From Longimicrobiales bacterium (lineage in GTDB: Bacteria > Gemmatimonadota > Gemmatimonadetes > Longimicrobiales > Gaopeijiaceae), in contig OZ220732.1 in NCBI GenBank assembly GCA_965116905.1, positions 2,528,001 through 2,592,000 on the forward strand: 64,000 nucleotides of DNA. The letters run 5' to 3'. This document shows positions 1 through 64,000 of the stretch, one piece after another. Positions within the stretch are counted from its first letter, which is position 1; every line of letters starts with the position of its first letter. A model generated the notes under the pieces. It worked only from the letters and a program-made list of their open reading frames with translations, did not search any database and was not told where the DNA came from. The position numbers were made by a program, and so were the translations under genes.

Positions 1-1034
1 TGAAGTGGGAGAAGGCGGGTCGTTGGCGGTTCTCGAAGGAGCGTGCCATCACCACCAAGACCCTCACCGACTTCAGTCGCTACAAGCAGTGGCTTCATTT
101 CGCCTTCCAACTCATGGAGGAGGGAGCGGACCCACCCCCGCCCCCCCCACCGGGCGACGAGCCCTACACTCGTGAAGCCGCTCTGAACGATCTCTTCCTC
201 CCTGGAGCAGAGTTCGACCGTATCATCGACGCCCTGGAAAGGAAGAAGAACGTCGTCCTCGAAGGCCCTCCCGGTGTCGGCAAGACCTTCATAGCCAAGC
301 GGCTGGCCTACCGGGTCATCGGATACAAGGCTCCCGAGAGGGTGCGGATGATCCAGTTCCACCAGAGCTACGCGTACGAGGATTTCATCCAGGGGTACCG
401 GCCGACTGACGATGGGGGATTCGAGCTGCGCGACGGAGTGTTCCATACGTTCTGCCGGGAGGCGGCGGCGAATCCCAAAGACCGGTACGTCTTCATCATC
501 GACGAGGTCAACCGCGGGAATCTCAGCAAGATCTTCGGTGAGCTGATGATGCTCATCGAGGCCGACAAACGGGGTGCCGAATACGCCGTTCCGCTGACGT
601 ATTCGCCCGGTTCGGAGCCGTTCCACGTTCCCCCGAACCTCTACCTAATCGGGATGATGAACACGGCCGACCGGTCATTGGCGATGGTGGACTACGCGCT
701 ACGTCGGCGGTTCGCGTTCATCCGCCTTCAGCCTGCTTTCGCGACCGACCAATTCAGCGATTTCCTCAACGCGGCAGAAGTGGAGGAGAATCTCGTCAAC
801 AAAATCGTCGACCGGCTGTCGGCTCTGAACGAACGAATCCGTGCGGATCGTAAGAACCTCGGGCCGGGCTTCGAGATCGGACACAGCTTCTTCTGCCCGG
901 GCGACGACGACGAGGGACTCGATGATTCCTGGTACGAGGCGATCGTCCGGCGTGAGATCGAGCCTCTGCTGCGGGAATACTGGTTCGACCGTCCCGAGCA
1001 CGTGGAGGAGCAAATCCGAGTACTACTGGCGTGA
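1..1034 (+). CDS. mcrB: McrB-family AAA+ GTPase, type IV restriction (5'-truncated by window edge)
   Basis: Walker A GPPGVGKT, Walker B FIIDEVNRG, McrB signature MNTADRS, QFHQSYAYEDF. The frame is open from base 3 (KWEKAGRW...KTLTDF), so the true start is upstream of the window. Stop overlaps the mcrC start (GTGA). Confidence 0.95.
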   Translation, partial: KWEKAGRWRFSKERAITTKTLTDFSRYKQWLHFAFQLMEEGADPPPPPPPGDEPYTREAALNDLFLPGAEFDRIIDALERKKNVVLEGPPGVGKTFIAKRLAYRVIGYKAPERVRMIQFHQSYAYEDFIQGYRPTDDGGFELRDGVFHTFCREAAANPKDRYVFIIDEVNRGNLSKIFGELMMLIEADKRGAEYAVPLTYSPGSEPFHVPPNLYLIGMMNTADRSLAMVDYALRRRFAFIRLQPAFATDQFSDFLNAAEVEENLVNKIVDRLSALNERIRADRKNLGPGFEIGHSFFCPGDDDEGLDDSWYEAIVRREIEPLLREYWFDRPEHVEEQIRVLLA

Positions 1035-2092
1035 AGATTCCGGTCAGGAACATCTACTATCTCCTCTGCTACGCTTGGGACCACGTGAGGGAAGGGGAGA
1101 CGGTCGATGTCGAGTCCGAGCAGTTTGGGGGGCTGGTCGACCTGTTCGCCAAGGTGTTGAACGAGGGCGCGTCGCGGCTCGTTTCGCGCGGCCTCGATCG
1201 TGACTACCTCGTCGTCCACGAGGATGTCCGGGGCCTCAAGGGAAAGCTCGATTTCGCGACCACGATCAAGAGGAACCTGCTCCTGAACGGCAAGACGCAC
1301 TGCGCCTTCGACGAACTTAGCCATGACGTGCCGCAGAACCAGATCCTCAGAGCGACGCTGCGCGGGCTGGCCTTGGTGCCCGCCCTCGACCCGGCCCTGA
1401 GACGGCATACCGAGCGCCTCTACCGGAAGCTGGACGCCGTCTCCGATGTCCCTCTGACCACGAGTCTGTTCCGCACCGTCCGCGTCCACCGGAACAACCG
1501 GTTCTACAGCTTCCTCCTGCACCTCTGCCGCATCATCCACGAGAATCTCCTGGTGAATCAGGAGCAGGGGACGGCGGAGTTCAACGACTTCCGCGAGGAC
1601 GAACACCAGATGGGGCTCCTCTTCCAGGAGTTCGTGAGGACCTTCTGTGAGCGCGAGACAGACTACAAGGTGAGCGCCCCGAAGATCGACTGGTTCGGTG
1701 CGGAGGCGAGCGAGACCGATCTGCGCCACCTGCCCCGCATGCAGACGGACATCGTGCTGCGGTCGCCGACGCGCACGATCATCGTGGACACCAAGTTCTA
1801 CAAGAACCCGCTGGACACGCGGTGGGAGGGCGAGCGGGTGAACGCGGGGAACCTGTACCAGGTCTTCTCCTATGTGACGAACTGGACAGCGAGGGCAGAG
1901 GCGGGCGAGCCCGAACCGGAAGGGTGGTTGCTGTATGCGGCGGTGGACGGCGGATTCGACTACCGGTTCGAGTTGATGGAGCGGCCGGTGCGGGTGTGCT
2001 CGGTGGATCTGGGGCAGAAGTGGAGGGGGATTGAGCGGGACTTGAGGGAGTTGGTGGGAAGCGCGGCGCCGATGCCGCTTCATCAGGTGTAG
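1031..2092 (+). CDS. mcrC: McrC-family PD-(D/E)xK nuclease subunit
   Basis: N-terminal IPVRNIYYLLCYAW, catalytic TDIVL...IVDTKFY, LYQVFSY; coupled to mcrB. Confidence 0.93.
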   Translation: MKIPVRNIYYLLCYAWDHVREGETVDVESEQFGGLVDLFAKVLNEGASRLVSRGLDRDYLVVHEDVRGLKGKLDFATTIKRNLLLNGKTHCAFDELSHDVPQNQILRATLRGLALVPALDPALRRHTERLYRKLDAVSDVPLTTSLFRTVRVHRNNRFYSFLLHLCRIIHENLLVNQEQGTAEFNDFREDEHQMGLLFQEFVRTFCERETDYKVSAPKIDWFGAEASETDLRHLPRMQTDIVLRSPTRTIIVDTKFYKNPLDTRWEGERVNAGNLYQVFSYVTNWTARAEAGEPEPEGWLLYAAVDGGFDYRFELMERPVRVCSVDLGQKWRGIERDLRELVGSAAPMPLHQV

Positions 2093-2198
2093 CGAGTCGC
2101 GTTAGCGTTTTCTGTGTGTGGGCCGTCGCTACTGCGAGCGACGTAGGCGTTCCGCACCCGGGGGGTGAGCAGGAGGGCGTGCCCCCACTGGTCCCTCG

Positions 2199-3101
2199 TC
2201 ACCCCTTGAATACATGCTCCCGATGATACTCTAGAAACCGCCGATGTGGCCGGTAGGTTTCTTGCTCCGGTAGCCGCAACTGCCCGTTCGGGTTCACCAG
2301 CGACAGTACGTTGCCGGGGATCGCGTTCCTCTTGAAGAGCAGGGTGTAGTCGTCGTCGACTGAGATCAGGCCGCGGTCGAACATCCAGTGAAAGGTGGAG
2401 CTCAGCGCGACGCCATTCCGGAGGCTGTCCGGTCCGTTGGCGTGCACGGGCCGGATGTGCGCGGCTTGGGCCTCGGCGCGCCCGCCGCCGTTGATGATCC
2501 GAAGACCGCTGATCGCGCAGGTGTTGTCGTAGGCCCGCTTGATCCCCGTGGCGAACACCCGGTCGCGAAAAGGTCGTCGTGAGAGTCGCTCGATGATGGG
2601 CCGGTCCGTCAGCTCCAGCCCACCGGGATCGGTGTGAATCCCTTCGCGGATACCGAATCGTTCGCGCCGGGCGGTCGCGGTCTCGAACCCGGCCGCCAGG
2701 ATCAGACTGTACTCGGCATCTGGCAGGAGCCGGACCGAACGCCCGAAAGCGCCCTTGTTCACCGAACCGTCTTCCTTCTGGAGTCCGCTCTCGTAAAAGA
2801 AGCCGTCCTCGCGGAAGGGCACTGGACGGTCGAATTCCAGATAGTCCGCGACATAGGCGTAGTAGTGATCGGTTCTCAGCGGATCGGCATCGATGCTCAC
2901 GATCCGGGCCGTCGCGAAATAAGACTGACGCCCTCCGCTACTGGAAAGGTGGGAGCTGGAGCGGCGAGGCTCGTAGTAGACGATCCAGTTGCCGACCGCG
3001 GCCCGCGCCGCGTTCAGGTAGGTGCGCGGGAAGTGGTATCGCTCCTCGGGAAGGTCGTCGTAGGACGGGTCAACTTTGGTGGTCAGGACGGCTTTGGGCA
3101 T
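2199..3101 (-). CDS. HNH endonuclease with N-terminal putative PUA/EVE-like reader domain
   Basis: C-terminal CAISG...AQAAHIRP...NGVALSSTFHWMFD (HNH_2 type). N-terminal YDDLPEERYHFP...IVYYEPRR...YFATARI. Start moved to ATG 3101 (MPKAVLTTK) because the ORF-track extension overlaps the upstream gene. Confidence 0.85.
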   Translation of the reverse strand: MPKAVLTTKVDPSYDDLPEERYHFPRTYLNAARAAVGNWIVYYEPRRSSSHLSSSGGRQSYFATARIVSIDADPLRTDHYYAYVADYLEFDRPVPFREDGFFYESGLQKEDGSVNKGAFGRSVRLLPDAEYSLILAAGFETATARRERFGIREGIHTDPGGLELTDRPIIERLSRRPFRDRVFATGIKRAYDNTCAISGLRIINGGGRAEAQAAHIRPVHANGPDSLRNGVALSSTFHWMFDRGLISVDDDYTLLFKRNAIPGNVLSLVNPNGQLRLPEQETYRPHRRFLEYHREHVFKG

Positions 3102-3108
3102 GGGTGGT

Positions 3109-3633
3109 TCAATACCCCCACGGGACCGGAATGCCCGGCTCCACCGGGCCGACCAGGTCGTCTGCGATGTCGGTCTCGACCAGGTTCCGGCAGATCCAGA
3201 TCCGGCACTTGGGAGAGTCGGTGCCGTTGCCCGGTTGAAAGACGAAGATCGCGAGTGCGCCGGTGTTTTCGGGATCGCGCAGCGGGGATGAGGTGCCGAG
3301 ATTGGTGATGCGTATCTGGGCCTGTGGTCTGCCCAAGAGGCCGTCGCCGATGTGCGGAACGCCCCGGACGCGGTGCTCCTGGACTCCGTGAGAGTCGATC
3401 TCGATGTCGAATTCGACGGTGGACGTTCCGCCATCCTCATCTAGCGACGAGAACGCGGGTTTGAGGAGGTCTCTCGGAACGCAGGGGCCAGGCTGCCGCG
3501 TTTGGGTGGCCGAGGTCTCGGTGCCGGAGAGGAACTTGGCGTGCCAGATCCAGCTGGCCCCGATCCAACGCGCGATCCAGTCCCTGAGTCGGTCGGTTTC
3601 GATCGGGCTGTATTGGTGGGGTGTTGTTTCCAT
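3109..3633 (-). CDS. Stand-alone EcoRII N-terminal (B3-like) DNA-binding domain protein
   Basis: AKFLSGTETSAT, RITNLGTSSPLRDPENTGALAIFVF and IWICRN...GPVEPG follow the EcoRII N-domain motifs as I recall them (KRLSANDTGAT, RITRWG..SPLQDPENTGAL, IWVC...GEVIPG). Ends at 174 aa with no catalytic domain. Confidence 0.82.
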   Translation of the reverse strand: METTPHQYSPIETDRLRDWIARWIGASWIWHAKFLSGTETSATQTRQPGPCVPRDLLKPAFSSLDEDGGTSTVEFDIEIDSHGVQEHRVRGVPHIGDGLLGRPQAQIRITNLGTSSPLRDPENTGALAIFVFQPGNGTDSPKCRIWICRNLVETDIADDLVGPVEPGIPVPWGY

Positions 3634-3814
3634 TGCGAGGCCTCCCGGGTCGGCTCTGCGTTAACCTGGTGTCGGTCGACGGGAGCGCAACAGTGTCCGG
3701 GTATCCAACTGTCGTTCGGCAGCCGAGATGTGGGAGCGGCCACCCGTGGGACGATTGTTGGTGCTTGGTGGAACTGCCATTTGACCTAACCGTGACGCCA
3801 GCCCAGGATTACGC

Positions 3815-4762
3815 ATGAGATATGATGATCCTGGAACGGCCGCCAGTGGGACCATCTTCGACCGGCGGTACGACGCGCAGGTTCGGACCGCGACCTTCGA
3901 ATGGCTGAATAGCCGGCGGTCTGAGCTGGGAGATGTCTTGCCCCGTACCGTGCTCGCGCGGGGCTTCGAGTTCCGGGGGAAGAGAATCTATGTCATAGGC
4001 CCGCAGGGGATCTTCAAGCCTGCTGCGCTACGAATCCCCTTGTCAATTACGACAAGCCCCAAGGGGCCCTACCGGGATGAATTCGGCCCGGATGGTTTCC
4101 TCCGATACCGATACCGAGAGACGGGCCCTGACCATCGTGACAACGTTGGCTTGCGAGAGGCGATGCTGAATGCCTTGCCGCTGGTGTACTTCCATGGCAT
4201 TCTCCCCGGGAGATATGTGGCGGTCTGGCCAGTGTTTGTGGTTGCAGATTCGCGGAGCGGACGAGCTTTCTCCATCGCGGTGGACGACCCGGCTCATTTG
4301 GGCCTCTCCGGCGGGGTCGGAGAGGGGGCTCGGGTACGGCGCGAGTACGTGACGGTGCAGACGCGTCGCCGGCTTCACCAACAGGCCTTCCGTGAGCGGG
4401 TTTTGAGAGCTTATCAGCACCAATGCACGCTTTGCCAGCTCCGGCGTGACGAATTGCTCGACGCGGCCCATATCGTCCCGGATTCCGAGCCGGAGGGAGT
4501 GGCTAGCGTGAACAACGGTCTGGCACTATGCCGGTTGCACCACGCTGCCTTTGACCGGTTCTTCGTAGGCGTACGACCAAACTATGTCATCGAGGTTCGC
4601 CAGGACGTGATGGCTGAGCGTGATGGTCCGACTCTGCGACACGCGATCCAAGGACTGAATGGGCGCCGCATCGTCCTGCCCAGGCGGAAGGTCAACTACC
4701 CGGATCCCGAGGCGCTGTCGAAGCGCTATGAGCGGTTTCGGGAGAAGGCGAGGGCCTCGTAG
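3815..4762 (+). CDS. HNH endonuclease with N-terminal putative SRA-like domain
   Basis: CTLC...LDAAHIVP...NGLALCRLHHAAFD. N-terminal GPQGIFKP...LRYRYR...DNVGLREAM...PLVYF is SRA-like in pattern (inference). Confidence 0.85.
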   Translation: MRYDDPGTAASGTIFDRRYDAQVRTATFEWLNSRRSELGDVLPRTVLARGFEFRGKRIYVIGPQGIFKPAALRIPLSITTSPKGPYRDEFGPDGFLRYRYRETGPDHRDNVGLREAMLNALPLVYFHGILPGRYVAVWPVFVVADSRSGRAFSIAVDDPAHLGLSGGVGEGARVRREYVTVQTRRRLHQQAFRERVLRAYQHQCTLCQLRRDELLDAAHIVPDSEPEGVASVNNGLALCRLHHAAFDRFFVGVRPNYVIEVRQDVMAERDGPTLRHAIQGLNGRRIVLPRRKVNYPDPEALSKRYERFREKARAS

Positions 4763-4912
4763 CATTGGCTCTTTGGTCGAGGGCTGACCGTAGGCAAGAA
4801 GCGTCGGTTGGGAGGAGCGTGAGAGTACGAACCTTCCAGCCGTAGTGCAGCGTGCGTAGCTGGAGTGTCACAATCCGACTCGGTCCGGTACGGATTAGAC
4901 CATACGACCGAT

Positions 4913-6412
4913 CTAATCGTCGTCCGGCGCCTCATAATCATAGAGCCCCGTCGGCCCTCGCGACCCGCGTGGCAACGGCGCTATGTCCTCCGGGAGGATG
5001 GGATCCGGTATCTCTATGGCGGGATTCGACAATCCAAGGGCAGGCAGCAGGAAGACAATGTCGGTGTCAGTCGGCGGCACCGACGATGATCCCCTCGCTC
5101 CGAGTTGCTTCGCGGTGGATCCAATCGATGTGGAAGTCCCCGGAACAAGCAAGTCGACATAGCGCCCGAAGTGCGGCCGCGGGTGCTGCCCGAATCGGCG
5201 GCGGAAACCGTCAAGTTGCGATCCACCCCCGACCAGAATCACACGAACATCTTTCCAGCGGTCGGTGTTCTTCTCCTTCTTGTAGGCGTCACCGAAGCTC
5301 GCGCTGTATGCGTCGAAACTGCGTGCAGCCACCTCGTCCGCGGCCTGGTCCAAGTCACTTGGATCGAGGGGCCGGCACCCCTCGCCCATGCGCACTTGTC
5401 GGTCAGCATGTAGCTCGGGCTTTGCCTCCCGAACCACCGGAAACAGAAGAGCCCTGTCGGTGTCCGACACCGCCAAGATGTCGAGTAGTCTATCGTCGAT
5501 ATCGTCGCACCCGACAAGAGCAGTCTTGGCTGAAAAGAAGAAGACGCAGTCTTCTTCCTCGGAACGGCGCAATTTGAACCACCCCAGGTCCGTCGTTCCC
5601 GCGCCGATGTCCACGATCGCGGTGTATCTTCGACTGTTGGGTACAGTGGACGCTAAAGCCGCCTCGCCCCCCTTAACGACTGCCGACGATTCGGGGACGA
5701 GCTCCCACCGCTTGTGCTCCCGGTCTGGCGAGCCGGTGCTTTCCCTGTTGAGGATTTCAATCCAGCGGTGCCAGAGAGCAGGATAGTCGTCTAGTTGCAG
5801 GTCGTCCGTCTCTGCGAAGTCCACGGCGGCGTCGAGAGCCGTCTGGTATCCGCGCTGGATTGGACCACCGTCCAGCTGCGACACCGGGATATCGAGATTG
5901 TATCGGAACTCGGAATTCGCGCCGTACTCTTCCATCGCCAACTCGCGGACTTGACCGAGGACCGCACTGAGATACACAGCGACAAGAAAGTGAGGATGTG
6001 TGCCGAGCGCCTGGGGAACCGGAGGCACTTCGGATGCGGCCAGGTGGCGCGGGTTCCCGTTGGTGGTAATCAGTGTTCGCTTGAGCGAGCGAAACACGGT
6101 GTCCGTGTCATGCTTCTCTGCCTCCACACCGAAGAGAAAACGAGAGTCGGTGAGGGCGATGGTAGACGGGAAGCTGAACCGTGAGAAGCCGGGCCGATCG
6201 GTGCCGAAATCAACGGCCCACGCCGGACGGCCCTTATCCAGCGAGCGGACGACCACTTTCGTCCCCGAGGTCCCGAAGTCGAGACCGATGAAGACGAACG
6301 CCACCGGCGCTACGGTCGCAGGAGGAGTCGCTTCCCCCTCGATCGAAGCGTGGGCAGTGCCACGCGGACGCCCGATGCGGAAGAGGCGGAGTAAGGAGCG
6401 CAGCCAGCTCAT
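4913..6412 (-). CDS. Hsp70/actin-fold (ASKHA) ATPase with no recognisable DnaK substrate-binding domain
   Basis: Phosphate-1 IGLDFGTSGTK, connect VPESSA, phosphate-2 IVDIGAGTTD, adenosine VILVGGGSQL. ATG overlaps the SNF2 stop (ATGA, 6409-6412). Confidence 0.85.
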   Translation of the reverse strand: MSWLRSLLRLFRIGRPRGTAHASIEGEATPPATVAPVAFVFIGLDFGTSGTKVVVRSLDKGRPAWAVDFGTDRPGFSRFSFPSTIALTDSRFLFGVEAEKHDTDTVFRSLKRTLITTNGNPRHLAASEVPPVPQALGTHPHFLVAVYLSAVLGQVRELAMEEYGANSEFRYNLDIPVSQLDGGPIQRGYQTALDAAVDFAETDDLQLDDYPALWHRWIEILNRESTGSPDREHKRWELVPESSAVVKGGEAALASTVPNSRRYTAIVDIGAGTTDLGWFKLRRSEEEDCVFFFSAKTALVGCDDIDDRLLDILAVSDTDRALLFPVVREAKPELHADRQVRMGEGCRPLDPSDLDQAADEVAARSFDAYSASFGDAYKKEKNTDRWKDVRVILVGGGSQLDGFRRRFGQHPRPHFGRYVDLLVPGTSTSIGSTAKQLGARGSSSVPPTDTDIVFLLPALGLSNPAIEIPDPILPEDIAPLPRGSRGPTGLYDYEAPDDD

Positions 6413-9400
6413 CCTGACCCTCCAATCTGAACCACCCCAGCACCTACGAGTTGAGGTTCCATGCTGATTCTCCTGTCTCCCTCGAGTTCACTTCGACGAG
6501 CCTCATACTCCTGCTTCATGTTTCGAATCTGACCGCGGTAGAGGCGAATAATCCTCCGATCCCGCCCCGTCGATTCCGCTTTCGCAAGCCGCTCCTGAAC
6601 CCTCCGCCGGTGGGTACGGTACCGTTTCTCAAGACTGGCGAGGCGCGTCTGTACGATCGCGTGGTTACGGTCTTCGGCGCGCTGCCGAATACCCGCAACG
6701 CGATCCTCAAACGCGTCGTAGCCATGTTCCAGCGCATCGTCGAGACTCCGTGAATCCGAAGGCTCCCGGCGGCCGGTCGTTCGTCCGTCTCGAATAAGCT
6801 CCCCAAGAAGCAGTGAGCAGGCCCTTTCGTCCGGCACCGAGAATCCGTCAGAGCGGGACGACAGCCCAACGAAGATGGCGTCCAGTCGCTTGCGCTCGGC
6901 TCCCGCCTCGATGCGTACGGCGAACAATAGAAAGAGATATGCACCGGCAGCGGCGATCTGTGATTGGTGGAGTCGGAGCCGCGATACCGAGTGGAGTTGG
7001 TCACGGTTGTCGCGATAATACTGAACCGCCAACTGTACCACGGGATGGTGGGCGGCGAGAAACTCAGTATCGGGATGGTCGAAGGCGACTTGGGAATCGA
7101 ACGTAACCGGAACACGTCTGGACAGCGATTTCTGAAGGAATCGCTGCCGTGCAGCGCTGGGCGGCAACTGCCGCGTGGCCATGTCGAACTCGTGGCTAAC
7201 ACGAAGGGTACGTACACCCTTGCGCCGAGCGGAGCCCAGTTCTACTTGAGGGTGTGCCCGTTCCAGGAAGCCCAATACGAAGGCCTCGCGATCGGACGCA
7301 CCGAGAAGTTCACCGCCACGCATGATCCGGTTCAACTGGTCCTCGAAGTAGCCGTCTCCGCTGACAAGTCTGTCGGCTTCAGCCTCCAGCTTCTCGAGTT
7401 CGCGGCGCCGGTTTTCGATTGCGCGAGCGCTTTGTTCGATTCGTTTGCTCTCTTCCTCGGGCGTAAGACGGCTTGAAAGCAGCTGCCGTGTGAGGCGTCC
7501 GATCTCTTCGCCGACAATAGCCTCAAGATCGCCAAGTGTTCGCTCAAAGATGCCGATCCGGCGGTAGAGGCGATTGAGGACCCGATCCTCGATCGTGTCT
7601 TCGAGAGTAAAGTTAAAGATCAGGATTCGATCAGACTCCTGGCCTAGGCGGTCGACACGTCCGATCCTCTGTTCGACTCGCATCGGGTTCCAGGGCAGGT
7701 CATAGTTGATAATGATGTGGCAGAACTGAAAATCGAGGCCCTCACTGCCCACTTCGGAGGAGAGCAGGAGCCGGACATCCGGATCCTCACGGAATCGTCT
7801 CATCCGCTTTCCACGGTCGTCGCGGTCTGGGCGGCGAGGATCACTCTTGATGCCGCCGTGAATCAACTCACACGGTATTCCGTCCCGGTCTAGGCGATCC
7901 TTCAGGTAGTGCAGGGTGGCCTTGTAGTAGGCAAAAAGAATAATCTTCCTGCCAGGTTCCTCGTCATCGAGGCGCACGAGTATGCGGAGAAGCTGATCGT
8001 ATTTCGTGTCTGTATCTCCTAGGCCACGCGCGGCGTCTACCACCCTTTGACTAATCTTGATTGCAACGGATTTGGGAATCTCTTCAAGGTCGTGGACCTC
8101 GGCGTCAACCTCGTCTTCGAGCTTCCATGTCGCCCGTCCTATGAACCGGTCCCGGGCTGCCGGCATGCAGGATGCCGCTTGCCGCTGCGCTGCCATTATT
8201 GCGAAATATTTGATCGCTCCTGTGTCGTTGGGTGCGTTGTCGCGGACGAATTCTGTTACAGCATCGTAGAATTCACCCTCCGCTGGAGTCAGCGCAACAG
8301 AGACAACGCTCGGGGTTCGCATGGTTGCGTCGGCGAAGACGTCGCGTTTCTTTGTGCGGGAAAAGACATGGCTGAGAAGACTCAACTCCTCCAGATCGTG
8401 CTGCAGGTCCGCAGCCCATGCGTGTCCGCTGTCGTTGACGAACTCGGGAGGCTTGTCCAGTTCCCGCTGGACTCGCTCGTAGATCGGATTACCACCGAAG
8501 AAGCTCAGTCGCCCCCCCATCCCGAGCCTCTCGATGCGGTTCCGAATCTCATCGATGGGTGGTGGGATGGCGCGGGCCAGGCGCTGTGCCTCCACGACCG
8601 GTTCATTCGCGCGAAGACGGTCCTCGAAGATCTCGAAGTCATCGAACTCGGAGTCATCGAGTAGCCGGAAGAGGTTGAACAGGTTCTCCTCGCCGAGCTG
8701 GATGGGTGTGGCTGTTAGAAGGAGCACAGCGTGAGCGTTCTGGGCCAGAGCCCGAATGGTCCGGTGGCTCAGGGTCTGCCGATTGCGAAGATGGTGGGCC
8801 TCGTCGACGATCAGAAGGTCGAGTGGAGGAGGGGTCACATTCATGAGGTCAAGGTGGGCCTCATTGCGTACGGCCTGGAGCGAGATGATGTCCCGCGCCT
8901 CGCTGAGGTCCCCCTGTTGGGCTAGTCGCTGAAGCTGTTCCCTGAACTCCGGTGCCCCGATGATGCTGAATTCCTCGTCGAACCTATGCCACATCTCCTC
9001 GCGCCACTTCAAGCACAGCGCCGCAGGGCATACGATGAGCACGCGCCGCAGGGCTCGACGAGCCCGTTGCTCGATCAGCACCAAGCCTGCTTCGATCGTC
9101 TTACCCAAGCCCACTTCGTCGGCAATGAGAAGGCGCTGGTCGGGAGAGTCAAGGAACTTGAGGAGAGGCTTGTACTGGTGCGGATAGAAGGCAGTGCGCG
9201 ACCCCTGCAAGGAGTACAAGGTGTTGTCGAGTGGTGTGTCAAGCTTGTGGAAGGTGACAAGGCGTAGGAAGTCGTCCTTGTCACCAAAAGCGCCCCTGAG
9301 GAGGAGTTGGTCTGGTGATACGTCGGCCTTGAACCGAGTGAGATCCGCTTCGTGCACGACGATCAATCCGCCGGCGTGGAGCCGGATGCGATACCAGTAG

Positions 9401-9513
9401 GCACCGTTGCGCAGCTTAGGCGCGCGTATGACCTCTCCCACCTTGGAGCGGTCGCTCCGTAGCTGAACGCGATCGTCCGTTTCGAAGATGGGTCGTGGGA
9501 TTAGCGAGTCCAT
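6409..9513 (-). CDS. SNF2/RapA-like superfamily-2 helicase
   Basis: LIADEVGLGKT, DEAH, LLTATP, SEVGSEGLDFQ, YDLPWNPMRVEQRIGRVDR; long helical C-terminus. ATG at 9513 (alternative TTG 9519). Confidence 0.93.
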   Translation of the reverse strand: MDSLIPRPIFETDDRVQLRSDRSKVGEVIRAPKLRNGAYWYRIRLHAGGLIVVHEADLTRFKADVSPDQLLLRGAFGDKDDFLRLVTFHKLDTPLDNTLYSLQGSRTAFYPHQYKPLLKFLDSPDQRLLIADEVGLGKTIEAGLVLIEQRARRALRRVLIVCPAALCLKWREEMWHRFDEEFSIIGAPEFREQLQRLAQQGDLSEARDIISLQAVRNEAHLDLMNVTPPPLDLLIVDEAHHLRNRQTLSHRTIRALAQNAHAVLLLTATPIQLGEENLFNLFRLLDDSEFDDFEIFEDRLRANEPVVEAQRLARAIPPPIDEIRNRIERLGMGGRLSFFGGNPIYERVQRELDKPPEFVNDSGHAWAADLQHDLEELSLLSHVFSRTKKRDVFADATMRTPSVVSVALTPAEGEFYDAVTEFVRDNAPNDTGAIKYFAIMAAQRQAASCMPAARDRFIGRATWKLEDEVDAEVHDLEEIPKSVAIKISQRVVDAARGLGDTDTKYDQLLRILVRLDDEEPGRKIILFAYYKATLHYLKDRLDRDGIPCELIHGGIKSDPRRPDRDDRGKRMRRFREDPDVRLLLSSEVGSEGLDFQFCHIIINYDLPWNPMRVEQRIGRVDRLGQESDRILIFNFTLEDTIEDRVLNRLYRRIGIFERTLGDLEAIVGEEIGRLTRQLLSSRLTPEEESKRIEQSARAIENRRRELEKLEAEADRLVSGDGYFEDQLNRIMRGGELLGASDREAFVLGFLERAHPQVELGSARRKGVRTLRVSHEFDMATRQLPPSAARQRFLQKSLSRRVPVTFDSQVAFDHPDTEFLAAHHPVVQLAVQYYRDNRDQLHSVSRLRLHQSQIAAAGAYLFLLFAVRIEAGAERKRLDAIFVGLSSRSDGFSVPDERACSLLLGELIRDGRTTGRREPSDSRSLDDALEHGYDAFEDRVAGIRQRAEDRNHAIVQTRLASLEKRYRTHRRRVQERLAKAESTGRDRRIIRLYRGQIRNMKQEYEARRSELEGDRRISMEPQLVGAGVVQIGGSG

Positions 9514-9552
9514 ATGCAATTGCAGGGCGGGTTCGTCAATGTGGATGAACGT

Positions 9553-10587
9553 CTAGGCCAGTTTTTCGAGGAGCTTCCGCAGTCTACCAATCTTGTTTCT
9601 GTTCTCCGGAGATAAGTCGTCGGGGCTGAAATGCATGATCTCGTTCCGCAAGTCCTTGACGTCGTGCAGCAACCTCACAAACACCCGCCGATCAATGGTC
9701 AGCTCGAGTCGCTGCCAATTCACATCCACCTCCACCAAGCGGACGATTTCACCAAAAGTCAAATCTGATGCCTCGTTGATCGTCCGTTCTTGATCGCGCG
9801 GATCCCTTGCTGCCGCAATCTCCTCCGTGGAGAACGCCTCATCGATGAGTAGGCGCAGTCGGTCCTCAATCTCTTGAAGTAGCAGAAAGGGAGCGGCCAA
9901 CTCATGGTACTTGAGACTGAGATCGCTGGTTGTCACGATACCCGTCAGTCGCTCGTCCCTGCCGACCACGAGCACCACCTCGTCGCGGACGATCTTCTCG
10001 ACGGCGTCGAGAAGAGGAGTATTGAGGCCAACCGTCGAGTAGTCTCTCTCAATGCAATCCCGTACAAACCGACAGTTGTCGTCTCCCTTCGTGGTTCTGG
10101 CGATGCCGATCGAACGCCAACTGATCATGCCGTCAATTCGACGCTTGTCTTGGGTGACCGGCAGCTGAGAGTAGTTGTGGATCATCATCTCGGTAACTGC
10201 GGCTGACAGGGTGCTATCCCGTGTCACGGTAACGACCCCGCTGGTTGCCGCAGGAAGCATGCCCACATACAACGCTGGATCTCTGGCTTCCGACTTGGTG
10301 GTACCATTGCCGGTTGGTTGATGGTCAGTCTTGCGAGAAGGGTCGTCATCATCTGTGCGTGTAGCAGACATGGGCAAGAATCGTACGAACGCGTCGATGT
10401 CGATAGTGGAGAAATCAGGATCGGTCGCGAGACGGAGTTCTTGAAGGGCGCTGCGGACGGTCCAGACCACCGAAGATCGGCGACGCTTATGTCCAAACCA
10501 GGACAGCAGAGTTCTTACCTTGGCCCGGCGGGGCTTCCCTGCATGGACTGACCGGGCCACGTCTCGCAGGGGATCGGGAGTTGACAC
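9553..10587 (-). CDS. CBS-pair protein with C-terminal HEPN (RxxxxH) domain
   Basis: CBS repeats (VTRDSTLSAAVTEMMIHNYSQLPV; VLVVGRDERLTGIVTTSDL), then helical domain EIEDRLR...LTFGE...LRNEIMHF. Start uncertain; GTG 10587 chosen over 10719, which overlaps the upstream gene. Confidence 0.8.
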   Translation of the reverse strand: MSTPDPLRDVARSVHAGKPRRAKVRTLLSWFGHKRRRSSVVWTVRSALQELRLATDPDFSTIDIDAFVRFLPMSATRTDDDDPSRKTDHQPTGNGTTKSEARDPALYVGMLPAATSGVVTVTRDSTLSAAVTEMMIHNYSQLPVTQDKRRIDGMISWRSIGIARTTKGDDNCRFVRDCIERDYSTVGLNTPLLDAVEKIVRDEVVLVVGRDERLTGIVTTSDLSLKYHELAAPFLLLQEIEDRLRLLIDEAFSTEEIAAARDPRDQERTINEASDLTFGEIVRLVEVDVNWQRLELTIDRRVFVRLLHDVKDLRNEIMHFSPDDLSPENRNKIGRLRKLLEKLA

Positions 10588-10688
10588 TGGCGGTTGACAA
10601 GGTGGAGGGAATCCGTCACTGAGAGACTGAGGGTATGGGAAATGGTCACATTCGGCAACGGACAGGTCCGGTGACCCGTGGTTGCTCC

Positions 10689-11618
10689 TCACCCCCGAAA
10701 CACCTCCACCCTGTGCCACGCCACCATCCCCCGATCCGGCGCGTCCTTCGCCCTCACCGGCGCCCGAATCGCCCTCCCCCTCAACCCCACCAACCGCCTA
10801 GCAGCCCGACTCCTCCCTCGCACCCCGCCAGACACCAGAATCCGAAACCCACCCCCCTTCCCCTCCAGCCCCATCGCCCCAAGGTCCAGCGCCTTGTGAT
10901 GCACGGAGCACAGCGCCAAGCCGTTGGGAACCACGTCCCGCCCATCGTGAGAATGCCACCGGATGTGCGCGGCCTCCAGCCCTAGCAAGCGGTCGCCAAA
11001 GCGGATGTCGTACTCGCACACGGCGCATCGTTCGTCGTACGCCTCAAGGACCGCCCTGCGGAAACGGGGATCCCGCGGCGTGTACTCCCTGACCTTCCTG
11101 CCCCTTCTGGGCATGGGTTCGTCGAGTCCGTCGGAGGAAGGCCCCGCCGCCAGTCGCACGGCGTCCAGGATGTCCTGATGGATCGATAGCGGAAAGTGTT
11201 CGGACAGGATCTGGTGCGCAGCGCGCGACACGAGTTCCGGGTGGTGCCACAGCAGGTCGTGGACATCCTGCCGGAATCCGCCCGTGATCCCGAGGCGCCT
11301 TGCTTCGCTGACGCGGATGTCTGCCGCCCGTCCCGTGGACAGTTGTGATTCCTCTGGTATCTCCCACAGGCGATCGTCGTTTCGCAATCTGCCAAACGGG
11401 TAGTGGACGCGGGGCGGCGTATCCGGTCGCCCGAACTCCTCCCACAGGGCCTTGAACCGCTCGTCCGCGGTCTCATATGGGATCAGCCGACCCTCCGGCC
11501 CCAAGCCGACACGGCCGAGCGCCAACAGCAGCATCAGCGGCTTGTGAGGTGCCCGACCGCCATGGCTTCGATCGATCCTGACGCCAGCCAACCGCGCAAG
11601 GAATTGTTCGGGAGTCAC
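10689..11618 (-). CDS. SBD-HNH phosphorothioate-DNA-dependent restriction endonuclease
   Basis: Sulfur-binding-domain motifs RAPHKPLMLLLALG and HYPFGRLRND; HNH CAVC...LEAAHIRW...NGLALCSVHHKALD. Confidence 0.85.
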   Translation of the reverse strand: MTPEQFLARLAGVRIDRSHGGRAPHKPLMLLLALGRVGLGPEGRLIPYETADERFKALWEEFGRPDTPPRVHYPFGRLRNDDRLWEIPEESQLSTGRAADIRVSEARRLGITGGFRQDVHDLLWHHPELVSRAAHQILSEHFPLSIHQDILDAVRLAAGPSSDGLDEPMPRRGRKVREYTPRDPRFRRAVLEAYDERCAVCEYDIRFGDRLLGLEAAHIRWHSHDGRDVVPNGLALCSVHHKALDLGAMGLEGKGGGFRILVSGGVRGRSRAARRLVGLRGRAIRAPVRAKDAPDRGMVAWHRVEVFRG

Positions 11619-11688
11619 TTGTCTTCGTGGCAGGGCATCGGCTCAAGGGGCCACGGTATAGTCTAACGCGGACACCAATCAAGCCAGC

Positions 11689-11717
11689 ATTGTAAACTTT
11701 AGTTGTCATTATGTCAA
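11689..11717 (-). promoter_or_regulatory. sigma70-type promoter for the SBD-HNH/CBS-HEPN/SNF2/ATPase run
   Basis: Minus strand TTGACA (11717-11712), 17 nt, TACAAT (11694-11689). Overlapped by palindrome TGTCAA-N6-TTGACA (11712-11729). Confidence 0.8.
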
Positions 11718-11758
11718 TCGAAGTTGACACAGACAGCCGCCGACCTCCCATCCAGCTA

Positions 11759-11790
11759 TTGACTCGCTCGTGACATATGTGTACTATGTA
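11759..11790 (+). promoter_or_regulatory. sigma70-type promoter of the XRE gene with overlapping inverted repeat
   Basis: TTGACT (11759-11764), 17 nt, TACTAT (11782-11787) with extended -10 TG; ACATA-N7-TATGT overlaps the -10. Confidence 0.7.
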
Positions 11791-11826
11791 CAACACACTA
11801 CCCACACAATCCACCCATCCCAACCC

Positions 11827-12180
11827 ATGACCCACTTCGGCCCCACCGTCCGCCAGATCCGCGAGACCCTTCGCGCATCCGACCGCCGCTTCTCCCTGCG
11901 GCAGGTCGCCCACCGCGTTGGAGTGGAGCCCGCGTACCTGAGCAAGATCGAACGCGGCGTCGCTGCTCCGCCCTCGGAGGCCACGACCGTGCGCCTGGCG
12001 AAGGAGCTGGACGAGGATCCGGACGTGTTTCTGGCCCTTGCCGGAAAGGTCTCGAGCGACCTGCAGGAGATCATTCGGAAGAGACCGCAGCTCTTCGCGC
12101 AGCTCATCCGGGAGCTGAAGGAGGCGCCCGACGAAGCCGTGTTCCGGGTCGTGCGGGTCGTGCGGGAGGGAGATTGGTAA
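11827..12180 (+). CDS. XRE-family HTH regulator
   Basis: FGPTVRQIRE...SLRQVAHRVGVEPAYLSKIERG...LAKELD; ATG 11827. Confidence 0.9.
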   Translation: MTHFGPTVRQIRETLRASDRRFSLRQVAHRVGVEPAYLSKIERGVAAPPSEATTVRLAKELDEDPDVFLALAGKVSSDLQEIIRKRPQLFAQLIRELKEAPDEAVFRVVRVVREGDW

Positions 12181-12208
12181 GTCACTGAACAGAGGAGAAT
12201 CGCAGCCC

Positions 12209-13213
12209 ATGATCACGCTTGAGAGAGACCGGATGAGCTTCCGGTTCCCCGAAGTCCACCCCCAGGCCCGGTGCAGCGTCGAGTTCCAGCGCACCCTGCG
12301 GATTCCGGACGACGACCGGTCCTACCCGCTTCCTCCGGGACTCGGCTGCTTTCCACTCCGCCATGTCGACGACTTCGCGGACCGCCTCGCCGGGAAGACC
12401 TTGCACCGGGGTGGCGTGGTGATGCCCATGCATCAGGCCGAAGCCATGTGGCTGAACCTCGATCCCGGGTTTTCCGAATACCCCTGTGCGGTCAAGGTGG
12501 CTGCCGGGAAGGTGTGCGCGGTCAGCGGCGAGCCCTGGTCCGACGACCTCAACGCCAATCCGCAGAACTACCTGGTGGTCCCCGACCAGCCGTGGCTGGA
12601 TGGGTACTGCGTGGGAGAGGGCATCATCCGCCAGTTCGTCGCCATGCCGCTCGGCGAAGGATACACCGCGGAGGAGCAGCTGACCGGCGCCGCGGAGCAC
12701 GGCGGCCTGCAGATATCCGTCTGCCCCATGAAGCGCGAGGTGTACGAGAAGCTGTTCGGGGACCGGTTTCGGGCGATGGAGCACATGGTCTGCTACAGCC
12801 CGGCCCCAGCCCCTCACGAAATGGGCTTGGCCCCCGGTGGCCGGATGCGGCAGGAAATCTACGACGACGAATACGGCTTGGACGCGTGGGACGAGGAGCA
12901 CACGAGCCGTTGCTTCGTGACCATCGCCAACTCCAGGCAGTGGCTGGCGATCACCGGCGAGCACCCGCCCACAATCCCGCCGACGGCGCGCCACTACACC
13001 GACGCCGGACTACCCTGGTTCGACTATTACGATGGGGACCGGAAGGCGATATCGGGCTCGGAGTCGCTTGCGGGGCTGAAGAGTGTGGCTGAGACCGGGG
13101 TGGAGAAGGGTGAAGTGCCACTTCCGGAGAACGACCCGCTTGACGTGCCCGAGGTCCTGCGCATTGCGCCGGACAGAGAGCGCGTCGTCCGTGAGTATTC
13201 TGCCGAGGGTTGA
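12209..13213 (+). CDS. Conserved hypothetical protein (FQRTLRIPDD...LPPGLG family)
   Basis: AGGAG RBS; motifs FQRTLRIPDD, NYLVVPDQPWLDG, IRQFVAMPLG.GYT.E.Q, MGLAPGG, YTDAGLPWF; function unknown. Confidence 0.8.
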   Translation: MITLERDRMSFRFPEVHPQARCSVEFQRTLRIPDDDRSYPLPPGLGCFPLRHVDDFADRLAGKTLHRGGVVMPMHQAEAMWLNLDPGFSEYPCAVKVAAGKVCAVSGEPWSDDLNANPQNYLVVPDQPWLDGYCVGEGIIRQFVAMPLGEGYTAEEQLTGAAEHGGLQISVCPMKREVYEKLFGDRFRAMEHMVCYSPAPAPHEMGLAPGGRMRQEIYDDEYGLDAWDEEHTSRCFVTIANSRQWLAITGEHPPTIPPTARHYTDAGLPWFDYYDGDRKAISGSESLAGLKSVAETGVEKGEVPLPENDPLDVPEVLRIAPDRERVVREYSAEG

Positions 13214-13225
13214 GGTCGCGAGTCG

Positions 13226-13383
13226 TCAGCTCCCCTGCAGACGCGCCAGGAAGTCCTGAGGTGTGTCGCAATCGAGGATCGCCGCGGTCACCCAGGCGAC
13301 CCGATCCGGCCAGGGCTTCCCACGATCGACTGCTGCGCCTCCTCCGCGGTCCGCTGTCCGAACTTTAGCGCGATCTGCTTAAT
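13226..13383 (-). pseudogene. Frameshifted remnant of an Rpn C-terminal (DUF4351-like) domain
   Basis: KQIALKFGQRTAEEAQQ in one frame continues as DRVAWVTAAILDCDTPQDFLARLQGS* in another; homologous to 14457-14693. Confidence 0.65.
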
Positions 13384-13490
13384 CGGCCGAGCACATCGCG
13401 GGCGTAGGCCGGCGTGTGCCCCCTTGTCCCCGCCACCACCCGCTCGGCAACCTCCACCCCGACCCCGTCCCCCCACTGCAGGAGTTTCCC

Positions 13491-14174
13491 ATGCCCCCCA
13501 CCTCCCAACTCCCCGAGCGAGCCGAACGCACCGTCATCGCCGTCATCTGCCTGGACCTCGTCCTCCAGACCGCCGAGACCATCGACGCCCTGGCCGGCGC
13601 GGCGACATTCTTCTTCTTCGCCGGCGTCGCCGTCTGGCTCCTCTACACCATCGAATGGTGCGTCCGGATCCGCCGGGCCGAGGACTGGAAGAAGTACGCG
13701 TTCAGCTTCATGGGCGTCGTGGACTTCCTGGCGGTCCTGCCTCTGTGGGCGTTCACGGGATTCGATCTGAAGGCACTTCGGGCCTTTCGCCTGTTTCGCC
13801 TCTTTGTCTCGACGGCGAAGCTTGCCACCCGCACCAGCGCCGTGGTCAAGCTCGCGCGGGCGTTCCGGTTCGCCATGGACGAGGCCGGTGCGCTGTTCGC
13901 GGGCACGTGCATCGTCGTGATCACGGCCGGGTTCGGGATGTACCACCTTGAGCACGGCGTACAGCCGGAGGTCTTCGCCACCGTGTACGACGGCCTGTGG
14001 TGGGCGGTGGTCACCCTGACGACAGTGGGGTACGGCGACATCCAGCCCGTGACGGCCGGCGGGAGGATCCTGGCCACCGTGGCGATGTTCGCCGGGATCG
14101 GGGTGATCGGGGCGGCGTGCGGGATCATGGCGGATGCGCTGCGGGAGGCGAGTGCGGGGGAGGGGGTGGGGTAG
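13491..14174 (+). CDS. Potassium channel, voltage-gated-like
   Basis: Filter TLTTVGYGD, pore helix GLWWAVVT, S4-like LKALRAFRLFRL; AGGAG before ATG 13491. Confidence 0.92.
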   Translation: MPPTSQLPERAERTVIAVICLDLVLQTAETIDALAGAATFFFFAGVAVWLLYTIEWCVRIRRAEDWKKYAFSFMGVVDFLAVLPLWAFTGFDLKALRAFRLFRLFVSTAKLATRTSAVVKLARAFRFAMDEAGALFAGTCIVVITAGFGMYHLEHGVQPEVFATVYDGLWWAVVTLTTVGYGDIQPVTAGGRILATVAMFAGIGVIGAACGIMADALREASAGEGVG

Positions 14175-14262
14175 GGGGGAACAGCGGCGGTCCGTTCCCG
14201 AAAACGCTAGGATTGAATCGTTCGTTGACGGCCCTGGATCCGGGTGACCCTGGAGGTGGACG

Positions 14263-14444
14263 ATGAAGTACCGGGTAGCGCTACAAGAGTCCGAAGAGGG
14301 GTTCTCCGTCTGGGTTCCAGGCCTTCCCGGTTGTGTGTCCCAGGGGGCAACGGAAGAGGAAGCAATGGCGAACATCGCCGATGCTACCTGGAGGTGGCGG
14401 TGGAGATTGCCAGATTCACGATGGGCCGTCTGGCCGGCGGTTGA
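14263..14444 (+). pseudogene. hicB: Degenerate HicB-family antitoxin with no adjacent hicA
   Basis: MKYRVALQESEEGFSVWVPGLPGCVSQGATEEEAMANIADA; the expected continuation YLEVAVE is in a different frame (shift near 14384). Confidence 0.7.
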
Positions 14445-14456
14445 AGTCGCGAGGCG

Positions 14457-14693
14457 TCAATCCCCCCGCAGACGCAGACCCTCCAGAAAGTCCTCGGCCT
14501 TGTCGCGGTCGAGGATCGCGTAAGTGGCCCAGGCGATCCGATCCCCGTCAGGGTCTTCGCCGAGAAGCTGCTGCGCTTCCTCCGCGGTCCCCGCTCCGAA
14601 CTTCAGCGCGACCAGCTGAACCAGCATCTCCATCCGCCCCAGTTGCTTGACCTCGTCCCAGCCGCGCAGGAACTCGTTCACCAACGTGCCCAT
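14457..14693 (-). CDS. Small Rpn C-terminal-like (DUF4351-like) protein
   Basis: GRMEMLVQLVALKFGAGTAEEAQQLL...AILDRDKAEDFL resembles Rpn C-terminal tails; no nuclease domain upstream. Confidence 0.55.
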   Translation of the reverse strand: MGTLVNEFLRGWDEVKQLGRMEMLVQLVALKFGAGTAEEAQQLLGEDPDGDRIAWATYAILDRDKAEDFLEGLRLRGD

Positions 14694-14793
14694 CCATACC
14701 ACGTGCTCGACTTGCCTTGGTGGGCCGGTCTCGGTGACGCCCGAGCCCGAAAGAGGCGTGCAGTAGGGACTGCTGTTTGCGAGTCCTCGAGCT

Positions 14794-15714
14794 TCACCGG
14801 GACGGGTGGTGTGACCGCCCCCTCAACGTGGCCTGCTCCGATGCACTCCAATCGGGGGGCTTCACCAGCACCCGCAGCTTGTTCCTGACTCCTCTCGTAT
14901 GGAGGATCTTCAGGATCAGTCGCTGGATCCCGTGCAGGAACACCTTGATGGGGTTGTTCGAGTTAATCGGTTGGTCGATGCCGTACACCACCGGTTCGAC
15001 CTCCGGCTCGAAGGTGCCGAACATGCGATCCCAAATGATGAGCATGCCCGCGTAGTTCCTGTCCCAATACTGCCGGTTCGAGCCATGGTGCACCCTGTGG
15101 TGAGAGGGCGTGTTGAAGAGGAACTCGACGGGCCGCGGAAGCTTCCGGATGACCTCGGTGTGCAGTATCGCCTGGAACTGCTGCACGAGGACCTCGGAGA
15201 GGAGCACCAGGATCGGGTGGTATCCCAGCATGACGATCGGAAACGAGAACAGGAGCGGGAACACCGCGTCGAGAGGACCGAAACGGTAGGCCACCGACAT
15301 GTTGAAATGGGGTGAGCTGTGATGAACGGTGTGAGTGGCCCACCCGACCCCGATCCTGTGCATTAAGCGGTGATCCCAGTAGTACGTGAGATCGGCCAGC
15401 AGGACGCAGGTGACGATCGTGACCCAGTTCAGCGACAGGTGAGCCAGGCTGAAGTTCTCGTAGATCCAGAAGTAGAGCTTGGTGACGAAGAGAATGCCGA
15501 GCGCGTACTCGATGGCCACGAACGACGCGAAGGCGATGACGTTCGCCACCGAGTCGCCTATGACGTCGAAGCTCAGGCGCTTGACGAACGCGTAGCGGAT
15601 CATTTCGACGAAGAAGAAGGGGACGATCACATACACGATGCTCAGGTCGTTCAATACTTGGAACCACCCCATGACCGCGTCCCAGTTCAGCGCTCTCGTG
15701 ATCGCGTCGATCAT
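14794..15714 (-). CDS. Sterol desaturase / alkylglycerol monooxygenase-like membrane di-iron enzyme
   Basis: His boxes YYWDHRLMH, HTVHHS, HTE, PSHHRVHH; NYAGMLIIWDRMFGTF. Confidence 0.92.
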   Translation of the reverse strand: MIDAITRALNWDAVMGWFQVLNDLSIVYVIVPFFFVEMIRYAFVKRLSFDVIGDSVANVIAFASFVAIEYALGILFVTKLYFWIYENFSLAHLSLNWVTIVTCVLLADLTYYWDHRLMHRIGVGWATHTVHHSSPHFNMSVAYRFGPLDAVFPLLFSFPIVMLGYHPILVLLSEVLVQQFQAILHTEVIRKLPRPVEFLFNTPSHHRVHHGSNRQYWDRNYAGMLIIWDRMFGTFEPEVEPVVYGIDQPINSNNPIKVFLHGIQRLILKILHTRGVRNKLRVLVKPPDWSASEQATLRGRSHHPSR

Positions 15715-15950
15715 GGGTCTCGGGCCTCCTTCCGTTCCCCGGCCTCGTCAGCGGTATCGTCAACTGGGCCGATTCCTCGAGCTGCCCCTTCCAGCTGAAA
15801 CCGAGTCTGCTCCGCCGCCTCGTCGAACGCCTTGGCGTCTTCTTCGGAACTCGCCAGGCGGGCGGCCCCGACCAGAGCAGCCACCATGATGGCGGTCGTA
15901 AGCACCTGCGCCGGAAACGGCAGTCGATTCCGTTCTTTCGGCATGGTCAT
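15711..15950 (-). CDS. Small hypothetical membrane or secreted protein
   Basis: One hydrophobic segment; ATGA overlaps with both neighbours. Confidence 0.6.
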   Translation of the reverse strand: MTMPKERNRLPFPAQVLTTAIMVAALVGAARLASSEEDAKAFDEAAEQTRFQLEGAARGIGPVDDTADEAGERKEARDP

Positions 15951-16504
15951 ACCCTCTTCCTTTCAGTTGAAAGCCCGTTGGCGATGGTCTCCCAGACAAG
16001 ATCCTGTGCCTGAACCACACCAAGTTGCCCATCGCCGACGGCTCGGCACGCGGCCCATATCAAGCCATCGATACTTGCCACCACCCAGGCGGTGGGGACA
16101 TCGGGTCGAATGCAGCCCTCCCGCTTGGCGGCTGCGACCAGGTCAGCCAACTCGGACATCTGCCGTTGGTAGGCTTCGACGATCTCCGGCTCGTCGTATA
16201 GCTCGGCGGCCGAGTCCAGGAAACGAAAGAACTCGCCGGCGCCGACAACGGCCCGCGTCACCAACCTCAGCGCATCGGTAGCGGTGCGGGCACGTGCCAC
16301 GGCCTGCCGGGTCACGCTGTCCGTCTCGGCGACGGCTCGACCGGCCAGCGCCCTGAGCAGCCCCGCGCGGCCGTCGAAGTGACGGAAGACGGTCGCTCGC
16401 CCAACCCGCGCCTCGGTCGCGATCTGGTCAACCGTAGCGTTCGGATTCCGCAATAGCGCCGTGCTCGCCGCCTCAAGAATCCGTTCCCTTGTCGCCAACG
16501 CCAT
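15947..16504 (-). CDS. TetR/AcrR-family regulator
   Basis: TRERILEAA...ATVDQIATEARVGRATVFRHF. Confidence 0.93.
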   Translation of the reverse strand: MALATRERILEAASTALLRNPNATVDQIATEARVGRATVFRHFDGRAGLLRALAGRAVAETDSVTRQAVARARTATDALRLVTRAVVGAGEFFRFLDSAAELYDEPEIVEAYQRQMSELADLVAAAKREGCIRPDVPTAWVVASIDGLIWAACRAVGDGQLGVVQAQDLVWETIANGLSTERKRV

Positions 16505-16527
16505 GATGATACTCCATCGTTATGAAT

Positions 16528-16545
16528 TGAGACTCTATAGTCTCA
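16528..16545. promoter_or_regulatory. Probable TetR operator
   Basis: Perfect palindrome TGAGACT-CTAT-AGTCTCA about 24 bp upstream of tetR; minus-strand TTGACA at 16567-16562. Confidence 0.75.
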
Positions 16546-16754
16546 TCAGGGTCGTTGGCGTTGTCAACGCGTTCCGTCCGCTCCCACTTCGACGTGTCCC
16601 ACGGTCCGGGGCGCGCACCCTTCAAAACAGGCCCCGGTACCCGCCCGTCTTCACTTGCCGGCGCGAAACAGGCCAGTCCACGCGGTCGTCTTGTAGATAC
16701 ATCACGGATAGCCAAATCCCTGCGTTCGAGGGGACTTCAAGAGGAGACATCGCG

Positions 16755-18293
16755 ATGCCCGGCAAAACACGTAGCATGTGCCTGGCGGTCCTGGCGACCG
16801 CTTTCGTGGCTGACCAGCCCGTTTACGCCCAAGCTGTCATCGGGGGCGACTGGCGCGCGGATGTCGACGCGTTCGCGGGCAGGCTCGTCGAGATGGGCGC
16901 TGCCCCTGGTATCGGTCTCGCCATCGTCCAGGACGACTGGGTTCTGCACGCGCGCGGCTTTGGCCTGGCCGATATGGATTCCGGCAGGGGGGTCGACACG
17001 GAAACGGCGTTCTACATCGCCTCGACCACCAAGGCGATCACGGCGACGGCGGTGATCGCACTTGCCGATCGCGGCCTCATCGACCTTGACGCACCGATCA
17101 CGGCGTACGTGCCGGAGCTTCGCTTCCAGCCACCGCTCGACGCCGATGCAGTGACGGTCCACGACCTCCTGACGATGGCGCACGGCATCCAGCAGGGATT
17201 GGGACCGGTGGTGTTCCGAACGGCCTTTACCGGCGATTTCACCCATGCACAACTCATTGACGCCATGCATGACTATGGCCCGTCGTCGACCGGTCGTCGC
17301 TTCGCCTACGGGAACCTCGGATACAACCTGCTCGGGATGGTTCTCGAGAGCACGAGTTCCGGGAGTTGGAAGGAAGTCGTACGGCAGGAGGTGCTCGACC
17401 CGTTCGGCATGGATGAGACGACCGGGTACGTGTCGCGGATCCCCTCGGAGCGCATCGCTCAGCCACATGGCTTCGTGCCTGACGGTTTCGAGCGGATCCC
17501 CCTGGCCAAGGCCGACGCGAACATGCACGCTGCGGGTGGACACTTTGCCACCGCGCGGGATCTGGGACGCTTTGTCGCTGTTCACCTGAGTGGCGGAGCG
17601 GAAGGCGCCAGGGGCACTGTGCCGAGCCGGAGCGCGCTCCAGTCGATGCAGCGGCAGCACGTGGAGCAGGATCGCCAATTCCTGTCGTTGCATCGCTTCG
17701 GGTGGGGTTACGGGTGGGACCTCGGCACGTACGAAGGCGACACGGTGGTGCATCGCTTCGGCGGGTTCTCGGGGTACCACTCCCACCTGTCGTTCATGCC
17801 ACAGCACGGCATCGGAGTTGTGGTGCTTGTGAACGGGGGAGGCCCTACTGCCTTGGCGGCCGACCTGATGGCGACGTACGTCTACGATCGCCTGCTCGGA
17901 AAGGCAGGTGTCGAGGCCACACATGCCGCACGCATGGATGGCTTCAGTGCACGCTTGGAGGAGGCCCGTGGCGGGCTGGCCGCCCATCTGGCGGAGCGGA
18001 AAGCGCGTCTCGCTCCCCTCTCACATCCCCTCGAACACTATGCCGGCGTCTACGAAAGCCCTCGATTTGGCCGGATGGAGTGGCGGGTGGTCGCAAACGG
18101 ACTCGAGGTGCGGATGGGGATCGCGCAGAGCCGGGCGGAGGTGTTCGACGCGAGCGAAGACATGCTGCGAGCAGAACTCGCGGGCGGGAACGTCCTGGAT
18201 TTCGAGTTCCCGCCCGACGGAGGACCGGCATCGAGCATCATCTTGCGGACGGGCCCGGATACGGGTGAGGAGTTCTTGCGGAGCGGGCACTAG
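16755..18293 (+). CDS. Secreted serine hydrolase (beta-lactamase/PBP-like)
   Basis: SxxK (IASTTK), YxN (FAYGN), HRFGG; signal peptide; GAGGAG RBS before ATG 16755. Confidence 0.9.
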   Translation: MPGKTRSMCLAVLATAFVADQPVYAQAVIGGDWRADVDAFAGRLVEMGAAPGIGLAIVQDDWVLHARGFGLADMDSGRGVDTETAFYIASTTKAITATAVIALADRGLIDLDAPITAYVPELRFQPPLDADAVTVHDLLTMAHGIQQGLGPVVFRTAFTGDFTHAQLIDAMHDYGPSSTGRRFAYGNLGYNLLGMVLESTSSGSWKEVVRQEVLDPFGMDETTGYVSRIPSERIAQPHGFVPDGFERIPLAKADANMHAAGGHFATARDLGRFVAVHLSGGAEGARGTVPSRSALQSMQRQHVEQDRQFLSLHRFGWGYGWDLGTYEGDTVVHRFGGFSGYHSHLSFMPQHGIGVVVLVNGGGPTALAADLMATYVYDRLLGKAGVEATHAARMDGFSARLEEARGGLAAHLAERKARLAPLSHPLEHYAGVYESPRFGRMEWRVVANGLEVRMGIAQSRAEVFDASEDMLRAELAGGNVLDFEFPPDGGPASSIILRTGPDTGEEFLRSGH

Positions 18294-18346
18294 GTGCCAG
18301 TAGTAGGGTCCATTTCCGCACTTTGCGGCGCAGCCCCCTACCGCCA

Positions 18347-18406
18347 ACCACAACACCGCCACCTCCCTACCCTCAAACCGCCACACAATAGCCACAAAAA
18401 CGCCAC
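18347..18406 (+). promoter_or_regulatory. 11-bp-period RCCAC direct repeats, OmpR/PhoB-type site candidate
   Basis: ACCAC 18347, GCCAC 18358, degenerate ACCCT 18369, GCCAC 18380, 18391, 18402. Confidence 0.6.
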
Positions 18407-18540
18407 TATCTTTACAGGTTGCACCCCCCTGACCCCGATGGCAGGGCCGCGCTCAGAGTCCCGCCCTTGCCAACCGGACTCGGAATGGGCCATGGACGCC
18501 GCGTCCAGTTCGGTGACGCCCGAACCGCTGGGAGCCCGCC

Positions 18541-21168
18541 ATGTCTCCGAAGGTCGCGGTTTCTCTAGCCCGCCGGGTTGTCCGACTTTCGATCGCAACC
18601 GCGTCCGCCGTGGCTCTGGCCGCGGCACCCGCTGCCGCCCAGACGACCGGGACGATCCGCGGTGCGGTCACCGATGCGGGCGGCGCCTCCTTGCCCGGTG
18701 TCGTGGTGACGGCGATCGGTCCCGGCGTGGACGCGGAAACCGTCACGGACGAGGCCGGAGCCTACGAGTTCACCGGCGTGACGCCCGGCGACCACATCGT
18801 GACCGCCACCCTGTTCGGCTATGCGTCGCGGGAGCTTCGGGTCACGGTCCGCGCGGGCGCCATCGAGGTGGTCCCGATCGTTCTGCAGCTCGCCTTCCAG
18901 CTCGACCCGATCAGCGTGGTTGCGGAGGAGCCCGCGGTCTTCGCGCGGAACTTCGTCGCGGAGCCGATGATGAGGCAGCAGGCGAGCATCACGGCCGTCA
19001 CGTCGGTGATCGACAACCTTCCCGGCGTCTCGGTCCAGGAGGGAGACGCGTACGCCTTCGACGACTGGTCGAGCAACGTGGTCATGCGCGGGTTCCAGTC
19101 GACCATCAACGACGCGCAGATCGGCACCACCATCGACGGATTCCCGAACGGCACGTCCGACTACTGGAGCGGCGCGAAGGCCAACCGGTTCGTGGACCCG
19201 ATCAACCTCGGCGGCGTCGAGGTGTCGCAGGGGACCGCCGACATCGCCTCGCGGTCGGTGGAGGCGCTGGGCGGGACGCTCAAGTTCCTGACAGCTGATC
19301 CTGCGGAGGAGGCAAGCTGGACGGCCTCGGTCACGATCGGCGAGAACGACGGCCAGCGGTTCGCCGCGCGAGTCGAGACGGGATCGCTGTTCGGCGGCAC
19401 GACGCGGGCCTGGGCCGCCGCGATCCGGCAGGAGGCGACCGACTGGATGGAGGGCTCGGCCCGGAACGAGCGGGAGCACCTCGCCGCCAAGGTCGTGTCC
19501 TCGCTCGGCGCCGTCGACCTCACCGCCTACTTCTCCTACGACGACATCGTGGAGAACAACTACCAGCGGCTCTACAGCGAGGCCGACTTCCGGACCAATC
19601 CGCGCTGGGACCGGCTGATCGGTCGATGGCCCGGGGTGCCCTACCTGAACCAGTCGTACCGGCGTGGCTGGGGAACGCTGCGGACGAACACATTCGCCTA
19701 CGCGCGCGCCGACTGGTCCGTCAGCGAGCTGATCTCCCTGACCGCCGGCGCATACCACCACCGCAACCGGGGGCAGGGGGACTGGCTGCCCCCCTACATC
19801 GTCGACGTGGTGGACGACCGCGGCGGACCCGAGTCGGAGCTGGCGGGCCTGGCGCCGGTGCGCGGCGGGAGCCAGCTCGGGGTCATTCGCTTCGTGGACG
19901 GCAATGGCGCGGCCGTCGGTCCGGTGGCGGGATGCACGTCGTCCTTCATCTTCAACTACTACGGTTCGGGCGGCCCGGAGGTCGACCCGGCGTGCCACCC
20001 GGGGGCAACCGCGGTTCAGTCGTACCGCCACAGCCACTACGGGAAGGACCGGACGGGCGCGAGCATGGACGGGGAGTGGTCCACGGTGTTTGGCCCCGGA
20101 GGCGGCAGTGCGCTGCGCGCCGGCATCTGGTACGAGGACTCGCGGCGCCATCTGGGCCGGGACTGGCACCGCATTCTGGACCCGGTGGTCAGCCTCAGGG
20201 AGGATGAGCAGCCCTACTGGCACCAGTACGAGTGGGACTTTCCGCAGGACGTCTTCAGGTGGTTCGTGGAGGAGACGCTGCACTTCGGGTCGTTCAAGCT
20301 GACCGCCGGCGTCAAGCAATTCCTGGTCTCCGTGTCGCGCGAAGACGAGTTCGGCATCGACGGGCCCCTCGACGTCGATTCCGACTCGGACCTGCTGATC
20401 TCCGGCGGCGTCACCTGGGAGACGCCAGTGGACGGCCTCGACCTGTTCGTGGGTTACGCCGAGAACTTCCGCGCGATCGGCAGCACGTTGCTCGAGGTGC
20501 CGGGCCGCAGCCTGGACCGGCTGGAGCCCGAGACCGCGTCGAACATCGATGTCGGGGTGCAGTACGCGGGCGACCGGCTCGCCCTGAGCGCGACCCTGTA
20601 TTCCATCGACTTCGACAACCGGATCTTCTACCTGGGCCCGCTGACGCCCGCCGGCCCCAACTACCTGATCCCGGGCGGCGGCGCCTACTTCAACGCGGGC
20701 GGCATCGAGACCCGGGGCGCCGAGTTGGCCGCCACGGCTGCGATATCCGACCGAACATCGCTCTACACTGCCCTCACGCTGAACGACTCGAAGTACGTCG
20801 GGACCGGCGATCCGCTCCTCGATGCCAGCCAGGGCATCGTGCCCGGCACCGACGTGACCGGTGTGCCGCCGCGGCTGTGGGTCATCTCCGTCGACCGTAC
20901 CGGACCCTTGGGTGGGGGGGTGTCGGCCAAGTACACGGCAGCCCGCCGGGTCAGTCTGACCGCGGACTGGTACACCGATCCCTATTGGACGGCGGACGCC
21001 TATGTCACATTCAGGGGCGAGGCGCTGAGCGATCTTTTCCGATCGATGGAGTTCTCGATAGTGGCGAACAACGTGCTTGACAGATCCTTTCTGTCCGCGA
21101 TCACCGACAACGCCGCCTGGCTGGGCGCGTCCCGGACGGTATCGATGACCGTGACCGCTGCGTTTTGA
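18541..21168 (+). CDS. TonB-dependent receptor with N-terminal carboxypeptidase-regulatory-like domain
   Basis: Signal peptide, GTIRGAVTD domain, plug (NLPGV...MRGF...VEVSQG), ANNVLD, terminal F. Confidence 0.9.
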   Translation: MSPKVAVSLARRVVRLSIATASAVALAAAPAAAQTTGTIRGAVTDAGGASLPGVVVTAIGPGVDAETVTDEAGAYEFTGVTPGDHIVTATLFGYASRELRVTVRAGAIEVVPIVLQLAFQLDPISVVAEEPAVFARNFVAEPMMRQQASITAVTSVIDNLPGVSVQEGDAYAFDDWSSNVVMRGFQSTINDAQIGTTIDGFPNGTSDYWSGAKANRFVDPINLGGVEVSQGTADIASRSVEALGGTLKFLTADPAEEASWTASVTIGENDGQRFAARVETGSLFGGTTRAWAAAIRQEATDWMEGSARNEREHLAAKVVSSLGAVDLTAYFSYDDIVENNYQRLYSEADFRTNPRWDRLIGRWPGVPYLNQSYRRGWGTLRTNTFAYARADWSVSELISLTAGAYHHRNRGQGDWLPPYIVDVVDDRGGPESELAGLAPVRGGSQLGVIRFVDGNGAAVGPVAGCTSSFIFNYYGSGGPEVDPACHPGATAVQSYRHSHYGKDRTGASMDGEWSTVFGPGGGSALRAGIWYEDSRRHLGRDWHRILDPVVSLREDEQPYWHQYEWDFPQDVFRWFVEETLHFGSFKLTAGVKQFLVSVSREDEFGIDGPLDVDSDSDLLISGGVTWETPVDGLDLFVGYAENFRAIGSTLLEVPGRSLDRLEPETASNIDVGVQYAGDRLALSATLYSIDFDNRIFYLGPLTPAGPNYLIPGGGAYFNAGGIETRGAELAATAAISDRTSLYTALTLNDSKYVGTGDPLLDASQGIVPGTDVTGVPPRLWVISVDRTGPLGGGVSAKYTAARRVSLTADWYTDPYWTADAYVTFRGEALSDLFRSMEFSIVANNVLDRSFLSAITDNAAWLGASRTVSMTVTAAF

Positions 21169-21185
21169 AAGGCACGCCGGCCTCG

Positions 21186-23897
21186 ATGAACGCCCCGATG
21201 AAGGCCTCGATGAATGCCCCGATGAATACGATCCCTGTGGGTCCCGCCGCGATCCTGTTGCTCGGAACCGCCCTTTCGGCCGCGGCCCCGGCGCTGCAGG
21301 CCCAGGAGCCCCCCGACACTCTCGCCACCGCCGACACGGTCTCCACCGCGGACACCCTCTCCACCGCCGACACGATCCCCGTGGCGATGGAGCTGGCCGA
21401 GATCGTTGTCGTCGGCACGCGGCGCGGCGGCAGGACCGCGATCGAGTCCTACTCGCCGGTGCACGTCGTCAGCGGGGCCAACGTGCGGGCCCAGGGAGGG
21501 GCCGACCTCCTCGACCTGCTGCGCACGGTCGTCCCGACCTTCAACGTCAACGCCCAGCCCATCGCGGACGGAGCGACCATCGTGCGGCCTCCCAACGTGC
21601 GCAATCTGGCGGCGGACCACACGCTCGTGCTCGTCAACGGCAAGCGCCGCCACCGCGGGGCGGTCATCGCCTGGCTGGTGCCCAAGGCTTCCGAAGGTGC
21701 GCAAGGACCCGACCTGTCCACGATTCCGTCGATCGCGCTGCAGCGGGTAGAGGTTCTGCGGGATGGGGCGGCGGCCCAATACGGGTCGGACGCGATCGCC
21801 GGGGTCATGAACTTCGTTCTGAAGGACGACCGCGACGGGTATCATGCGGAGGCCGGATACGGACTGACCACGGAGGGCGACGGCGGACAGGCCCATGTTG
21901 CGGTCAACGCCGGCCTGCCGCTCCTGGACGACGGATTCCTCAACCTGAGCGCCGAGTTCGGCGAAGCGGGCGAGACCGTGCGCAGCGTCCAGAGGGACGA
22001 CGCGGCGGCGCTGGAAGCCGCGGGCAACACGCACGTCCCCAACCCGGCCCAGATCTGGGGCAGCCCCAACATCAGCGGCGACCTCAAGACCTTCGTCAAC
22101 CTCGGCATTCCGCTTGGGGACGACGTCCGTCTCTACGCCTTCGGGAACTATGCCAGGAAGGAGACCGACGGCGGCTTCTACTACCGCAATCCCGACAGCC
22201 GCGAGGGCGTGTACACCCGGGGCGCTCATCGATTGGTGGGTGACCTGACCGGCGACGGCAGCGGCGGCTGTCCCACGATGCTCGACCCCCACGGCGACTA
22301 CTATCGGAACGGCACCTTTCTGGCCAGCGCCTTCAACCAGGACCACCCCAACTGCTTCGTCATGAACCGGTTCTTTCCCGGCGGCTTCACGCCGCGCTTC
22401 GGCGGACACACCCGGGACCATTCCGCCGTGGCGGGGGTCCGCGGCGAATCCGACTCCGGACTCACGTGGGACTTGAGCGGCTCGACGGGGACGAGCGATA
22501 TCGACTTCTTCATCCGCAACACCGTCAACGCGGCGCTGGGGCCGGCCAACCCCGCCGACTTCGAATTCGATCCCGGCGCCTACCGCCAGGACGAGGTCAA
22601 CCTCAGCGCCGATCTCTCCTATCCGGTGGCGGTTTCCGTGCTCGCGGCCGACCTCGACGTTGGCTTCGGCGCCGAGTGGCGGCGGGAGGTGTTCCGGATT
22701 CGTAGCGGAGAGCCCGACTCGTGGGCGCGCACCTTCGAGTGGAACGGAAGGACGGTGGATCTGCAGAGCCAGGGCTTCACGGCAGGCACGAACGGGTTCC
22801 CCGGCTTCAGCGAGGACACCGGGGGACGGTGGGCGCGAAGCAGTGCCGCCGCGTACCTGGAGGCCGAAACGGCAATCCGGGACCGCTGGACCGTGGGGGC
22901 GGCCGTGCGCTTCGAGCACTACGACGACTTCGGAGCCACTACGAACGGGAAACTCTCCAGCCGTGCGGAACTCACCCCGGATCTGGCGCTCCGCGGAACC
23001 TTGAGCACCGGCTTCCGCGCGCCGACCCCCGGGCAGGCCAACGCGATCAACGCAACGTCGAAGAACGCCGGCTCGGGCGAAGAGCGGCAGGTGTCGATCG
23101 TCGCGACGATCGCGCCCTCCAGCCCCGTCGGCATGGCGCTCGGGGGCAGTTCCCTCAAGCCGGAGCGGTCGCGCAACGCCTCGCTCGGATTCGTCTGGAA
23201 TCGGGCACCGGCGGCGGCCACCCTCGACTGCTTCACCATCCGCGTCGAGGACCGGCTGGCCCTGTCGAGGGACATCGAATTCAACCGGCCCGACCTCGGC
23301 CCCGACCGGGTCCGCGACGATCTGATCGAGACGCTTCAGTCCGAGGGCCTGACTTCGGCCCGCAGCTGGAACTACATCAACTACTTCAACAACGACTTCA
23401 CCACTTCGACACGGGGCTGCGAGCTGGTGGGCAGCTACGTCTTCGAGGTCGGGCGCGGTGTCGCCGTCCTCGACGCCGCTCTCAGCCGCACCGTGACGAC
23501 CGTGGAGGAATTCACGCCCGGCGGACCCCTGGCGGACACGAAGGAGATCAAGGACTACGAATTCGGTTTGCCCCGCGACCGCGCCATTGTCTCGGTCCGT
23601 CACAGCGCGGGCCCTCTGCAAGCGGTGGTGCGCTTCAACTACTTTGGCGGCTGGTACGATTCCGAGGAGGATTTCGACTTCGGCGGCTACGGGATGGCCG
23701 ACCTGTCGGTGAGCTACCGGCTTCGCGGCGGCATCCGGTTGACCCTCGGCGCGGACAACGTCCTCGATGCCCACCCGGAGCTGAATCCGAACCGCTTTAC
23801 GGGCCTCGGCAACAAGTACAGCCAGTACGCGCCTGCCGGGTTCAACGGCCGGTTCATGTGGCTGCGGATCAGTTTGGAGCGGCTCGGGGATGGCTGA
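21186..23897 (+). CDS. TonB-dependent receptor
   Basis: TonB box EIVVVGTR, LVLVNGKRRH, RVEVLRDGAAAQYGSDAIAGVMN, GADNVLD. Start ambiguous among repeat-generated ATGs (21186/21198/21210/21222). Confidence 0.92.
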   Translation: MNAPMKASMNAPMNTIPVGPAAILLLGTALSAAAPALQAQEPPDTLATADTVSTADTLSTADTIPVAMELAEIVVVGTRRGGRTAIESYSPVHVVSGANVRAQGGADLLDLLRTVVPTFNVNAQPIADGATIVRPPNVRNLAADHTLVLVNGKRRHRGAVIAWLVPKASEGAQGPDLSTIPSIALQRVEVLRDGAAAQYGSDAIAGVMNFVLKDDRDGYHAEAGYGLTTEGDGGQAHVAVNAGLPLLDDGFLNLSAEFGEAGETVRSVQRDDAAALEAAGNTHVPNPAQIWGSPNISGDLKTFVNLGIPLGDDVRLYAFGNYARKETDGGFYYRNPDSREGVYTRGAHRLVGDLTGDGSGGCPTMLDPHGDYYRNGTFLASAFNQDHPNCFVMNRFFPGGFTPRFGGHTRDHSAVAGVRGESDSGLTWDLSGSTGTSDIDFFIRNTVNAALGPANPADFEFDPGAYRQDEVNLSADLSYPVAVSVLAADLDVGFGAEWRREVFRIRSGEPDSWARTFEWNGRTVDLQSQGFTAGTNGFPGFSEDTGGRWARSSAAAYLEAETAIRDRWTVGAAVRFEHYDDFGATTNGKLSSRAELTPDLALRGTLSTGFRAPTPGQANAINATSKNAGSGEERQVSIVATIAPSSPVGMALGGSSLKPERSRNASLGFVWNRAPAAATLDCFTIRVEDRLALSRDIEFNRPDLGPDRVRDDLIETLQSEGLTSARSWNYINYFNNDFTTSTRGCELVGSYVFEVGRGVAVLDAALSRTVTTVEEFTPGGPLADTKEIKDYEFGLPRDRAIVSVRHSAGPLQAVVRFNYFGGWYDSEEDFDFGGYGMADLSVSYRLRGGIRLTLGADNVLDAHPELNPNRFTGLGNKYSQYAPAGFNGRFMWLRISLERLGDG

Positions 23898-23947
23898 CCC
23901 GCCGGCCCGCTGACCCGCCGGCCCACCGACACACACCGGAGAACCTC

Positions 23948-26296
23948 TTGACCGCCACCGACGACGCAGCGCAGAAGATCGCCAGGCTGCGGGAGCGCAT
24001 GGCCCGGCTGAGTTCGGCGAGTCTGCGCATCAGCGAGAGCCTGGACCTGGAATCGGTCCTGCGCGAGGTGGTCGACAGCGCCCGCGTGCTGACCGGCGCC
24101 GCGAACGCGGCAATCACGACCGTGGATCGGGTCGAACGGGTCAGCGATTTCATCTCGTCCGGCCTGACGGCGGAGGAGCGCCGGCAACTCCGGAACCTGC
24201 CCCAGGGAGAGCGCCTCTGGGGGTACCTGCTCCAGAGTACGCGGCCGTTGCGGGTCGACGACCTGGCGTCCCATCTCGACGGGCTCGGCATCGCCACCGC
24301 GCCGATTCTGCGCCGGAGCTTTCTGGGAGCGCCCATTCGTCACCGGGGCGTGAACGTCGGCCACTTCTATCTGACCAACAAGGAGGGCGACCAGGGATTC
24401 ACCGAAGAGGACGAAGAAACCCTCGTGCTGTTCGCATCGCAGGCGGCGACGGCCATCGCCAACGCCCAGGCGTATCGCGACGAGCGGAGGGCCCGCGCCG
24501 ACCTGGAGGCCCTGGTCGACACCTCGCCCGTCGGCGTTGCCGTGTTCGACGCGAAGACCGGCGATCTCGTGCGGTTCAATCGCGAGGGGCGGCGGATGGT
24601 GGCGGGCCTGGACCCGTCGGGCCGCTCGCCTCAGGAGGTGGTGCAGACGATGACGGTCCGGCTCCCCGACGGCGAGGAGTTGTCGTTCGCGGAGCTGCCG
24701 CTTACCCGGGCTCTGGGTGCCGCGACGACCGTGCGCGCCGAAGAGTACGTGCTCTCGGTGCCGGGCGGCCGGAGCATAAGGACCCTGGTGAACGCCACGC
24801 CCATCCGTGCCCGGGACGGCGCGGTCGTTTCCCTGGTGGTCACCTTTCAGGACCTGGAGCCGCTGGAAGAACTCGAACGGCAGCGGACCGAGTTCCTGAG
24901 CATGGTGAGCCACGAGCTGCGGGCTCCGCTGACCTCGATCAAGGGCTCGACCGCGACCCTGCTCTCGCCGGCGAGGGAGCTGGATCCCGCGGAGGAGCGC
25001 GAGTTCTACCGCATCATCGACGAGCAGGCCGACCACATGCAGCGCCTCATCAGCGACCTCCTCGATGCGGGGCGCATCGACTCGGGCACCCTGTCGGTCG
25101 CACCCGAGCCCTCAGCGGTGGCCGCGCTGGTGGACCGGGCGAGGAACACCTTTCTGAGCGGGGGCGGGCGACACACCATCCACATCGACCTGCCGCCCGA
25201 CCTGCCCCCGGTCATGGCGGATCAACGACGCATCGTGCAGGTCCTAAACAACCTGTTTGCGAACGCCGCCCGGTACTCGCCGGAGTCGTCCCCCATCCTG
25301 GTCGAGGCGGTTCGCGACGGCGTCCACGTCGCGGTCTCGGTCACCGATCAGGGCCGCGGCATACCGCCCGAGCGGCTGCCTCACCTGTTCAGCAAGCACG
25401 CCGGCGCCGACGGAACGCCCGGAGGCGTGCGCTACGGCCTCGGGCTCGCCATCTGCAAGGGACTGGTGGAGGCCCACGGGGGGCGCATCCGGGCCGAGAG
25501 CGGCGGGCCGGGGCAGGGCGCACGCGTCACGTTCACCGTACCGGTAGCCCGGGGGGCCGCGCCGGTCTCCGCAGCCAGCCCGCGCTCGCCAACGGAAGAC
25601 GATCGAAATCGCACGCGGGTCCTCGTGGTCGACGACGATCCCCACACGCTCCGGTTCGTGCGCGACGCCCTGCGGACTGCGGGCTACGCCCCGCTCGTGA
25701 CCGGCGACTCACAGGAACTGGCGGCTCTGATCCGCACCGAGAAGCCCGCGCTCGTGCTGCTCGACCTGGTGCTCCCGGGCACAGACGGGATCGAACTGAT
25801 GCAGCAGGTTCCCGAACTGACCGATCTGCCGGTCATCTTCATCTCCGCCTACCGCCGGGACGAAACCATCGCCCGGGCTCTCGAACTGGGCGCCGCCGAC
25901 TACATCGTCAAGCCGTTTTCGCCCACCGAGCTCGTGGCGAGGGTGCGGGCGGCGCTGAGCCGGCGGGTCGAGACCGAGCCCTTCGCGGCGGGCGACCTCC
26001 GTATCCGCTACGACCGGCGCGAGGTGACCGTGGCCGGGCGTCCGGTCGCGCTGACCGCCACCGAGTACGAACTCCTGCGCGTGCTTGCGGTCAACGCGGG
26101 GCGTGTGGTGACGCACGAAGTCCTGCTGCGCCGGGTCTGGGGCGTGCGCGGCGGGCGCGGAGGTCGCAAATCGGAGGCCGTGCGCACCTGCGTGAAGAAG
26201 CTCCGCCGGAAACTCGGCGGCAGCGGGTCCGATCCCGCGTACATCTTCAACGAGCGCGGGGTGGGCTACCGGCTGGCCGGGGCGGATGACGGGTAG
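23948..26296 (+). CDS. Soluble hybrid kinase GAF-PAS-HisKA-HATPase-REC-OmpR wHTH
   Basis: SHELRAPL, NNLFANA, DQGRG, GLGLAICK, REC VVDDD/LLDL/KPF, wHTH LTATEYELL...ERGVGY. TTG 23948 after GGAG; the ORF-track 5' extension overlaps the receptor gene. Confidence 0.9.
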   Translation: MTATDDAAQKIARLRERMARLSSASLRISESLDLESVLREVVDSARVLTGAANAAITTVDRVERVSDFISSGLTAEERRQLRNLPQGERLWGYLLQSTRPLRVDDLASHLDGLGIATAPILRRSFLGAPIRHRGVNVGHFYLTNKEGDQGFTEEDEETLVLFASQAATAIANAQAYRDERRARADLEALVDTSPVGVAVFDAKTGDLVRFNREGRRMVAGLDPSGRSPQEVVQTMTVRLPDGEELSFAELPLTRALGAATTVRAEEYVLSVPGGRSIRTLVNATPIRARDGAVVSLVVTFQDLEPLEELERQRTEFLSMVSHELRAPLTSIKGSTATLLSPARELDPAEEREFYRIIDEQADHMQRLISDLLDAGRIDSGTLSVAPEPSAVAALVDRARNTFLSGGGRHTIHIDLPPDLPPVMADQRRIVQVLNNLFANAARYSPESSPILVEAVRDGVHVAVSVTDQGRGIPPERLPHLFSKHAGADGTPGGVRYGLGLAICKGLVEAHGGRIRAESGGPGQGARVTFTVPVARGAAPVSAASPRSPTEDDRNRTRVLVVDDDPHTLRFVRDALRTAGYAPLVTGDSQELAALIRTEKPALVLLDLVLPGTDGIELMQQVPELTDLPVIFISAYRRDETIARALELGAADYIVKPFSPTELVARVRAALSRRVETEPFAAGDLRIRYDRREVTVAGRPVALTATEYELLRVLAVNAGRVVTHEVLLRRVWGVRGGRGGRKSEAVRTCVKKLRRKLGGSGSDPAYIFNERGVGYRLAGADDG

Positions 26297-26369
26297 GGCT
26301 TTCCGCCGTGGTGGGCGCCGGAGTGGCCAGCGCTGTCACTCCCGAACCGAGTCGTGGCTCAACACTCGA

Positions 26370-27557
26370 TCACTCTGCCGCAGGGTGCCAATCAGGCATC
26401 GCGCGGAACAAATACTGATCGAACATGGGGACTGTGAAGGCCGTGTCGCCATGAGAAGGGCTCCAGATCATGCCCTTTCGGATTAAACCGGTCCGAAGGG
26501 GTCCGGCCGAGGTGACCGCGACCCCCAGCTTGCCAGCCACTGCCCCTGAGCGGTGTGGGCCAGGGCCGAGTTCCGCCATCGCCCTCAGGTAGTCCTGCTC
26601 TCTCGGTGTGAGGCGATCGAAACGGACGCGGAAGAAGCTCGCGTCGAGGGCTTTGATGGCTCGGCTGCTGGCCGAGAGCACGTCCTGCAGGGTCACGGGT
26701 GAGCTCGCTGCGACATCCCAGGAGTGCGCCCCCCATTCCTGGAGGAAATACGGATAACCCTCGGTTTGCTCGGCGATCTCCGCGAGAGCGTCATCGGTGA
26801 TTCCCGCCCCGGCATCCTCGATCGGAACTCGAACGGCATCCTGTATCGCGTTCTTGTCCAGCGGGCCGACACCGGGGAAACCGAAGAGCCGTTCTGAATA
26901 GCTCTTGGCCTCTCCCGACAACGCGGCGAGCTGGGGCAATCCCGCTCCGAACATGAGCAAGGGCAGCGCCTTCTGGCTTATTCGGTGCAGTGCGACAATG
27001 AGCGCGCGCAGGTCTTCATCGTTCAGGTATTGTACCTCATCGATCAGGAGGGTTGCGGGCTGGCCTGCGGCTTGGGCGGCTTCTCCGATGGCGACCAGGA
27101 GGTCCGTGAGATCGGTTTCCAGGTCTCCGGAAGCAGCCAGGCCAGGCTCTGGCGTCACCCCCACTTCGAGATCCGCGTAGGACACCTTGAAGGCGCTGGC
27201 GAAGTTGCGAAGAGCACCGAGTGCATGGTTCCCGACGACCCGGGCTTTCTCTCTCCCGCTGATTCGATACAGGATTCTGCGGAGCTTGGGAACGAGCAGT
27301 CCAGCGAGGCGGCGTTCCTCGGGCGCCTCAATGACCGCGGTCAGGTATCCCAGTGATTCAGCGAGTTCACCGATCCGGGTCAAAAGGACGGTCTTCCCCA
27401 CGCCCCGTAGGCCGAGAAGCATCATGCTCTTCGCGTGACGTCCGGCCCGAATGCGCTGCAGGGCAATGCTTACCGTTTCGAGCAGACCGTCACGACCCGC
27501 CAGGGCCGGAGGCCGCGATCCCGCGCCTGGTGCGAACGGATTGGCAACAGGATCCAT
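26370..27557 (-). CDS. AAA_16-like P-loop ATPase with probable C-terminal winged helix
   Basis: NPFAPGAG..PP.LAGR, GLRGVGKT, LLIDEVQ, GYPYFLQ. Confidence 0.88.
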   Translation of the reverse strand: MDPVANPFAPGAGSRPPALAGRDGLLETVSIALQRIRAGRHAKSMMLLGLRGVGKTVLLTRIGELAESLGYLTAVIEAPEERRLAGLLVPKLRRILYRISGREKARVVGNHALGALRNFASAFKVSYADLEVGVTPEPGLAASGDLETDLTDLLVAIGEAAQAAGQPATLLIDEVQYLNDEDLRALIVALHRISQKALPLLMFGAGLPQLAALSGEAKSYSERLFGFPGVGPLDKNAIQDAVRVPIEDAGAGITDDALAEIAEQTEGYPYFLQEWGAHSWDVAASSPVTLQDVLSASSRAIKALDASFFRVRFDRLTPREQDYLRAMAELGPGPHRSGAVAGKLGVAVTSAGPLRTGLIRKGMIWSPSHGDTAFTVPMFDQYLFRAMPDWHPAAE

Positions 27558-27686
27558 CGATTCCTTTCGATTTAGAGGAAGTTAGGGGTATTTATACCCA
27601 CTTTAGGGCATAACCCTATCTAACTATCCCTAATTCTGTCAATGTAGTCTCGTCGTTCCCTGCAATTCGGAATCGCTCCGATCCGT

Positions 27687-28409
27687 CTAACCCCTCCCGC
27701 CCACCAACTCCCCCACGCCTCCCAACACCGCCCTCACCGGGTACCTGGTGAACACCTCCTCCTCCGTCGTCCCCGACAACACCGCCACGAAAGCCACGCC
27801 CAGGGCCTGGGCCGCCATGGCATCCACCGCCGAATCGCCGACGTAGATGCAGTTGCTGATGGGGATGCCCAGCAAGTCGGCCGCGCGCATCAGTCCATCG
27901 GGGGCAGGTTTGGGCCGGGGCACATCGTCCGCTCCGACGACGACGTCGACAAGTGCGTGGAGGCCGTCCCGCTGAAGGGCGTCCACGACGCGGCGCCGGT
28001 ACTTGGTGGTCACGATCCCGACCTTGTAGCCGTCATTGCGGAGCGTCCGGAGCACCCGAGCCGCGCCCGGCAGGAAGGTCGTGCTGGCCACCATCACCTC
28101 GTCCGCCTTCCTGACGAAGTGCTCGAGGAACTCGTCCTCCCGCGGCCGCCACTCCTCGCCGGCCAGAATCCCGAGCGCCTCACGCGGATCGAGCCCGATG
28201 GTCCTGCGGATGGCGTCCTCCGGGGCCCGAGCCAGCCCGAGGCGGCCCAGCGCGTGATTCATGCAGACCACGATGCCCTCGGAGGAATCCGCTAGGGTGT
28301 AGTCGAAGTCGAAGAGGACGGCGCCGGCGGGGGCGATGGCAGGGTGAATGCGGGGGCTCGCGGGCACTCGCGGGTCGGGCTGTTGGGACTCGGTCACCAC
28401 GGCGCCCAT
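27687..28409 (-). CDS. HAD-family hydrolase (phosphoglycolate phosphatase-like)
   Basis: FDFDYTL, IVTTK, KPAP, YVGDSAVD; GGAGG RBS before ATG 28409. Confidence 0.92.
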   Translation of the reverse strand: MGAVVTESQQPDPRVPASPRIHPAIAPAGAVLFDFDYTLADSSEGIVVCMNHALGRLGLARAPEDAIRRTIGLDPREALGILAGEEWRPREDEFLEHFVRKADEVMVASTTFLPGAARVLRTLRNDGYKVGIVTTKYRRRVVDALQRDGLHALVDVVVGADDVPRPKPAPDGLMRAADLLGIPISNCIYVGDSAVDAMAAQALGVAFVAVLSGTTEEEVFTRYPVRAVLGGVGELVGGRG

Positions 28410-28597
28410 CGTCGTCGCCTCCTCCAATTGTCATGTGGAAAAACCCTTCGAACGTAACATCGCGGGTTCCAGGTTCGGTCGTGGATTCCTGTACCTGCGG
28501 CCCCAACGTGGCACTCGTCGACACTCCGCCACGTTAACACCACGAATTGATCGTAAGTCGCCACATTTTAGCCACATAGCATGCGTCATCTTTCCGT

Positions 28598-30034
28598 ATG
28601 GCGACCGGCGACCGTCTCAGAATCGCCTGTCTCGCAGCGGTGGCACTGGCTGGCGTTCCCTCGATTCCCGCCTGCGGCGACGGGGCCGTGCTGCCGTTGC
28701 CCCCCGATCCGCCCCGTGCAGCAACGGTCGTCGTCACTCCGCCCACCGCCCGGCTGTCGGCCCTGGGCGCGACCGTGCAGCTCTCGGCACGGGTGCTGGA
28801 TCAGAACGGGCGGCCGATGGCGGGTGCGGCGGTGGCGTGGTCGAGCGGCAGCGCCGCCATCGCGACGGTGGATGCTTCCGGGCTGGTGGCGGCGGTGCAG
28901 AACGGAACCGTCACGATCATGGCGACATCGGGTTCGGCGAGCGGGAGCGCGGAGGTGACGGTGGCCCAGGAAGCGAGCGCGGTCACCGTGTCGCCCGCGG
29001 TGGACACGGTGGCGCTGGGCGACACGCTTCGGCTGGTCGCGGAGGCGTCCGACGCGAACGGTCACATGGTCGAAGGCGCGGAGTTGGGCTGGTCGTCAAG
29101 CGACGGGTACGTGGTAACGGTGGACGCGTCGGGGCTGGTGACGGGCCTCGGGCAAGGCACGGCGAACATCACGGCGATGGCCGGTGAAGCCTCGGGCACG
29201 TCCGGGATCACGGTGACACCCATCGGCGAGTGGGGACCGGCGAACACATTTGGATTCTATACGTTTCCCGATTCGGTCTATCCGCTGGCGCGCATCGAGT
29301 GGACCATGCTTCCAGTACAGGCTCCGGACGAGAGTCTGCATGAGAAGGCGCTGCTGCACTACTGGGCGATGCAGTTCCTCCATGACGAACATGGTCATCT
29401 GGCAGGTTATGCCGGTTTCCAGTCGCAAGGCGTGTTCAGGAATGAGCCGCTTCACCGTCGCGTTGTGAACTTCGCCATATGGGACTCGGATGCCTCGAAC
29501 ACCGACAGCGGGATGGTGGATACGGAAAACCCCGAGTGCCGCTGTCATCAGATCATGCTTCCTTATGAGTGGAAGGAAGGGACGCCCTATCGATTTGTTG
29601 CGGACACGGGTCCGTCCGGCGAAACGGACGAGTATCGGTGGTGGGGCCTATGGGTGACGAACCTGGTGACCGACTCCACCACCTTCGTCGGCGAGACCCG
29701 ATCGTGGCGGCGACGCATTGAAGACCCTCCCGTCTCATGGGGTGAGGATATGCACTGGTGGCAGACGCTGGTGGGGAATGCAGCCTATGAGTGCGGGGAC
29801 TTCGAGTCCTCGTCGCTGGCGGTCCTGGATGTGCTGGCGGACGGTGTCGCGCCCGTCTCCGTTCACGCCCTTACCAGTGGCGGGGAAGACGCGACGGGTC
29901 CGAATGGTCACCGGACCAGACTCTGCGATTCGGCGGTGGTCTACTCACACGGCACCGACGTTCAGCACAACCTTGGCCACTGGTCCACCCCGCCGCGCAA
30001 CGTACTCGGTGCGGACCGCCGCGACTCCCGATAA
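28598..30034 (+). CDS. Lipoprotein with two Big_2 Ig-like domains and a C-terminal DUF3472-like domain
   Basis: Lipobox IPAC; two WSS...VDASGLV repeats; GYAGFQ...FAIWD...YEWKEGTPYRF (DUF call tentative). Confidence 0.75.
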   Translation: MATGDRLRIACLAAVALAGVPSIPACGDGAVLPLPPDPPRAATVVVTPPTARLSALGATVQLSARVLDQNGRPMAGAAVAWSSGSAAIATVDASGLVAAVQNGTVTIMATSGSASGSAEVTVAQEASAVTVSPAVDTVALGDTLRLVAEASDANGHMVEGAELGWSSSDGYVVTVDASGLVTGLGQGTANITAMAGEASGTSGITVTPIGEWGPANTFGFYTFPDSVYPLARIEWTMLPVQAPDESLHEKALLHYWAMQFLHDEHGHLAGYAGFQSQGVFRNEPLHRRVVNFAIWDSDASNTDSGMVDTENPECRCHQIMLPYEWKEGTPYRFVADTGPSGETDEYRWWGLWVTNLVTDSTTFVGETRSWRRRIEDPPVSWGEDMHWWQTLVGNAAYECGDFESSSLAVLDVLADGVAPVSVHALTSGGEDATGPNGHRTRLCDSAVVYSHGTDVQHNLGHWSTPPRNVLGADRRDSR

Positions 30035-30064
30035 CACGCCCCTTGCGAGCGTGACCCTGCCCCC

Positions 30065-30538
30065 CTACCCGTGCTCGTGAACGTGCGCGTGCACGGGCGT
30101 CGTTACGAAGTCGGCGTGTCCCGACCCGACGGCACCGTGCATGAGCATGAACGTCACGTCGGTCTCGCCCTCCATGTGGCCGTGCAGATGGCCGCCGAAC
30201 TCACCGGGGCTGTCCTGTTCCCACTCGGCGATCGACTCGTCTTCGATGTCGACTTCCAGGTATGTGTCGCCTCCCAACTGGATCGGATCGCCGTCGTGAT
30301 CCACGAAGCGGACCGTGATGTGGGGAGTCTCTTCGCCCTCATCCACTTCCAGCTCCCCGGTCCAGTTCTGTGTGTGGCCATCGTACGATGCGATGACCCG
30401 GCCACTCATGACGAGTTCCAGACCCTCGGGTTCGTAGTGCTCTTCCTCCGGCTCGGTCGCCGACTCGCAGGCAGCGAGGACCAGGGCGAGGGCGGCAACG
30501 ACCGCGAACGGCCGGTTTCTGTAGCTCCGTGTCTTCAT
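30065..30538 (-). CDS. His/acid-rich lipoprotein, probable metal-binding partner of the receptor
   Basis: Lipobox LAAC; GHLHGH, HAHVHEHG; AGGAG RBS. Confidence 0.8.
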   Translation of the reverse strand: MKTRSYRNRPFAVVAALALVLAACESATEPEEEHYEPEGLELVMSGRVIASYDGHTQNWTGELEVDEGEETPHITVRFVDHDGDPIQLGGDTYLEVDIEDESIAEWEQDSPGEFGGHLHGHMEGETDVTFMLMHGAVGSGHADFVTTPVHAHVHEHG

Positions 30539-30586
30539 TTCGTTTCTCCTTGTGGTCTTGCAGGTAGTGAGTCGTGCGCAGGCTTG

Positions 30587-32815
30587 CTAGAACACGACCC
30601 GGTAGTTGGCACGCAGGCCCCTGCCCGCCTCGGGCATGATTTCCTTCACCCGCGACAGATGACGCCTGTACTCGGTATCACCGAGGTTTTCGAGGTGGAG
30701 CGTCACGACGTGCAGTCGCCCTGCGAGGGTTAGACGCAAGCCGCCCGAGAGACCCAGTACCGTGTATCCGTCGGTTGACTGCTCGAACCGTCCGGTCCGC
30801 TCCTGGCTTCCGGCCATCCGCGCCTCGGCCTCCACGAACCAGTCCACCGGCGAATAGCCGATCGCGAGGCGACCCTGGAGCGGGGGCATGAAGGGGAGGG
30901 GTTCGTCTGTGGCGCGGATCGTGCCGTGCACGTACGAGGCGACGGCCTCGAGTTTGAATCCGGCCGGCATCGACCACCCGAGCAGGCTCTCGAAGCCGGT
31001 CAGAAGCGCGTCCTCGCCCACGTACTGATAGATCGGGAGCAGGGTGCGGCTGAGTCTCCCCGTCGCCTGCGGAAAGATGTAGCCCGCGATCGTGTTTCGA
31101 AACCACGTCACCTCGGCGCTGAGGCGTTGCCGCGTCAGACGTCCGAACACGTCGATCCCGAGTCCCGTCTCCGTCTCGAGCGAGGGATTGCCGACGTCGA
31201 ATGAATTGGCCGCCAGGTGCGGCCCCTCCGAGTAGAGTTCGTGTACATCCGGGGTGCGAAAGGCCCGGGCCAGGCTCCCTCCCAGGGTGAACTGATCCGT
31301 CAACCGCAGAAGTGCGCCCAGCGATCCGGAGGCCGCGCTGAAGGCACGTGCGCGGATGTGCCCGATGTCGGACAGCTCTTCCCTGTCCGGTTCCAGGTCG
31401 ACCCGATCGTAGCGGAGCCCGGCCTCGATCAGGACCGGATCGAGCTGGATCTCCTCAACGACATACGCGGCCTGCGTCCTGCGCCCGGTATTCGGGGAGT
31501 ACAGCGCGCCCCCGAATCCGAAGTGCTCCCACGAGACTCTCGCTCCGACGGCACCCGATGCGAACGGCCCCCACCCGGCGTGCCGCGCCCGCGCCTCGCC
31601 GCTCGCGATCTGTCGCTCGAAAAGCGTTCCCAGGATGTTCGGGGGTTCCCACTCGTTGTGCCGGTACCACGTGTAGCCGGCATCGAGTTCAATCGCCTCA
31701 AAGCCTCGCCCGGGCCGGATGACGCTGCGAAGTCGACTTGCGGCTCTCTCCTGCTCGGTGCGTACCGGGTTCACGTGGCCGCCGAGGAATCCTCCGGGAA
31801 TCCCGTAGTCGTTCCGGTAGAAGCGAAAGGCACCGCCCGCGTAGCCCCAGTCGGCCACCCACGATGTCCCGGCCCCCACGCTCCACGTGTCGGTCTGGGT
31901 CCCCGCAAGCGTCCCGATGGGCGTCCGCAAATCCCCTCCCTGGTGTCTCGATACCTCGACGCGCAGAGGGATGTGCCCGGTGACTCCGACCGTCATCTGG
32001 CCGCTCCCCCCGATGGCCCGAGTCACCGTCTGCGTTTGGAGCGAGGTGAAGCCGGTCGCGCGATCGGGCACCGCGCGGGGCACCTCGTCCCGAACCACGT
32101 TGATCACGCCGCCGAGTGCGTTGCTGCCGTAGAGAATTGCGCTCGGCCCGCGAATCACGTCGATCCGCCGAGCCGATGAAGGGGTGACCGCCGTGGCGTG
32201 GTCCGCGCCGCTGTTGACGACGTCACCCACGCGCTGGCCGTCTTCGAGCATGAGGATCCTGTCTCCGCCCAGGCCGCGGATGACCGGCTGGGAAGTGCCC
32301 GGCCCCATGCTGGTCACAGCGACCCCCGGAACCGATTCGACTGTCTGGGCAAGGGTTCCTGCCAGATGCCGCTGCAGTTTCTCCCGCGCGAAGACGGCGG
32401 ACGGCCGAACCGTCTCGTTCGCGGCCCTGGGACTCAGGACCGCCGTGACGACCACGTCGGGCAGGGGGATGGCGGCCACCTCGAGATCGACAGTGGCCGT
32501 CTCTCCCGGCCGGACCTCGACGGAACCCGCCGCGTACCCCAGGCGATCGATCCGGAGCCGATACGATTCGGCGTCCGGCACGGCGATCCGGAACGACCCG
32601 TCACCGTGCGTCGTTGCGGTGCCGCCCGTGCTGACGACCTGCACCATCGCGCCCGCGAGAGGCATCCCGCTGTCTGCCGACCGGACGGTGCCCGTTACGT
32701 GGTCGATGGAGTCTGCTGCCTGCTGTCCGACGGGTGTGGAGCCCGCCGACGGTGTCGGAACGCCCGCGAGGATCAGCCCGAGAAGGAAAAAGGGGACAGG
32801 AAAGGGTGGCGACAT
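30587..32815 (-). CDS. TonB-dependent metal receptor, ZnuD-like
   Basis: PVIRGLGGDRILMLEDG, ADHA, RGPSAILYGSNALGGVIN, SEGPHLA, YRRHLS, terminal F. Confidence 0.88.
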   Translation of the reverse strand: MSPPFPVPFFLLGLILAGVPTPSAGSTPVGQQAADSIDHVTGTVRSADSGMPLAGAMVQVVSTGGTATTHGDGSFRIAVPDAESYRLRIDRLGYAAGSVEVRPGETATVDLEVAAIPLPDVVVTAVLSPRAANETVRPSAVFAREKLQRHLAGTLAQTVESVPGVAVTSMGPGTSQPVIRGLGGDRILMLEDGQRVGDVVNSGADHATAVTPSSARRIDVIRGPSAILYGSNALGGVINVVRDEVPRAVPDRATGFTSLQTQTVTRAIGGSGQMTVGVTGHIPLRVEVSRHQGGDLRTPIGTLAGTQTDTWSVGAGTSWVADWGYAGGAFRFYRNDYGIPGGFLGGHVNPVRTEQERAASRLRSVIRPGRGFEAIELDAGYTWYRHNEWEPPNILGTLFERQIASGEARARHAGWGPFASGAVGARVSWEHFGFGGALYSPNTGRRTQAAYVVEEIQLDPVLIEAGLRYDRVDLEPDREELSDIGHIRARAFSAASGSLGALLRLTDQFTLGGSLARAFRTPDVHELYSEGPHLAANSFDVGNPSLETETGLGIDVFGRLTRQRLSAEVTWFRNTIAGYIFPQATGRLSRTLLPIYQYVGEDALLTGFESLLGWSMPAGFKLEAVASYVHGTIRATDEPLPFMPPLQGRLAIGYSPVDWFVEAEARMAGSQERTGRFEQSTDGYTVLGLSGGLRLTLAGRLHVVTLHLENLGDTEYRRHLSRVKEIMPEAGRGLRANYRVVF

Positions 32816-32901
32816 GATGGTCTCCCGTTGGGTGCGCCGTCAGGGGCGCAACCGCGGACAAGTCTTTGGCCGACCGGGGGATCGGCCTGGGGGACTTCTC
32901 G

Positions 32902-33180
32902 TTACAGAGAGACGGAGAGGGGGGGAGCGCGGCTCTGGTGGGGAGAGAAGTGGAGCGCCGCGGGGGCCGGCGCGTGTCCCGCGATCGCCGGAGCCCGAAA
33001 CAGATTCGGGCCGGTGAGACCCGGCGCGTGTGACCCGGTCGTGTAGCTGGGCGTCTTTCCCACCAGGCATACGGAACACTCCGCAGCCGACCCGGCTTCG
33101 TCCTCATGCGAGTGGGAGGCCTCGGCGGTGGAGACGACCAGAAGCGAGAGGGCGGCGGCGATGCCGGTGAGCGAGCGCAT
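32902..33180 (-). CDS. DUF2946/CruR-like leader peptide (His-rich, CXXC, C-terminal RAPP)
   Basis: Signal-like N-terminus, HSHED...CSVC, Pro-rich linker, SRAPP five residues before the stop; immediately upstream of the receptor. Confidence 0.8.
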   Translation of the reverse strand: MRSLTGIAAALSLLVVSTAEASHSHEDEAGSAAECSVCLVGKTPSYTTGSHAPGLTGPNLFRAPAIAGHAPAPAALHFSPHQSRAPPLSVSL

Positions 33181-33221
33181 GCGTCCCCGGATCCGCACTG
33201 GATCAACGCAGTGAATCATCG

Positions 33222-33243
33222 GTAATGATAATGGTTTATCGAT
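33222..33243. promoter_or_regulatory. Fur/Zur-family box
   Basis: GTAATGATAATGGTTTATCGAT, an AT-rich island resembling the Fur box; same pattern at 34238. Confidence 0.7.
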
Positions 33244-33257
33244 AACCGACAAGAGGG

Positions 33258-33629
33258 TCACGTACAAGCCGCACAGCGACCGAAGAGGATCAGCTCGTGG
33301 CTGTCGACCTCGAAGCCGTCGGGCGCCAGCGCCTCGACTTCGTCCGGGCACCGATGGACATCAAACGCCTGATCGCAGGAGAGGCAGAGGAAGTGGTGGT
33401 GATGCGGACGGTCGGCCAACTCGTACCGAATCCCGCCGCCCGGGAGCTCGACTTCCGACAGCCACCCTTCGCGTGTCAGGATCTTCAGGTTCCGGTAGAC
33501 GGTTGCCAACCCGAGTGACGGCACGATCTCCTGGCCGTACTCGAGGACCTGGTCACGCGTGAGAGGGCGCCCGGCGTTCAGGAACACGCGGCGGATCGCC
33601 CGGCGTTGACGAGTGTCTCGTTTCGTCAC
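33258..33629 (-). CDS. Fur/Zur-family metal-responsive regulator
   Basis: TRQRRAI, LATVYRNL, HHHHFLCLSC, GRCAAC; GTG 33629 overlaps the upstream stop (GTGA). Confidence 0.92.
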   Translation of the reverse strand: MTKRDTRQRRAIRRVFLNAGRPLTRDQVLEYGQEIVPSLGLATVYRNLKILTREGWLSEVELPGGGIRYELADRPHHHHFLCLSCDQAFDVHRCPDEVEALAPDGFEVDSHELILFGRCAACT

Positions 33630-34150
33630 CACTCGTACGGCGTAATCGACGTGCCAGCCATCTTGAAGGACACCGACCCGTACAGGTTCGTCGTCTCCTC
33701 CACGGTCAGGGTGCCGTGGATCCAGACGGGATCCCAGAAGGAGACGGGCACGCGTTGACCGTTCTCCATACTGACGTAGACCAACTGGTTGGGGGGCGGG
33801 GGCGGGGTGTGCACGCAGGCCCCAACGTACGGGACCAGGAGGAACTCCGAGACCTCGCCGGCCCAATCCTCCAGGGGGATCATGTATCCGGGCACCTTCA
33901 CTCGGCGCCCCGCGACCGACTCGAGTTCCTCGGACATCTCGCCCGTGCGGTAATCCAGCGAGGCCAGCATCTGCCAATCCACCTCGACGGAGTCCGGCGG
34001 GACACCGGCCGCGCGGATCCCCGCTCCATCGCTCGGATCGGCCAACAGGGAGCGGGGGCCCGACGTGAGCACAAGCCAGCTGGCCATGATGACCAGGGCG
34101 AGCTGGAGGTGAGTCCAGGGAAACGGGAACCGGCGGCGCGGCTTTGGCAT
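33626..34150 (-). CDS. DUF3299-family protein (zinc-uptake associated)
   Basis: VKVPGYMIPLE...FLLVPYVGACVHTPPPPPNQLVYV; start uncertain. Confidence 0.85.
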   Translation of the reverse strand: MPKPRRRFPFPWTHLQLALVIMASWLVLTSGPRSLLADPSDGAGIRAAGVPPDSVEVDWQMLASLDYRTGEMSEELESVAGRRVKVPGYMIPLEDWAGEVSEFLLVPYVGACVHTPPPPPNQLVYVSMENGQRVPVSFWDPVWIHGTLTVEETTNLYGSVSFKMAGTSITPYEW

Positions 34151-34156
34151 TTGGCA

Positions 34157-34206
34157 GGGTCCTTGCCCTTGACGGGGTCCTTGCCCTTGACGGGGTCCTT
34201 GCCCTT
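34157..34206. repeat. 18-bp tandem repeat, about 2.8 copies
   Basis: GGGTCCTTGCCCTTGACG twice plus a 14-bp partial copy. Confidence 0.95.
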
Positions 34207-34237
34207 CGGGGAACCAGGGGAACATAATGAAGGGAAC

Positions 34238-34259
34238 GTAATGAGAACATACTATCATT
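34238..34259. promoter_or_regulatory. Fur/Zur-family box between divergent genes
   Basis: GTAATGAGAACATACTATCATT; imperfect palindrome AATGA...TCATT. Confidence 0.7.
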
Positions 34260-34266
34260 GACTACC

Positions 34267-34869
34267 ATGACCTACGCCACACTCAATCGACCACAAGTCC
34301 GCTCCCCGTTGATTCGGTGGACGATCCCGTGTCTTCTGCTGTGCGTCGCGTGCGGCGATTCATCCTCTGAGGGTCCGGCTCCTCCCCTGGTCGAGGGCGA
34401 ACGGTTGGGGACGGCCGGGGCCCACGAACACGGTATCGCTCGCCTGGGCCTCGCCGTGGACGGCACCCGCCTCACGGTCGACCTGGCGCTCCCCGCAGAG
34501 TCCGTGTTCGGCTTCGAGCGCGCGCCCCGCTCGGCGGAGGAGCGGGCCACCGCCGCGGAGGCGCTCGACAGACTTCGAACCGGTGGCGCTCGTCTCATCG
34601 CCTTTCCGGACGGGGTGACCTGTGCGCTGGACTCGGCTGAGGTGGAGGCACCCCACCAGGACGAGGGCCACCAGCACGAGGACGAGGGCCAACAGCACGA
34701 GGACGTGCACCTCCTCGCCTCCCTCACCTGTTCCCGTGAGCCCGTCGGACCGGCGAGCCTGAGGTTCGCGGACCTCCTGCCCGGCGTCGCTCAGGTGGAC
34801 CTGACGGTGTTCACCGCGGCAGGAGAGGCGGCCGGTCGCGTCGCGCCCGATGCCTCGTTCCGGTTCTGA
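34267..34869 (+). CDS. DUF2796/ZrgA-like zinc-uptake lipoprotein
   Basis: Lipobox VAC; AHEHG, PAESVFGFERAP, His-rich HQDEGHQHEDEGQQHED. Confidence 0.85.
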   Translation: MTYATLNRPQVRSPLIRWTIPCLLLCVACGDSSSEGPAPPLVEGERLGTAGAHEHGIARLGLAVDGTRLTVDLALPAESVFGFERAPRSAEERATAAEALDRLRTGGARLIAFPDGVTCALDSAEVEAPHQDEGHQHEDEGQQHEDVHLLASLTCSREPVGPASLRFADLLPGVAQVDLTVFTAAGEAAGRVAPDASFRF

Positions 34870-34898
34870 GGTGGCGAGCGGGAGGGACTAAAGTCGGC

Positions 34899-35363
34899 TC
34901 ATAACCCACCGGCGCCAACAATCTCGGCGGGCGCCAGCTCTTTCGACCTGAACGGGTCGACCACGCGGACCTCTCCGAACGCATGCCCATGCTGCAGATC
35001 CTCGGTCAACAGGATCGAGCAGCCCAGGGATTGGGCCGCCGCGACAATGACGGCATCCCACCAGGACACGGAATGGCCGTCCTGGATCTGCCAGGCCCGT
35101 TGCAGGATCCTGAGGTCGACCGCCAAGGGTTGCCAAACGGCAAGATCCTGAACGATTTCGCGCGCTTCCGACGGGTCGACGCCGATCCGTGCCTTGGCGG
35201 TCAGGGTCACGTAGAGTTCCTGCAGGACCTGGAAGCTCAGGCGTCCGGTGCGGGAGCGTACAAGGTGGGCGATCCACTCGTCGGCACGAGCCTGCTTGGC
35301 GGGATCGCCACGATCGTGACGGTAGACGAAGACGTTCGTGTCAACGAAGACGAGTGCGGACAT
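34899..35363 (-). CDS. vapC: PIN-domain (VapC-like) toxin
   Basis: FVDTNVFVY, QVLQELY, WWDAVI, LTEDL. Confidence 0.92.
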   Translation of the reverse strand: MSALVFVDTNVFVYRHDRGDPAKQARADEWIAHLVRSRTGRLSFQVLQELYVTLTAKARIGVDPSEAREIVQDLAVWQPLAVDLRILQRAWQIQDGHSVSWWDAVIVAAAQSLGCSILLTEDLQHGHAFGEVRVVDPFRSKELAPAEIVGAGGL

Positions 35364-35583
35364 ACAGTTCATCCCGGGATGGCCGACGCCCGCCAGGCCA
35401 GTCGATCTTGCGCGGCTTCCTGGCCAAATACCGTTTCATGGCGACCTCGTAGTCGTCCTCGTGGTCCCGCTTCCGTTCCAACAGTTCGCGGATCCACCTG
35501 GAGACGCTCCGATCGTCTTCGGCGGCCCTCACCCTCAGCCAACGGGCGACATCCTCGGGCAATGTGATGGTAATGTTCTTCAC
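35341..35583 (-). CDS. RHH/CopG-like antitoxin
   Basis: KNITITLPEDVARWLRVRAA..RSVSRWIRELL, SRDELY; overlaps the PIN gene start. Confidence 0.85.
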   Translation of the reverse strand: MKNITITLPEDVARWLRVRAAEDDRSVSRWIRELLERKRDHEDDYEVAMKRYLARKPRKIDWPGGRRPSRDELYVRTRLR

Positions 35584-35616
35584 GGGTCCGTGTTCCCTCT
35601 CCCGTAGCGATGGTGA

Positions 35617-35649
35617 CACGATTATCGTGAAACACGGAAACAGTGTCAA
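35617..35649 (-). promoter_or_regulatory. TA operon promoter with operator palindrome
   Basis: Minus strand TTGACA (35649-35644), 17 nt, GATAAT (35626-35621); palindrome CACGAT-T-ATCGTG (35617-35629) covers the -10. Confidence 0.75.
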
Positions 35650-35717
35650 ATGATTCGTGCTTGGCGGCGGATTCCTCTAGACTGAACCTCCCGCCCCCCG
35701 AAGGAGCACGAGCCGCC

Positions 35718-36383
35718 ATGACCCGGCCACCGATCCCGATCATCACCGCAACCGCAATCCTCGCGGCTCTCGCCCACTTCCCGGCGCCACCGCCAGCCGC
35801 AGCGCAGTCCGGCAACACGACGATCGAGGCCATTGCGGTCCACCCGCCCGTGGCTGCCCGGTTCCAGTGCTCCGAACACGCGCTCGGTGCCGAGGACCAT
35901 GTGCCCGACGCGCTCGCCGCGGACTGCGTCGTCGTCCGGCGGAACGGTGGACCGGAGGGCAATCTGCTGTCGCTGTACACCGGGGACGGAACGCGCAACG
36001 AGGACTGGCACAGCTGGCGCGAGCCGCTGCTTGCCCCCTTCGCCGGAATCGTGATCGGCATCCAGATCAATTCCGAATCGACGGTCCCGGGCGTGCGTGG
36101 CGAGGGCCGCTCGAGCGCCATCGGGTCCCGACAGTTGGTGGACGGCTCTCCGACGGATGTGCACGTCGCGTACGTTCACGTCCGGGAGGTGATCGTCTCG
36201 GAGGGTGACACGGTGCAGGCCGGCCAGCCGGTCGCCCGAATCGGCAACAACGGGTCTTCGTTTCACCCCCACGTGCACGTCGGCGCATTCCGGGGCGACC
36301 TGATGTCCGAAGATGCGGTGCCGCTTCAGGTCCGGATGGACCTCGAGGCGATGGGGCGGGTGAGGGGGACGGTGGGGGGCTGA
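35718..36383 (+). CDS. Secreted M23-family metallopeptidase
   Basis: Signal peptide; H..DALAAD, YVHV, VQAGQPVARIGNNG, PHVHVG; AAGGAG RBS. Confidence 0.8.
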   Translation: MTRPPIPIITATAILAALAHFPAPPPAAAQSGNTTIEAIAVHPPVAARFQCSEHALGAEDHVPDALAADCVVVRRNGGPEGNLLSLYTGDGTRNEDWHSWREPLLAPFAGIVIGIQINSESTVPGVRGEGRSSAIGSRQLVDGSPTDVHVAYVHVREVIVSEGDTVQAGQPVARIGNNGSSFHPHVHVGAFRGDLMSEDAVPLQVRMDLEAMGRVRGTVGG

Positions 36384-36391
36384 GGGTAAGG

Positions 36392-38734
36392 TTGATCCGC
36401 TCCCACGCACTGCTCTCGACTGCCATCGCAGCCGCCGCCCTAGCACTCCCCGCACCGCTCCACGCCAGCTTCCTCCCACAACAGGCCGTGGGCTCGGGCG
36501 CCGCGTACGCCGATTCCGTCGCCCGCAACCTGCACGCTGCGGCCGTGGCGAACTGGCAGCGGCTGGACGAGTCGCTCGCGCACTACGCCGCCCGCATCGA
36601 ACAGCGAATGGCGGCGGCTGTCCGCACCCCCCTGAAGGACCGGGTGGTCTACCAGAGCGAGTCCGCGTTTCGTGTGCTGTGGCGACGCGATGCGGATCCG
36701 GTCACCCAGGTACTGGGGACTCGTACGCGCTACCCGACTCCCTCAGGCAGCGAAGCGAGGAACTTCCGCTGGTTGCGGGACATACCGTTTGACAAGCCGT
36801 TCGATCCAGCGGGCGACCGTCTCCTCTTCGGCCTGGCCAGGGAGGCTCCCGATTCGGGTGAAGCCGGGGCCGCTGCCCGGACCGAAATCCGCAACCTGGG
36901 TGCCGTAGGTCCTGCGGACGAGTTCTGGTTCGCACATCCATTGGCGGACGACGCGGAGGCCGTGTACCGCTTTCGCAGCGGTGACACCCTGACCCTCTCG
37001 CTCCCCGACGGAAGTCGCCTGAGGGCCGTGCAGCTCGATGTGCTGCCCCGGGAGTCGGACCCGCACCTGGTTTCCGGCACGCTCTGGATCGAACCCGGGT
37101 CCGGTGCCCTGGTCCGTGCGGTGTACCGGCTTGCCAGGCCCCTCGACATGATGAGGGAAAGGGAGCCGCAGCCCAATCAGGCCGGTCCGCCTCCCATCCC
37201 GCCCATGCTTAGACCGCTGATCATGAACGTGAGCTACGTTTCTGTCAGCTATGGGCTGTGGGAAGACGAGGTCTGGATGCCGTCGGCCATGCGATTGGAG
37301 GCGGAGATCAGGATGGGGGTTGTGAGGGTCCCCGTCTCCTACGAGATGTCGTATCGAATCGAAGAGGTCGGGGTGGGTCCCGGTGATCCTGCGGGCGTAG
37401 CCGAGGCCTTTATCGAGGGGTCGCTGGCGAGCGCGGACGCCGCATCCTACGCGGTCGTCGATCGGACGGACTCCCGAAGGGGGCCCGCGGGAACGCTGCT
37501 CGTGCCCGACGACCCGGCGGACGCCGAGACGAGCCCCCATCTGCCACCCCCGATCTGGGAAGAAGCCCCGGGATTCCACACGGTCGGCGAGGTGGAATCG
37601 TTCCTGTCGGCGCTGGCCGCGCTCCCCGCGGCCCCGCCCACCGCGGTCTCAGGCCGGTGGAGGCTGGACCTGCCGTGGGCTCGTGAAGGGCTTTTGCGCT
37701 ACAATCGGATCGAGGGACTGTCCGCCGGTGTCCATGGACAGACGGCTTTCGCCCACGGGATCCTGTTGGCCGCCACGGGGCGCATCGGTCTGGCGGACAT
37801 CCGGCCCAGGGCGCGGCTCGAGGTTGAGCGCGCGACGGTGTTGCGCCGTCTGTCGGTGGCGGCGTACCGCGGCTTGCGGGCGACCGATGAGGCCGGAGAC
37901 TACCTCGGTCCCGGCAACTCGGCCCGCGCCCTGTTCCTGGGCCGCGACTACGGGGACTACTACCAGGCCACGGGTGCCGAATTCGCATGGCGTCCCCCGG
38001 CTACCGCCCCGGAGTCGCTTCACTTCCGGCTCTACGGGGAGCGTCAGATGACCGTGGAGACGGAGGCGGCGTTCGCCGTCTTCAGGGCATTCAACGACGA
38101 CTGGAGCTTCCGGTCCAACCCCATTGTGGACGAGATCGAGGAGGCGGGTGCTGAGCTGCGGCTGTCGCCGTGGTGGGGAAGCGATCCGGCGGGTTGCCAG
38201 TTCGGGCTGGGCCTGTACGCTCAGGGCGCAACCTGGCGTCCGTTGCGCAACGATGCGTCTGCGGACGTTCCTGCAGGCGGCGAGGCGCTGACGGGCGACG
38301 CTCGCGACAACTACGTGCGAGCCAGCGCGGTCGCGCGAACGGTCATCCCCGTGTTCGGCGGCACCGGGACAACGTGGCGCTTGGGCGCGGAGGCCGGCGG
38401 CGGAACCACGTGGGGCGCTGCGCCCGTGCAGCGGGAATGGCCGCTGGGCGGCCCCCACACACTGCGCGGCTTCGTTCCCGGAGCCGCGTCAGGGCCGACA
38501 TTCGTGCGAGGCCGGGTGGAGCTGGCCCGGACCGGCAACACGTTGGGCGCCAGCCTCTTCGGCGACGCTGGATGGGCGGGCGACCGGGGGTCTTTCGATT
38601 CAGGCGATGTGCTGTCCGGGGTGGGACTCGGCGTCACCATCCTGGATGGGCTGCTACGGGTCGACCTGGCACGGGCGCTGAACGGACCGGATCCCCGGTA
38701 CCGGTTTCATGTGCACGTGGACGCGATCATGTAG
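36392..38734 (+). CDS. Hypothetical outer-membrane protein with C-terminal beta-barrel-like region
   Basis: Signal peptide; RYNRIEGLS, LGGPHTLRG, FGDAGWAG, GVGLGVTILDGLLRVDLA. Confidence 0.7.
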   Translation: MIRSHALLSTAIAAAALALPAPLHASFLPQQAVGSGAAYADSVARNLHAAAVANWQRLDESLAHYAARIEQRMAAAVRTPLKDRVVYQSESAFRVLWRRDADPVTQVLGTRTRYPTPSGSEARNFRWLRDIPFDKPFDPAGDRLLFGLAREAPDSGEAGAAARTEIRNLGAVGPADEFWFAHPLADDAEAVYRFRSGDTLTLSLPDGSRLRAVQLDVLPRESDPHLVSGTLWIEPGSGALVRAVYRLARPLDMMREREPQPNQAGPPPIPPMLRPLIMNVSYVSVSYGLWEDEVWMPSAMRLEAEIRMGVVRVPVSYEMSYRIEEVGVGPGDPAGVAEAFIEGSLASADAASYAVVDRTDSRRGPAGTLLVPDDPADAETSPHLPPPIWEEAPGFHTVGEVESFLSALAALPAAPPTAVSGRWRLDLPWAREGLLRYNRIEGLSAGVHGQTAFAHGILLAATGRIGLADIRPRARLEVERATVLRRLSVAAYRGLRATDEAGDYLGPGNSARALFLGRDYGDYYQATGAEFAWRPPATAPESLHFRLYGERQMTVETEAAFAVFRAFNDDWSFRSNPIVDEIEEAGAELRLSPWWGSDPAGCQFGLGLYAQGATWRPLRNDASADVPAGGEALTGDARDNYVRASAVARTVIPVFGGTGTTWRLGAEAGGGTTWGAAPVQREWPLGGPHTLRGFVPGAASGPTFVRGRVELARTGNTLGASLFGDAGWAGDRGSFDSGDVLSGVGLGVTILDGLLRVDLARALNGPDPRYRFHVHVDAIM

Positions 38735-38749
38735 TGGACAGCGAGCTGC

Positions 38750-39169
38750 CTATTGCGGAACCGAAGCCTCCACTGATCCGACGGACGTCCTCGGTTCGGG
38801 AATCGGACCACCGTCCTCGCGCAGCGCCTCGAGGTGGAAGACGACCGCCTCGTGGATCAGCTTCTCCGCGGTCTCGTAGGAGCCTGCCGCGGCGACACAT
38901 CCTGGCAGGTCTGGGACATGAGCTGAGTAGCCGGTAGGAGTCCGCTCGATGACGATCGCGTATTTCATGGACCTGCTCCCTTTTTCGAGTCCCGCCTGTC
39001 TGAGGATACTCTTCCAGGTCCCAGGGGCCAAGTCTTTGCTCATCCGGCCCGCGATGGTCACGGTTCCAGGTTTTTCCGGATGCCGATACTGCCGATGGCT
39101 TCCGCGCGTTCGGGCCAGGTACCAGCCGTTCGCGATCAGGAGGCGCATCGCATCTCTGACCTTCGCCAT
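38750..39169 (-). CDS. hicAB: In-frame HicA-HicB fusion with internal HicB start at 38968
   Basis: HicA motifs GWYL.RTRGSHRQYRHP...GTWKSILRQAGL run without a stop into MKYAIVIE...VPDLPGC...IPEP. Confidence 0.85.
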   Translation of the reverse strand: MAKVRDAMRLLIANGWYLARTRGSHRQYRHPEKPGTVTIAGRMSKDLAPGTWKSILRQAGLEKGSRSMKYAIVIERTPTGYSAHVPDLPGCVAAAGSYETAEKLIHEAVVFHLEALREDGGPIPEPRTSVGSVEASVPQ

Positions 39170-39295
39170 CGCCTTGGGTCCCCTGGTCAGGAAGGATGAG
39201 CCAAACGGTCCTCCGAGCCGCTGGCCTGCCTTTCGTCCGTCGACAGGGAATGATGGCGGTAGGCGCCGGGCGTCCGAATGGCTTGATGGGACTTT

Positions 39296-40435
39296 TCAAG
39301 AGCCGATCCCGAGTTCCGAGATGTCGTACCAGTCGATGGCCCGCTCGGCGATCCCGTCAGGTCCGGGCGCGCGTTCAACCAGAGCGGCGAAAGTCGCACC
39401 GAAGAGGTCGTAGCCCAGGAGACGATCCCGAATCCTGACTGTCCCGGCGTATTCGGTGCCGACCCAGACGTCAAGGTACGAGTAGAGGTCGCGATCGCGC
39501 GTGGTGCCGACCCACAGGCGGCCCTCGCTGTCGAAGTTGAAGGGGAGACCTCTGAGGAACCACATCTTGGGGTCTTCGCGGTATCCTGCCGCGTACGGCT
39601 CCATGGCCGACCGCGCCACCGAAACGCCGCCGGCCGCTTGCGCCATCGTTCCCGCCAGCCGCGCCAAGCCCTCCAGGTATTCGTCCACATCTCGCTGGTT
39701 GGGCAGTTCCTCGACGTAGGTAGGCGATGCGACGACCGTGGCCGTTGTGTCATCCCTGTGGTCGAAGAACACGAGGAGTTCCTGGCATGCACGAAATACG
39801 TAGCCGCCACGGGGATCCGGCATTCCCAGCATTACCGGACCGCACTCGATGTCGGCTGCTTCCGTGATCCCGGACCGTTCCCACACGACTTCCCCGGATG
39901 CGAGGTCGATCTCCATGTGGGCGGGCCTCAACATGTCCTCGGAGGACCTGGTCGAGAGTGCGGAAAAATCCACGTTCTTGAAGTGGTCGGTTCCGAAAAC
40001 CCGTGTCCCCAACAGCCCGCCGGGCATGAAGGCGCCCGGCATCGATACGGTGGACTCGTAGGTTCCGTCGGTGGAGAAGAAAGTGAGCCGCGCGAGCCTC
40101 AGGTCGACGACTGCGATAGTCCCGTTCGGGCCACGCTCCACGCGCGCCAGCGTCCGGAACTCCCCCGGTCCGTCTCCCTCACTGCCAAACACGCCGACGA
40201 TTGCGCCCGAGCGCTCGCCGCAGTGGACCTGAAACTCGAAGGAGTTGATGACACAGGCGAGATCTTCGGTGACAAGCGCAATGTCGTCGTTGTAGCTCAG
40301 CGGTGCCGGGGACGACGCGACAGGCTCCAGCGCAGTGACGGACTCTTCGCTGGACGGCGCATCACTCGACTGCTGCCAGCATCCGACTGTGGAAGTGGCT
40401 AGACAAGCGAGAGCGGGGGCGAGTCTCGTACGGAT
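39296..40435 (-). CDS. 6-bladed beta-propeller-like lipoprotein, apparent ATC start
   Basis: FGSEGDGPGEF, DSEGRLWV. The frame is open well upstream of the ORF-track start and encodes a lipoprotein signal ending TVGC, with no ATG/GTG/TTG. Confidence 0.75.
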   Translation of the reverse strand: MRTRLAPALACLATSTVGCWQQSSDAPSSEESVTALEPVASSPAPLSYNDDIALVTEDLACVINSFEFQVHCGERSGAIVGVFGSEGDGPGEFRTLARVERGPNGTIAVVDLRLARLTFFSTDGTYESTVSMPGAFMPGGLLGTRVFGTDHFKNVDFSALSTRSSEDMLRPAHMEIDLASGEVVWERSGITEAADIECGPVMLGMPDPRGGYVFRACQELLVFFDHRDDTTATVVASPTYVEELPNQRDVDEYLEGLARLAGTMAQAAGGVSVARSAMEPYAAGYREDPKMWFLRGLPFNFDSEGRLWVGTTRDRDLYSYLDVWVGTEYAGTVRIRDRLLGYDLFGATFAALVERAPGPDGIAERAIDWYDISELGIGS

Positions 40436-40497
40436 TCTGGTTCCTGGCAGGGGTATTGGCCCTGGGCTGGCGAGGGACAGAGAAGCCGGATTACTAT

Positions 40498-40526
40498 ATT
40501 ATTAGTAGTATCCGGCGGAGTGTCAA
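40498..40526 (-). promoter_or_regulatory. sigma70-type promoter of the propeller lipoprotein
   Basis: Minus strand TTGACA (40526-40521), 17 nt, AATAAT (40503-40498). Confidence 0.75.
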
Positions 40527-40533
40527 ACGCCCC

Positions 40534-42403
40534 TCATCCCTCCAACACCCCCACCGCCGCCTCCACCCCTGGTCCTCGGTGCGCGGCGACCTCCACGCCC
40601 GCCACTTCGCCCGCCAGCGCCGCCACCGTCTCCCGCGCGATCGCGATCCCTTCCGCGGCGGCGTGATCCGCACCGCGGGCCTCCGCCCGCCGCATCCGCT
40701 CCACCACCCGGTCCGGCAACACCACGCCCGGCACCTCGTTCTTGAGAAAGTGCGCGTGGCGGAGCGACCCGAGCGGCTGGATCGCGGCCACCACGGGGAT
40801 CCCGGGTCCGGGGCCGCCATCGCCATCCCCGCCGCCGCCCCGGTCGCCGTCCCCGATGCCCGCCAGGAACTCGAGCAGGTGGTCGGCGTCGAACACGGGC
40901 TGCGTCACCGCGAAGCGCGCGCCCGCGTCGACCTTCCAGTGGAAGCGGCCCACTTCGCGCGCGGGGTCGCGGGTTCCCTGGCGGAGCGCCACGCCCGCCA
41001 CGAACCCGGGGGGTGGGCCGATATCGTTGCCGGATGGATCGACCCCGCGGTTCATCGCGGTGACCACGTTGGTGAGGCCGATCGAGTCCACGTCGACCAC
41101 GGACCTGTAGTCGGGGTAGGGGGCCGCGCCGGGCGGGTCGCCGGTCAGCAGGAGCACGTTGCGCACCCCGGATGCCGCCGCGCCCAGGAGGTCGCTGATC
41201 ATGCCGAAGAGGGAGCGGTCGCGGCAGGTGTAGTGGGCGAGCGGCTCAGCCGGACACGATTCCGCGATCAGGCCGGCCAGCGCCAGGACGCTCAGCCGGG
41301 CCGTGCGGCGGTCCTCGTGGATGCCGATCACGCCGGCTCCGGCCTGGGCCAGCGCCCGGCAGTCGTCCAGCATCTGCGTCGTGTCCCAGCCGCGGGGGGG
41401 CAGGACCCTGGCCATGGTCACGAACTCGCCGCGCGCGAGACGGCGGCCGAGCTCCGAGCGTGACGCGAGCGGGGGAGGGGACTTGCGTGCGGCAGGCTCA
41501 CCCGCCGAGCGGACCACCCGGACCGAGGTGCGCTGCGGCTGGATCGCTCCCACAGCGTCGGCGATGCTGCGGATGTGTTCGGGGGTCGTGCCGCAGCAGC
41601 CTCCCACGATCCGCGCGCCCGCGTCGATGGCGCGCCGGGCGTATTGAGCCATGTACCCGGGCTCGCTGACGTAAATCTTGCGGTCGCCGACGGCGCGCGG
41701 CAGCCCCGCGTTGGGCACCGCCGCGAGCGGCATCCGGGTGACTTCGGCCATCCGTTCCAGGCCCTCCAGAATGACCGCGGGCCCCACCGAGCAGTTGAGC
41801 CCCACCGCATCGGCGCCCCATTCGTCGGCCGCGCGGGCCGCCTGTTCGGCCGTCGTCCCGTACTGGGTGACGCCGTCCTCGCCCACCGTCACCAGCGCGA
41901 TCACCGGCAGATTGCACCGCGACCCCACCGCGCGGAACGCCTGCCGCAGCTCGGTCAGGTCCGCAAACGTCTCGAGCACGAAGCCGTCGACGCCGCCCGC
42001 CAGCAGCCCGTCCACCTGCCGCCCGAAGTAGTTGCGGGCCTCTTCCAGCGATGTCGGGCCGAGCGGCTCGAGCCGGATCCCCAGCGGCCCGATGGCGCCA
42101 ACCACCGCCGCGCGCCCGGACGCGGTCCGCACGGCAATCGACGCGGCCTGCGCGTTGAGTTCCTCGGTCCGTTCGTCCAGCCCGTGCGATGACAGCTTGA
42201 CCGGGTTCGCGCCGAACGTGTTGGTCTCGATGATTTCGGCCCCAGCCCGGATGTACTGCTCGTGCACGCCCTCGACCAGCTCCGGGTGCGTGGCGTTCAG
42301 CTCGTCGTAGCAGACGTTCAGGAAGACGCCGCGCGCGTAGATCATGGTGCCCATTGCGCCATCCATCACGTGGACGCGCTCGCCGCCGAGCATCTCCCGC
42401 AGG

Positions 42404-42411
<8 letters not shown>
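40534..42411 (-). CDS. yitJ: Bifunctional homocysteine S-methyltransferase / methylenetetrahydrofolate reductase
   Basis: [29 protein letters not shown], then [21 protein letters not shown]; overlaps the metH stop. Confidence 0.92.
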
Positions 42412-46120
<3,709 letters not shown>

Positions 46121-46202
46121 CTTGTGTCCCGCACTTCCCGCCAGTCCGCCCGTGCGGAAGGGCCGACCCCTGTCCAGCGGGTCTGTGGTCCTCCCGGCGG
46201 GC

Positions 46203-46250
46203 GTGGCTTTTTAGCTGTTCGCTGGCCGCAATACGCCACAAATCGCCTTA
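46203..46250 (-). ncRNA. SAM-II-class riboswitch aptamer upstream of metH
   Basis: Minus strand GGC-GATTTG-TGGC-GTATTGC-GGCC-AGCGAACA-GCTAAAAA-GCCAC: SAM-II core blocks, with GTGGC/GCCAC pseudoknot complementarity. Confidence 0.75.
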
Positions 46251-46375
46251 CGCTTCGGCCCATCGCCGGTAAACGGCACAGGCCGTTGAAGTTGCAACGA
46301 TAGCGGAATCGGCGGGGGGATTCCAGCCGGGGAACCAACCGGTCGCACCGGTGTGGGCCGCCCCCCGCTCACAAC

Positions 46376-46431
46376 CCGTCGTGCTCATAGTTTAGCTTAG
46401 ATAATAACCTGAACTATGAGCAGCACGACGG
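46376..46431. repeat. Imperfect inverted repeat with AT-rich loop
   Basis: CCGTCGTGCTCATAGTTTAG ... CTGAACTATGAGC(AGC)ACGACGG. Confidence 0.85.
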
Positions 46432-46624
46432 CGTACACCGAGCACGGTTCGCTCGCGTTTGAGGACTGATCGCGGGCGCGTGTGGCTGAGCCGCTCCCAG
46501 GGCTGACCGCGTGCGGCGCCGGCATTTAGCGCGCCGTGCCACGATCCCGGTTAGTATTGGTGTTGTTGTGGAGTCGGCAGCCGACGGGCGGTGGGACCAT
46601 ATCGTGACCGGAGCAGAGCGGAGA

Positions 46625-48106
46625 ATGCGTCGACAGGCAAAGGACACTCCCACGGACAACCAGGTACCGGACACGTCTGGCGATCCGCCCCCGAACGGTC
46701 TCCGGATGTCCGCCCCGGCCATGCTCGACCTGGCCGCCAGGGCGGCCGAGGCTCTCGTCAGGCGCAGCGAGGAGTTGGACCGGACGGACGCATGGGACGG
46801 AGAGTTCCGTGACGAGCTTGTCGAGAAGCTCATGGAGGATCCACCCGAGCATGGCAGGGCTCCCGACGAGGTCCTGGAGCAGGCTCTGGCCGACATCTTT
46901 CCTCCGGCGCTTCGCCTCGACCATCCCCGCTCCTTCGGCTTCGTGCCGTCGTGTCCCACCTGGCCGGGCGTTGTCGCGGACTTCCTTGCCGCCGGCCACA
47001 ACGTCAACGCCTGCAACTGGCTCATCTCCAGTGGCGCCAGCCAGCTCGAATGCGTGGTCATCGACTGGTTTCGCGAATGGCTGGGCTACCCGGACACGGC
47101 CGGTGGGCTGCTGACGAGCGGTGGTTCGGCCGCGAGCCTGGACGCGCTCGTGGCCGCGAGGGAGGCCGCCGGATACCCGGAGCGCGCCAGCGTCTACATG
47201 AGCGATCAAAGTCACAGTGCACACCAGAGGGCCGTGAAGATCGTGGGCATCCGCCCGGAACACGCCCGAATCGTGCCCAGCGACGACCGTTTTCGGATCG
47301 ACATGGGCGAACTGGCGTCGATGGTGGCGGCAGATCGCGCCGCCGGACTGAAGCCCATTGCGGTGTGCGCGAACGCCGGCGCTACCGCGACCGGGGCCGT
47401 CGACCCGCTGGAGGAGCTGGCCGACCTGTGCGCATCGGAGGGCATGTGGCTGCATGCCGACGCCGCATACGGCGGGTTCGCCGTCGTGACCGAACGAGGC
47501 AAGCGGATCCTGCGCGGGATCGAGCGCGCCGACTCGGTCGTGCTCGACGCCCACAAGTGGTTCTTCCAGCCCTACGAAGTGGGCTGCCTCATGGTCCGTG
47601 ACATCTCGACGCTCGAGAAGCCGTTCGCGATCCGGCCCGACTTCCTGCAGGATGCGTTGTGGGGCTCGGGTCATCCCAACTTCTGGGACCGCGGCCTGCA
47701 GATGAGCCGCTCCGCGCGGGCGCTCAAGATCTGGATGTCGGTGCAGACCTTCGGGATGGCGGCCTTCAGGCGCGCCATTTCCAACGGGATGGATTTGGCC
47801 GCCCGTGCCCAGGAGTACATCGACGCAAGCCCCGTGCTGGCGTGCACGAGCCCCGCGTCGCTGAGCATCGTGTGCTTCCGTGTCGATCCGGCCGGCCGGG
47901 ACGTTGCAGACGACGATCTGGACGAGGTCAATCGCACCGTGCTGGCCCGCCTTTTCTGGGAGGACCCGGCGTTCATGTCCTCGGCCATGCCCCGCGGACT
48001 GTTTTCGCTGCGGCTCTGCATCGTCAACCACAACACCACCTGGGACGATGTCCGGGAGACGCTGGAGGCCGCCGAACGCTTCGGGAGGGATGCGCTCGGC
48101 GGCTAG
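46625..48106 (+). CDS. Group II PLP-dependent decarboxylase (aromatic-L-amino-acid decarboxylase-like)
   Basis: HPRSFGFVP, TSGGS, WLHADAAYGG, DAHKW, RALKIW; start uncertain. Confidence 0.9.
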   Translation: MRRQAKDTPTDNQVPDTSGDPPPNGLRMSAPAMLDLAARAAEALVRRSEELDRTDAWDGEFRDELVEKLMEDPPEHGRAPDEVLEQALADIFPPALRLDHPRSFGFVPSCPTWPGVVADFLAAGHNVNACNWLISSGASQLECVVIDWFREWLGYPDTAGGLLTSGGSAASLDALVAAREAAGYPERASVYMSDQSHSAHQRAVKIVGIRPEHARIVPSDDRFRIDMGELASMVAADRAAGLKPIAVCANAGATATGAVDPLEELADLCASEGMWLHADAAYGGFAVVTERGKRILRGIERADSVVLDAHKWFFQPYEVGCLMVRDISTLEKPFAIRPDFLQDALWGSGHPNFWDRGLQMSRSARALKIWMSVQTFGMAAFRRAISNGMDLAARAQEYIDASPVLACTSPASLSIVCFRVDPAGRDVADDDLDEVNRTVLARLFWEDPAFMSSAMPRGLFSLRLCIVNHNTTWDDVRETLEAAERFGRDALGG

Positions 48107-48149
48107 GAGCCGCCCGCCGGCTAGGGTTCCGCCCGCCGGCTAGGGTCCC
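48101..48149. repeat. 18-19-bp tandem repeat carrying both convergent stop codons
   Basis: GGCTAGGAGCCGCCCGCC / GGCTAGGGTTCCGCCCGCC / GGCTAGGGTCCC. Confidence 0.85.
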
Positions 48150-51100
48150 CCCCGCTTCTCCGGCCCCATCTGCAACGTTGCGAGCGCCGGAACGATCACC
48201 ATCAGCACGCCGGTTGCGGCGATGATCCCGAAGCCCAGTGAGGCCGCCATGGGAATCAGGAAGCGCGCCTGCAGGTCCTGCTCCAGGATGAGGGGGGCGA
48301 CACCCAGAAAGGTGGTCAGCGAGGTCAGGAAGATCGGGCGGAAGCGCGCCTTGGCGCCGCCGATGATCGCCTCTCGGACGGGCATGCCCGCGCGTCGCCG
48401 CTCGGTAATGAAGTCGATCATCACGATGGAGTCGTTGACGACCACGCCGCTGAGGCCCACGAAGCCGAAGATGGAGGTGGCGGCAATCTCGAAGCCCAGA
48501 AGCAGGTGGCCCAGCACCGCGCCCACCAGGCCGAACGGGATCGCGGCCATGACGATCAGGGGGCGGATGTACGAACGGAACGGGATCGCCAGCAACGCGT
48601 AGACCGCGAACATCGCGAGGGCGAAGCCACGGCCCAGAGCTCCCATCGACTCGGCGACCTCGCGGCGCTCGCCGGCGAACGAGTGCTCGAGGCCGGGATC
48701 CCTGGCCGACATCTCCTGCAGGACCGCGTCGAGCCGCTGTGTCGCGGGCTGTGTCGCAGAGGTTTGCGCGTCGGCCGTGACGGCCGTGACGCGGCTGCCG
48801 TCCTGGCGCCGGATCACGATGGGCGAATTCCCGAACCGCGCCGCCGCGACCTGGCCGAGGTGGACCGCGCCTCCCGTCGGGGTGCGAACCTGGTAGGTCT
48901 CCAGGTCGGCGATCGCGTTGCGTTCGTGCTCGGGAAGACGGGCATAGACGCGGACCTCCTCGCGGTCCCGCTGCAGCCGCACCACCTCCTCGCCGAAGAA
49001 CGCGGCGCGGACCTGGCGGGCCAGGTCGTCGAGAGCGAGGCCCAGCGTCCTGGCTGCGGGCTTCAGCTCCAGTTGAATCTCGCGGACCCCCTGGTCCTGA
49101 TCCGATCGCACATCGAAGATCCCCGGCCACCCGCGCAGGAGGCCGGCAACGGTATCCGTGACCGCGGTCAGCCGAACCGGATCCGGATGCGCGAGTTCCA
49201 CATGCACGGGGCGGCCCAGGTCGACGAGATTGGCGCTGAAGGACAGGCTGCGGTAGCCCGCGATGTCCCCGGCCTCGTCGCGCCAGGCCTGCTCAACGGC
49301 TGAAGCGGTAATGGTGCGGCGCTCGGCGTCCAGGAGCCTGAACTCCACCGTCGCGATGTGCGCGCGGGGTCCCGAGTCGGGAGCCCCGCCGGGACCCGTC
49401 ACGGCGGCCCCGAGGGTTGTCGGCGCCCCGCCCAGCGTGACTGCGACTCCGGTCAGCAGCGGTTCCGCTCCCGCGCCTGCTCCCGCGTCTGCTCCCGCGT
49501 CCGCCCCCGCGCCTGCCGCCGCGTCCGCCCCCGCGTCCGCCCCCTCCGACCGTCCGGTCGACAGCCGGTCGACGGCCCGCCGTCCGGCGTCCTCCAGCTC
49601 CTGCGCCACGCTCGCGGTGCGTGCCCGTGGCGTGCCCTCGGGCATTTCCAGGCTTGCGGTCACGAGGTCGCCCTCGACGGTGGGCGTGAACGCCACTCCG
49701 ACGATACCGGCCGGAATCATCGCGATGCAGACGATGAGGACGCCCGCTCCCCCCGCAATGACGATCCCGGGCCTGGACGTCGCAAAGCGCAGAATGCGAT
49801 CCAGCGGACCGTTGACGAACCGCTCCAGCCCTCGGTTCACGCGGGCCTGCACGCGCTTGTGGAGGCGGACCCGCGCGCGATTGTGGAGGCCTCGCTCCTG
49901 GAACCCGCCGGCCGGGAGTCCGGAGAGATGGTTGGGCAGCACCAGCAGCGATTCCAGCAGTGAGAACAGCAGCACCGAAATCACGACAACGGGAATCGCC
50001 TCGGCCATCGCTCCGACCGAGCTGGGGACGAAAAACAGGGGAAGGAAGGCCACCACGGTGGTCAGAACGCCGAATGTCACCGGTGCCCGCACGCGCCGCG
50101 CACCGCGGATTGCCGCCGCCAGCCCGCCGTGTCCCCGGTCGCGCTCCGCGGCGATGTTCTCGCCCACCACGACTGCATCGTCCACGACGATACCGACCGC
50201 CAGAATGAACGCGAAGAGCGAGGTCAGGTTGATCGAGACGTCGAGCACCGACATGACGGCCAGCGTTCCGACGAACGAGACCGCGATGCCTGCCGCGACC
50301 CAGAACGCCAGCCTGAGGTCCAGAAACAGCGTGAGCACGCCCAGCACCAGCAGAAGGCCCAGTAACCCGTTCTTGAGCATCAGGCCAAGGCGGGCGGCGA
50401 GGGGGTCCGCGTCGTTGCTCCACACGTCCACGCGCACCCCTGGCGGCAGTCCCGGGGCCACACTCTCGCGCAGCTGCCGCTCGACGGCTTCCGAGATGTC
50501 CAGAACGCGCTCGTCCGCGGTCCTGTAGACCTCGATGAAGGCGGCCGGCTGCCCATTGTAGCGGCTGACCAGTCCACCTTCGGCGAACCCGTCGCGCACT
50601 TCGGAGATGTCCCCCAGCCGAACCGTCGTGCCGTCGCTGCCGGCCAGCACGATGATGTTCTCGAAGTCGTGCTGGGTGTAGCTGCGGCCGGCGGTCCGGA
50701 TCCGGACCTGCTCGCCCGGCGTGTCGATGCTGCCCGCCGACAGCTCCAGCGTGCCGCTCCGGACCGCTGCGGCCACATCCGACAGCGTGAGGCCCAGCGC
50801 GTTCAGACGGCCGGTCGGCACCTCGATCGAGATCTCGTAGTCGCGCACGCTGCTCGTCCGCACATCCGAGACCGCCGGCAGCGACGAGAGTTCGTCCTCC
50901 ACGCGGTGGGCCAGCTCCTTGAGAGTCCGCTCCTGGACCTCCCCGTAGAGGGCGATCCGCATGACGCTGCGCCGGGACGTCATTTCTGTCACCGCGGGTC
51001 GCTCGGCACCCGCCGGGAGCGTCGGGATGCCGTCGACGGCCGCCTTGATCTCGTCCAGCAACCGGTCGGCGTCGGCGCCTCTGGCGAGTTCGGCGACCAC

Positions 51101-51379
51101 CGACCCGAGTCCCTCCGAAGCCACCGACGCAACGCTCCTGACGCCCTCGAGCGACCGAATCCGCTCCTCGATCCGGCGGACGATGGATTCGTCCACCTCC
51201 GCCGGCGATGCGCCCGGGTACTGGACGGACACCTGAATCCGGTCCAGCGAGTGTTCCGGAAGCACCTCCTGGTCCAGGCTCCCGAGGGAGAGGAGTCCCG
51301 CCGCGAGGATCCCGACCATCAGCAGGTTGGACGCGACGCCGTTGCGGGCCATCCACGCGATCGGGCCCGCGGCCGTCAA
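48140..51379 (-). CDS. RND efflux permease, AcrB/AcrD/AcrF family
   Basis: YPGASPAEVD, GIVVDDAVVVGEN, GVVVNDSIV, RFRPIFLTSLTT; TTG 51379 overlaps the acyltransferase stop; Ala/Gly low-complexity insert. Confidence 0.92.
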   Translation of the reverse strand: MTAAGPIAWMARNGVASNLLMVGILAAGLLSLGSLDQEVLPEHSLDRIQVSVQYPGASPAEVDESIVRRIEERIRSLEGVRSVASVASEGLGSVVAELARGADADRLLDEIKAAVDGIPTLPAGAERPAVTEMTSRRSVMRIALYGEVQERTLKELAHRVEDELSSLPAVSDVRTSSVRDYEISIEVPTGRLNALGLTLSDVAAAVRSGTLELSAGSIDTPGEQVRIRTAGRSYTQHDFENIIVLAGSDGTTVRLGDISEVRDGFAEGGLVSRYNGQPAAFIEVYRTADERVLDISEAVERQLRESVAPGLPPGVRVDVWSNDADPLAARLGLMLKNGLLGLLLVLGVLTLFLDLRLAFWVAAGIAVSFVGTLAVMSVLDVSINLTSLFAFILAVGIVVDDAVVVGENIAAERDRGHGGLAAAIRGARRVRAPVTFGVLTTVVAFLPLFFVPSSVGAMAEAIPVVVISVLLFSLLESLLVLPNHLSGLPAGGFQERGLHNRARVRLHKRVQARVNRGLERFVNGPLDRILRFATSRPGIVIAGGAGVLIVCIAMIPAGIVGVAFTPTVEGDLVTASLEMPEGTPRARTASVAQELEDAGRRAVDRLSTGRSEGADAGADAAAGAGADAGADAGAGAGAEPLLTGVAVTLGGAPTTLGAAVTGPGGAPDSGPRAHIATVEFRLLDAERRTITASAVEQAWRDEAGDIAGYRSLSFSANLVDLGRPVHVELAHPDPVRLTAVTDTVAGLLRGWPGIFDVRSDQDQGVREIQLELKPAARTLGLALDDLARQVRAAFFGEEVVRLQRDREEVRVYARLPEHERNAIADLETYQVRTPTGGAVHLGQVAAARFGNSPIVIRRQDGSRVTAVTADAQTSATQPATQRLDAVLQEMSARDPGLEHSFAGERREVAESMGALGRGFALAMFAVYALLAIPFRSYIRPLIVMAAIPFGLVGAVLGHLLLGFEIAATSIFGFVGLSGVVVNDSIVMIDFITERRRAGMPVREAIIGGAKARFRPIFLTSLTTFLGVAPLILEQDLQARFLIPMAASLGFGIIAATGVLMVIVPALATLQMGPEKRGGP

Positions 51380-52569
51380 GTCGCCCCCCTCGGATAGCGG
51401 CGCCCGTTCAGCTGCTTCCCGATGAACGTCGGCCGCACGAAGTAGTGGTACGTCAACAGGATCAGGCCGATCGCCGTGACCGCGACGAGCGCGAACTTGA
51501 CCATCCCCGGCAGCGGCACGCCCGCCAGCGGAATGGGCAGCAGCATGACGAACGGCACGTGGACGATGTAGATCCAGTACGAGGCGTCCGCCATGTAGCG
51601 CCAGCGCGGGCTCGGCTTGCCCATGTAGCGCAGGAACAGTCCGATCAGGCCGTAGGTCATGAACCACATGGACAGCGCGAGGAAGACGACGGCCGGCAGG
51701 TGCCCCTCACCGGCCTCCGGGCAAGTCCTGTCCGGCTTGGGGGGGCAGCCCATCTCGAAGAAGTGCCGATACACGAGGAAGCACAGGATTCCGGCGGCGA
51801 GGAGGGCCCAGGCCGGGCGCTTGAAGCCCTCCAGCGTCCGGCGTCTGCGAAACAGCATCCACCCGAACCCGAAGAACAGGCCGTAAAGCGCCAGCTGGCG
51901 CGGGGCGGGGAAGGGGCCGGCGTAGTAGTCGATCGCCCACGACTCCATCCGGTAAAGGATGAGGCCCGCGGCCAGGATCAGCACCGCGATGCCTCCGCGG
52001 TGCAGCCAGTGCTCGAACAGGTCCATCGCCCGTGTGCGCGCGGCTGCGGGGATCCGGGCGACGAGCGGGCGAAGAACGGTTGCGGCCACGCACAGGATCA
52101 TCAGGTGGTACAGGAACCACAGATGCATGAACAGGTGGTCCAGGGCCCTGGACGAGGTCAGCTCCGAGAGGCTGTAGGCGGCGTTCGGCGGGGTGGCGCT
52201 GAACTGGGCGGCGAACGGCACGATGAAGAACATCGTGACCGCAAGCAGCGGCCATGCCACCAGGAACGGCACCCCGATCCGGCTCCATCGGTGCCGCAGG
52301 AATCCTCGAGAGCCGCGCGTGTCGAGCAGGTACGCGGCAAAGAACCCGGCGATCGCAAAGAAGACGGGCAGGTGGAACACGCGGATGAAGACGACCACCC
52401 AGTAGGCGAGCATGTCGGCCTGGGGGTCGCGGTACGGCCACTCGAAGAAGACGATGGGGACGTAGCTGACCGCCGCGTGGCGAACCACCCCGAGCAACAT
52501 CATGGACGCGCGCAGCCGGTCGAGGGCGTGGTACCGGGGGAGGCTGACCTCCGGTCGAGCGCCCGTCAA
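51376..52569 (-). CDS. Acyltransferase-3 membrane protein (OpgC/MdoC-like)
   Basis: RYHALDRLR, FHLPVFFAIAGFF, HLWFLY, ASYWIYIVH; multiple TM segments. Confidence 0.9.
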   Translation of the reverse strand: MTGARPEVSLPRYHALDRLRASMMLLGVVRHAAVSYVPIVFFEWPYRDPQADMLAYWVVVFIRVFHLPVFFAIAGFFAAYLLDTRGSRGFLRHRWSRIGVPFLVAWPLLAVTMFFIVPFAAQFSATPPNAAYSLSELTSSRALDHLFMHLWFLYHLMILCVAATVLRPLVARIPAAARTRAMDLFEHWLHRGGIAVLILAAGLILYRMESWAIDYYAGPFPAPRQLALYGLFFGFGWMLFRRRRTLEGFKRPAWALLAAGILCFLVYRHFFEMGCPPKPDRTCPEAGEGHLPAVVFLALSMWFMTYGLIGLFLRYMGKPSPRWRYMADASYWIYIVHVPFVMLLPIPLAGVPLPGMVKFALVAVTAIGLILLTYHYFVRPTFIGKQLNGRRYPRGAT

Positions 52570-52579
52570 GCGATCTGAC

Positions 52580-54580
52580 CTAGCGGACCGTGGTCGCGAC
52601 GTCGTCGGTCCGCCGCCCGAGGACGCGGATCCTGAAGCCCACGGGTTGCATGGTCGGGAACGACCTCACCTGCAACTCAAAGTCGGGCGCGAGCGGCTCA
52701 AGCTCGAGCTCCCTCAGTATCGTGGCCATGGTAAGCGCGAGCTGAACCGGGACGAGACCGCTGCCGAGACACCGGTGGTTGCCGGCCCCGAAGGGAGCGT
52801 AGGCGCCGCGCTGCCGGTGTTCGCCGCGAGCCGGCGTGTAGCGGTCGATGTCGAAGCGCTCCGGATTGGGGAAGTACTCTTCGAGCGTGTGACCGACCGC
52901 TGTTCCGATCATGACCTGCGTGCCCGCGGGAACCCGGTGACCCGCGAACTCGAACGAGTTGGCGGTCGTCCGAAGCACGGCGGGCGAAACCGGATGGAGC
53001 CGCAGGGTCTCCATCGCCACGCGCCGCGAGACATCGAGCCCCTTCAGGCCCTCGGCTGTGACCGGGCCCTGATCGAAGAGGGCGTCGGCCTCCGCGGTCA
53101 TGCTCTCCATGATCTGCGGGCGCTTCACCACGTTGTAGATCATGAACGCACAGGTGCTCGCCGTGGTGTCCAGTCCGACCATGTAGGGAGCGAGCACCGT
53201 CAGGGGCAGGTTGGTTTCGGGAAGAAGCTGGGGGTCGGCTTCACGCAGCTCGAGCATCTGATCGATGAAGTCGGGCGTCGTTCTGCGCGGACCCACCCTG
53301 CGCTTGTGTGCGAGGACCGCGCGGGCCAGCTCGCGGCCCCGCTCACGCGCGCGGCGGAATCGCCGGAGTTTCATGACGTGGGGTACCGTCGCGGCGCTGA
53401 GGAGCAGTCCGCCGAGGAGCGTGGACAGGTCCCGCGTGTACCCCTCCGGAGAATAGCCCGCCATCATGTGGCCCATCTGCTCGGCGATCATGTTCTGGAA
53501 CGCCGGCAAGGCCTCGAACGGCTCGCCCACCGGCCACCCGCCGATATCGTCACGGGTGATGTCGGCAACCTCCTGCGCGCGGTCCCTCATGATCCGGACC
53601 GCATATCCCCTGGCCTGGGCCTTCCGGGTCGTGACGTGATCGATCCCGTCCATGGTCAGAATCGAACGCGACGAGTCCATCTGGTTGTGGAATTCCGCCA
53701 TGGGTTCGAGCGACCGGAACACGGTCTTCCCGTGCGACGTGAGAAAATTGGCCGCTTCCGGCCCCGCGATGCACACGAATCGGCGCCCGGGTGCGCGTAT
53801 CCTGAAGATCGGGCCCAGCTCGCGGTACTGCCGGGCAAGGAACGCCACCAGTCCCCTCCGCATGGCCAGACCGTTGCCCAGCAGCGGCAGGCCCGGCACC
53901 ACCGGGATCTCCTTCGGCCGCCGGGGCTTCGGCTGCAGTTCATCGCGCGCCTCGATTCCTTCTATCGCCAGACTCATCGTCCGGCCGATCAGGTCGAGAT
54001 TCTTCAGCAGATCGATGCGGTCCCGGACCTGCTCCCGCTCCTCCGCCGACAGGATGGTGCGGAACACGCCGCAGGAGTTCGCGAGCGCGATGATCGCGAT
54101 GTCGCGCGGGTCGGGAACATCGTCGCTGAACAGGACCCGCATGATCCTCAGCCTGGCTTCCTCGACCGGCTGCCCGTCGGAGACGGGATAGCGCCGGGAG
54201 CGGGACACCGAGGGGGTCAGCGACAGGACGCCGTGTGCTTCCGATCTGAGGACGCCTCTTTCCGTCAGGCGCGCCAGCGCGGCCTTGCGGATCCGGCGTC
54301 CCCGCCGCGCCGTCCGTTCGAGCCAGTAGCCGGCGTCATGCGTTTCGCCGGCGCCAGCGATCTCGGCCAGCGTCGCGTCGAGGATGTCGTCGCCGAGGGG
54401 CGTTGAGTCGACGAGCATCAACCGCTCGAGATCCGTGTCGATGCGATCCTCGAGTGCGAGATCCATCAGGACGGCTCCGGCCAGCGCCAGATCGAACGAG
54501 TGCTCGGGCAGGCCGGGGGCCAGTTCGCCGCGCGCTTCGTCGAGAACGAGAACGAGGATCTCTTCTGCGAATCTCAGCAT
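52580..54580 (-). CDS. GPP34 (Golgi phosphoprotein 3-like) domain fused to cytochrome P450
   Basis: N-terminus FAEEILVLVLD...LAGAVLMDLALEDRI...LTERGVL; P450 I-helix VGLDTT, ExxR (ETLR), PERF, haem motif PFGAGNHRCLG. Confidence 0.88.
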   Translation of the reverse strand: MLRFAEEILVLVLDEARGELAPGLPEHSFDLALAGAVLMDLALEDRIDTDLERLMLVDSTPLGDDILDATLAEIAGAGETHDAGYWLERTARRGRRIRKAALARLTERGVLRSEAHGVLSLTPSVSRSRRYPVSDGQPVEEARLRIMRVLFSDDVPDPRDIAIIALANSCGVFRTILSAEEREQVRDRIDLLKNLDLIGRTMSLAIEGIEARDELQPKPRRPKEIPVVPGLPLLGNGLAMRRGLVAFLARQYRELGPIFRIRAPGRRFVCIAGPEAANFLTSHGKTVFRSLEPMAEFHNQMDSSRSILTMDGIDHVTTRKAQARGYAVRIMRDRAQEVADITRDDIGGWPVGEPFEALPAFQNMIAEQMGHMMAGYSPEGYTRDLSTLLGGLLLSAATVPHVMKLRRFRRARERGRELARAVLAHKRRVGPRRTTPDFIDQMLELREADPQLLPETNLPLTVLAPYMVGLDTTASTCAFMIYNVVKRPQIMESMTAEADALFDQGPVTAEGLKGLDVSRRVAMETLRLHPVSPAVLRTTANSFEFAGHRVPAGTQVMIGTAVGHTLEEYFPNPERFDIDRYTPARGEHRQRGAYAPFGAGNHRCLGSGLVPVQLALTMATILRELELEPLAPDFELQVRSFPTMQPVGFRIRVLGRRTDDVATTVR

Positions 54581-54830
54581 GTGGTTGGTGCAAAGTTGTG
54601 GCTAGCGTCCGAGCGGAGCGTCGACAGAAGGCGACAAGATGTTCATGAAGTTTTGTAACAGAGTGATCATATCGCGATTGTTACATCTGATTCATGAGAT
54701 TATCGTGATTGCCGCAGATCCGGCAAGGAGATTCTCAGGTCATCCGTCGAGGTGCAGCTTGCTGTAACGTTTGTTATTATAAACACTACAAGGATTAAAG
54801 TACGTATTATTGAACGGTAATGGAAAACAG

Positions 54831-55193
54831 ATGCCTTCTCACATCCGCAAGACCCTGCCGCTACCGGTCCGGCGCACCCTCAGCAAGCTCGGAAGCGACA
54901 TTCGGGATGCCCGGCTGCGCCGCCGCATCCGCGCGTCGACGTTGGCGGAGCGAGCGCTCATCAGTCGCACGACGCTCCACAAGATCGAACGGGGCGATGC
55001 GGGAGTGTCCATGGGCATGTACGCCACGGTCCTGTTCGTGCTGGGCATGCACGACGGCATTGCGGAGCTGGCCGACCGCAGCCGGGACGGGATCGGGCTC
55101 GATCTGCTGGAAGAGCGCCTGCCTCAGCGCGTGCGCGTGCCCTCGGCCGCGCGTCGGAAAGGTGATACGCGCTCCCTGGGGGTGGACGACTAG
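54831..55193 (+). CDS. XRE-family HTH protein, HipB-like, orphan
   Basis: LGSDIRDARLRRR...LAERALISRTTLHKIERGD.GVS.G.YATVLFVLG...LPQRVR. Confidence 0.85.
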   Translation: MPSHIRKTLPLPVRRTLSKLGSDIRDARLRRRIRASTLAERALISRTTLHKIERGDAGVSMGMYATVLFVLGMHDGIAELADRSRDGIGLDLLEERLPQRVRVPSAARRKGDTRSLGVDD

Positions 55194-55203
55194 GGTGCCG
55201 GTA

Positions 55204-56412
55204 TCACGGATCTCCCCGTTGCGACATCCCCTCCACCGTCGTCGACGCCGCCATGTGGCCGATCACGTTGGCCGCTGAGCGGAACACGTCCGGCACTCGG
55301 TCGATCCCGAGCAGGATCCCGAGCCCGGCTATGGGCACGCCCACCACGTTGAGCGCGGGCACGAGCGACACGATGCTGGCGCTGGGCACGGGCGCGACCG
55401 TCATCGAGGCCAGGAAGATCGCCAATACCGCCGCCGCGATCATCCCGGCGTCGAGGGGCACGCCGTACATGGCGGTGAGGAAGACCAGCGAGCAGGCCTG
55501 AAACAGCGCGCTCCCCGGGCGGTTGATCGACGCCGCCAGCGGCAGGACCAGCGTGAAGGTGCGCTTCGACAGGCCGAGCTTCTCCGCCTCCTGCAGCATC
55601 ATCGGCAGCGTCCCCACCGATGTCGTCGTGGTGAACCCCACGGTGTACGAGCCCACCGTCCCCCGGATGAACCGCGCCGGTCCCACACCGCCCAGGATCC
55701 GGACCAGCGGCAGCAGCACGAAAGCCTTCATGATGAAGAGGCCCACCACCACGGCGACGATGAACACGGCGAGGTTCTGCAGCATCGCCAGCCCGGTCTG
55801 CGCGATCACCGGCGCCGCGAGACCGAACACGCCGACGGGCGCCGTCCAGAGAATCCACGTCATGAGCTTGATGAGGGCGTCGCCGAGCGTTTCCACGAAG
55901 GACGTGAGCGTCTGCTGCTTCTCGTCGGGCAGGGTGGTGGTGGCCGCCCCGAGGAGGACGACGAAGATGAGGAGGGGAAGGAGCGCGCCGTCGGCGGCGA
56001 CCTCGACCGGGTTCCGCGGCACGAGGTTGACCAGGAAGTCGACCACGCCGGGCGCCGCGGTGTCCAGTTCCGCCCCGGTCGTGGGCGGCGGCACCGGAGC
56101 CGTGAAGTTGAGCGCGAGGCTCATGATGCCCATCCCGATCAGGATCGCGGGCAGCGTGGTCACCCAGAAGAACCCGACCGCCAGGCCGCCCAGCCGTCCC
56201 AGTTCGCGCAGGTTGGCGATCCGCCCCACGCCCACGAAGACGACCGCCGCCACCAGCGGGATGACGACCATCTGAATCGCGCGCAGGAAGACCTGGCCGA
56301 GGGGTTCGGCGGCCTCGGCCATCCACAGCAGCGCCGGAGAACCGGTCGCGGAGGCGGCGATCCCGAGCGCCAGCCCGAGCCCCAGCCCGATGAGAATGGC
56401 GCGGGTGTTCAC
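55204..56412 (-). CDS. Dicarboxylate/amino acid:cation symporter (DAACS)
   Basis: FLRAIQMVVIPLV, TTTSVGTLP, LAASINRPGS, IDRVPDVFRSAANV; GTG 56412. Confidence 0.92.
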   Translation of the reverse strand: MNTRAILIGLGLGLALGIAASATGSPALLWMAEAAEPLGQVFLRAIQMVVIPLVAAVVFVGVGRIANLRELGRLGGLAVGFFWVTTLPAILIGMGIMSLALNFTAPVPPPTTGAELDTAAPGVVDFLVNLVPRNPVEVAADGALLPLLIFVVLLGAATTTLPDEKQQTLTSFVETLGDALIKLMTWILWTAPVGVFGLAAPVIAQTGLAMLQNLAVFIVAVVVGLFIMKAFVLLPLVRILGGVGPARFIRGTVGSYTVGFTTTTSVGTLPMMLQEAEKLGLSKRTFTLVLPLAASINRPGSALFQACSLVFLTAMYGVPLDAGMIAAAVLAIFLASMTVAPVPSASIVSLVPALNVVGVPIAGLGILLGIDRVPDVFRSAANVIGHMAASTTVEGMSQRGDP

Positions 56413-56588
56413 GCGCGTATGGCTCGTGTGTTCACGTCGGCAATCTGGATCCGATGCCCGGAAGTGGCAACCGTCGAACACAGGGCGGCGCCTGCGATTG
56501 CCGCATCCGGGTTGCCATCCCATCCCGCGCGGTCCACAGTCAGGACTTTCGCAATCGAGACCCGTGCCCGACCGACCCGACCGACTGG

Positions 56589-58352
56589 ATGAAACTGTCC
56601 ATGGCCAGAAAGACCGCAGTGCTTCCGGGGCTGACCGTGCTGTGGCTCATTGCCGCGGTTCCGGGTGCCGCCAATGGTCAGGAGGTCCGCGGCAGGCTCG
56701 TCGACGCCGCTGGCGGAAGCGGGATTGGAGGCGCGATGGTGAGCCTGGAAGACCGGGCAGGCCGATCGCTCGATCGGGTACTTACGCGCACCGGGAGCGG
56801 ACTGTTCCAGCTGCGGATACCCGCACCTGGCGAGTACCGCATCAGGGCCGAGCGTATTGGCTACGCCTCGACGCTCTCCGACTACTTCAACGTGGCTTCC
56901 ACGGACACGGTGACAATCGAGTTGGCAGCCCGGATCGAGCCGATCGGCCTGACGGGGATAGAAGCGGAGGCCGACCGCAGGTGCCGCGTGCGGCCCGAAG
57001 AGGGTCTGGCCGTCGCCCGGGTGTGGGAGGAGGCGCGGAAGGCTCTCGCGGCAGCGGCATGGACCCGGGAGCGTGGACTCTACCGCTATGAGATGCTCAC
57101 GATCAGACGTCGGCTGGATGCCGGGGGCCGCAGGGTGGAGCGGGAGGACCGGGACTATCTGGAGGTATCGGCCGCTACGCCCTACGAGTCCCGTCCCGCC
57201 GACTCGCTGTTGGCCGAGGGATTCGTGCGGCTCTCGGACCAGGGTGTCGTGTTCTGGGGACCGGACGCCGATGTGCTGCTTTCCGACTACTTCGTGGACA
57301 CACACTGCTTTCGACTCGGGCCGGGCGAGCGTCAGCAGGGAGAACTGCTCGGCCTGGAGTTCGAGCCGGTGCCGGATCGGGACGTGGCGGAAGTTGCCGG
57401 GACCATGTGGCTCGACCCTGTCTCCGCGCACCTGAAGCGTCTGGATTTTCAGTACGTCAACCTCGGCGTTCCCGCACGGCTCATGCGGGCTTCTCCCGGC
57501 GGCAGCGTGGAATTCATGACGCTGCCCAATGGCACGTGGATCATCCCCTCCTGGCACCTTCGCATGTTCCGGCCGGATCCCGCAGCTTCCCTGGCGGCCA
57601 TCATCATGGAGCATGGTGAGGTGCTCCGGGTTCGTGATGAGCGGGGCGTGGTCTTCGAGGGCGACAGGGGCGGCCGCATTGTGGGCACCGTCTTCGACAG
57701 TCTGGGTGCCGGGCTGCCCGGGGCTCGCGTGTTCCTCAACGGTGACGGGACGGAAGTGGTCACGGATGCCGACGGCCGATTCGAAATGACCCACCTCGGT
57801 CCCTGGATATACTCCGTCTATTTCACGCACCCCTACATGGAGCGACTTGGGTACCAGCCCGAGCCGGTCGATGTGGAGGTCGGATCGGACGCGTCCAGTC
57901 CGGTCCGGGTGGACTTCGAGTCACCCCCGATGAATGAGGTGCTCGACGATGTCTGTGGCGGTATCAGGCAGCCGGGACCAACGCAAACCGCGGAAGGCCG
58001 TATTGTCTGGTACGAGGGCGTCCTGACCATGGCCGTGACCGACTCGGACGGGAATCCGGTCGCGGACGCGAATGTTCTGACCGTGACGGCCGCTCCCGGG
58101 GCGGAGGACCTCGGCGAAGACGGCTACCGGATCATCGGCAGGACCAGTGCGTCGGGACTCTATCGGATGTGTTGGGTGCCGGTGGACCTGCCTCTGGAGT
58201 TGGTGGCGCTGAACCGTGGCGAGAGGTTCGACCGCGACGCTTTCGAGGATGGCGCCGCGCTGGCCGATCTCTTCCCCGGCAGAGTTCAGTCGATCACCAT
58301 CGCCCGGGAGGCACCGTACCGAACCCTCCTGTTGCGAGTCGAGACCAGGTAG
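56589..58352 (+). CDS. Secreted protein with several carboxypeptidase-regulatory-like domains
   Basis: Signal peptide; VRGRLVD, YRIRAERIGY, GPDADVLLSDYFVDTHCF, TDADGRF. Confidence 0.75.
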   Translation: MKLSMARKTAVLPGLTVLWLIAAVPGAANGQEVRGRLVDAAGGSGIGGAMVSLEDRAGRSLDRVLTRTGSGLFQLRIPAPGEYRIRAERIGYASTLSDYFNVASTDTVTIELAARIEPIGLTGIEAEADRRCRVRPEEGLAVARVWEEARKALAAAAWTRERGLYRYEMLTIRRRLDAGGRRVEREDRDYLEVSAATPYESRPADSLLAEGFVRLSDQGVVFWGPDADVLLSDYFVDTHCFRLGPGERQQGELLGLEFEPVPDRDVAEVAGTMWLDPVSAHLKRLDFQYVNLGVPARLMRASPGGSVEFMTLPNGTWIIPSWHLRMFRPDPAASLAAIIMEHGEVLRVRDERGVVFEGDRGGRIVGTVFDSLGAGLPGARVFLNGDGTEVVTDADGRFEMTHLGPWIYSVYFTHPYMERLGYQPEPVDVEVGSDASSPVRVDFESPPMNEVLDDVCGGIRQPGPTQTAEGRIVWYEGVLTMAVTDSDGNPVADANVLTVTAAPGAEDLGEDGYRIIGRTSASGLYRMCWVPVDLPLELVALNRGERFDRDAFEDGAALADLFPGRVQSITIAREAPYRTLLLRVETR

Positions 58353-58427
58353 TGGCACGGTTGCCATCCCACCCCCCTGCGCCCCAACCTCATCCTGCAG
58401 CGATCCCCCACGCAGGAGTGACACCCG

Positions 58428-60542
58428 ATGGACCCGCGCCCACGCCCCGACCCTCACCGCAGGCTCCCCTGCACACCACACCTCGGCCGGCCCATCGCCG
58501 CGATCGTCGCCGTTGCGGCCATCTTCGCCCTCTCATCCCCCCAACCCACCGCCGCGCAGGAGCAGACCGGCCGACTGACGCCGGAGTTGTATTTCGAGTG
58601 GGAGGAGGTGCGTCCGTTCCTGCTCGCGGGCGGGATGGGGCCGCAGATTTCGCCCGACGGGAGCCAGGTGCTCTACGAGCGGCGGCACATCGACAAGATG
58701 AAGGACCGCTGGGTGTCGGAACTGCACATCGTGGGTGCGGATGGCGAGCGGCCCCGGCGGCTGACCGGCGGCGGCGGCGCGGTGTGGTCTCCGGACGGCG
58801 AGCGGATCGCATTCGTGCGCGCGGACGGCGACGGCACCCCGCAGATCTTCGTGCGCTGGATGGACGCGGAGGGGGCCGAGACGCAGGTGAGCCACCTCAC
58901 GCAAGGGCCGGGCGGTCTGACCTGGTCGCCCGACGGGGAGACGCTGGCCTTCTCGATGATGGTGCCCTCGGAGCCCGAGTGGACGGTCACGATTCCCGGG
59001 CGTCCGGAGGGGGCGGAGTGGACGGTGGAGCCGAAGGTGGTGACGCGGCCCAACTACCGGCGCGACTACGTGGGGTATACCGACGGCGGGTACCGGCACG
59101 TCTTCGTGCTTCCGGCCACGGGCGGCACGCCGCGCCAGCTGACCGACGGCGACTGGAACCACGGGGCGCCGGTGTGGTCTGCGGACGGCTCGGAGCTCTT
59201 CTTTTCGGCGCTGCGCGAGGATGACGCCGACTACCGTTTCCGCGAATCCGAAATCTACGCGGTGTCGGTGTCGTCGGGTGCGATCCGCCAGCTGACCACC
59301 CGCGCCGGGTCCGACCACTCGCCGGTGCCGTCGCCGGACGGCCGCCTGATTGCGTACCTGGGCCACGACGAGACCGACGACGCGTACTACGCCGACAACA
59401 TCTACGTGATGAGCGTGGACGGGAGCGGCGTGCGGGAAATCGCGACGGACCGCGACCGTGATCCCTCCGGGCTGCGCTGGGCGGCGGACGGCAGCGGTGT
59501 GTACTACAATGCGCCCGACGGCGGTGCCGAGAACCTGTACTTCGCGCCGCTCGACGGGCCGGTGCTCCAGATTACCGAGGGCGAGCACTACCTGACTGTC
59601 TACTCGATGGCGGCCAACGGCATGGCGGCGGGTGTGCTCTCCAGCGCGCACGAGCCCGGCGACGTCGTCGTCTTCGACGTGGCCGCGGGCGGCGAGATCA
59701 GCAAGATCACCGACGTGAACGGCGACATCCTTGCCGGGGTCGAGCTGGGCGAAGTCGAGGACGTCTGGTACGAGTCTTCCGACGGCCTGGAGATCCAGGG
59801 CTGGATCGTGAAGCCGCCGGACTTCGATCCGTCGAAGAAGTACCCGCTGATGCTTGCGATCCACGGGGGACCGCACGGCCGCTACGGCTTCGGGACGCCG
59901 TACATGTGGTACGAATGGCAGCTCGAGGCGGCGAGCGGGTACGTGGTGCTGTACACGAATCCGCGCGGCAGTTCGGGGTACGGGAGCGCGTTCGGCAACG
60001 AGATCGAGAACGCGTATCCCGGCATGGACTACGACGACCTGATGGCCGGCGTCGACGTGGTGCTGGAGCGCGGCTACATCGACGACCAGAACATGTTCGT
60101 CTACGGGTGCAGCGGGGGCGGGGTGCTCACGGCGTGGGTCGTCGGGCACACCGACCGGTTCGCGGCCGCCTCGTCGGAGTGTCCGGTCACCAACTGGTTC
60201 TCCTTCGTGGGCACGACCGACGGCCTCGGCTGGTACAACAACTTCGAGCACCTCCCGTGGGAGGACCCGAGCGAGCACCTGCGCCGTTCCCCGCTGATGT
60301 ACGTGGGCAACGTCACAACCCCGACGCTGCTGATCACCGGCGAGGGCGATCTGCGGACCCCGATGGGGCAGACCGAAGAGTACTATCAGGCGCTCCAGAT
60401 GCTGAAGGTGCCGACCGCGATGGTCCGCCTGCAGGACGAGTGGCATGCGTACTTCTACCGGCCCACGAACACGATCCGCACGTGGATGTACCGCATGGAC
60501 TGGTTCCGGAAGCACTCGCGGGGACAGGGGCCTGTGACATGA
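58428..60542 (+). CDS. S9-family peptidase with beta-propeller
   Basis: WSPDG repeats, IHGGP, NPRGSSGYG, nucleophile GCSGGG, D (GDLR), H (EWH). Confidence 0.93.
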   Translation: MDPRPRPDPHRRLPCTPHLGRPIAAIVAVAAIFALSSPQPTAAQEQTGRLTPELYFEWEEVRPFLLAGGMGPQISPDGSQVLYERRHIDKMKDRWVSELHIVGADGERPRRLTGGGGAVWSPDGERIAFVRADGDGTPQIFVRWMDAEGAETQVSHLTQGPGGLTWSPDGETLAFSMMVPSEPEWTVTIPGRPEGAEWTVEPKVVTRPNYRRDYVGYTDGGYRHVFVLPATGGTPRQLTDGDWNHGAPVWSADGSELFFSALREDDADYRFRESEIYAVSVSSGAIRQLTTRAGSDHSPVPSPDGRLIAYLGHDETDDAYYADNIYVMSVDGSGVREIATDRDRDPSGLRWAADGSGVYYNAPDGGAENLYFAPLDGPVLQITEGEHYLTVYSMAANGMAAGVLSSAHEPGDVVVFDVAAGGEISKITDVNGDILAGVELGEVEDVWYESSDGLEIQGWIVKPPDFDPSKKYPLMLAIHGGPHGRYGFGTPYMWYEWQLEAASGYVVLYTNPRGSSGYGSAFGNEIENAYPGMDYDDLMAGVDVVLERGYIDDQNMFVYGCSGGGVLTAWVVGHTDRFAAASSECPVTNWFSFVGTTDGLGWYNNFEHLPWEDPSEHLRRSPLMYVGNVTTPTLLITGEGDLRTPMGQTEEYYQALQMLKVPTAMVRLQDEWHAYFYRPTNTIRTWMYRMDWFRKHSRGQGPVT

Positions 60543-61654
60543 GGCCGGAGATGGGGAACGCGGCGGCGGGTGGTGGCGCGGTCGGCGGCCTCTGCGGGCC
60601 GGGGCGCCTGGGCCGCATGGGGCGGCTTGCCGCCACGCTCCTGCCGGCTGAGCTCACCGTGCTTCTCGCGCTGTCGTTGGCCGAGGCCCAGGAACGCCCC
60701 CCGGAGGGCGACCGAGTCACCATTACCGGCACCGTCCTGGACGCGGTGACCAGGCAGCCCATCGAGGGGGTCAGCGCCGAATTCAGCGGAATGGGATACA
60801 TCGTCGAGACCGATGCCGCGGGCCGATTCACCCTGTCCAACATCCAGACGGGCGACTACCGCCTGGAGCTGTGGCACCCCGACTACCAGCCCGCCGTGGG
60901 CGACTTCACCATCATGCGTTCGGGCGAGTTCGAGACCTTCATGGAGCCGGTATTCCTGGGCCGGGACGAACTCATCACCGGAATCGTCGGCGTGGTAAGC
61001 GACATCCGCGGAGGCAGTCCCATCGACAGGGTGAGCGTCTCCGTCGAGCAGGGGCGCCGGGGCGCGTCGACGGACACGCGGGGCCGCTTTCTGCTCGACG
61101 ACCTCCTGCCCGGGTTGAAGTCGGTCAGGTTCAGTGCGCTCGGATACGTGACCCGCACCGAAATGATCGACGTCGAGGTGGATCGCGTGACCAACCTGCG
61201 GGTCTCCCTGTCGCCCGATCCGGTGGAGCTGGACCCGATCGAGGTCACGGTCGAGAGGCGCGAGATCGTCTTGCAGGATGTGGGCTTCTACACCCGCGAG
61301 GCCGAGGGCTTCGGCGCGTTCATCGATCGCGAAGAGATCGAAATGCGCGCGCCGGCTGAAATGACCGACCTCTTCACGAGGATCCCCGGCGCGGACTTGC
61401 GCGGCGACGCCTGGAACCCGCTGGAGAAGTACGTGATCCTGCGCGGAGGCCGGGCGGAGGGGTGCTTCCCGCGCATCGTGCTGGACGGCGTGGTCGTGGC
61501 CGGCGGAGGCGACGTACCGGCGGCGCTCGACCAGATGCTCGATCCGCAGTCGGTGGCGGGCGTAGAGGTCTATCCGTCGTCGACCGGCGTGCCGGTACAG
61601 TACGCGGGGACCGGGGCATCGTGCGGGCTGATCGTGATCTGGACGCGGCGATAG
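60539..61654 (+). CDS. Carboxypeptidase-regulatory domains plus TonB plug-like domain, no barrel
   Basis: ATGA overlap with the peptidase; two TDxxGRF domains; GVEVYP...CGLIVIWTRR ending. Confidence 0.8.
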   Translation: MRPEMGNAAAGGGAVGGLCGPGRLGRMGRLAATLLPAELTVLLALSLAEAQERPPEGDRVTITGTVLDAVTRQPIEGVSAEFSGMGYIVETDAAGRFTLSNIQTGDYRLELWHPDYQPAVGDFTIMRSGEFETFMEPVFLGRDELITGIVGVVSDIRGGSPIDRVSVSVEQGRRGASTDTRGRFLLDDLLPGLKSVRFSALGYVTRTEMIDVEVDRVTNLRVSLSPDPVELDPIEVTVERREIVLQDVGFYTREAEGFGAFIDREEIEMRAPAEMTDLFTRIPGADLRGDAWNPLEKYVILRGGRAEGCFPRIVLDGVVVAGGGDVPAALDQMLDPQSVAGVEVYPSSTGVPVQYAGTGASCGLIVIWTRR

Positions 61655-61718
61655 CGATAGGTGCGGCGATAGCGATAGGCGCGGCGATAGCGATGGGCGC
61701 GGCGATAGCGATGGACGC
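61640..61718. repeat. 18-bp tandem repeat, about 4.4 copies, spanning a stop codon
   Basis: Unit core GCGGCGATAGCGA: TGGACGCGGCGATAGCGA / TAGGTGCGGCGATAGCGA / TAGGCGCGGCGATAGCGA / TGGGCGCGGCGATAGCGA / TGGACGC. Confidence 0.95.
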
Positions 61719-61788
61719 TGCGGGAGGGCCGCAGCGGCCCTCCGGGACGACGGCCGGCCGCACCCACACAACGAAGGAGGGGACGAAG

Positions 61789-64000
61789 ATGAAGATTCAG
61801 CCGAGTATGCTGCTGCTTTCGGTGTTGGGGGCCACGGTGTTCGCCGTACCCGCAGTGCACGCGGACGCCCAGACGGTCGAGCAGAACGACAGCTCCGCGC
61901 AGGCCGCGCGGCGTGCGAATTCGCTACCGCTCATCACCTCGAGGACCCTCGACTTCACGACCGACGAGGGCACCTGGATCGACGTCGACCTGAGCCCGGA
62001 CGGCGAGACCATCGTCTTCGAACTGCTGGGCGACCTGTACACGCTGCCCATCACGGGCGGCACCGCGACCAGGATCACGAGCGGGCAGGGCTACGACATG
62101 CAGCCGCGCTACTCGACCGACGGCTCTGAAATCGTGTTCGTGAGCGACCGCGACGGTTCCGAGAACATCTGGGTGGCGAACGCCGACGGAAGCGACCCGC
62201 GCCAGCTGACGGACACCGAACGCGACAACTACATGTCGCCGGTCTGGACGCCGGACGGCGAATACGTGATGGCGAACAAGGGCACGCAGCTCTGGCTCTG
62301 GCACGAGGACGGAGGCACCGGGGTGCAGATCACGGGGCAGGGTGGGGAAGGCGGGCCGGGCGGCGGGCCGGGCTTCGGCGGCGGCACTCCCTCGCACACC
62401 GGCGCGGCCTTCGGGCCGGATCCGCGGTACGTGTGGGTGAATGTGCGGGGCAACCTCGGCGGCGGCTTTCCGGTGGGCGAGGCCGACGACCGCGGTCCAG
62501 GCGCCGGCGCCCCCGACCCCTACAACCTCGACCCGGACCCTCCCGGGCACTTCGGCGCGGCCGAACAGAGCTCGGCGCGCCAGGTCGGCGCCTTCCAGAT
62601 CGGGATGCTGGACCGGGAGACGGGGCGTGTCATGGTCCGCACCCACGAGCACGAGGGCGCCTTCCGGCCCATGCCGAGCCCGGACGGACGCTGGCTCGCG
62701 TACGCGACCCGTTACGACGCGCGCGAGGCGCTGAAGCTGCTCGACCTGACGACCGGCGAAGAGAGCTGGCTGGTGATGGACGTGCAGCGGGACGAGTCGC
62801 AGGGCGGGGGCATGCGCGACCGGGACGTCTATCCCGGCGGGGCGTGGACGCCGGACTCGGGCGCGCTGATCACCTTCTACGGCGGCAAGATCATGCGCGT
62901 CGAGGTGCCGTCGGGCGAGGCCTCGGAAGTCCCCTTCACGGCCCACATCCAGCAGGACATGGGTCCGCTCGTCAAGTTCGACTATCCCATCAACGACTCG
63001 GTGCTGACGATCTCCCAGATCCGCGGCGCGCGCCCTTCGCCGGACGGGGCCCGGCTCGTCTTCTCGGCGCTCGACCGTCTCTGGACCGCGTCCCTGCCGG
63101 ACCCGGCGGGCACCCAGACCGAGGGCTACCCGGTCATCCGGGACGCGCGCCGCCTCACCACCTCGACCGATGTGGAGCACGGCGCGGCCTGGTCGCCGGA
63201 CGGCCGCCACATCGCATACGTGACCTGGAACGACTCGGCCGGCGGCGATATCTGGCGCATCCGCGCGGACGGCGGCGGCGAACCCGAGCGGCTCACGCCC
63301 ACCTCCGCCTTCTTCGACCGGATCGCGTACAACGGCGACGGCTCGCGCATCCTGGCCGTGCGCGGCTCGAAGATGCACCGCATGCGCACGCTGGAGGACT
63401 TCGGCCGGCACCACCCCGCGGCCGAGCTCGAATACGTATGGCTGCCCGCGGACGGCGGCGAGCCCAGCCGGATCATGTGGGTGGGTTCGGGGGCGACGCA
63501 GGAGGGCCGCAACGCGCCCCACCCCGGCCCGGACCCCGACCGCATATACGTGTGGGCGGGCCAGGACGGCCTGCTCTCGGTCCGCTACGACGGCACCGAC
63601 ATCCGCACGATCGTCAAGGTCACCGCGCCCGCCCGCCCCGGGCCCGGCAGCCGCCCCGCGCCCGACGAGGTCGTCCTGTCGCCGGACGGCAGGCGCGCGG
63701 TGGTGCGCGCCAACCGCAACGTCTTCACGATCACGGTGCCGCCGACCGGGGGCGAGGCACCGACCGTCTCGGTGGCGGCCCGGTCGTCCGTGCCGACGCG
63801 GCGCCTCACGAAGGTCGGCGGCGATTTCGTGGGCTGGACCCCGGATGGAACGGCCGCGTACTACTCGATCGGGCGCAGCTTCTTCCTGCACGACATCGCG
63901 GTGAGCGACTCGCTCGTGGCCGATTCGGTCGCGGCCGCGCGCGCCGAGGCGCGGGAGGAGGCCGATGCGTCCGGGGAGGACGCCGCCGACGCCGCGGATG
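61789..64000 (+). CDS. Secreted PD40/TolB-like beta-propeller protein, probably amidohydrolase-fused (3'-truncated)
   Basis: Absent from the ORF track, presumably because it has no stop in the window. AAGGAGG RBS, MKIQPSMLLL signal, TDEGTWIDVDLSPDG..IVFELLGDLY..GG.A.RIT...QPRYS.DG..IVFVSDRDG. Confidence 0.85.
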   Translation, partial: MKIQPSMLLLSVLGATVFAVPAVHADAQTVEQNDSSAQAARRANSLPLITSRTLDFTTDEGTWIDVDLSPDGETIVFELLGDLYTLPITGGTATRITSGQGYDMQPRYSTDGSEIVFVSDRDGSENIWVANADGSDPRQLTDTERDNYMSPVWTPDGEYVMANKGTQLWLWHEDGGTGVQITGQGGEGGPGGGPGFGGGTPSHTGAAFGPDPRYVWVNVRGNLGGGFPVGEADDRGPGAGAPDPYNLDPDPPGHFGAAEQSSARQVGAFQIGMLDRETGRVMVRTHEHEGAFRPMPSPDGRWLAYATRYDAREALKLLDLTTGEESWLVMDVQRDESQGGGMRDRDVYPGGAWTPDSGALITFYGGKIMRVEVPSGEASEVPFTAHIQQDMGPLVKFDYPINDSVLTISQIRGARPSPDGARLVFSALDRLWTASLPDPAGTQTEGYPVIRDARRLTTSTDVEHGAAWSPDGRHIAYVTWNDSAGGDIWRIRADGGGEPERLTPTSAFFDRIAYNGDGSRILAVRGSKMHRMRTLEDFGRHHPAAELEYVWLPADGGEPSRIMWVGSGATQEGRNAPHPGPDPDRIYVWAGQDGLLSVRYDGTDIRTIVKVTAPARPGPGSRPAPDEVVLSPDGRRAVVRANRNVFTITVPPTGGEAPTVSVAARSSVPTRRLTKVGGDFVGWTPDGTAAYYSIGRSFFLHDIAVSDSLVADSVAAARAEAREEADASGEDAADAAD

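Follow-up and report, generated by a model that had tools for sequence, protein, structure and literature searches.

A DS-11 family CBS-HEPN gene co-inherited with an unnamed SNF2 helicase and Hsp70-like ATPase pair that often lies amid defence genes

The window, which is the whole 64,000-nucleotide stretch of Longimicrobiales DNA analysed here, contains three minus-strand ORFs of the same orientation and with no internal stop codon, encoding a CBS-HEPN protein, a SNF2 helicase and an Hsp70-like ATPase (the trio). The trio and the associated features are located as follows.

4913..6412, minus strand: Hsp70-like ATPase, 499 aa; ATGA overlap with the helicase stop
6368..6412, minus strand: predicted basic amphipathic helix at the ATPase N-terminus; hydrophobic moment 0.94, low-confidence linker after it
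6409..9513, minus strand: SNF2 helicase, 1034 aa; ATG start, as in genomes G279 and G014
9553..10587, minus strand: CBS-HEPN (DS-11); GTG start; length agrees with the 344-346 aa of the nearest homologues
9631..9648, minus strand: HEPN catalytic motif RNEIMH (R314-H319), nearly invariant in 29 homologues
10689..11618, minus strand: phosphorothioated-DNA-binding HNH restriction endonuclease, lying upstream in the same orientation; 252 bits on NF045808 (cut-off 180)
11689..11717, minus strand: sigma-70-like promoter match (11/12), upstream of the HNH restriction gene

The initial annotation described three co-oriented genes with a gap of about 40 bp followed by an ATGA overlap. This layout was confirmed, with 39 bp between the CBS-HEPN stop and the helicase ATG, and ATGA at 6412. 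The helicase reading frame stays open up to a TTG at 9519. The join of the trio is not an assembly artefact, because positions 3608-10876 recur with 0 differences in a contig of 7,269 bp from a separate study (run X2). Pfam, NCBIfam and Foldseek bore out the domain calls of CBS-HEPN, SNF2 and Hsp70/actin-fold ATPase, and the catalytic motifs that had been read as intact (HEPN RNEIMH, SF2 helicase motifs, ASKHA loops) are all present. Comparison with relatives gave dN/dS values of 0.09-0.27 in all three genes. The three genes are real, with motifs preserved and purifying selection acting on them.

A GC scan agreed with the earlier impression that the trio is less GC-rich (0.593, genome 0.677), and equally low GC was found in just 0.2% of 5.7-kb segments of the genome. 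The suggested defence-island context also held, with the phosphorothioated-DNA-binding HNH gene on the upstream side and McrBC and two HNH genes on the other flank. The window McrB reads NTAD, the canonical NxxD, and lies on the opposite strand, 3.9 kb from the trio. The upstream HNH gene is context and is not conserved with the trio, other genes occupying this place in G279. The promoter match at 11689..11717 could give one transcript of HNH, DS-11, helicase and ATPase; it is only a lead, because three promoter-like sites were found and shuffled sequences gave 1.4 ± 1.2. No tRNA gene was present in the window or in nine loci, so no integration site was found.

The CBS-HEPN protein (344 aa) contains a small N-terminal domain, a CBS pair (two Pfam CBS stretches) and a HEPN RNase domain. 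It scored 335.4 bits on NCBIfam NF053863 (DS11_antiphage, cut-off 260), and an alignment of 339 columns with an E. coli DS-11 homologue showed 35% identity. PMC13092281 describes DS-11 (DefensePredictor) as a one-protein CBS-HEPN anti-phage system which defends alone in E. coli, and whose Y157A, R330A and H335A mutants lose defence. The counterparts of these residues in the window protein are Y139, R314 and H319; the published numbering was counted on the supplement sequence of PMC13092281, and checked by alignment to the E. coli homologue. Fusions of CBS and HEPN had been noted before DS-11 (PMC3710099). Judged by family score and conserved residues, the window CBS-HEPN gene belongs to DS-11, already published as an anti-phage system of one gene. 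The term undescribed, which the initial annotation applied to the trio as a candidate system, is therefore not supported for this gene. The window DS-11 is likely an adenine-nucleotide-gated RNase; the adenine ligand that activates DS-11 is posed as an open question in PMC13092281.

The helicase matched the Pfam domains SNF2-rel_dom and Helicase_C, and contains the motifs DEVGLGKT (134), DEAH (239), TATP (269), SEGLD (592) and EQRIGRVDR (616), numbered from the TTG. It scored 587 bits over residues 18-1009 on the PADLOC DrmD model PDLC02623, 373 bits on the NCBIfam DrmD model (below its cut-off of 610), and 255.9 bits on the NCBIfam RapA model NF003426 (cut-off 576, not reached). The top Foldseek match of the structure model (pLDDT 87.5) was RapA (6bog, E 1.4e-37). 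The predicted domain order is an N-terminal beta domain, the SNF2 core, and C-terminal alpha+beta domains that include a long helical hairpin, in agreement with the BrxHII layout described in PMC12839542. By comparison with BrxHII and RapA, the N-terminal beta domain is predicted to be Tudor-like. No nuclease domain was detected in the helicase by Pfam, structure model or Foldseek, nor in its ATPase partner. Scores and model together indicate that the helicase is a RapA/BrxHII/DrmD-like SNF2 ATPase.

The ATPase had no Pfam match. It contains the motifs DFGTSGTK (45), PESS (240), DIGAGTTD (268) and GGGSQL (395), and D45, G47, T48, K52, K111, D268, G270, G395 and G396 are invariant in 90 homologues. 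Its structure model (pLDDT 83) matched DnaK in Foldseek (E 5e-15), and superposed on DnaK with Z 31.0 and an rmsd of 3.0 Å over 331 residues at about 17% identity. The model shows an ASKHA nucleotide-binding domain (NBD) at residues 38 to about 470 of 499, followed by a short coil alone, and lacks a C-terminal substrate-binding domain (SBD). The family comprises 557 cluster representatives at E≤1e-30, and its members gave weak, generic matches only in Pfam, NCBIfam and PADLOC; in the ESM Atlas, the ATPase clusters were all unnamed or Hsp70-labelled. As modelled, the ATPase is an unnamed Hsp70-like (ASKHA) protein with the DnaK nucleotide-binding fold and no substrate-binding domain.

The N-terminal helix of the ATPase (residues 2-10) is present in the model, at pLDDT <50. 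The N-terminus was more amphipathic than its own shuffles (p≤0.05) in 27 of 90 ATPase family members; for the controls, this was the case in 6/99 helicases and 3/29 DS-11 proteins. The helix is predicted to be a membrane or partner anchor. In MreB, an N-terminal amphipathic helix has a membrane-anchor role, and by analogy the ATPase helix may act similarly.

Gene order was read at the DNA level. All 23 loci scoring at least 130 bits on the Hsp70-like profile, the window among them, adjoin a helicase gene; one of these, L112, was picked up via its helicase. Among five weaker matches (94-109 bits), L129 adjoins a helicase and L036 stops at a contig edge, while L005, L006 and L010 (94-105 bits) have no helicase adjacent. 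Matches below 75 bits were treated as other ASKHA proteins and not counted. The gene order of the pair is reversed in L110, and at L111 a plasmid helicase stands beside a different partner gene. In addition, 38 of 52 Hsp70-like contigs equal a helicase contig in length, and helicase and ATPase distances are correlated (rho 0.84, 32 loci, permutation p 0.001). The pairing of motor and ATPase is thus strict at the higher profile scores.

The pair loci span several phyla, an archaeon and plasmids, with a patchy spread (10/301 genomes of the family; elsewhere 6/301 and 2/351). Their neighbours include type I restriction-modification (R-M) genes at L002, L030 and L031, Zorya- and Hhe/ProA-like genes at L033/L034, a DarG-like gene at L004 and Hachiman at L112, and at L011 the pair is inserted between brxC and pglX of BREX-1. 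No recognised defence neighbours were found at L022 and L093. A metagenome scan gave one locus, L030, whose sequence stops within the helicase. Viral contigs contained four weak ATPase-profile matches (46-58 bits), which do not belong to the Hsp70-like family, and no DS-11. A plasmid search with the window ATPase gave no match, and a search with a distant family member gave weak matches. The SNF2 helicase and the Hsp70-like ATPase form an unnamed pair, often amid defence genes, and the pair is predicted to act against invading DNA.

Models of known systems were compared with the 10 window proteins scanned. DISARM class 1 comprises drmA, drmB, drmC and drmMI beside DrmD; helicase cross-hits aside, none of these four genes was found. 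For Zorya type I, ZorD scored 26 bits against 1500 and ZorA, ZorB and ZorC were unmatched, so that the absence of DISARM and Zorya partners stated in the initial annotation stands in both PADLOC and NCBIfam. BREX type 3 and ARMADA were rejected, as the BrxHII models matched in pieces (165-223 bits) and no methyltransferase was found. CoCoNuT type III was rejected as well, since the window McrB has NxxD rather than NxD and is on the other strand, and the ATPase contains no SBD or HEAT region. The PADLOC candidate PDC-M61 was likewise rejected: the window ATPase matches PDC-M61B over 51 residues only (E 7.5e-5), the other PDC-M61 models had no match among the 10 proteins, a genome-wide search gave no match at E≤0.001, and PDC-M61B was not found in 151 phylum genomes at a threshold that had no positive control. 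There is no curated family model for the pair, and it was not found in the literature searched, a search whose reach left out most subscription papers. The word Hsp70 was not found in the main text of PMC13092281, 10.1101/2024.01.29.577857, 10.1101/2025.09.30.679545, PMC12458937, PMC12839542 and PMC13069673.

We examined the association of DS-11 with the pair. Among the 301 family genomes, the ATPase is present in 10 and DS-11 in 14, and both are present only in the window genome (G000) and G279. These two genomes carry the same trio, with adjacency read at the DNA level, and the DS-11-helicase gap in G279 is shorter than 39 bp. A third trio has the consecutive accessions MCY4648659/60/61. Protein searches delimited a clade (helicases at ≥76% identity plus cluster members, ATPases at ≥57%, DS-11 at ≥60%; members added from 10 helicase, 15 DS-11 and 5 ATPase clusters), in which co-location was inferred mostly from equal length of contigs rather than from read DNA. 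Within this clade, 31 of 63 helicase contigs have a DS-11-clade contig of equal length (24/47 at ≥10 kb and 10/20 at ≥100 kb), several of the matched contigs being near-copies; kin are not independent. Twenty contig sizes carry all three genes. Several matched contigs are merely 6-12 kb, so in these the genes of the 5.7-kb trio are necessarily close. For more distant DS-11 contigs, 0/84 are equal in length to helicase contigs.

The matched DS-11 proteins form one clade (SH-aLRT 99 in a quick tree), which most helicase sub-lineages carry. Distances are correlated between helicase and DS-11 (rho 0.73, 28 loci, permutation p 0.001) and between ATPase and DS-11 (rho 0.61, 17 loci, permutation p 0.001); among kin, such correlations show shared history, not interaction. 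Between G000 and G279, dS is 1.26 in DS-11 and 1.26 in the helicase. Chance adjacency of the trio was rejected on the basis of the equal-size contigs, the consecutive accessions and the co-divergence (rho 0.73). Because a single DS-11 clade is found across most helicase sub-lineages, the simplest history would be a single joining in an ancestor, after which the genes were inherited together for a long time. In most sub-lineages the trio has been kept to a dS of about 1.3, while the flanking HNH and McrBC genes have not been kept in place. Retention of the trio seems to outlast that of loose island neighbours here, which favours some functional link. The source names of the relatives (Candidatus Palauibacter, Gemmatimonadetes, and a MAG labelled Gammaproteobacteria) suggest that the trio clade is mostly of Gemmatimonadota, with transfer possible.

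DS-11 is nevertheless separable from the pair. The helicases of G009 and G014 are 80-81% identical to that of the window and DS-11 is absent there; similarity ends at the helicase start, and no DS-11 remnant was found upstream of the helicase in either genome. Read DNA revealed DS-11 in 2 of 23 pair loci, with L030 additionally ending within the helicase, and all 18 loci outside the clade lack it. Within the clade, 10 of 20 contigs of ≥100 kb have no DS-11 match, and about half of the clade overall lacks DS-11 as judged by equal-length contigs, where a missing match may also reflect the end of a contig or a cluster member that was not listed. The long contigs without DS-11 force at least six changes on the helicase tree. 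Conversely, 15 of 41 DS-11-clade contigs of ≥10 kb match neither a helicase nor an ATPase contig, and 12 of 14 DS-11-positive family genomes have no Hsp70-like match, their DS-11 loci lying in unrelated contexts. A transposase insertion of 1.1 kb, bearing terminal inverted repeats, interrupts the ATPase gene of G279, where DS-11 is intact. This speaks against the ATPase being an antitoxin that DS-11 requires.

An obligate three-gene system was rejected, given G009 and G014, the 18/18 outside loci and the half of the clade without DS-11. The reading of the locus as one three-gene system therefore fails if it is meant as obligate, with close relatives lacking DS-11 and most DS-11 genomes lacking the ATPase. 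Co-occurrence of the three families, proposed as a check in the initial annotation, holds in one clade, where the trio recurs and co-diverges, and not at the 18 outside loci. DS-11 is optional in the trio, and the trio still exceeds chance; its co-inheritance is accompanied by repeated loss of DS-11.

We consider it somewhat probable that the locus holds two separable modules, likely in a single operon and long co-inherited in one clade, which provide layered rather than obligately coupled defence. The SNF2 protein would translocate on double-stranded DNA, and strip or remodel protein-DNA complexes like RapA and the DrmD/BrxHII-type motors. Since it has no nuclease, we propose that it may stall foreign DNA or pass it to neighbouring nucleases. 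The Hsp70-like NBD would serve as an ATP/ADP switch for loading or licensing the motor, and its amphipathic helix may tether it to the membrane at the site of phage DNA entry. Dimers of DS-11 would sense an adenine derivative via the CBS pair and, as a second line of defence, cleave RNA. In this clade, an ancestor may have gained DS-11 directly upstream of the helicase gene, where joint transcription and joint transfer would then have kept it.

Functional coupling of the three proteins within the clade would also explain the long retention of the trio. The motor and the Hsp70-like switch would detect phage DNA and control the CBS-gated HEPN RNase, a reading that we regard as doubtful. The route, which we find similarly hard to favour, could be ATP burning, release of an adenine derivative, or contact, with the RNase switched on or held off till infection. 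A specific and equally doubtful form has a membrane-tethered SNF2 motor/Hsp70-NBD switch sensing incoming phage DNA, and making or signalling the ligand that opens the DS-11 RNase. Consistent with coupling are the occurrence of DS-11 in most helicase sub-lineages, the single trio DS-11 clade (SH-aLRT 99) and its co-divergence, and the short DS-11-helicase gap (39 bp in G000, less in G279). The ligand question posed in PMC13092281 would fit too, both partners being ATPases, and precedents are ietHAS (PMC13069673) and the predicted Type III CoCoNuTs (PMC10542128). However, coupling sits poorly with the at least six forced changes on the helicase tree, and with the 15/41 DS-11-clade contigs of ≥10 kb without helicase or ATPase match. 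DS-11 is missing from 18/18 outside loci, which showed no replacement effector common to them; DS-11 is intact in G279 despite the split ATPase, and E. coli DS-11 works alone.

Two further explanations leave DS-11 as a passenger. The pair, having no nuclease, could be an accessory of an adjacent restriction system (type I or IV R-M, or BREX), which we think improbable; it is just as improbable in the form in which the pair remodels protected or modified phage DNA for neighbouring nucleases. HsdR/HsdM, phosphorothioate-HNH and McrB-like genes do adjoin the pair, which also occurs inside BREX-1, and related SNF2 motors serve DISARM, BREX and ARMADA (PMC12458937, PMC12839542). The neighbouring systems vary by locus, however, with none at L022 and L093, and according to 10.1101/2024.01.29.577857 it is independent systems that are typically found embedded in BREX or R-M operons. 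Least probable, in our judgement very improbable, is a non-defensive pair, a mobile RapA-like module for transcription recycling or DNA maintenance that gathers in islands, with DS-11 hitchhiking. RapA is indeed the top structural match, and a few loci have no defence neighbours, but this explanation is at odds with the patchy spread and low-GC island of the pair, its frequent defence neighbours and BREX embedding, and a RapA model score far under the cut-off.

The pair is widespread and a compact candidate for a new anti-phage module, with a chaperone-type ATPase that lacks its chaperone half. A clade in which DS-11 has long stood beside two ATPases, with natural variants with and without it, offers a test of ATP-turnover gating of a CBS-HEPN RNase. 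If the three-part system were true, it would reveal the trigger of DS-11, and give an Hsp70-type ATPase an anti-phage role.

Comparison with known systems places the trio as follows. DrmD (class 1 DISARM), BrxHII (BREX type 3) and ArmA (ARMADA) resemble the window helicase as RapA-like SNF2 motors of about 1030 aa with the same predicted domain order. In contrast to their systems, the window has no methyltransferase, YprA-like helicase or other core partners; the partner is an Hsp70-like NBD, and the helicase is below the NCBIfam DrmD cut-off. The ATPase shares its predicted fold and its phosphate and adenosine loops with the DnaK/Hsp70 NBD, and differs in its low identity (about 17%), the missing substrate-binding domain, the N-terminal amphipathic helix and the adjacent SNF2 gene. 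The likeness to PDC-M61B is weak and at the ASKHA level (86/90 ATPase members match, best E 7.9e-16).

Type III CoCoNuT, as presented in PMC10542128, is a predicted defence operon that joins Hsp70-like proteins with HEPN RNases. Its CnuD resembles the window protein in being an Hsp70-like ATPase encoded with HEPN RNases; CnuD combines NBD/SBD with HEAT repeats, its ATPase site is degenerate and its partners are NxD McrB GTPases, whereas the window ATPase has the NBD only, intact loops and a SNF2 partner. PMC13069673 describes ietHAS (Liu-DS4) as a stand-alone system that acquired a DrmD-like SNF2 helicase, which then became essential. Both loci thus place a stand-alone defence system beside a DrmD-like SNF2 helicase. 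In ietHAS, however, the system is a protease/ATPase toxin-antitoxin, and CBS-HEPN here; ietHAS has no Hsp70-like gene, and its helicase was shown to be essential.

Finally, the window CBS-HEPN protein resembles published DS-11 in its CBS pair and HEPN domain, in a score over the family cut-off, and in keeping the equivalents of Y157, R330 and H335. DS-11 was published as a single protein, whereas the window clade is distinct and usually co-inherited with the SNF2 motor and the Hsp70-like ATPase. DS-11 itself is already known; what the analysis adds is the clade-wide co-inheritance of DS-11 with the unnamed pair, and the predicted amphipathic helix of the ATPase.

The genes around the trio of DS-11 (the CBS-HEPN RNase), SNF2 helicase and Hsp70-like ATPase in the window are as follows.

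Window 1-4762 and L001:18791-20000 (a locus read as DNA): McrB, McrC and two HNH genes, in that order
Window 10689-11618, minus strand: predicted phosphorothioate-DNA-binding HNH nuclease
Window 11770-13213, plus strand: HTH regulator and 334-aa protein, divergent from the defence operon

McrB has 747 aa and starts 1.2 kb ahead of the window edge, and the McrB, McrC and HNH genes lie within a lower-GC region extending from roughly -12 kb to +17 kb. The 334-aa protein had no match in Pfam, NCBIfam or PADLOC. A relative is present near the helicase-ATPase pair in L064, and homologs of the phosphorothioate-DNA-binding HNH nuclease occur near the pair, at varying positions, in L030, L035, L062, L064 and L065.

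Alignment of the Hsp70-like family (A4) showed a conserved N-terminal basic amphipathic helix followed by a disordered linker (window 6368-6412, minus strand). A hydrophobic moment of at least 0.8 was found in 16 of the 63 members with long N-termini, whereas none of the 14 with short N-termini reached this value. The ATPase gene of G279, the second genome with the same trio, is interrupted by a transposase (359 aa, L062:8300-9441) with 24-nt terminal inverted repeats, which we take to be IS630-like.

Gene order and partners vary among the loci. Among L110:5464-10931, L129:735-6483 and L007:346-6481 are variants in which the Hsp70-like gene precedes the helicase, and one locus has Hsp70-like genes on both sides of the helicase. 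On a Rhizobium plasmid (L111:6830-13170), a 1041-aa hypothetical protein follows a related helicase, in place of the Hsp70-like gene.

One genome (G647; L096, L104-L108) contains six DS-11-like matches, several of them partial. Directly downstream of a distant DS-11 in genome G374 (L086:7137-12123) is a different SNF2-type helicase of 1130 aa, and a helicase similar to it is divergent from DS-11 in L089.

The SNF2/Hsp70-like pair is also present within BREX-1 operons, between brxC and pglX, in L011:2672-14940, as assigned by NCBIfam, and likewise in L128:2593-14764, as judged from similar ORF starts.
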